Source: Elainellaceae cyanobacterium (lineage in GTDB: Bacteria; Cyanobacteriota; Cyanobacteriia; CAZCXK01). From it: 16,078 nucleotides of DNA. Below, one piece after another: positions 1-16,078 of the stretch. The DNA lies in NCBI GenBank assembly GCA_051117555.1, contig JBNPEG010000083.1, forward strand, positions 46,172 to 62,249. The letters run 5' to 3'. The position numbers were made by a program, and so were the translations under genes. Position 1 is the first letter of the stretch; each line of letters starts with the position of its first letter. The notes below the pieces were generated by a model. It worked only from the letters and a program-made list of their open reading frames with translations. It searched no databases and had not been told where the DNA came from.

Positions 1-352
1 GCTATACGAACTATGTCTGCCGTCACAGACAATTTCTCAACCCGCGCAGGCGGGTTTCGTTCGTGTGCAATTTCAATTGCCGATTGAATGATTTGTCGTA
101 AAGGTTGTCTCTATGCCGTCCGATTAAAATCGGCGGCTACACGGACTATGTCTACCGTCGCGGACATTCTTCCCAACCCGCGCAGGCGGGTTTTGCTTGT
201 GTAGGTGCAATTTCAATTGCCGATTGAATGATTTGTCGTAAAGGTCTCTATGCCGTCCGATTAAAATCGGCGGCTATACTAACTATGTCTGCCGTCACAG
301 ACAATTTCTCAACCTGCGCAGGCGGGTTTCGTTCGTGTGCAATTTCAATTGC
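1..352. repeat. Tandem array of ~135-137 bp palindrome-rich (REP-like) units, about 2.6 copies visible, running off the left edge
   Basis: GCTAYAC..ACTATGTCT recurs at 1, 136 and 273. Units contain hairpins such as AACCCGC-GCAG-GCGGGTT, GCAATT-TC-AATTGC and CCGATT-AA-AATCGG. Confidence 0.9.
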
Positions 353-384
353 AGCAAACCCAAAAAGAATTTTTATATTTACAA

Positions 385-416
385 AGATCCCCGGTTTTTG
401 CAAAAACCGGGGATCT
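385..416. repeat. Perfect 32-bp palindrome; possible 3' end/terminator of the minus-strand TR transcript
   Basis: AGATCCCCGGTTTTTG|CAAAAACCGGGGATCT is self-complementary. The terminator role is inference. Confidence 0.75.
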
Positions 417-449
417 AAGCTTTGGATGGAATATAAGGAATATTTTGAT

Positions 450-730
450 AGAGCCAGACAACTCTTCAGCGAACTTACCAAGATATCTGGCTCTGGGTTA
501 TTTTCGGAAGGCGTTATCACCCTCACAGGAACAGGTCTGGACTCCCAGTTGTACGCCCGATAAAATCCCTTTTACCAGTTCTGACTGTTGGGAGTGCTTA
601 CGCAGACACGCACACCACCCGAAAACCAACATTGTTGTTGATGTTGTCGGGGGAGTTCCTGTTCCGATTCGCCGAACGACAGTTAATCGGATTGTTGTAC
701 CAGGAACCGCCGCGTTTTAATGCCTGCCCC
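450..730 (-). ncRNA. Putative DGR template RNA (short leader + TR + structured 3' spacer)
   Basis: Contains TR and complementary segments 723-730/528-535, 589-595/541-547, 507-524 and 450-458/486-494. No convincing ORF. Confidence 0.65.
597..715 (-). repeat. DGR template repeat (TR)
   Basis: 119-nt ungapped match to 941-1059; 14 of 15 mismatches are at minus-strand adenines of this copy. Conceptual translation RGGSWYNNPINCRSANRNRNSPDNINNNVGFRVVCVSA*, with 10 AAY codons. Confidence 0.96.
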
Positions 731-736
731 GAATGA

Positions 737-745
737 ACAATATCA
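737..745 (-). promoter_or_regulatory. Candidate extended -10 promoter for the TR RNA
   Basis: Minus strand TG-A-TATTGT (TGnTAnnnT), 6 nt upstream of the GGGGCAGG leader. No clear -35. Confidence 0.4.
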
Positions 746-856
746 CGCAATGATAGGTCATTCTGTTATTTTTTGTTGATTCGGTATGGCATGCCACATT
801 CCTACAGAGATGATGTAGCAGTCAGAAAATGGGTAAGTCTTGATCAAGAAATTTTT

Positions 857-940
857 TTGCGCGCAAAGCGCGCAAGGGAAAGAGAGCTAAAAGCGGAAGC
901 GCTGAGGGCTAAAGGGCTAAAGAGCAAAGAAAAAGGAATC
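857..940 (-). promoter_or_regulatory. DGR target cis-elements: IMH region, pyrimidine-rich tract and GC hairpin
   Basis: After the VR stop codon come GATTCC, then CTTTGCTCTTTAGCCCTTTAGCCCT, then the hairpin TTGCGCGC-TTT-GCGCGCAA (857-875). Confidence 0.7.
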
Positions 941-1059
941 CTTACGCAGACACGCACACCACCCGAAAACCAACATCGGTGAAGACGTCGCCGGGGGAGC
1001 TCCCGGACCGATTCGCCGAACGACAGAAAGTCGGATTGTTGAACCAGGAACCGCCGCGT
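941..1059 (-). repeat. DGR variable repeat (VR), 3' end of the target gene
   Basis: Encodes RGGSWFNNPTFCRSANRSGSSPGDVFTDVGFRVVCVSA*; an adenine-mutated copy of 597-715. Confidence 0.96.
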
Positions 1060-2273
1060 AGAATCCGTATATCGCTGTCTCCGCCTATGTTCCAGGCACT
1101 TCCATCCGTGGGTGCATCTTGATAATTTTCATGCCAATAATCAAGACACCATTCCAAAACAGTCCCATGCATATCAAACAGCCCAAACGCATTGGCAGAG
1201 AAACTACCGACGGGTGTTGGTTTCTCTCGATATTCTCCTTTAGGAGCTGAGCCATAGATATAGTTGCCGTTATAGTTTGCCAGGTCAGTCGTGATTGTTT
1301 CGCCAAAATGAAACGGCGTTTGAGTTCCGGCACGACAGGCATATTCCCATTCGGCTTCGCTCGGCAAACGATACTCAGTTTTAGTTTGTTGAGACAGGCG
1401 CTCACAAAAGGCAATCGCATCATGCCAACTCACGCCAACGACGGGCTTATCAGGCACAACAAAGCGGTCATTATCATATTGCGTCGCAGGATTAGTTCCC
1501 ATCACCGCTTCATACTGCGCCTGCGTGACAGGAAACTTGCCCATGGAAAATGGCGAGACATTGACCCGATGTCGAGGTAGTTCTCTTGCAAAATACGTCT
1601 GATACTTTTCTTCTCCAACTTGGCGAATCAATTCTTGCGTTTCTGCACTCGTCTGTCCTATCCAACATGTTCCAGATGGAATCTGCACCATCTCTAGCGT
1701 GACACCATTGCCCAAGTTTTCGGCAAAATATTGAGCCTGTTGGCGCTGACGCTGGATTTCTTTACCCTGTGCATTCACCTTTGCCACTTCAAAAGAAAAT
1801 GACTTTAGCGCAGATGATGAAGACGGAGTGGCAGAGACGCTAGGTGATGATGATTGCGTTGGTTTGCGTCCTGTAATACCCCAAATTAGCTGCGTCATTG
1901 GTTCAGGATGTGGTTCTCGAAAGTCTACCCAGTGAAACCCTTCCAGAAAAATTGGCAGAGTTGGCTTTACTGGAGCAGATGGTAAAAGAACGGGAATGAC
2001 AGGCAAGTCCTGCTTAACGAATGCGCGAATATAAGCACGCATCTCTCGCTTTTGCCAGGGGCCTAAGCCCGCTTCGCCTACAAACACTGCGACGCAGTTG
2101 ATTTGTCTTATCTGTTCTTCTAAAATCTCTTGCCAATCAACACCGGGTCGAAGTTCCCACACGTCAAGCCAGGGTTTGAGCTGATGGTGCCGAAGCTGTT
2201 CGGCAATTTCGATGACAGCAGGCTTATCTTCGCTGTTGTGACACAGGAAAACATCAAATTGCCGCTCGGTCAT
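942..2273 (-). CDS. TIR-domain + FGE-sulfatase (SUMF1/CLec-fold) protein; DGR target
   Basis: N-terminal FDVFLCHNSEDK...WLD.WEL.PG..WQ...WQKREM (TIR_2-like), Ser/Pro linker, C-terminal PVTQAQY, PVVGVSWHDA, YRLPSEAEWEYACRAG, NAFGLFDMHG, RGGSW, GFRVV. Confidence 0.93.
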   Translation of the reverse strand: MTERQFDVFLCHNSEDKPAVIEIAEQLRHHQLKPWLDVWELRPGVDWQEILEEQIRQINCVAVFVGEAGLGPWQKREMRAYIRAFVKQDLPVIPVLLPSAPVKPTLPIFLEGFHWVDFREPHPEPMTQLIWGITGRKPTQSSSPSVSATPSSSSALKSFSFEVAKVNAQGKEIQRQRQQAQYFAENLGNGVTLEMVQIPSGTCWIGQTSAETQELIRQVGEEKYQTYFARELPRHRVNVSPFSMGKFPVTQAQYEAVMGTNPATQYDNDRFVVPDKPVVGVSWHDAIAFCERLSQQTKTEYRLPSEAEWEYACRAGTQTPFHFGETITTDLANYNGNYIYGSAPKGEYREKPTPVGSFSANAFGLFDMHGTVLEWCLDYWHENYQDAPTDGSAWNIGGDSDIRILRGGSWFNNPTFCRSANRSGSSPGDVFTDVGFRVVCVSA

Positions 2274-2401
2274 TTACCAGATTCTCCGTTAACGCTTGCT
2301 CAAGCGTGGCTCTACTTTAATACTCTACGCAATTTTTCTCTTGAAATCCGTTACAGACCATAAAACAAAGGAGCGATCGCCCAATTTTGTGCCATATGAA
2401 T

Positions 2402-2467
2402 TCAGTCGAAATAGAGAACATCCGCTTCATCGTCATAGTCAATCCAAATTGTGTTAGACGGAGCCAT
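2402..2467 (-). pseudogene. Truncated DUF2283-like gene remnant
   Basis: Minus strand reads MAPSNTIWIDYDDEADVLYFD*. IDYD.EADVLY resembles the DUF2283 motif, recognised from memory. Confidence 0.55.
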
Positions 2468-2785
2468 CAATTAATACAGCGATATTGAATGGCGTTGCGA
2501 AATTGATAGCCGACAATCATTCATTAACTGAGCAACGCCTATCGAATGGCGATCGCTCTCGGATTGCAACCATCCTGCATCAGGAAGCGATTGTCATTTT
2601 ATTTTGAGTTTAGTCAGCTAGCGTTCCCTCTGTTACGATAAAGATCGCCACGTCATTCCAGTCTGCTGTTGGCGCATTGGAGCTTGATTGTTCGAGTCAT
2701 CCAACTCAACCTTAAACTTACTGCTCTTAGGCTGGTCCCAGTATTTCATTTGGGAAAAGGGCACCACTATGAGCAATAATCCTTC

Positions 2786-4087
2786 ATGACATTTGATACC
2801 CTCGGTCTTTCGACCGATTTGCTTCGTGCGGTTGCCGATGAGGGCTACACCACACCAACACCCATTCAGCAACAAGCTATTCCTGCAATTTTAGACGGCC
2901 ACGATATCTTCGCGAGTGCGCAAACGGGCACAGGCAAAACGGCTGGATTTACGCTGCCGCTGCTGCAACGCCTTAGTTCTGCTCACGGCACGGGGCATCG
3001 TGCTCCGCGCGCGCTCATCTTGACTCCGACTCGCGAACTGGCAGCCCAGGTCAGTGACAGCGTCAAAACCTACGGCAAATATTTGTCTCTCAAGTCGGCA
3101 GTGATCTACGGCGGCGTCGGCATGAATCCGCAAGTTCAAGCGCTGCGACGCGGAGTTGATATTGTGGTCGCCACACCAGGTCGATTGTTGGATCATGTCG
3201 GGCAAAAGACCCTCGACCTTTCGCATATTGAGATTTTGGTGTTGGATGAGTGCGATCGCATGTTAGACATGGGCTTCATCCGCGACATCCGCAAAATTTT
3301 GGCCTATATGCCCGCTGCTCGGCAAACGCTGATGTTTTCTGCTACTTTTTCTAAAGCAATTCAGCAGCTTGCTGGCACGATTCTCACGGCTCCAACCCAG
3401 ATTGAAGTCGCACCCCGCAATACCGCTGCTGAGCAAGTCGAGCAAGTGGTTCATCCGGTGGATAGCAATCGCAAACGAGCGCTGCTGTCTTACATGATCG
3501 GCTTCCACAATTGGAAACAGGTGCTAGTGTTCACGCGCACTAAGCACGGTGCGAATCGTCTAGCCGAACAACTCGCTAAAGATGGGCTGAAAACTACCAC
3601 AATTCACGGCAATAAAAGTCAGGCAGCCCGCACCCGTGCCCTCAAAGACTTTAAGCAAGGAAAGGTTCGTGTCTTAGTTGCAACCGACGTCGCATCGCGG
3701 GGTTTAGACATTGACCAACTGCCTCATGTGGTAAATTTTGATCTGCCTAATGTTCCGGAAGACTATGTGCATCGTATCGGTCGCACGGGGCGTGCAGGCA
3801 ACGAAGGGCGTGCTGTCTCTCTCGTGTCAACGGATGAATATCCGCTGCTAAAAAGCATCGAGGCGTTGCTCAACCGAACGCTGACCCGAGATGTAATTCC
3901 AGGCTATGAACCCACGTCTTCATTTCAGTCTGAGGCTGATTCATCTAATTCTCAGCGTTCTAAAAAGCGTCGCGGTTCTAAATCAACGCCTCGCCCTCAA
4001 ACTGCCTCTCCGCGCCGCAAGAAATCTGCCGCCGACGGAAATCGCAAACACAAACGGTTCGCAAATCAGACACAGCGAGGGCTTTAA
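2786..4087 (+). CDS. rhlE: DEAD-box RNA helicase, RhlE/CrhC-like
   Basis: Q motif [50 protein letters not shown]; basic C-terminal tail. Confidence 0.92.
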
Positions 4088-4089
4088 TC

Positions 4090-4317
4090 ATGTGGCGGGT
4101 GATCATTCAATGCTCGGCTGAGAGTTGGCGCAATCATGCCAAAACGTTTAACTCGATTGCTGAAAACTGTGCAGCACTACCCATTTCGTCTAAAAAGATG
4201 AAAGACGACGAGCGTCGGCTGATGGAATATCAGGTTGATTCGGTCAATGAGGCTGAAGAATTTGTGGAAGAATGCCTCACGCTGGAGGGGTTCACGGCCA
4301 CCTTTGAAGCCCTATAA
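4090..4317 (+). CDS. Small hypothetical protein (75 aa)
   Basis: ATG lies 2 nt after the helicase stop; the ORF fills the gap to convergent ruvC; protein-like composition. Confidence 0.6.
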   Translation: MWRVIIQCSAESWRNHAKTFNSIAENCAALPISSKKMKDDERRLMEYQVDSVNEAEEFVEECLTLEGFTATFEAL

Positions 4318-4329
4318 GACGAGGTAGAA

Positions 4330-4818
4330 TCATAGCTGAAACCAGGCTGCAAGGGCGATCGCCAGCGCATCTGCTGCGTCATCCGGGCGGGGAATCGCCT
4401 CTAGGTTTAGCTCCCGAGCTACGGCTTCTTGTACGGCATATTTATCAGCATTGCCGTAGCCGGTCAGGGCTTGTTTGACCTGAGCGGGGGTAAACTCCAC
4501 AAACGACAGGTTGTGCTGGGCTAACACGAGCAAAATCACCCCTCGCGCTTGAGCCACCTGGATTGTATTTCCCATGCGGTAGAAGAAGAGTTTCTCGATG
4601 GCAACCAAATCAGGCTGACAGTGCTCAAGCACCTGATTTAAGTCTTCATAGATGGTGCAGAGTCGTTTTCCCGTCTCAGTATGAGCGGGGGTTTGAATCA
4701 CACCAAAATCAAGCGGTGAGACAGTCGGAGGAGCTTTTATATCAGCACAGCACTGAATTGCTCCGAAGCCCACAATTGCAAGACCGGGATCTAACCCGAG
4801 AATGCGCGTTTTCACCAT
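4330..4818 (-). CDS. ruvC: Holliday junction resolvase RuvC
   Basis: [41 protein letters not shown] motifs. Confidence 0.96.
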
Positions 4819-4890
4819 TTTGAACGGTTTCGTTGAAGGCTGAGTCTTGAGTGTACACGAGGGAGTATGAGATCGGTCTGCATCAGACTC

Positions 4891-4932
4891 TATATAACAG
4901 TGCGTATATAACAGTGCGTATGTAACAGTGAG
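4891..4932. repeat. 14-bp tandem repeat x3
   Basis: TATATAACAGTGCG TATATAACAGTGCG TATGTAACAGTGAG in the divergent intergenic region. Confidence 0.85.
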
Positions 4933-5052
4933 TCGATTGCGACAGTCTTGACGAAACGCTTCCGACTAAGATAAAAATTTGAGCCAGATTAAAGATCAAA
5001 GTTAATGATCTAGAAGATAGCGCTGTGCAATGGGTTTTTCGGGAGGTTATGC

Positions 5053-6294
5053 ATGTCTGTTATTTCACTTTTGACCGTCGATGGCGATCGCCTCAATCAC
5101 AATCTTGATACCTTGGCAGAAATTGGAAAATTACCGAGAGGAGGCGTTCGGCGCATTTCCTTTAGCCCTGAAGACCAGTTAGCTCGGCACCTCGTTGCCA
5201 ACTGGATGCGCGAAGCAGGCATGTCAGTGCGCACTGATGCCGCAGGCAACATCATCGGCACCTATCCAGGCAAAGCCGCTCTCCCCGCCTTTGCCACCGG
5301 ATCTCATATTGACACCGTTCCCTCAGCCGGACGCTACGACGGCACACTTGGAGTGTTGGCAGGCATCGAAGTCGTGAGAACCCTCAACGAAAATAACATC
5401 ACGCTGAATCATCCTATTGAAGTGATTGTCTTCACTGACGAAGAAGGCAGCATGATTGGCAGTAAAGCCATGACAGGCAGCATGAAACCCGATCCAGACG
5501 CCTATCATCGCAAAGACGGCACCTCGATTCAAACGTGTCTAGAAGTCATTGAGGGCGATTGGGAGACTCTCCACACAGCTCAGCGCACGAGTGATGAAAT
5601 TGCCGCATTTATTGAACTCCACGTCGAGCAGGGGGGAGTTTTAGAAGCAACCGGAACTCAAATCGGGGTCGTCGAAGGGATTGTCAGCCTCAATCGATTC
5701 ACCATCACGGTATTAGGTCGCCCTAATCACGCAGGTACGACGCCCATGCATGCGCGCCAAGATGCACTGGTGGCTGCGTCTCACATTGTGCTCGCAGTCG
5801 AAGATTTGGCGAAGAACTCCCCTGGCGATCAGGTTGCCACAGTCGGCATGCTCAACGTGTTGCCGAATGCGGCCAACATTGTGCCGGGGCAGGTCGATCT
5901 AAGCCTCGATATTCGTGATTTGTCGCAAGAGCACGCGGATAGCCTCGTCGCTCAACTCAAGCAACGCTTAAAGCAGATTGCTGAACAAACGGGCACCACT
6001 ATTACTGTTGAGCAACTACTGCGGGTAGAACCAACCTTGGCAAAACCCCGCATCCAAAGGGCGATCGCTCAGATTGCCCAAGACTTTGGATTGAGCTACT
6101 GCATGCTGCCTAGTCGCGCCGGACACGATGCTCAAGAAATTGGGCGATTCACCGACATGGGAATGGTTTTTGTGCCTAGCATTGGCGGCATCAGCCATGC
6201 TGAAGATGAATACACCTCTCCAGAACAGTGCACCCAAGGGGCTAACATATTGCTAAACGCGTTTATGCGCTTAGATGACGAGTATACGTCTTAG
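5053..6294 (+). CDS. M20 family Zn-dependent hydrolase (allantoate/N-carbamoyl-amino acid amidohydrolase)
   Basis: GSHIDTV, GRYDGTLGV, DEEG, ELHVEQG, NHAGTTPM, AGHDAQ, GISH motifs; GGAGG ribosome-binding site. Confidence 0.92.
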   Translation: MSVISLLTVDGDRLNHNLDTLAEIGKLPRGGVRRISFSPEDQLARHLVANWMREAGMSVRTDAAGNIIGTYPGKAALPAFATGSHIDTVPSAGRYDGTLGVLAGIEVVRTLNENNITLNHPIEVIVFTDEEGSMIGSKAMTGSMKPDPDAYHRKDGTSIQTCLEVIEGDWETLHTAQRTSDEIAAFIELHVEQGGVLEATGTQIGVVEGIVSLNRFTITVLGRPNHAGTTPMHARQDALVAASHIVLAVEDLAKNSPGDQVATVGMLNVLPNAANIVPGQVDLSLDIRDLSQEHADSLVAQLKQRLKQIAEQTGTTITVEQLLRVEPTLAKPRIQRAIAQIAQDFGLSYCMLPSRAGHDAQEIGRFTDMGMVFVPSIGGISHAEDEYTSPEQCTQGANILLNAFMRLDDEYTS

Positions 6295-6330
6295 CGCAAT
6301 GCACATTAACCGCACTCTGGAGTGTTCATT

Positions 6331-6792
6331 ATGCGCTCAAAGTCTTCAATTCTCCAGCCCACGTTAGCGCCGGGTCAACTGCGCCGGGTTCATCACATCG
6401 CGTTGAATGTCAGCGATATGAACGCATCGCGTCACTTCTATGGCAACATTTTGGGGCTATATGAACTAACCGGCGAGGAGATTCCTGAAACCCTGAAAGA
6501 ATTAGTCGAAACGGGCAAAGTGGCTAACTTTGTTACCCCAGACGGCACGGTGCTTGATTTGTTTTATCGTCCGGAACTATCTCCCCCCGACCCCGACCCC
6601 GAAACGCCATTTACTCGCGCCGGGCATCTCGCATTTGATATTGATCCGGCTTTATTTGATCAGGCCGTTGAGGTGATTCGGCAGCATTCCATTCAGATTG
6701 ACCACGGGCCGGTGAGTCGCCCTACTGGTCGAGGCATTTATTTCTATGATCCAGACGGGTTTTTAGTCGAAATTCGCTGCGATCCGCAGTAG
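6331..6792 (+). CDS. VOC/glyoxalase family protein
   Basis: VHHIALNV, HLAFDI, IYFYDPDGFLVEI. ATG at 6331 is preferred because it follows GGAG. Confidence 0.88.
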   Translation: MRSKSSILQPTLAPGQLRRVHHIALNVSDMNASRHFYGNILGLYELTGEEIPETLKELVETGKVANFVTPDGTVLDLFYRPELSPPDPDPETPFTRAGHLAFDIDPALFDQAVEVIRQHSIQIDHGPVSRPTGRGIYFYDPDGFLVEIRCDPQ

Positions 6793-6819
6793 ATGCAGAG
6801 ATAGATTTTGCCCACATCA

Positions 6820-8118
6820 TTAAGCGGCATGAGGTTCTAACGAATCGTCGTGCCGCCCTAATAGCAGATAGGTCGTCATCAAGCCTTTGCCTTTGACATC
6901 GATCGTACCCCGCCTTTCGACCTGGTAGCGATCGCCCAATCGCTCATAGACCGCCGGAGTTACCTGGATGCAGCCCGCAATTCCCTGAGATTCCATGCGA
7001 CTTGCCACATTAACCGCATCTCCCCATAAATCGTAAATAAATTTCTTTCGACCAATCACGCCTGCGATGACGGGTCCGGTGTTGATGCCAATGCGGAGCT
7101 GGAGGGGTTGATTCTCCTGAGTCTTAAACTGGGCGACGATGTGCTGCATGTCTAGGGCGAGTTCAGCAACCGCTTCAACGTGGTCGTTCCGTTCGATGGG
7201 CAGTCCGCCCACCACCATATAAGCGTCCCCAATGGTCTTGATTTTCTCTAAGTTGTGACGTTCAACCAGTTGGTCGAAGGTAGAAAATACCCGATTGAGT
7301 AAGTCAACCACATCATGGGGCGGCACGCCTGCCGATAATCGAGTGAAACCAACAATATCAGCAAACAAGACCGTTGCTTCGGCAAAACTGTCGGCGATGA
7401 TGCGCTGCTCTTGTTTGAGTTTTTCGGCGATCGCTTCCGGCAAAATATTGAGTAGCAACCTTTCCGATTTTTCTTGTTCGGCTTCTAATCGGCATCGCGC
7501 TTCAAACTCAGACTTTTGAAGCTGCTCGTATAAATACACAGCCAAATTGCAGATCGCGCAAAACCAAAATACGTAGAGGGCTTGCCGACCGTTCCACAAG
7601 GTTCCATTGCGAGGAGATAGACCGAATACTGAATTAACGCCAAAATAGTAAATCAATACGCCCAGTTGAGACACTAAATGCAAGGGCCAACGGACTGGAA
7701 TCAATGTTGATTGGGTTAAAAACACCAGCGTCCAGGAAAAGAGCCCAGGAAACGCGATCTGCTGTAATGTTGCCCAAATCTGCTCAACTAGCGTGATCGA
7801 CCAAGACGCTCCTAAAAAAAGAACAGCCGGATGCTGCTGCCCAAATGATGTGTATTGGAGGAGTAGGCACAATACTAAGCCAAGCTCCGCTGTGATTGCC
7901 ATCACCAGCCAAGAGAAGTCCCACTCGGCAGTCATGATGCCATGAACCGCTCTAAGCAAAATAAATGTGAAATATGCAACGATCGCGATCGTCAGCCCGA
8001 GTCGGATGCGATTTAACATAAACCGCCGTCGCCATGACTGATACGCTCTATTCGAAGGGGACTGAACGACTCCCGAAGACGCTGCGTCTAGATAAGACGA
8101 TAATTCTGAATTTCCCAC
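6820..8118 (-). CDS. Membrane-bound class III adenylate cyclase
   Basis: About 6 hydrophobic segments, ERLLLNILP helix, VLFADIVGFT, EKIKTIGDAYM, YDLWGDAVNVASRMES (the K/D pair indicates ATP specificity). Confidence 0.92.
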   Translation of the reverse strand: MGNSELSSYLDAASSGVVQSPSNRAYQSWRRRFMLNRIRLGLTIAIVAYFTFILLRAVHGIMTAEWDFSWLVMAITAELGLVLCLLLQYTSFGQQHPAVLFLGASWSITLVEQIWATLQQIAFPGLFSWTLVFLTQSTLIPVRWPLHLVSQLGVLIYYFGVNSVFGLSPRNGTLWNGRQALYVFWFCAICNLAVYLYEQLQKSEFEARCRLEAEQEKSERLLLNILPEAIAEKLKQEQRIIADSFAEATVLFADIVGFTRLSAGVPPHDVVDLLNRVFSTFDQLVERHNLEKIKTIGDAYMVVGGLPIERNDHVEAVAELALDMQHIVAQFKTQENQPLQLRIGINTGPVIAGVIGRKKFIYDLWGDAVNVASRMESQGIAGCIQVTPAVYERLGDRYQVERRGTIDVKGKGLMTTYLLLGRHDDSLEPHAA

Positions 8119-8289
8119 AGGTGCCCCTGACTGAATACGTTGTAGAAAAATCTAAACTATGACCTGCTCCAAACGTGGCGCTTTTCCTGACGGAGAATCA
8201 CCGTTCTGAAAATGGACACAGCCTATCAGTATTCAGCGCTGTATGGCATTTAGTATAGCCTGGCCATGCATTCGACGACGACACCAGCG

Positions 8290-8835
8290 TTATCCATCGG
8301 CCTCTTCAAAGGCTTTTAGAGGGAGCGATCGCCGCAATTCGATTAATTCATCTCGGTGAGCCGTTACCGTGACCAAACTGTAGTTGATGTGATGTTCATC
8401 TTCGACTGCCTCAATGCTCAAAGAGACTTGCTCCGGACGCCCTGCCTTCCGCCAATAAAATATACCTGCCAGGGGTGACAGCACCAAAAGCCCCGGAAAC
8501 AGAGACGCCCAGTCTGGGAAAAGCATCGCTAACACCAGCACCAAACACAAAATACCAATCCCGGCTAATACGCTCAGAAAAATTGCCAAAAATACGCTAG
8601 GACGCACAAATCCCTCAAATGTGACCCGGTTTTCAGACGAGTCAACGGATGCGATTCGATACGAGCGTTGAGCAAAATAGCGTTGAAGCTGCTCCAAAAG
8701 CGTATCGCGTTGCTGATCGGCAATCAGTTTGGCGACTTGAGTGCGGTCTTTGGCGGAGGCTCGAATAAAGAAAAACAGCCCAACGGCTAGCAGCAACGTC
8801 AGGAAGAAAGTTGAAGAAAGGACAGACACCTGCAT
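8290..8835 (-). CDS. Cofactor assembly of complex C subunit B (CCB1/DUF3529-like)
   Basis: STFFLTLLLAVGLFFFIRAS.KDRT N-terminus, two further TM segments, AHRDELIEL C-terminus. Confidence 0.8.
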   Translation of the reverse strand: MQVSVLSSTFFLTLLLAVGLFFFIRASAKDRTQVAKLIADQQRDTLLEQLQRYFAQRSYRIASVDSSENRVTFEGFVRPSVFLAIFLSVLAGIGILCLVLVLAMLFPDWASLFPGLLVLSPLAGIFYWRKAGRPEQVSLSIEAVEDEHHINYSLVTVTAHRDELIELRRSLPLKAFEEADG

Positions 8836-8959
8836 AAGAATAGTGAGTCAATTGGACGAGATTAATCACAACCGATGAGTGACGAAAACATTAGCCACCC
8901 TGTCCTATTCTGCCAAGATTTTCTGTCAAAAGTTTAAGAAATATTAATTAGCGATCGCC

Positions 8960-8995
8960 CGCATCTCATTTCGCATCTCATTCCGCATCTTATTT
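8960..8995. repeat. 12-bp tandem repeat x3
   Basis: CGCATCTCATTT CGCATCTCATTC CGCATCTTATTT, adjoining the stop codon at 8994. Confidence 0.8.
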
Positions 8996-9254
8996 AGGTA
9001 TGGCGATTGACCTCGCTCTGCAACCACGGATCAACAGGTTGACCATCTTTTCTGGAAAGCTCGATCTCAATGACCATCACTAAGTCAGACCCAGGCGGGG
9101 CAGGCCGTTGATGAAACGTAATGTCATACTCTTGAGGGTCATATTGCCGCTCTTTGAGCCAATCTTGCACCTTAGTGGTCGCAAAAAAAGATTGCCCCTG
9201 CTCAAACATTCGAGTGATTTGCATTTGCAGGGTAAAAGGATCAAGTCGAGCCAT
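8994..9254 (-). CDS. Hypothetical protein (86 aa), probably conserved in cyanobacteria
   Basis: ATG-started ORF co-oriented with its neighbours; globular-protein composition. Confidence 0.75.
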   Translation of the reverse strand: MARLDPFTLQMQITRMFEQGQSFFATTKVQDWLKERQYDPQEYDITFHQRPAPPGSDLVMVIEIELSRKDGQPVDPWLQSEVNRHT

Positions 9255-9381
9255 GATTCTAACTGTCGTGTAACCAGCGTGTATACCAGAAAATGGGAGA
9301 GCAGACGCACCAATCTGAGTCTGTCCTTATATTGATTATTCTCCCATGTTCCTCAAGGCTACGCGACTATAGGATGTCTGT

Positions 9382-9425
9382 TTATGGAGACAGAGATTAT
9401 GGAGACAGAGATTATGGAGACGGAG
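9382..9425. repeat. 15-bp tandem repeat x3 including the stop codon of the DUF4168 gene
   Basis: TTATGGAGACAGAGA at 9382 and 9397; TTATGGAGACGGAG at 9412. Confidence 0.85.
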
Positions 9426-9951
9426 TTGGAGTCGAACTCGTCTGAGTGTCCGCATCTTGGGACTCAGATTGCAGCCGTCTCAATTCATCCTGGATACGAG
9501 ACGCTAAGCCTGAATCTGACTGCTGGGTTGCAGTAATGGTATTGAACTGCATGATGGTTAAATTGTTTCGTTCAACAATGCGAATTGATTGCGTGCAGTA
9601 ATCGACGACGATATCTCGAATACTTTGGTTAAGATTTCGCAGAGTGTCAGGCTCATGGCAGGCAACGGGCGGCACTTGGCCAGAGTCAGATAGGTTCCGA
9701 ATCTGGGCATAGGCAATGCGTCTAATTTCTTCAATTTCCTGCACCGAGCGGGCATAGTTACGCACCTGTTCGTTAGAAATATCTTGCTGTGCATGGGCTG
9801 CACCGCTCAAGGGGGGAGCAGATGACTTCAGATTTAGACTGGGGACACCTCCTGCGAGCAGCCCACCCGAGGAGATTAGCGTCACGAGTAAGGTTCGAGA
9901 AAGTAAACGCTTCATATTAAATCGAGACAGGTAATACGACGATGTAACCAT
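9412..9951 (-). CDS. DUF4168-domain exported protein (start uncertain: 9915, 9951 or 9960)
   Basis: Signal-like segment ending AHAQ, then NYARSV..IE..R, YC..S..IVE.NNLT...FN.IT. Confidence 0.78.
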   Translation of the reverse strand: MVTSSYYLSRFNMKRLLSRTLLVTLISSGGLLAGGVPSLNLKSSAPPLSGAAHAQQDISNEQVRNYARSVQEIEEIRRIAYAQIRNLSDSGQVPPVACHEPDTLRNLNQSIRDIVVDYCTQSIRIVERNNLTIMQFNTITATQQSDSGLASRIQDELRRLQSESQDADTQTSSTPTPSP

Positions 9952-10038
9952 AGAACACACGATTGGCTAAAAGGGCAAGCAGAAAATTGCTTCGATTTAT
10001 TATGTGAATTATTTTCTGAGTCAGAAGTTCCGATTTCT

Positions 10039-11043
10039 CTATCGTCTTCGTTTGGATTTTGAAGATGGGTAGAGTTGGCAAAGCTGAATCACTCGGGTCT
10101 GTATGGTCGATAGTGCGTCAGCACCGCGTTTAAGGTCAACCTCTAGCTCAAGCAATATGGGAAGCGTGCGCCTTAATGAATCTAAAGAAAGGGGCTCGAC
10201 ATCTCGCTGCAAGAAGTAAACTCGCTTAGGATTGCCTACTTCTGCTGCCCGGGCGATCGCCTGAATATCGCGCTCTCCAGACTCTACCATGACCTTGACC
10301 CACAGCCATGTGCGGAACTGATTAGTCACGGTGGTCACAATTCTTAGGGCTGGTTCGTTCTGACTAAACAAGTCAGAGATTAGAGTGAGAGCCTGAGACG
10401 CATCACCCTGGCGGATAGCAGTCGCAAGCTGAAGACTGCTTTGGGTGGATGTGGTCACTAGTTTAGCAACGGTGTCTGCTTCGACAACCGATTGAGGCAA
10501 CCCCGCATAGAGCTTTAATTTTTCGAGTTCATTAAACAGTTGCCGAGTATTATTACCGATTGCATCGGCTAAGCAGTGAGTGGCCTCCTGACTGAGTTTA
10601 ACGCCAACATCGGCGGCTGCCCGATGAACTGCTTTGATGAGTTGGTCAGTCTTCCACGGAGGGATAACCGGAAACTCTCGAATTTCAGCATATTTTTGCA
10701 GCAATTTCGTCGATTTGAGCCGACCATCTGGTTTTTGGCTCATGGTGATCAGCAACACAGAGGTATCGGGAATTGCGGGTAAGGTGCGTTCCAGTTCAGA
10801 CAAAAGAGAGTCTGGGCATTTTTGGCCTAGAGTGGTGTTAGGAAGCCAAACGAAGCGATCGCCCGTGCCAAAGGGCGGGGTCATGACTTGATTTAATGCC
10901 TGAATGACTGGATCGGCACTTTCAGGAGAAATTTTGTGGTAATTAAAACTGGCCCATTGGGGGTCTAACGTGCGATCGCGCAGTGCATCAACCGATCGTT
11001 CAATTGTAAAGTCATCGTCACCCCAGTATACGTAAATCGGCAT
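10039..11043 (-). CDS. holA: DNA polymerase III subunit delta
   Basis: MPIYVYWGDDDF, TPPFGTGDR.V, KPDGRLKSTK, L.NELEKL.LY, NEPALRIV, GNPKRVYFL. Confidence 0.92.
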   Translation of the reverse strand: MPIYVYWGDDDFTIERSVDALRDRTLDPQWASFNYHKISPESADPVIQALNQVMTPPFGTGDRFVWLPNTTLGQKCPDSLLSELERTLPAIPDTSVLLITMSQKPDGRLKSTKLLQKYAEIREFPVIPPWKTDQLIKAVHRAAADVGVKLSQEATHCLADAIGNNTRQLFNELEKLKLYAGLPQSVVEADTVAKLVTTSTQSSLQLATAIRQGDASQALTLISDLFSQNEPALRIVTTVTNQFRTWLWVKVMVESGERDIQAIARAAEVGNPKRVYFLQRDVEPLSLDSLRRTLPILLELEVDLKRGADALSTIQTRVIQLCQLYPSSKSKRRR

Positions 11044-11284
11044 ATGGCAATCTTAGATGGGTTGTGAGCGGTGGGGCGGGCTGAGCCTGCGTATGTATTT
11101 AGCGTAACGCCCTAGAGATCCCCCTAAATCCCCCTTAAAAAGAGGGACTTCAGCAACCTGTAGATAGCCCCCTTTTCAAGGGGGCAGCGACAGCGGGGGA
11201 TCAGCGGGGGATCTTACGCGCTAAACATATACGAGCCTGCCCCACCGCTCACATATAAGTCACAAGCGATTTAGGATCGCTATA
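11043..11284. mobile_element. TA-flanked MITE (IS630-like ends) carrying a nested insertion
   Basis: Imperfect terminal IRs TATGGCAATCTTAGATGGGTTGTGA / TCACAAGCGATTTAGGATCGCTATA; an uninterrupted relative lies at 13348-13433. Confidence 0.8.
11091..11232. mobile_element. 142-bp MITE with 8-bp target-site duplication
   Basis: GAGCCTGC at 11083-11090 and 11233-11240; IRs GTATGTATTTAGCG / CGCTAAACATATAC (12/14); CCCCCTAAATCCCCCTT..GGGGGAT core. Confidence 0.85.
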
Positions 11285-11462
11285 GATATTAATGAACACT
11301 AAAATCTAGCGAGTTCATTTATTTTAATGGGTGATGCAACTCACAGAAAATGATAGGGTCTGTTTTGCAATGATCTGACGTTTCCAATAATTCTCGATAG
11401 ATTAGGAAAACGACGGAAATGGGTACGACTCTTCACCGTTTAGAATAGCGAGGCGAACGAAC

Positions 11463-12251
11463 GTGGACGACATTTATCAGGTCTATGTTAATCGGGTTGC
11501 GCGAATGACATTGCCAGAGGCATATCAGTCTCAGGTGCAATATATTCAAGCGTCGCCCAAGTTTCAGCAGCAACCGGACGGTGACGTTGAGCCGATTCCA
11601 TTTCCGGGCTATTCGGTGATTACGCCCCCTTGGAGCGATGATTCTAAAAATACAGGCTTGTATGAAACCCTGCGCGACTTTCAACACCGCGTTGGCAAGG
11701 AGTTAACGCCAGGGTTGGCGACATTAGTGCCTCCCGAAAGTTTTCACATGACGCTGGCTGATCTGATCTGGGATAGCGGCTACCGCCTCGCAGCAGAGCA
11801 GACCGATTTTGATCACCAACTGCGCGATCGCATCGCCCAAAGCTTTCAACACTGTCAGACGTCGGTCAAGGGCGAGCCTCCAATTTGTTGGCAGGTCTTG
11901 GGGCTGATTGTGATGGCTCGGGCGATCGCCGTGTGTTTGGCTCCACGCAATGAGCAATCCCATGACCGGATTGTCAAGTTGCGCCGCTCGATTTATCAAA
12001 ATCCAGACATCATCGCGTTAGGGATTGAGCAGCAATACCATTTCACAGGTCATATCACGCTGGGATATTTTACAGATGTGTCGGTGGTGTCTGATCCGCT
12101 CGATCTAATTTCGACACTCAATCAATTGAATGAACAGTGGCTGTCAATTGATTCACCTCAAGAGCTGGTGATTCACCGAGCAGAACTCCGAAAGTTTGAA
12201 GATATGACGCATTATTATCGAGAACCAGACTGGCCCGTCCTTGAGTTTTGA
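11463..12251 (+). CDS. DUF1868-like 2H phosphoesterase-fold protein
   Basis: PFPGYSVITPP and two HxT motifs (SFHMTLADL, GHITLGYF). Confidence 0.8.
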   Translation: MDDIYQVYVNRVARMTLPEAYQSQVQYIQASPKFQQQPDGDVEPIPFPGYSVITPPWSDDSKNTGLYETLRDFQHRVGKELTPGLATLVPPESFHMTLADLIWDSGYRLAAEQTDFDHQLRDRIAQSFQHCQTSVKGEPPICWQVLGLIVMARAIAVCLAPRNEQSHDRIVKLRRSIYQNPDIIALGIEQQYHFTGHITLGYFTDVSVVSDPLDLISTLNQLNEQWLSIDSPQELVIHRAELRKFEDMTHYYREPDWPVLEF

Positions 12252-12311
12252 ACACCTTCCTTTTGCAGTAACGGCAAAGAAAGTGCCGTGTAAGCCTCTG
12301 ATATAACGAAC

Positions 12312-13337
12312 TTAATTCTGGATGAACAAAAGAGAAAACCCACCTATGTAGAGCAGCGGAATCAAAAAGCTTTCAAAGCCGATGTTGCCAATTCCATGTT
12401 CTTCACGGCGCAACAGCCCCAGCAGGAGGATGCCCGTCATCAAAATCGTCAGAGCAATAATAAATGTCTGCGATGCCGTCAGCGCATGGTAGATCGAGCC
12501 AGTCCGATAGGCGATATCTGAAAACGCAACAAATAACACGTCAAAGCTATTGCCCCCGATGATGTCTCCAACAGCAAGGGTTAAAGCGCCTTGCCGCACG
12601 GCAGCTATTGATGTCACAAGTTCGGGCAACGACGTAGAGACAGCCGTAAATAGGCCGCCCACCACCGTTTCAGACAACCCAGTTTGGTCAGCGATCGCCG
12701 ATCCAGTCCGGGCGACGACATAGCCGGCACCGCCAATCATCGGAGCATACATTGCCAATCGAATCCACAGCCCAGTCGCGCTGGTGCCAGACTCTAGATC
12801 TTCTTCAGGTTCATCAACGCGAGTCTCAGACGTGCGCCTCGGTGCCCACATGGGCATTTCTCGCGCACTCGATACTAAGCGCAGCCCGAAGATATAGGCA
12901 ATTGGCAACGCAAACGATATTGGATGAATCCCCCAGATGCTAACCTGCGGAGAAGACGCTGCTAGCAAAGGAAACGCAAGCAGGCTGACAAGCAGTGTCC
13001 CTTGAGACAGGTTTGCGGCAGAGGCGGCGGCATGCTCTAGATTCGCTTGGGGATAGACAATATCGGCTAGGGCAAGAAACGCCGTTTGCGCTGCGATGCC
13101 GCCGAGAGCATTGCTAATCGACAGTTCAGGATGCCCAGTTGCCGCAGCCGTGACCGATGTGACAATTCCTGGCAGAGAGGTCGTGCCGCCGAGAAATAGT
13201 GCCCCAACCACTGCCTCACCGAGTCCTGTTTTATCGGCGAGACGGTCGGCGACTCTCGTCATCCGTATCCCAACTACGCCAATCACAAAGGCTGCAACAA
13301 TAAATAGCCCGATGTTGAGAGTAAGAGAATTAAACAT
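12312..13337 (-). CDS. Sodium:calcium antiporter (CaCA family)
   Basis: Two alpha-repeat motifs, GTTSLPGIVTS and STSLPELVTS..A...GDIIGGN; about 10 TM segments. Confidence 0.92.
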   Translation of the reverse strand: MFNSLTLNIGLFIVAAFVIGVVGIRMTRVADRLADKTGLGEAVVGALFLGGTTSLPGIVTSVTAAATGHPELSISNALGGIAAQTAFLALADIVYPQANLEHAAASAANLSQGTLLVSLLAFPLLAASSPQVSIWGIHPISFALPIAYIFGLRLVSSAREMPMWAPRRTSETRVDEPEEDLESGTSATGLWIRLAMYAPMIGGAGYVVARTGSAIADQTGLSETVVGGLFTAVSTSLPELVTSIAAVRQGALTLAVGDIIGGNSFDVLFVAFSDIAYRTGSIYHALTASQTFIIALTILMTGILLLGLLRREEHGIGNIGFESFLIPLLYIGGFSLLFIQN

Positions 13338-13347
13338 TATCAGATTC

Positions 13348-13433
13348 TATAGCAATCCCAGATGGGTTGTGAGCGGTGGGGCGGGCGGCGCCTGCTGGTC
13401 ACACACAATTTACAAGCGATTTAGGTCGCTATA
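13348..13433. mobile_element. 86-bp TA-flanked MITE, same family as 11043-11284
   Basis: TATAGCAATCCCAGATGGGTTGTGAGCGGTGGGGCGGGC ... ACAAGCGATTTAGGTCGCTATA. Confidence 0.8.
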
Positions 13434-14153
13434 TCAGCAGCTAAAACTTTAGTCCTGCGAGCGATCGCCCAAGGAGCAACCAGTCAATGACTGCCTGTGT
13501 AGTTTATCTGAGCGATCGCAAAAGCGGTATCAATTTGGTGTTTTCAACGATATAGGTTTTCAACGATACAGAGCGTATGCGCTACATACCTCAAATTTTG
13601 CTGAATGAGAGCGCAAACTCAGCTTCGCAGAATGCCACGATAGCTCTACTACACGCGTTTCATCCATCTAAAGGAGTTGGCTAAAAGGTAGAGGAGAATT
13701 AGCCAAACAGTAGAGATAATATCACGTCAAAATCTGTAATCTATATTTATGATCTCGCAAAATCGAACTGGAGCAGCAAGGCAATTAGCAATCTGGTTGC
13801 GTTCCTATGCTGATCGTTCAAATATGACTGCACCAGAGCTATCCCACGGAGGGATGCTAATTGCAAATGAATCAGCGTCTGCGGCCCTTGAGACACTCCA
13901 ACCATTTCCTGTTATCAGATTGGGGTGTGCCTCTCAAACCATAAATCAAGGAATACAGGATTTACTGCGATAAAGCTCAAGCCTGATAAAAGCATGGATG
14001 GGCAGTGCTTAGAGCGATCGCCATTCTCATTGGAGACTCATGTACTTTTTAGTATGTCTGATGCTAGCAATCCTTTCAGGTATCGTAAATCCAAGCCCGA
14101 TCAGGCTTACTCAGTCGTACTTCGAACACAATTCATACGCAAGGAATGACATT

Positions 14154-14512
14154 ATGAAACAGCAGCTTAAACGACTACTCTGGCTTATGTCGGGCGTCCT
14201 GCTGACATTAGGCATAATTTTTCTTAATCGTCCTTCAACAGCTCAACTTAATATCGATGATCCATTTGCAAATGAAGGATTGATCTATGCAGTGACCGCT
14301 ACCAATCCTGCTGTGATTCGCCAGGTAACCGGAGATGTAACCAATCAGGTTCAAAATGTTGTCGCAGAACCTGTTGATTCATTTGCTTGGGATGGTGAAG
14401 GTGTAACTCCTATTTCGGGAATCGCTCGGTGAGTAGTCGATCCCGTTACCAACACGGGTGAGTTAGTCGCAACCCGGTCTGACGAATATGGCGACTGGAG
14501 ATTGAGTCAAAG
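14154..14512 (+). pseudogene. Probable pseudogene of an exported protein
   Basis: AAGGA ribosome-binding site, signal peptide MKQQLKRLLW..STA-Q, TGA at 14430-14432. The frame continues protein-like (VVDPVTNTGELVATRSDEYGDWRLSQ) and then runs into an inverted repeat. Confidence 0.55.
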
Positions 14513-14555
14513 GCAAATATCTCTCTTCTACCTGTGCTAGAGGAGAGATATTTGC
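14513..14555. repeat. 18-bp inverted repeat with 7-nt loop
   Basis: GCAAATATCTCTCTTCTA-CCTGTGC-TAGAGGAGAGATATTTGC, one mismatch. Confidence 0.8.
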
Positions 14556-14605
14556 GAGTCATCATAGGATTGCTAGACATACTTCACAGGCAGGAACGGA
14601 AACAA

Positions 14606-14699
14606 TATAGCGGCATGTATTTGGGGTAAGTACGATGGTGTGGGCCGCGCCGCGCCCATACCACCGTTTCTGTACGTGACGCAATTGCACATTGCTATA
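14606..14699. mobile_element. Degenerate TA-flanked MITE-like element
   Basis: TATAGC...GTAC / GTAC...GCTATA symmetric ends and central hairpin GGTGTGGGC..GCCCATACC. Confidence 0.6.
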
Positions 14700-14790
14700 A
14701 ATACCCATCAATGCCGTGGTAGAGGTGGCTTGCGTTCAAATAGTGTCTTCGTATAGATGGCAACGATGGGAGTTGTGGCGATCGCCTATT

Positions 14791-14896
14791 TATACCAATT
14801 CTCGGTTTTGGATTTGCGATTTTGGATTGACGGCCATCAGCCTTGCAAGGGTTCTAGCCTGTTCATTTGTAGCCTTACTTTGAAGAATTGGGATTA
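14791..14896. mobile_element. Degenerate MITE-like element
   Basis: Ends TATACCAATTCT / AGAATTGGGATTA; internal heptamer repeats TTGGATT/TGCGATT. Confidence 0.45.
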
Positions 14897-15133
14897 CCCA
14901 CTTACCTAGTTTAATAGGCTCTATGCAATATTCCTGTAGGGAAAGTTTGCAAACCTATAAAATTCTCAAGGATCTCGTAATCTTTTTTCGAAGGAACCAT
15001 CCCGATTTGAAGCATACGGGCAGAAAATCTAATCAGACTAGCTTGTTTGATTCCGTGCAGCTCGTCATGTCATGAGAAAGCTTTCAATCATGATCATGTA
15101 TAGCACCCGCCAAGTTCTCTGGATGGTTCACGC

Positions 15134-15271
15134 GGGCGCATGTCACTTTTGTAGCCCTCACCCTAAATCCCTCTCCCAAAGCGGGAGAGGGACTTCAATC
15201 CGGCTCCCCTTCTCCCGCTTGGGAGAAGGGGTTGGGGGATGAGGGCAAATTTGCAAAGGTGACATGTTCCC
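15134..15271. mobile_element. 138-bp MITE with 9-bp target-site duplication
   Basis: GGTTCACGC at 15125-15133 and 15272-15280; IRs GGGCGCATGTCACTTTTTG / CAAAGGTGACATGTTCCC; CCCTAAATCCCTCTCCC..GGGAGAGGG hairpin core. Confidence 0.88.
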
Positions 15272-15341
15272 GGTTCACGCCGGATAGCGTTCCCCGCTTT
15301 GGCGTCCAATTAGAGGTCATGTCCTAGGCAATTGGGCTAAT

Positions 15342-15384
15342 GCTATCAGTAATGGCTATCAGTAATGGCTATCAGTAATGGCTA
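15342..15384. repeat. 13-bp tandem repeat x3 abutting the IS630 left end
   Basis: GCTATCAGTAATG at 15342, 15355 and 15368, then GCTA. Confidence 0.85.
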
Positions 15385-15957
15385 TAGCAACCTAAAATAG
15401 GTTTTGAACAAACATTAGAATGAGGAGGAGTCGTTAAAGAGCATTTTAGACAAACTGATGGAGACCCTTGAACAGTTTATTGAGAGCAACCCGAAGCCCC
15501 GAGAACTCAAACGTGCTGTTGCCGTGCAAATGAGTCAACGAGGCCATACCTATCGAGAAATCCGTGATGTGCTTCAGGTGTCGCTCGGGTTTGTGACCGC
15601 TTGCTGTCAGCGCTATGAGGAGCAAGGGGTGAAGGGTCTCAAGTTGAACTACTGGGGAACGCAGGGCTATCTTAACCCCAAACAGAAGGAAGAACTGATG
15701 GTCTGGTTGGCTCAGAAGGATGCTTGGTTACTGGAGGAGGTGGTTGAGCATATCGAAGACGCTTATGGCGTGGTTTACCAATCCTCCCAGAGCTACTACA
15801 CGCTACTGAAGCAAGCCGGATTCAGTTGGAAAAAGTCACACTCAACCCACCCGGATAAAGATGAGACGCAGGTGGAGGAAAAAAAACTGAAATCATGGAA
15901 TTACTGGTGCAGTGGCGGGCCGAAATTGCTGCTGGCAATGTCCGAGTGATGTTCTTA
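15383..15957 (+). mobile_element. IS630-family element, left part (interrupted)
   Basis: TA + TAGCAACCTAAAATAGGTTTTGA left end, followed by an HTH transposase ORF. Confidence 0.85.
15458..15957 (+). pseudogene. IS630 transposase N-terminal part; -1 frameshift at an A8 run, then interrupted
   Basis: RELKRAVAV, YGVVYQS.QSYY.LL..AGFSWKK. The A-run at ~15879-15886 leads in the -1 frame to TEIMELLVQWRAEIAAGNVRVMFL, which breaks just before the expected catalytic D. Confidence 0.85.
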
Positions 15958-16078
15958 GGATCGTGGATTAAATAAGCTGTAATTCCACCTTCTGCATCTG
16001 TAAGCTAGAGAAGTAGACGATGAGCCGGAAAACCAATGCGCCCCTACCCTGCTCCCATTGAAGCTCAAATGCAACGGT
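15958..16078 (+). mobile_element. Left end of a second IS, probably ISAzo13 family
   Basis: Begins GGATCGTGGATTAAATAAG after TTA. The ORF from ATG 16036 (MRPYPAPIEAQMQR...) resembles ISAzo13-type transposase N-termini from memory; only 14 codons are visible. Confidence 0.55.

Follow-up and report, generated by a model that had tools for sequence, protein, structure and literature searches.

In the canonical diversity-generating retroelement (DGR), that of Bordetella phage BPP-1, a target gene carrying the variable repeat (mtd-VR) is followed by avd, the template repeat (TR) and the reverse transcriptase (RT) gene brt. The locus described here raises the question of whether a target and its template can stand together as a unit of their own, with the enzyme supplied from another place in the genome. 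It lies in a window of 16,078 nucleotides (the whole stretch of DNA that was analysed, C81:46172-62249) from the draft genome of an Elainellaceae cyanobacterium (6.06 Mb, 256 contigs). The contig, C81, is ~62 kb long; the 46 kb to the left of the window were available for inspection, and the other end of the window is the contig end. A sequence-only reading of this DNA had proposed a non-autonomous satellite with a private template. That proposal is supported by the anatomy of the locus, the absence of local RT and Avd, the presence of two RT-Avd pairs elsewhere in the genome and the existence of a clade of RT-less relatives, and we consider it probable that the window cassette is a non-autonomous satellite DGR cassette which is served in trans.

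Template, target and RNA of a cassette without local RT or Avd

The repeats at 1059-945 and 715-601 are a DGR template/variable repeat pair (Table 1). They belong to a direct repeat (591-715 and 935-1059) with an offset of 344 nt and an identity of 86%. Within the 115-nt core (VR 1059-945 against TR 715-601), 14 of the 26 TR adenines are changed in the VR, as against one of the 89 other sites (Fisher p = 3.6e-10), so that 14/15 core mismatches fall at TR adenines, which is the adenine-specific signature of DGRs. The sole exception is an internal T to C change that turns the codon ATT into ACT. Nearly all TR adenines (25/26) occupy the first or second codon position, AAC being the usual codon, and the 3' stretch of the VR is adenine-free and identical to the TR. 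As in other DGRs, the VR ends the target ORF inside a C-type-lectin-fold (FGE-sulfatase) domain. The N-terminus of the target protein (aa 8-129) matches Pfam TIR_2 (E = 1.5e-25) and its C-terminus (aa 194-439) matches FGE-sulfatase (E = 1.2e-51). The stop codon shared by target and VR is at 944-942 and the TR homology begins at ~720; the gap between VR and TR is indeed about the 225 bp reported earlier, it holds no Avd-sized ORF and it leaves no room for an Avd gene.

The template is private to this target. The window VR is 87% identical to its own TR and at most 66% identical to the other two TRs of the genome, from which the window TR itself differs (76-78% identical), and the only VR in the genome that matches the window TR is the window VR.

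Table 1. Features of the cassette and its surroundings, in window coordinates
Feature	Position	Strand	Basis
Repeat array, hairpin-rich, unit ~136 nt	1..355		25 genome matches with query 1-1100
Perfect 16+16-nt palindrome; possible TR-RNA end	385..416		repeat search
Sp (spacer RNA) part of the DGR RNA	445..600	minus	RNAalifold (6 loci) and covariation (57 loci)
Long hairpin	451-493	minus	modelled structure
Stem-loop within Sp, followed by A-run at 498-506	507-524	minus	modelled structure
9-bp stem with GGGA tetraloop; candidate Avd-binding stem-loop	557-578	minus	modelled pairs
TR:Sp duplex	589-595 with 541-547	minus	modelled pairs
TR, non-coding; VR homology reaching ~720 and ~596	601..715	minus	in-register comparison with VR
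5' strand GGGGCAGG of upstream-downstream duplex ('cPRT Stop' duplex)	723..730	minus	pairs with 528-535
Candidate TR-RNA promoter	737..779	minus	consensus scan; TGATATTGT at 745-737
VR-flanking element: pyrimidine-rich repeats (941-876), GC hairpin (857-875)	857..941	minus	compared across loci
VR, last 38 target codons before the stop	945..1059	minus	in-register comparison with TR
Target gene, 443 aa; TIR + FGE-sulfatase (C-type-lectin-fold)	942..2273	minus	ORF and translation

The extended -10 element that had been suspected ahead of the TR was recovered as TGATATTGT, with the hexamer TATTGT at 742-737, 6 nt before a G-run. An alternative consensus pair consists of TCAACA (779-774) and TATCAT (755-750), separated by 18 nt. 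Among related loci, a TANNNT hexamer ending 4-10 nt before the G-run is found in 33/57, compared with 2-10/57 in shifted control windows. On the other side of the gap, the hairpin that flanks the VR consists of two GCGCGC arms around a 3-nt loop, with an A-run and then a T-run beyond it (~845-856). The order of pyrimidine repeats, GC hairpin and A/T run is common to nearly all the VRs listed, in full and RT-less loci alike, and the target side of the window cassette therefore looks intact. This flanking element may act as a terminator or as a homing signal.

Downstream of the TR, the earlier description of a structured spacer (600-445), a palindrome and a repeat array, with no RT ORF among them, was borne out. 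Window positions 714-402 share 80% and 71% identity with the TR and the sequence after it in the complete DGRs on contigs C116 and C8 of the same genome, respectively. RNAalifold applied to six loci gave 47 pairs, 21 of them with compensatory changes. When covariation was assessed on a 57-row alignment, which was drawn from 66 strong loci (see below) after exclusion of four contig-edge loci, two VR/TR fusions, one long-branch locus and two loci with truncated RNA, 93.5% of cells were paired and double changes were seen in 39 of the 47 pairs. None of 500 shuffles reached any of the observed measures, and sliding the partners by 1-3 columns lowered pairing to 34-47%. The window forms 46/47 of the modelled pairs, a count biased in its favour by a structure drawn on the window's own sequence.

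The individual RNA elements are recognizable. Directly upstream of the TR, GGGGCAGG (730-723) pairs with CCTGTTCC (535-528), the downstream strand of the stop duplex; this helix (helix 1 across the 57 loci) has eight pairs, six with compensatory changes, and 91% of its cells are paired. RNAalifold had instead paired the 3' G-run of the TR with ACCTG, and this pairing was dropped for the upstream-downstream duplex, which covaries and matches a published element. The stop duplex, TR:Sp duplex and stem-loop of the window correspond to those described for DGR RNA, in which GNRA loops are prevalent among Cyanobacteriota (bioRxiv 10.1101/2023.10.23.563531), and none of the RNA elements given in the text of that study as needed by the DGR RT-Avd complex is missing from the cassette. 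The TR:Sp duplex (595-589 with 547-541) starts exactly where VR/TR homology stops, which would fit priming at this point. Whether the fold is intact does not separate the classes of related loci: the median number of broken pairs is two in full loci, three in RT-less loci whose genome has an RT and two in those whose genome gave no DGR RT. RNA integrity was therefore dropped as a functional test, and an intact structure is no proof of current use.

Beyond the spacer, the palindrome failed a terminator scan, which demands a T-run; it may be the terminator of the TR RNA. The repeat array extends left past the window, around an IS200-like Y1 transposase ORF (C81:45250-45744; Pfam Y1_Tnp E = 3.2e-23). 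Palindrome, array and transposase occupy the place that avd-RT takes in some relatives.

The cassette has neither an RT nor an Avd of its own. An RVT_1 profile search of the genome gave no match on the ~62 kb of C81 and matched only contigs C116, C8 and C222, and tblastn with the resident RT and Avd found nothing within 5 kb on either side of the cassette, including remnants at E < 1e-5. A canonical DGR with RT and avd lying just left of the window, the arrangement that had been named as fatal to the satellite proposal, is likewise absent across the 46 kb on that side. The left-hand neighbours are the repeat array, the Y1 transposase, pentapeptide-repeat genes and others, while a DEAD-box helicase gene, RuvC and further ordinary genes lie to the right; sequence is contiguous around the VR-TR-Sp unit, reaching 46 kb in the direction of Sp and 15 kb in that of the target.

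A genome with no DGR RT and a TR without transcript had been named as the second outcome that would refute the proposal; here two intact pairs of RT and bAvd were found. The complete DGR on C116 runs in the order Pepco gene, caspase-lectin target, bAvd (114 aa), RT (352 aa), TR and spacer RNA, and that on C8 in the order lectin target, bAvd (117 aa), RT (363 aa), TR, spacer RNA and second target. Both RTs are open reading frames with the motifs YVDD and IGNLTSQ; the SQ motif is a mark of DGR RTs. The RT fragment on C222 (a 185-aa ORF), together with a 23S-rRNA-IVS-type gene, was considered as a partner and rejected, there being no TR/VR repeat nearby. In the inventory of TRs, that of C116 has one VR, and that of C8 has two local VRs and a remote one on C177. 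The C177 target has no TR, and of the 16 mismatches between its VR and the matching C8 TR, 15 are at adenines; trans action is therefore visible in the source genome itself. The same genome carries a VR/TR fusion on C89 and, on C180, a lectin gene that is a good match to none of the genome's TRs. For the window RNA, compatibility with the RT-Avd of C116 or C8 is an assumption, because the resident RTs belong to loci of another RNA clade.

Related loci and the tracking of private templates

We built a covariance model (R1) of the TR 3' end and spacer RNA from six loci, the window's included, and searched 151 sampled genomes of the class. Forty of these genomes were matched, with 66 strong loci; the C116 RT, used as query against the same set (E <= 1e-25), matched 26. 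Within 5 kb of the 66 loci, tblastn with RT and Avd found full-length avd and RT at 32, fragments of RT or Avd only at 10, and no trace of either at 19, two of which (G148:C266 and G000:C89) have less than 250 nt of contig downstream; the remaining five lie too near a contig end upstream. RT-less cassettes with a TR and a target, which had been suggested as a thing to look for, are thus found repeatedly, and the premise that remote targets usually lack a TR of their own holds poorly here, given 19/66 TR-RNA loci without an RT. Twelve of the 19 share the window's arrangement, their VR preceding the TR by 150-300 nt (by up to ~650 nt in G138:C100), and the VR/TR mismatches of these 12 are mostly adenine-only. 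Near-closed assemblies show the RT-less layout as well, on contigs of chromosome scale (G116:C1b is one case). Relatives that carry avd-RT have it no more than 2 kb from the TR. The order VR-TR-Sp-avd-RT is seen in two of the full loci (G055:C1 and G133:C5), and the RT-less locus G138:C58 has kept an RT fragment downstream; loss of a downstream avd-RT is therefore one route to the layout.

Phylogenetic analysis of the 66 RNA regions (IQ-TREE) separated two clades (support 99/98), in a tree whose bootstrap is only partly settled. Clade I has 24 rows, comprising 16 of the 19 no-trace RT-less loci (the window among them), one locus with a remnant, one at a contig edge and six full loci. The 42 rows of clade II are mostly full loci and include both complete DGRs of the window genome. 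The window's subclade consists of five rows from three families, all RT-less (support 98/83). Clade II full loci and clade I RT-less loci typically coexist, as seen in G000, G001, G009, G014, G116, G135 and G138. Among the 17 genomes with RT-less cassettes, seven had no DGR RT that we could find and one more had a truncated RT only. An RVT_1 recheck of five of those seven gave no hits, high-scoring hits in long ORFs, or fragments; the high-scoring hits are probably group II intron RTs. The number of non-A mismatches was indecisive as a discriminator between classes: it is 0-3 in RT-less loci with an RT in the genome (plus one decayed locus with 13) and 2-6 where no RT was found, so that the ranges overlap.

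Pairs of related cassettes bear on whether VRs are rewritten where no RT is at hand. In the RT-less loci G001:C4 and G111:C37 synteny holds on either side, at 84% identity in the target gene and 76% in the downstream flank, where G111 carries a ~1.2-kb insertion. Their TRs are identical at 125/125 sites. Between the two VRs there are 19 differences, of which 17 fall at TR adenines, and at non-A sites either VR is almost everywhere the same as its TR. A VR left unserved would have drifted like the remaining gene; these VRs still match the TR though their surroundings have diverged by 16-24%, and trans service in the relatives is therefore implied. In a second pair, G116:C1b and G133:C1, the TRs differ at 26 non-A sites, and each VR agrees with the TR of its own locus at 25 of these. 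Gene conversion is no explanation for such tracking, because it would also erase the adenine differences. The comparison of G148:C266 with G135:C169, which had also been considered as proof of trans rewriting, was weakened, as only 244 nt of the G148 contig follow the RNA and the derived TR changes lie mostly on the G148 side. At the 14 non-A sites that separate the window TR from that of the RT-less relative G093:C3, the window VR follows the window TR at all 14 and the G093:C3 VR follows its own TR at 12. Rewriting without a local RT is evidenced only for related cassettes; the window VR, judging by parsimony from its wholly RT-less subclade (5/5) and the 14/14 tracking sites, may likewise have been rewritten after its RT was lost or in its absence.

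Relatives of the window cassette are often decayed. Its sister G063:C57 and the C89 locus of the source genome are VR/TR fusions, presumably the products of recombination between the repeats. In G002, which is of the same genus and has no DGR RT in its genome, the orthologous target is present and ~498 bp (spacer, TR and Sp) are missing, a segment flanked by the 7-bp repeat ATTCCTT. A further genome of the genus, G003 (61% complete), gave no match to the cassette, and a metagenome scan for the TR-Sp junction gave 0 matches.

Service in trans, decay or artefact

If the cassette is served in trans, a minus-strand RNA of ~290-345 nt would begin at about position 730 and fold into the conserved DGR RNA architecture, and the RT-Avd complex encoded by the complete DGR of C116 or C8 would bind it. 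The bound complex would copy the TR into adenine-mutagenised cDNA, which would then replace the VR, 344 nt upstream of the TR. What is observed is the anatomy, the adenine pattern, the RNA fold, a lack of RT and Avd nearby and two intact RT-Avd pairs at a distance. Transcription of the window locus, binding of its RNA by a foreign RT-Avd and present-day activity are predictions, and its service in trans we infer from the relatives and from the anatomy.

The main competing explanation is that the cassette is a decaying relic, which recently lost an avd-RT that had probably lain downstream of the spacer RNA and which is no longer rewritten, its signatures being as yet uneroded. We regard this as unlikely, though several observations favour it. 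Some relatives of the same clade have the gene order from which such a loss would start, one retains a downstream RT remnant, and RT genes replaced by repeat arrays have been described in Thiohalocapsa (PMC10907252). The window VR has acquired one non-A mismatch, its sister and C89 have collapsed, the G002 ortholog has lost its TR, and the RNA fold is kept equally well by RT-less loci of genomes that lack an RT. Against decay, no remnant of RT or avd is found within 5 kb (E < 1e-5), all five members of the subclade are RT-less, and the window VR tracks its own TR at every one of the non-A sites that distinguish this TR from that of G093:C3. Orthologous RT-less pairs have kept their TR/VR match while their flanks diverged, and in the window's own genome two RT-Avd pairs are intact and a trans relation is at work.

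It is very improbable that the missing genes are an artefact of assembly, in which case RT and avd would truly adjoin the locus and have been misplaced on another contig or left unassembled. The draft is in 256 contigs, the window ends at a contig end and C222 carries a truncated RT. Yet avd-RT of the relatives would fall well inside the contiguous flanks of ordinary genes, as it lies within 2 kb of the TR there, and the same RT-less layout recurs in near-closed assemblies such as G116:C1b. We give the least credence of all to an ordinary partial gene duplication or gene-conversion tract, without a retroelement and with an unrelated small RNA downstream. Direct repeats 225 bp apart could recombine, and evidently did so in C89 and G063:C57, but neither process accounts for mismatches this specific to adenines, which conversion would have erased along with the others, and the downstream RNA is homologous to the post-TR RNA of 32 avd-RT loci.

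Taking the window cassette as a satellite served in trans, we lean towards a broader view, that Cyanobacteria keep an old and distinct lineage of templates and targets which lack RT and Avd, have an RNA clade of their own and are served in trans by RT-Avd of the other clade. A great age of the RT-less state in the window's line rests on parsimony, and recent independent losses are possible in view of G055:C1, G133:C5 and G138:C58.

Template RNA and target, which hold the information of a DGR, would then be separable from the enzyme, suggesting an arrangement of one enzyme and many private templates for intracellular conflict sensors. If this is true, a single RT-Avd pair runs several privately templated hypermutation repertoires, here that of a TIR effector with a lectin-fold sensor. 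Such templates would be missed by DGR finders, because these start from the RT, and surveys anchored on the RT would also credit the targets to the wrong TR. Model R1 offers a direct route to a census of satellite DGR RNAs. The coexistence within single genomes of diverged RNAs of two clades, which appear to share one enzyme, also constitutes a natural test of RT-Avd specificity.

Comparison with known systems

Non-autonomous retroelements are known in which a non-coding RNA module relies on an enzyme encoded elsewhere. A satellite DGR would differ from such borrowed-RT elements in its product, which would be a rewritten segment of a host gene and not a new copy of the element. Compared with the canonical DGR, the cassette and its contig lack avd and RT, and the TR RNA follows directly after the target with a promoter-like element of its own. 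It resembles the canonical DGR and the RNA of the bRT-Avd complex in its adenine-specific TR/VR pair, whose VR closes a lectin-fold domain at the 3' side, and in its stem-loop with a GNRA loop, its duplex between sequences upstream and downstream of the TR, and its TR:Sp duplex (bioRxiv 10.1101/2023.10.23.563531). A separate TR RNA has precedents in Cyanobacteria: in Trichodesmium a 265-nt TR RNA is abundant and separately transcribed from its own start (PMC4143802), and TR-RNA expression is high in Nostoc punctiforme (PMC12691664). DGR parts are also able to act in trans from plasmids (PMC5758913).

The 'degenerate' loci of Thiohalocapsa PB-PSB1 are similar in that RT-less loci stand beside complete ones, with MITE-like arrays at the place of the RT, that diversification is ascribed to trans action, and that the targets include TIR and conflict-system proteins (PMC10907252). 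There, however, the RT-less VRs are reported to match a TR that belongs to the complete locus of their class, and the authors speak of degenerate loci (PMC10907252). The window TR, in contrast, is private and belongs with its RNA to a clade spread across many families, a distinction drawn from the text description of PB-PSB1, whose figures and supplementary information may show TR copies. Trans action, remote targets that share an RT-linked TR and RT-less 'degenerate' loci are thus already in print. Conserved cassettes that lack an RT, and whose private, diverged TR RNAs make up a separate clade, appear to be previously undescribed, as we found no description of them in the main texts of the literature searched.

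A further likeness is with the remote-target DGRs of Cyanobacteria, as described in Trichodesmium erythraeum IMS101 (PMC4143802) and in a survey of 52 genomes (PMC7517822), which share with the window cassette the host group, the action of a distant RT and modular lectin-fold targets that include TIR fusions. In the survey, remote targets were assigned by at least 50% identity to the VR of a DGR, and its main text does not contain the word 'TRs' (PMC7517822); it may be that some 'remote targets' assigned by loose similarity to an RT-linked TR own a separate TR. As those two studies describe them, the remote targets share the single TR of the RT locus, whereas the window target has a private and diverged TR with an RNA of its own (PMC4143802, PMC7517822).

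Further DGR-related loci in the source genome

The Elainellaceae genome that carries the RT-less cassette also holds, on contig C177, a VR with no TR of its own (see table). This VR and the TR of the complete C8 DGR are 88% identical, and 15 of the 16 mismatches fall at adenines. The C177 locus is a classical remote target, residing in the same genome as the window cassette. Contig C222 carries a truncated RT ORF and, arranged back to back with it, a split gene of the 23S-rRNA-IVS type (Avd-like); both adjoin a tandem array of about 12 copies of the 8-nt unit CCCTCATC; no TR/VR repeat was found near this fragment.

On C89, the adenine-poor, VR-like 3' end of a lectin-fold gene joins the conserved spacer RNA directly, and a separate TR is absent. 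This fusion looks like the product of recombination between VR and TR with deletion of the intervening DNA. The fused form also occurs in G063:C57, the nearest relative of the window. A putative tRNA-like sequence was spotted by eye about 100 nt past the fused C89 locus, at the contig start.

Coordinates of features in the source genome (G000) and of alternative full architectures among relatives
Feature	Location	Extracted locus	Strand	Remark
Arrays of ~136-nt repeat	window 1-355			hairpin-rich
Arrays of ~136-nt repeat	C81:44978-46171	L015:10800-12000		hairpin-rich
VR-flanking element	window 857-941
Remote VR	G000 C177:27833-27963			TR-less
Region with truncated RT ORF (185 aa) and split 23S-rRNA-IVS-type gene	G000 C222:56-1030	L018		RT ORF covers first half of RVT_1 only
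Lectin-fold gene with fused VR-like 3' end	G000 C89:187-500	L036/L059	minus
Alternative full architecture	G055:C1	L133		same RNA family
Alternative full architecture	G133:C5	L125		same RNA family
Alternative full architecture	G141:C106	L114		same RNA family
Alternative full architecture	G066:C4	L127		same RNA family

Related loci in other genomes

The same-genus genome G002, in which DGR-type RT is absent, carries an ortholog of the target on C40 (L041:5950-6300) that, compared with window 435-939, lacks about 498 bp comprising the spacer, TR and spacer RNA and bounded exactly by two 7-bp copies of ATTCCTT. The 3' end of its VR is identical to the window VR over 37 nt, and the remainder differs at many non-adenine sites. 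Compared with the syntenic RT-less cassette G001:C4, G111:C37 (L088) has about 1.2 kb of inserted DNA, 228-1436 nt past the spacer RNA start, with no similarity to RT or Avd within it. Full architectures within the same RNA family also vary: two of the four tabulated loci have avd-RT 3' of the spacer RNA, and the other two have it upstream of TR on the opposite strand.

In nearly all of 60-odd related loci, the 3' flank of the VR contains several copies of a pyrimidine-rich motif of about 8 nt (CCCTYTTG-like), followed by a GC hairpin whose loop is 3-4 nt long and then an A/T run. This element may terminate transcription, signal homing, or do both.

Surroundings of the cassette

Window 2786-16078 is occupied by ordinary genes, encoding a DEAD-box helicase, RuvC, an M20 peptidase, a glyoxalase, an adenylate cyclase, CCB1, a DUF4168 protein, the DNA polymerase III delta subunit and a Na/Ca exchanger; the contig end encodes an HTH protein of the kind characteristic of transposase N-termini. 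When window 1-1100 was used as the query, 25 matches were obtained in the source genome, the majority to the ~136-nt repeat portion, and the spacer RNA of the complete C116 DGR is likewise followed by one unit of this repeat. Beside the window cassette, the repeat arrays lie on both sides of an IS200-like Y1 transposase ORF of 164 aa (Pfam Y1_Tnp, E = 3.2e-23), an arrangement that we take to resemble, in layout, REP arrays around a RAYT-type transposase.

Follow-up and report, generated by a model that had tools for sequence, protein, structure and literature searches.

A TIR-CLec gene in the window, the 16,078-nt stretch of DNA analysed here, and a small RNA gene downstream of it form what we regard as a compact satellite DGR cassette, which has no reverse transcriptase (RT) of its own and is served in trans by an RT-Avd complex resident in the same genome; we assign this reading a probability of about 0.68. 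The template repeat (TR) and the variable repeat (VR) of the cassette are a genuine DGR pair, and DGRs of this kind are already known. The features of the cassette are listed in Table 1, together with the RTs of the two complete DGRs found on other contigs (C116 and C8) of the genome.

Table 1 Features of the window cassette and RTs of the complete DGRs in the same genome (window positions unless a contig or protein residues are given)
Feature	Position	Strand	Basis or remark
Target gene, 443 aa	942..2273	-	ORF list
TIR_2 (PF13676) domain of target	residues 8-129		Pfam 1.5e-25
Ser/Pro-rich linker of target			between the TIR_2 and FGE-sulfatase domains
FGE-sulfatase (PF03781) / CLec-fold domain of target	residues 194-439		Pfam 1.2e-51
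VR	941..1059	-	last 38 sense codons and stop of target gene
IMH-like end of VR	941-976	-	36 nt identical to TR, A-free except for the stop codon
Direct repeat AAGGAAT (7 nt), copy one	933..939	.	
GC-rich hairpin, then A/T run	859..873	-	GCGCGC / 3-nt loop / GCGCGC
Promoter-like site	750..779	-	TCAACA, 18 nt, TATCAT; ~20-30 nt upstream of the RNA 5' box
5' strand of long-range duplex closing off TR	723..731	-	pairs with 527-535; RNAalifold
TR	597..715	-	non-coding, 28 A
Mismatches at TR A sites	633, 635, 638, 639, 642, 645, 647, 656, 660, 662, 663, 683, 684, 698		
Structured 3' element of TR RNA	449..596	-	alignment of 17 modules, RNAalifold
Helix within 3' element	589-594/542-547	-	
9-bp stem with GGGA (GNRA) loop	557-578	-	Avd-binding stem-loop type by likeness
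3' strand of TR-closing duplex	527-535	-	
Stem-loop, then A-rich run	506-526, then 494-505	-	
Terminal hairpin of 3' element	451-493	-	
Direct repeat AAGGAAT (7 nt), copy two	435..441	.	
Perfect 32-nt palindrome after RNA element	385..416	-	from sequence
DGR RT	C116:43452-44876		order target (VR) - Avd - RT - TR
DGR RT	C8:5354-6768		order target - Avd - RT - TR - second target

Template and variable repeats of a TIR-CLec gene

An earlier note on this DNA, made from its letters alone, had read 597-715 and 941-1059 as a gapless 119-nt TR/VR pair. Pairwise alignment of the repeats, at an offset of 344, reproduced this, and a repeat search lengthened the pair to 591-715 / 935-1059 (125 nt, 86%), the longest repeat found in the window. 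The two copies differ at 15 positions, 14 of which are a plus-strand T (minus-strand A) in the 597-715 copy, the only other mismatch being 686 (A/G on the plus strand), exactly as had been described. Mismatches thus fall on 14 of the 28 TR A sites and on 1 of the 91 non-A sites (Fisher p = 8.9e-10). Because A is absent from the 941-1059 copy at every mismatch (0/15), the direction is unambiguous and 597-715 is the template.

Read in the frame of ORF 942-2273(-), the TR has 15 sense codons that contain A, with 25 A in all, of which 13 occupy codon position 1 and 12 position 2, and none position 3. The A-bearing codons are 10 AAY together with TAC, ATT, AGG, GAC and ATC, and it is owing to this codon make-up, with no A at position 3, that an A-to-N change never yields a stop, while the final 10 sense codons are free of A. 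The 25 A in 15 codons, their restriction to positions 1-2, the exclusion of stops and the A-free end had been claimed in the earlier note, as had a DNA variant space of 4^25, and each was recovered in our counts (4^25 = 1.1e15); at the protein level we count 15^10 x 768 = 4.4e14 variants. The interpretation of the repeats as a DGR pair is likewise supported by the A-specific mismatches, by the position of the VR at the end of an FGE-sulfatase (CLec-fold) domain and by the location of the TR inside a DGR RNA scaffold. Among the findings that, according to the note, would overturn it is that 597-715 is the tail of a translated paralogue. The sole frame across the TR is 50 codons long, no FGE domain lies upstream of it, and a conserved DGR RNA scaffold surrounds it, so the TR is not such a tail.

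The target gene encodes a TIR domain joined to a lectin-like fold. In a PDB sequence search, its FGE/CLec domain resembled PvdO (5hha) and Treponema TvpA (2y3c, 1.5e-24). The TIR domain gave weak PADLOC matches to bSEFIR, SAVED_TIR and ThsB, and the translation contains a W73-x3-E77 motif, which may be the equivalent of the TIR catalytic Glu motif. The protein would couple ligand sensing to a TIR effector.

Behind the VR, after a pyrimidine-rich tract, lies a hairpin with a 6-bp stem and a 3-nt loop, 68 nt 3' of the VR. A pyrimidine-rich tract followed by a short GC hairpin and an A/T run is the layout after the VR in 8 cassette spacers. The phage DGR hairpin consensus, as given in passages of PMC3240598, has a stem of 7-10 bp and a GRNA loop of 4 nt, at a distance of 4-34 bp. 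The window hairpin may serve as a target-recognition hairpin or as a terminator.

The template RNA gene and its origin

RNAalifold on an alignment of 17 modules paired a box 5' of the TR with a downstream segment, with the template looped out, and further predicted a long helix with a 9-bp GGGA-loop cap, a stem-loop with an A-rich run and a closing terminal hairpin. Across the 17 modules, the 46 scaffold pairs outside the template are paired in 95.5% of cells and 32 of the 46 show compensatory changes, compared with 33-49% of cells and 9-12 pairs in a control with partners shifted by 1-3 columns, the structure being derived from the same alignment as the counts, which favours it somewhat. The TR-closing helix (723-731/527-535) comprises 9 pairs, 4 of them with compensatory change, and is the counterpart of the 'cPRT Stop duplex' in Handa et al. 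Of the 46 pairs, 44 are intact in the window copy, as many as in the RT-linked C116 copy; the single-sequence fold of the window copy has z = -3.1, and covariance model R1 scores it at 154 bits with the window sequence as part of the training set. Rfam returned no family at gathering score across the whole window and nothing above chance-level matches (E >= 0.46) over 370-1000, and the ORFs over the RNA element, 228-563(+) and 248-526(-), match no Pfam family. The covariation pattern argues for an RNA, not a protein, in this region. The TR is flanked by RNA elements of the kind which reverse transcription requires, its scaffold containing the elements reported by Handa et al. for DGRs of cyanobacteria, and binding of the window RNA by RT-Avd is predicted.

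The extent of the transcript can be proposed from its surroundings. Two promoter-like sites were found against 0.8 expected, and the one upstream of the 5' box is a consensus match only and weak evidence for a start. The palindrome behind the RNA element is the likely end of the transcript, judging from its sequence; a terminator scan of 300-1000, palindrome included, made no call, and in G002, the nearest genome (same genus, 99% complete), the palindrome is conserved behind the orthologous gene, with compensatory changes. In Trichodesmium, according to passages of PMC4143802, the TR RNA is an abundant separate transcript of 265 nt with its own start site.

The closest resident relative of the window module is the C116 element. 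The 185 nt 3' of the window TR are 87% identical to the C116 TR flank (the TR bodies share 76%) and more weakly similar to the C8 TR flank, and in the scaffold tree the window adjoins C116 with a support of 0.965. The identity is uneven, at 94% in the distal half of the scaffold and 73% in the proximal half, and the proximal half is 87% identical to a satellite of G014. Such a mosaic scaffold suggests that sequence was exchanged with the resident element. When the spacer on the 5' side of the TR (716-830) was compared by BLAST with the C116 and C8 loci, neither matched.

The two AAGGAAT copies flank a 498-nt TR module. In G002, the orthologous gene is 82% identical and is followed directly by the palindrome, so that the module is absent at the orthologous site; G002 has no scaffold by the RNA model and no DGR-type RT. 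The module was either inserted in the window genome or deleted in G002. When the VR homologue of G002 is compared with the window TR over the first 85 nt, 19/26 A sites and 20/59 non-A sites differ, which is suggestive of an old related template in a sequence too diverged for use. The TR module adjoins REP/RAYT repeats. On contig C89 of the window genome there is in addition a collapsed cassette, in which an FGE gene is fused straight to a scaffold.

The probable source of the reverse transcriptase

The window corresponds to C81:46172-62249 of a 256-contig assembly rated 100% complete. No RVT_1 match was found on the 62-kb contig C81, which extends 46 kb to one side of the cassette and 15 kb to the other, and none of the scanned window ORFs is an RT. 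Proteins matching bAvd / NF033474 occur only beside the C116 and C8 RTs and not at the window locus, and the 225-nt spacer between VR and TR has no Avd-sized ORF and no remnant of an RT or Avd. Since RT and Avd are absent from both the window and contig C81, the pair is not a self-contained DGR. A genome-wide RVT_1 search gave three matches, on C116, C8 and C222. The DGR RTs on C116 and C8 are 65% identical to each other, both of their Avd proteins score above the NCBIfam cut-off, and a further VR of the C8 element lies on C177. The C222 match was rejected as a DGR RT; this fragment of 185 aa shares 23% identity with the C116 DGR RT, and its best NCBIfam match, below cut-off, is a group II intron RT/maturase. 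The window TR shares 76% (C116) and 78% identity with the RT-linked TRs, and at non-A sites the window VR matches the window TR only and neither RT-linked TR. Hence the target gene is not a remote target of C116 or C8, and its template is private.

Under service in trans, the cassette would work as follows. A gene for a TIR-CLec protein of cytoplasmic type ends in the VR, and about 225 nt further downstream a separate small RNA gene would run from ~743 to 385 on the minus strand, consisting of the 5' box, the 119-nt A-rich TR and a 150-nt structured 3' element. In the folded RNA, pairing of the 5' box with the 3' element would present the template, and an RT-Avd complex encoded elsewhere in the genome would bind this RNA, most likely the C116 pair, which the sequence relationships make a likelier server than the alternative C8 pair. 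The template would be copied with random bases opposite adenines, and the cDNA would replace the VR upstream of its invariant 36-nt end, so that as many as 15 codons for the binding surface of the lectin fold could be recoded. Points against this reading include the one non-A mismatch (686) in the window pair, and the fact that a VR-TR spacing of 283-457 nt is also the expected remnant of a clean avd-RT deletion from a canonical locus. A search for sequencing runs over 380-1400 listed none and no near relative carrying the cassette was found, so that the present activity of the window cassette is judged from other cassettes.

Cassettes of this kind recur in cyanobacteria. A BLAST search over 60 relatives found the module of TR plus flank in many of them, and a covariance model of the 3' element, searched against 151 genomes of the class, identified 69 scaffolds in 39 genomes. 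The C116 RT protein (E <= 1e-30) has matches in 26 of the 151 genomes, all of which hold a scaffold. An RT match lies within 3 kb of 37 scaffolds (RT fragments only in 4 cases), 18 scaffolds have no RT nearby, the 13 genomes concerned each having one elsewhere, and 14 come from 13 genomes in which no RT was matched; the 18 include three scaffolds at contig ends (G142:C297, G106:C525 and G076:C85) that may be truncated canonical loci. In G116, for example, whose assembly is near-complete, 3.1 Mb separate the satellite from the sole RT. The layout of the window, in which a non-coding stretch separates the TR from a VR upstream, is shared by 9 cassettes in RT-bearing genomes (VR 288-410 nt from the TR) and by 4 further cassettes whose genomes have no RT match (offsets 283-449 nt). 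Their targets vary, with N-termini that by eye are kinase-like, caspase-like or TIR-like. In the scaffold tree, the RT-linked scaffold of the same genome is not the nearest one for the satellites G003 and G014_C49, as is usual for satellites, and service in trans would therefore need an RT-Avd that accepts scaffolds from another sub-clade.

We then compared TR and VR in these cassettes, each pair being trimmed to its repeat before mismatches were tallied. Ten scaffolds had no VR within ~6 kb (G017_C14, G012_C1, G071_C81, G145_C1, G028_C43 and G059_C65, and, among scaffolds of RT genomes, G000_C89, G009_C4, G063_C57 and G138_C100); they were left out of the tallies, as was G046_C66, which lies near a contig end. 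Non-A mismatches amount to 2/910 in 10 RT-linked pairs and to 9/1210 in 13 satellite pairs (p = 0.13 against RT-linked), with A-site mismatches at ~50% in both. Where the genome has no RT match, the 4 usable pairs show 9/376 (p = 4e-4 against RT-linked), found in G093 (5/93) and G107 (4/99).

Two comparisons between genomes bear directly on rewriting. The cassettes G003_C4 and G111_C37 are both RT-less and have homologous spacers, G003 belonging to the same family as the window genome. Their TRs are identical (125/125) and their target genes 84% identical, and between their VRs differences are seen at 16 of the 30 A sites that they share and at 1 of 95 non-A sites. In addition, the TRs of G135_C169 and G148_C266 differ at four sites, at all of which (4/4) each VR follows its own TR. 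As the RT-less layout is common to both members of each pair, rewriting occurred while the cassettes had no RT of their own. The pair of G111 is clean (0/89 non-A mismatches), and no Avd and no DGR-type RT were found in its 99%-complete assembly, so that a clean pair is not proof of a resident enzyme; G148, with an assembly only 87% complete, has a clean pair too.

The most serious alternative, which we nevertheless consider unlikely, is that the cassette is a frozen relic, having recently lost its own avd-RT, formerly located between VR and TR, or an RT able to read it, so that rewriting is over and the A-pattern reflects past activity. Decay is indeed common. G145 has a pseudogenised Avd and RT beside a high-scoring scaffold, 4 scaffolds adjoin RT fragments only, the non-A mismatches of G093 and G107 occur where no RT is matched, and C89 shows a collapsed cassette within the window genome itself. 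The TR module and every DGR RT are missing from the sister genome G002, through loss or because they were never there, and Wu et al., in passages of PMC5758913, discarded over half of their candidate DGRs as inactive. Against a relic, the window TR and VR differ at just 1 of 91 non-A sites, the scaffold pairs are kept (44/46), the genome holds two intact RT-Avd pairs, the 225-nt spacer bears no trace of a lost enzyme, and homologous RT-less cassettes in other genomes were rewritten after their divergence. We therefore favour service in trans, under which the window cassette would still be rewritten.

An assembly artefact is far less probable. Here the cassette's own avd-RT would be hidden in the 100-N gap at C81:46072-46171 or on an unassembled piece, and indeed this gap is of uncertain true length and lies ~600 nt past the RNA element in an assembly of 256 contigs. 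Both gap edges, however, fall inside one array of 137-nt repeats, and the gap most simply hides repeat units. Moreover, avd and RT stand between target and TR in this clade (target-avd-RT-TR), whereas an unbroken 225 nt links VR to TR in the window; an avd-RT of 1.5 kb and unique sequence would form a contig by itself, and only the C116 and C8 RTs were found; and the same layout is present in the near-complete genomes G116 and G133. Finally, the 3' end of the gene might simply have been duplicated, with later divergence of the copies by point mutation. Nothing speaks for this beyond the presence of a repeat, and it is refuted by the base specificity of the mismatches (14 of 15 on one base of one copy, p = 9e-10), by their confinement to codon positions 1-2 and by the DGR RNA scaffold, common to RT-linked TRs, in which the duplicate sits.

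Comparison with known DGRs and implications

Cyanobacterial DGRs with FGE/CLec targets ('Lineage 4' of Wu et al. 2018, PMC5758913; PMC7517822; PMC4143802) are, in the passages drawn on here, like the window cassette in their A-specific TR/VR pairs and AAY-rich template, in a VR that ends an FGE/CLec domain attached to an N-terminus with a signalling or effector role, and in a TR RNA that is a separate transcript with a conserved scaffold. TIR is one of the N-terminal domains listed for cyanobacterial DGR targets (Vallota-Eastman et al. 2020, PMC7517822, in part). The C116 and C8 elements are canonical cyanobacterial DGRs, C8 with a second target. In contrast, the window cassette has no avd or RT at its locus and has its own TR, 76-78% identical to the RT-linked ones. 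The passages of PMC5758913, PMC7517822 and PMC4143802 that we consulted name a single kind of dispersed component, the 'remote target' of an existing TR, and the window gene does not belong to that kind.

The closest precedent for diversification in trans comes from Thiohalocapsa sp. PB-PSB1 (Dore et al. 2024, PMC10907252, cited from passages throughout), in which loci without an intact RT are still diversified and for which the authors raise trans diversification 'by an RT and/or TR encoded elsewhere'. Antigen sensing is the putative role of the targets, some of which have TIR effectors. In the trans cases resolved there, the VRs match the TR of DGR 2 or DGR 3, whereas the window cassette keeps a private TR, and for loci that have a TR of their own the explanation given was structural variants in which the RT is intact. 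Unlike the Thiohalocapsa loci, the RT-less layout of the window recurs across cyanobacterial families. In Treponema denticola, one RT serves dispersed genes and TvpA (2y3c) has a variable FGE/CLec domain similar in sequence to that of the window target (E = 1.5e-24); its remote targets, in passages of Wu et al. (PMC5758913), are matched to the TR of the DGR itself and have no TR of theirs, in contrast to the window cassette. The bRT-Avd RNP of BPP-1 (Handa et al., PMC6182149; 10.1101/2023.10.23.563531) is alike in that the template lies between upstream and downstream RNA needed by RT-Avd, and passages of the preprint describe the RNA elements as especially conserved in Cyanobacteriota. The BPP-1 RNA comes from an avd-TR-brt operon, whereas that of the window would be an isolated gene beside its target.

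DGR surveys look for an RT within about 10-20 kb. Surveys that start from the RT would consequently miss private TRs far from it, or assign their genes, as 'remote targets', to a template that is not theirs. Methods passages of PMC8144416 and PMC4159848 describe surveys that begin from the RT and then seek nearby repeats, and DGRs with several TRs and 'partial systems' in fragmented data are mentioned in passages of PMC5758913, PMC7517822, PMC6642488, PMC4891356, PMC4159848 and PMC8144416. The compact RT-less cyanobacterial layout is not described in those passages and may be tabulated in the supplements or full texts.

If service in trans is correct, more cyanobacterial proteins would be under programmed hypermutation than RT counts suggest, the 18 of 69 scaffolds being added to them, and the gene-recruiting unit would be a 0.5-kb RNA module and not a whole retroelement. 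As a wider picture, which we put forward tentatively as quite possible, filamentous cyanobacteria may have 'distributed' DGRs, in which one or two RT-Avd pairs serve dispersed private template-RNA genes located 0.3-0.45 kb behind sensor genes, seeding of the RNA module recruits new families, and gene conversion keeps the scaffolds compatible, as the 94% distal identity to C116 would reflect. A TIR effector combined with a hypervariable lectin fold fits the proposal, found in passages of Dore et al. 2024 (PMC10907252), that DGRs tune intracellular antigen sensors. Moreover, the window cassette offers a natural test of the specificity of RT-Avd for its RNA scaffold, which bears on engineered DGR mutagenesis.

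Relatives of the cassette also occur in metagenomes. An exact 28-nt pattern from the invariant end matched no metagenome contig; a protein-guided scan yielded 79 loci, the closest with 63% identity and thus too distant for a comparison of strains, among which the RNA model finds 9 scaffolds in compact, canonical and fused layouts.

A decayed DGR and possible stranded and collapsed modules

Outside the window, a fourth DGR RNA scaffold of the same genome lies on contig C89 (188-470) and scores 118 bits with the covariance model. An FGE-domain ORF runs with its 3' end straight into this scaffold, without a separate TR or spacer, and no partner repeat of this cassette was found anywhere else in the genome. 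The C89 layout is that expected of a product of VR/TR recombination, which would make it a collapsed cassette. A tRNA-like sequence was also noticed by eye after the C89 scaffold.

In the complete cyanobacterial genome G145, a high-scoring scaffold adjoins remnants of both Avd and the RT, each carrying two stops (C1:3227792-3229167), and the locus is clearly a decayed canonical DGR. The TR-plus-scaffold module of genome G017 (L039, C14:145623-145888) retains all its consensus pairs (46/46), but the 5 kb around it contain no VR, and no DGR-type RT match was found in its genome (99% complete, 30 contigs). L039 thus resembles a template RNA gene that has been left stranded.

Conservation of the module and of the target gene

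The modules L035 (G003:C4) and L047 (G111:C37) come from genomes of different families; their TRs are identical over 125/125 nt and their scaffolds are 95% identical, whereas the adjoining target genes share 84% identity. This contrast suggests either that the RNA module is strongly constrained or that it was recently transferred or converted. In the same-genus genome G002, the ortholog of the target gene (L026, on C40, compared with window 227-1883) appears as two ORFs of 157 aa and 290 aa versus the single 443-aa ORF of the window. The final 41 nt of this ortholog, stop codon included, match the window at every position (100%), versus 82% identity for the whole gene.

Repeat arrays and possible mobile elements

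On the window's contig, C81, arrays of a 136-137-nt unit flank an IS200-like Y1 transposase gene on both sides (table), which is a REP/RAYT-like arrangement. The 100-N gap immediately before the window falls within such an array. The complete DGR of contig C116 likewise has a copy of the unit on either side (40595-40682 and 45287-45374), and a further array occurs on contig C75.

Repeats and possible mobile pieces in and beside the window
Feature	Position	Strand	Remarks
136-137-nt repeat unit arrays	window 1-352; C81:44978-46508 (outside window)		three hairpins inside each unit
IS200-like Y1 transposase gene	C81:45250-45744		164 aa; PF01797 at 3.2e-23
Small dispersed repeats	window 11042-11090; 13347-13395; 15382-15407		GC-rich cores; intergenic
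Inverted arms	window 11063-11082 / 11234-11253
163-aa ORF	window 15458-15949	+	HTH_33/HTH_23/HTH_32 its only domains

Elsewhere in the window, the dispersed GC-cored repeats, with the inverted arms, look like miniature mobile elements. The 163-aa ORF may be a transposase fragment; HTH domains of these kinds typically make up the N-terminal region of IS630-type transposases. Many short repeats of the window were found by repeat search to be seeded by the palindrome GCGATCGC, which we take to be the HIP1 motif typical of cyanobacteria and which occurs at many sites (e.g. 2374-2381, 5085-5092 and 6928-6935).

Follow-up and report, generated by a model that had tools for sequence, protein, structure and literature searches.

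Cyanobacterial DGRs have been surveyed by Vallota-Eastman 2020 (PMC7517822), who describe variable proteins that are mostly predicted to be cytosolic, report remote targets as common, list TIR-like N-terminal domains among the less common fusions and propose that the targets serve to tune regulatory pathways. A second line of work, Kaur 2020 (PMC7159879) and Doré 2024 (PMC10907252), has put forward ‘antigen sensors’ acting with TIR effectors in the conflict systems of multicellular bacteria; these systems use the same RT/Avd/CLec (C-type lectin) type of DGR together with TIR, caspase and MoxR–vWA partners. That a TIR effector may be joined to an antigen sensor has therefore already been published as a hypothesis and is not new. 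The latter of these papers also describes incomplete DGR loci in Thiohalocapsa and discusses their service in trans.

In the present paper we describe a TIR–CLec gene, encoding a protein designated P0001, in a window of 16078 nt (the whole stretch of DNA analysed) from an Elainellaceae cyanobacterium. P0001 and the variable proteins described in PMC7517822 are alike in having a C-terminal CLec domain, a variable region (VR) at the 3′ end of the gene and a grafted N-terminal domain. However, whereas that survey tied remote targets to an RT-adjacent template repeat (TR) with at least 50% identity, P0001 has a TR of its own, which is 86% identical and differs in an adenine-specific manner. Compared with the systems of PMC10907252 and PMC7159879, P0001 joins sensor and TIR effector in one chain of 443 amino acids, without NTPase, vWA or adaptor, and its gene sits among housekeeping genes. 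In the trans cases of PMC10907252 the VR matches the TR of another locus, whereas that of P0001 matches a private TR. A loose literature search found no specific account of private or orphan TRs among the 15 matches listed of 3966, although the supplements of DGR surveys may list such cases. It is this satellite anatomy that is the useful addition to the known DGR–TIR proteins.

Domain structure of the TIR–CLec protein

A sequence-only reading of this DNA had placed a receptor fused to a TIR effector at 942..2273. An open reading frame does sit exactly at these positions, but on the minus strand, which that reading had left out. The features of the gene and its product are as follows.

942..2273, minus strand: TIR–CLec gene (P0001), from the open reading frame list and its translation; ATG start, 443 amino acids
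1887..2252, minus strand: TIR domain, residues 8–129 (Pfam TIR_2, E 1.5e-25; pLDDT 70–93)
2043..2045, minus strand: codon of Glu77 (W73-x-x-x-E77), candidate catalytic residue from alignment to solved TIRs and family conservation
1806..1862, minus strand: Ser/Pro-rich linker, residues about 138–156, predicted to be disordered (sequence; pLDDT <50, the Ser-rich stretch so modelled covering 138–172)
957..1694, minus strand: CLec domain of the FGE-sulfatase subtype, residues 194–439 (Pfam, E 1.2e-51)

From the N- to the C-terminus, P0001 comprises the TIR_2 domain, the Ser-rich disordered linker and the FGE-sulfatase/CLec domain with VR at its end, and both the Pfam searches and the low model confidence over the linker bear out the domain order that had been read from the letters. 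Neither a transmembrane segment nor a signal peptide was evident from the sequence or from Kyte–Doolittle hydropathy, in which the highest 19-residue mean was 1.47, and the protein is probably cytosolic, as had also been proposed.

A Foldseek search with the model of the TIR domain returned TIR folds with TMt values of 0.61–0.77 (e.g. MyD88, 8yym, TMt 0.76), and sequence identity to solved TIRs was low, with a best E value of 8.4e-5. The motif WQKREM, whose Glu had been suggested to occupy the catalytic position, corresponds to residues 73–78, and W73 and E77 align with the WxxxE motifs of 7uxr (‘nWteyEl’), Cat1 9mud (‘dWcwdEl’) and 4lzp (‘qWparEl’), the glutamates of which we take to be catalytic. 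In an alignment of 68 family members W73 was invariant and E77 was retained in 67. The fold and this Glu make the domain a plausible candidate NADase. P0001 resembles the oligomerization-activated TIR NADases SARM1, TIR-SAVED, TIR-STING, AbTir, BtpA and Cat1 in its TIR fold, in the WxxxE Glu and in carrying a sensor domain and TIR on one chain; however, its sensor is a DGR-hypervariable lectin fold and not a nucleotide-binding domain.

The whole-protein AlphaFold model was poor in the CLec half (pLDDT <50 over residues 317–425) and we used in its place a CLec-only model made from a more diverse alignment, which took 15 of the best 150 proteins listed by a representative-protein search that gave mostly long multi-repeat FGE-sulfatase proteins. 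This model had a pLDDT of 96 and aligned (VIA-align) with TvpA of Treponema denticola (PDB 2Y3C) with a Z score of 30.7 and an rmsd of 2.1 Å over 231 residues with 32% identity, and with PvdO with a Z score of 31.9; TvpA was also matched by sequence (phmmer, E 3e-25). The VR of TvpA (residues 285–329) lies inside the span matched by the CLec model, which extends to the end of VR. These data show that P0001 has the CLec/FGE-sulfatase fold with C-terminal variable residues that characterizes DGR variable proteins. TvpA, which we take to be a surface lipoprotein, shares with P0001 the FGE-subtype CLec domain, an N-terminal β extension and a C-terminal VR. It is a single-domain protein (PMC6328139), whereas P0001 carries a TIR domain and is probably cytosolic. 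According to the same source, the variable residues are solvent-exposed in every solved CLec DGR protein.

The variable region and its private template repeat

The elements at and beyond the 3′ end of the gene are listed below in the direction of transcription of the gene.

935..1059, minus strand: VR, codons about 406–443 and 7 nt beyond the stop codon; 86% identical to TR
857..875, minus strand: GC hairpin TTGCGCGC-TTT-GCGCGCAA, about 70 nt past the stop codon
750..779, minus strand: weak promoter-like sequence from a consensus scan, TCAACA-18-TATCAT, lying ahead of the template RNA
723..730, minus strand: 5′ box GGGGCAGG of P0, a long-range helix; the box precedes TR by 8 nt
591..715, minus strand: TR, an AAC/AAT-rich, non-coding repeat of VR, 125 nt
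445..598, minus strand: 3′ part of the template RNA, a structured domain fitting model R1 (helices P1–P4; 159.9 bits)
528..535, minus strand: 3′ partner box CCTGTTCC in helix P0, flanked by P1 and P3
385..416, minus strand: palindrome of 32 nt without mismatch, with a T-rich run after it (self-inverted BLAST match and sequence)

TR is located about 220–226 nt downstream of the gene and its VR, which lies at the 3′ end of the CLec coding sequence, as the sequence-only reading had it. Over their 125 nt the two repeats differ at 17 positions. Mismatches affect 14 of the 29 TR adenines and 3 of the 96 remaining bases (p = 2.9e-8 by Fisher's test), and each of the 14 adenine mismatches is at the first or second position of a codon. 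The codons in which TR bears adenines number 15 (411–413, 415, 416, 421, 423–425 and 428–433). A near-identical TR with differences of this kind identifies P0001 as a DGR target. Over the first 88 nt there are 62 non-adenine positions, of which only one distinguishes TR from its own VR; the VR of the same-genus ortholog departs from this TR at 21 of them. A T>C change in codon 415 of VR, which is a non-adenine mismatch, indicates some drift; the final ~37 nt of VR and TR are identical, with two non-adenine differences 2 and 4 nt beyond the stop codon, an arrangement that, together with the hairpin nearby, may represent the invariant, IMH-like end of a DGR variable region. Among the ten FGE-sulfatase genes of the genome, TR matches the VR of P0001 only, and each of the genome's three TRs has its best match in its own VR(s). 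The RT-linked TRs match the VR of P0001 at 62–65%, far below the private TR (86%).

The VR sequence of P0001 was read from a single assembly, and diversification was assessed in a set of 31 homolog pairs with at least 97% identity outside VR. Within the VR block 26 of the 31 pairs were at most 78% identical, and in one pair (P0022 and P0037) all 407 of 407 positions outside VR were the same, with 59% identity inside. Since members that are 97–100% identical outside VR differ heavily inside it, the family has been diversified in nature, and the earlier description of the protein as a hypervariable receptor holds at the level of the protein family.

The template RNA gene

The first ~100 nt of the 226-nt spacer between VR and TR resembles the sequence that separates target and avd in each of the genome's two complete DGRs, with scores of 47 and 69 compared with 29 or less for shuffles, and no remnant of avd or RT scoring above shuffles was found in the spacer. 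The GC hairpin is conserved, being shared with other cassettes of the genome, and may act as a target-recognition element or as a terminator. The promoter consensus scan gave three sites vs 2.6 expected, i.e. no better than chance.

At this locus the P0 boxes pair at 8 of 8 positions and bracket TR, and a perfect P0 partner at the same distance was present in 21 of 34 elements vs 1.5 expected, with covarying pairs. The R1 domain retains 40 of its 41 pairs here and shares 83% identity with the copy that accompanies RT on contig C116. Across the 34 elements 96.1% of cells were paired and 36 of the 41 pairs showed changes on both sides, whereas none of 500 shuffles reached as high and slid registers were at most 52% paired. 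The 3′ domain was present in 40 of the 151 cyanobacterial genomes searched. Rfam contained no family for the template RNA, the search returning only sub-threshold CRISPR-DR28 matches on REP-like repeats and one chance miRNA match. Judging from its sequence, the palindrome at 385..416 possibly marks the end of the template RNA; it was not among the sites listed by a terminator scan.

In the DGR RNA of Bordetella phage BPP-1, as described, an avd 3′ end, TR and spacer make up an RNA in which the template needs both upstream and downstream parts. The template studied here is likewise flanked by RNA parts, its 5′ box pairing across TR with the 3′ domain. Unlike BPP-1, however, the gene order is avd–RT–TR–RNA domain, the 3′ domain has no Rfam match and, at the P0001 locus, the RNA gene stands without avd and RT.

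RT and Avd in trans and the genome context

No match to RVT_1 was found on the TIR–CLec contig (C81), and no RT or Avd open reading frame in the 12 kb beyond TR. On the absence of RT and Avd from the locus the sequence-only reading was silent. The other open reading frames of the window are housekeeping genes and the region is not a defence island. A complete DGR cassette working in cis has RT, as a rule together with Avd, encoded beside TR and target, an arrangement that the P0001 locus lacks. Elsewhere in the genome there are two complete bAvd + RT cassettes, one on contig C116 with a Pepco/caspase–CLec system and one on contig C8 with a VMAP-C/MoxR/CLec system. The locus is thus a satellite module, having an intact RNA scaffold adjoining a private TR, with Avd and a DGR-type RT encoded elsewhere in the genome. 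As it contains neither RT nor Avd, hypervariation of P0001 would depend on service in trans, in which the R1 scaffold would recruit RT and be used by a distant Avd–RT pair.

Distribution of the satellite arrangement

Of 68 classified RNA elements, 15 lacked an RT within 3 kb while their genome encoded a full one at another place, and for a further 12 the host genome had no DGR-type RT match. Complete genomes such as G116 and G133 carry satellites too, and two satellites of another genome, G003, show adenine-specific TR/VR patterns (16 of 19 in one and 13 of 16 in the other). Named hosts of homologs include Microcystis aeruginosa NIES-87 and Calothrix sp. NIES-4071. In a relative of the same genus, TR and the RNA domain are gone, the unit having been deleted between ATTCCTT microhomologies, the gene is split into two open reading frames and no DGR-type RT was found. 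The module can thus be dispensed with, and it decays.

Three other full-length TIR–CLec loci were found in 401 species genomes, none with R1 within 1.3–1.5 kb on either side. A locus search with the family alignment yielded one locus of 76 that matched from residue 8, the others starting at residue 90 or later; dominated by the pattern EAEWEYAC, this search returned mostly relatives with the CLec domain alone. Taking these 76 related loci and the three full-length loci together, the R1 element was present in seven of 79.

DISCUSSION

We favour the reading that P0001 is a cytosolic single-chain sensor–effector in a satellite DGR module served in trans, and would give it a probability of roughly 0.55. 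On this reading the ligand-binding face of a lectin-fold receptor would be written by the DGR, and a flexible linker would tether the receptor to a TIR domain with an intact WxxxE motif. The module keeps the target gene with its VR, the hairpin after VR and a private template-RNA gene, and has neither Avd nor RT. Avd–RT from one of the two complete cassettes, most likely that on C116, would bind the template RNA and copy it with adenine-specific errors, and the cDNA would replace VR. A ligand, probably multivalent (e.g. a phage protein), would then bind the variable face and bring TIR domains together; NAD+ cleavage or TIR-derived signalling would follow, and the infected cell within the filament would stop growing or die. 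This reading is weakened by the drift at codon 415, the chance-level promoter-like site, the decay of the module in the same-genus relative, the lack of R1 near the three other full-length loci and the housekeeping surroundings. By analogy, such ligand-triggered TIR activity, i.e. an antibody-like sensor, is plausible.

The locus might instead be a frozen relic, a copy of a DGR cassette that has lost avd–RT and whose VR is no longer rewritten, so that its specificity is fixed or the gene is becoming a pseudogene. The contig without RT or Avd, the one non-adenine mismatch inside VR, the deletion and gene split in the same-genus ortholog and the 12 of 68 elements in genomes without a DGR-type RT match all fit this view, as do the incomplete loci known from Thiohalocapsa (PMC10907252). 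However, the open reading frame is intact, TR retains its AAC/AAT codons with only one of 62 non-adenine positions changed over the first 88 nt, and the scaffold (40 of 41 pairs) and P0 (8 of 8) are preserved; moreover, the genome holds two intact Avd–RT pairs, one of them with an 83% identical scaffold, and the arrangement recurs in complete genomes. We regard a relic as unlikely, and this copy may still be active.

Against the immune role that the trans-served sensor–effector would have, P0001 could be a regulatory sensor whose diversified lectin domain tunes the recognition of a ligand from the cell itself, its kin or the environment, controlling intracellular signalling or development in the filament, with TIR as a signalling or adaptor domain and not a suicide NADase. 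The regulatory tuning proposed in PMC7517822 and the housekeeping neighbourhood would suit such a role, as would the fusion, in the same genome, of closely related TIR domains with the tetrapyrrole-binding domain GUN4 and with a C-terminal domain of unknown kind. This role is nevertheless rendered improbable by the conservation of WxxxE in 67 of 68 members and by the two complete DGRs of the genome, which diversify conflict-type components (caspase–CLec with Pepco, and VMAP-C/MoxR/CLec) of systems placed in anti-invader defence by PMC7159879 and PMC10907252.

A Thoeris-like signal generator, in which TIR activates a separate effector and does not itself deplete NAD+, would be suggested by a weak similarity to the ThsB TIR (PADLOC E 2.9e-4; Pfam E 0.032). 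Bacterial TIRs can signal through a cyclic ADP-ribose isomer, which would here be the product. The ThsB matches are nonetheless marginal and partial, and no effector gene, ThsA-like or otherwise, lies next to the TIR–CLec gene, which has housekeeping genes around it; we accordingly rejected an assignment of P0001 as ThsB and hold signalling of this type to be a slim prospect. Finally, although database names of homologs and the best fold and sequence matches, which include PvdO and FGE, point to a formylglycine-generating enzyme of the SUMF1–EgtB–PvdO family, this candidate was rejected as having next to no chance of being correct, as of the cysteines C336 and C341 of human FGE (2aft), which we take to be the catalytic pair, only the second is retained (C417 aligning with C341), the C336 position is the hypervariable VR residue Asn412 and the domain, like that of TvpA, terminates in a VR of DGR type.

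The satellite reading of P0001 bears on the assignment of remote targets, as surveys usually seek TRs only beside RTs, and on the engineering of DGR-based mutagenesis, since the template RNA with its scaffold would be a self-contained unit of ~300 nt that should work with RT in trans. More tentatively, and with the odds somewhat against it, we propose a distributed network of ‘one enzyme, many private templates’ in filamentous cyanobacteria, in which sensors with their own template-RNA genes share an Avd–RT pair. If so, sensors fused to different effectors (TIR, caspase, MoxR–vWA) would each own a small template-RNA gene, the conserved scaffold (the P0 bracket and P1–P4) would recruit the shared Avd–RT made elsewhere, and one enzyme would rewrite several receptors independently, loosely as antigen-receptor loci share recombination machinery; TIR–CLec would be the minimal single-chain receptor–effector of the network and R1 a portable ‘address tag’ for use in trans. 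It is a hypothesis that multicellular bacteria use their DGR-diversified cytosolic lectin proteins as true anticipatory immune receptors, and P0001, which joins receptor and TIR in 443 amino acids, is about the simplest construct with which to test it, as binding, clustering and loss of NAD+ would all be readable in its single chain.

The TIR–CLec protein and its variable region

The open reading frame on the minus strand (window 2273..942) is intact and encodes, from an ATG start, a 443-residue protein, P0001, in a genome of 6.06 Mb and 256 contigs. As the sequence-only reading had proposed, an N-terminal TIR domain (Pfam TIR_2, residues 8–129, E 1.5e-25) is followed by a domain of the C-type-lectin (CLec) kind (FGE-sulfatase, residues 194–439, E 1.2e-51), the two being joined by a Ser/Pro-rich linker in which residues 138–172 are modelled as disordered (AlphaFold pLDDT <50), and neither a signal peptide nor a membrane segment is apparent (Kyte–Doolittle peak 1.47, 19-residue windows). 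The homologue P0115 comes from the same genus (Elainellaceae cyanobacterium according to its database source).

The glutamate singled out in that reading as the expected catalytic residue was correctly placed, WxxxE of the solved bacterial TIR domains 7uxr, Cat1 (9mud) and 4lzp aligning with W73-Q-K-R-E77 of P0001. This glutamate is established as the catalytic residue of TIR NADases, and E77 is the candidate for that role in P0001. W73 is invariant and E77 present in 67 of the 68 aligned two-domain members (P0001 with 67 others, drawn from the 106 further two-domain proteins in the top 120 matches). In the whole-protein model the TIR portion (pLDDT 70–93) resembles TIR folds, for example that of MyD88 (TMt 0.76). 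The same genome encodes two TIR paralogues, one of 304 residues with an uncharacterised C-terminal domain (C197:24795-25709; TIR 58% identical to that of P0001) and a 325-residue TIR–GUN4 fusion (C145:1429-2406).

The CLec domain ends in the variable region (VR) of a diversity-generating retroelement (DGR), again as first read, and a template repeat (TR) lies beside the gene.

Direct repeats of the window
935-1059, minus strand: VR, 125 nt, repeated in the TR
591-715, minus strand: TR, 125 nt, repeated in the VR

The repeats differ at 17 positions over 125 nt, 14 of them TR adenines (6 A>T, 6 A>G and 2 A>C), so that 14/29 adenines are changed compared with 3/96 other bases (p = 2.9e-8). All 14 fall at codon position 1 or 2, and read as codons the TR is the VR in an Asn-rich form (AAC/AAT). 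Two of the three non-adenine differences lie just beyond the stop codon, at the repeat end, and the third is a T>C change in codon 415. Mean family entropy is 2.79 bits at 13 marked VR codons, a set that includes P414 and omits the adenine-bearing codons 412, 415 and 421, against about 0.9–1.0 elsewhere; the omitted codons are also highly variable (2.66, 3.51 and 2.82 bits respectively).

A CLec-only model, built from a 56-row alignment (pLDDT 96), superposed on the DGR variable protein TvpA (2y3c) with Z 30.7 and rmsd 2.1 Å over 231 residues, and on PvdO with Z 31.9. Because the TvpA alignment extends as far as the C-terminal VR of the model, and passages of PMC6328139 place the VR of TvpA at residues 285–329 and describe the variable residues as solvent-exposed in all solved CLec DGR proteins, the VR residues of P0001 are predicted by homology to be exposed. 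Identity as an FGE enzyme was rejected, since one of the two catalytic cysteine positions is a VR residue in P0001.

Two-domain homologues of about 440 residues are common in the protein database (Aphanizomenon, Dolichospermum, Microcystis, Calothrix; 50–59% identity), and the full-length architecture occurs in at least 4 of 401 genomes at species level, four candidates being scored per genome. Among the 68 aligned homologues, 31 pairs are ≥97% identical outside the VR block; inside it, 26 of these are at ≤78% identity and five are identical. The pair P0022 and P0037 is alike at 407/407 positions outside the VR and 59% identical inside. The TIR–CLec family is hypervariable in nature.

A template RNA gene beside the target

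Downstream of the TR, ~150 nt (598..445) show conservation that extends to the post-TR regions of the reverse transcriptase (RT)-linked TRs on contigs C116 and C8 and to three elements from G003, a related genome. RNAalifold folded these six elements into 41 pairs, of which 20 carry compensatory changes. The derived covariance model of this 3′ domain (R1, helices P1–P4) found the element in 40/151 sampled cyanobacterial genomes and 33/81 genera. In 34 aligned elements, 96.1% of cells are paired and 36/41 pairs show changes on both sides, in an alignment that was fitted to R1 and so favours the structure; values as high did not occur in any of 500 shuffles, and slid registers left ≤52% paired. 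A long-range helix, P0, brackets the TR.

Boxes of P0
730..723, minus strand: 5′ box, 8 nt, GGGGCAGG, just upstream of the TR
535..528, minus strand: 3′ box, 8 nt, CCTGTTCC, between helices P1 and P3

The two boxes pair with each other, and a perfect partner at the same distance is present in 21/34 elements, where shuffled boxes would give 1.5, with 16 distinct box pairs and covariation at 5/8 positions. The RNA domain of the window keeps 40/41 R1 pairs as well as the P0 bracket, and shares 83% identity with the copy on C116 and 63.5% with that on C8. The template RNA has no match in Rfam 15. For the Bordetella phage DGR, two reports describe up- and downstream flanking RNA that the template needs for cDNA synthesis (10.1101/2023.10.23.563531; PMC6182149).

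REP-like repeats of ~136 nt with a CCCGCGCAGGCGGG hairpin occur in tandem and dispersed (window 1-352, C81:44978-46523, C75:26635-27213, C116:40571-40682 and 45266-45374). Part of the unit gives sub-threshold Rfam CRISPR-DR28 matches, and a Y1_Tnp/IS200-like (RAYT-type) ORF lies amid the repeats (C81:45250-45744); together these are probably a REP/RAYT system.

Reverse transcriptase genes lie elsewhere in the genome

RVT_1 matches in the genome are restricted to contigs C116, C8 and C222, with none on C81, the contig on which the window spans 46172-62249; neither RT nor Avd is found there within 12 kb beyond the TR. The other genes of the window are housekeeping (among others DEAD-box helicase, RuvC, M20 peptidase, glyoxalase, adenylate cyclase, CCB1 and DNA polymerase III delta). 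An ORF with HTH_33/HTH_23/HTH_32, like the N-terminal part of IS630-type transposases, lies near the contig end (window 15458-15949). Two complete cassettes are present elsewhere, and each TR in the genome best fits its own VR(s).

DGR cassettes and TR/VR identities
C116 cassette: Pepco, caspase–CLec target, bAvd, RT, TR
C8 cassette: VMAP-C, MoxR-like AAA, 911-residue CLec target, bAvd, RT, TR, CLec-only target
C81 TR: own VR 86%; any other VR ≤68%
C116 TR: upstream target 84%
C8 TR: three targets 80–89%

The locus is very probably a DGR target with its own TR and RNA, for which RT is available only in trans.

Resemblance to the target–avd spacers of C116 and C8 extends over the first ~100 nt past the stop codon, in which a GC hairpin (857-875) lies. 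The CLec domain shares 72% identity with its equivalent in the C116 caspase–CLec protein, and the RNA domain and downstream REP-like repeats also occur at C116. We infer that the module probably arose by duplication of a C116-type cassette, with loss of avd–RT and with a different N-terminal effector.

On whether the module is still written, the evidence points both ways. Recent writing is favoured by the first 88 nt, where 1/62 non-A positions separates the TR from its own VR and 21 of the same 62 separate it from the VR of the orthologue in a same-genus relative, G002, the genes being 82% identical overall. G002 itself lacks window 442-932 (spacer, TR and RNA domain; junction at an ATTCCTT microhomology), its gene is split into a 157-residue TIR ORF (50% identical) and a 290-residue CLec ORF, and it yielded neither an R1 element nor a DGR-type RT match, all of which argues that the module is dispensable. 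It seems rather likely that the window module is, or recently was, served in trans. The TIR module of the G002 orthologue (L016, G002:C40 8165-9537) is a different allele (50% identity, with the CLec half 81% identical) and resembles the TIR of the TIR–GUN4 protein on C145, which looks like effector-domain swapping.

Satellites in cyanobacteria

We classified the first 68 of 73 R1 matches, the five weakest being omitted, by proximity to DGR-type RT (matches to the C116 RT query, E ≤ 1e-25).

R1 matches by RT context (contig ends on the high-coordinate side go unseen; the finished or near-finished genomes G116, G133 and G009 are unaffected)
Full RT at ≤3 kb: 32/68
Beside a partial RT match: 5/68
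No RT at ≤3 kb, with a full one in another part of the genome: 15/68
Genome without such an RT match: 12/68
Too close to the contig start for classing: 3/68
Only a partial RT elsewhere: 1/68

Two G003 satellites, targets with private TRs and no adjacent RT, have 16/19 and 13/16 of their mismatches at adenines. The single-contig assemblies G012, G145 and G023 carry an R1 domain and gave no DGR-type RT match with the same query and threshold; the template genes may be stranded there, or the genomes may encode a divergent RT. On C89 of the window's genome (184-700), the diversified-looking 3′ end of a 1014-residue CLec gene abuts an R1 domain (108 bits); a distinct TR is absent between the two, and a tRNA-like sequence lies downstream. 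This could be a VR that gained the RNA domain via over-long homing, or a TR fused into the gene.

Relation to known systems

The TIR–CLec DGR sensor is an already known kind of system, since TIR-bearing targets, proposed antigen sensors and remote or trans-served loci have been published: PMC7517822 lists N-terminal TIR-like domains on cyanobacterial DGR variable proteins, PMC7159879 describes, for conflict systems, CLec/FGS domains that have N-terminal effectors and are linked to DGRs, PMC10907252 sets out the proposal of antigen sensors together with TIR effectors and with loci that are incomplete or served in trans, and remote targets are treated in PMC5758913 and in PMC4143802, which gives a TR RNA of 265 nt.

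In the proposed mechanism, the TIR domain would be a catalytically competent NADase or signal generator, activated by ligand-driven clustering in an anti-invader role, a step to which we give even odds. Among single accounts the whole chain ranks best, at about 0.55, with the readings of the module as a relic or as regulatory behind it. Beyond the known system, this analysis contributes the private template RNA gene, the conserved scaffold and P0 bracket of that RNA, and an initial count of such satellites in cyanobacteria.
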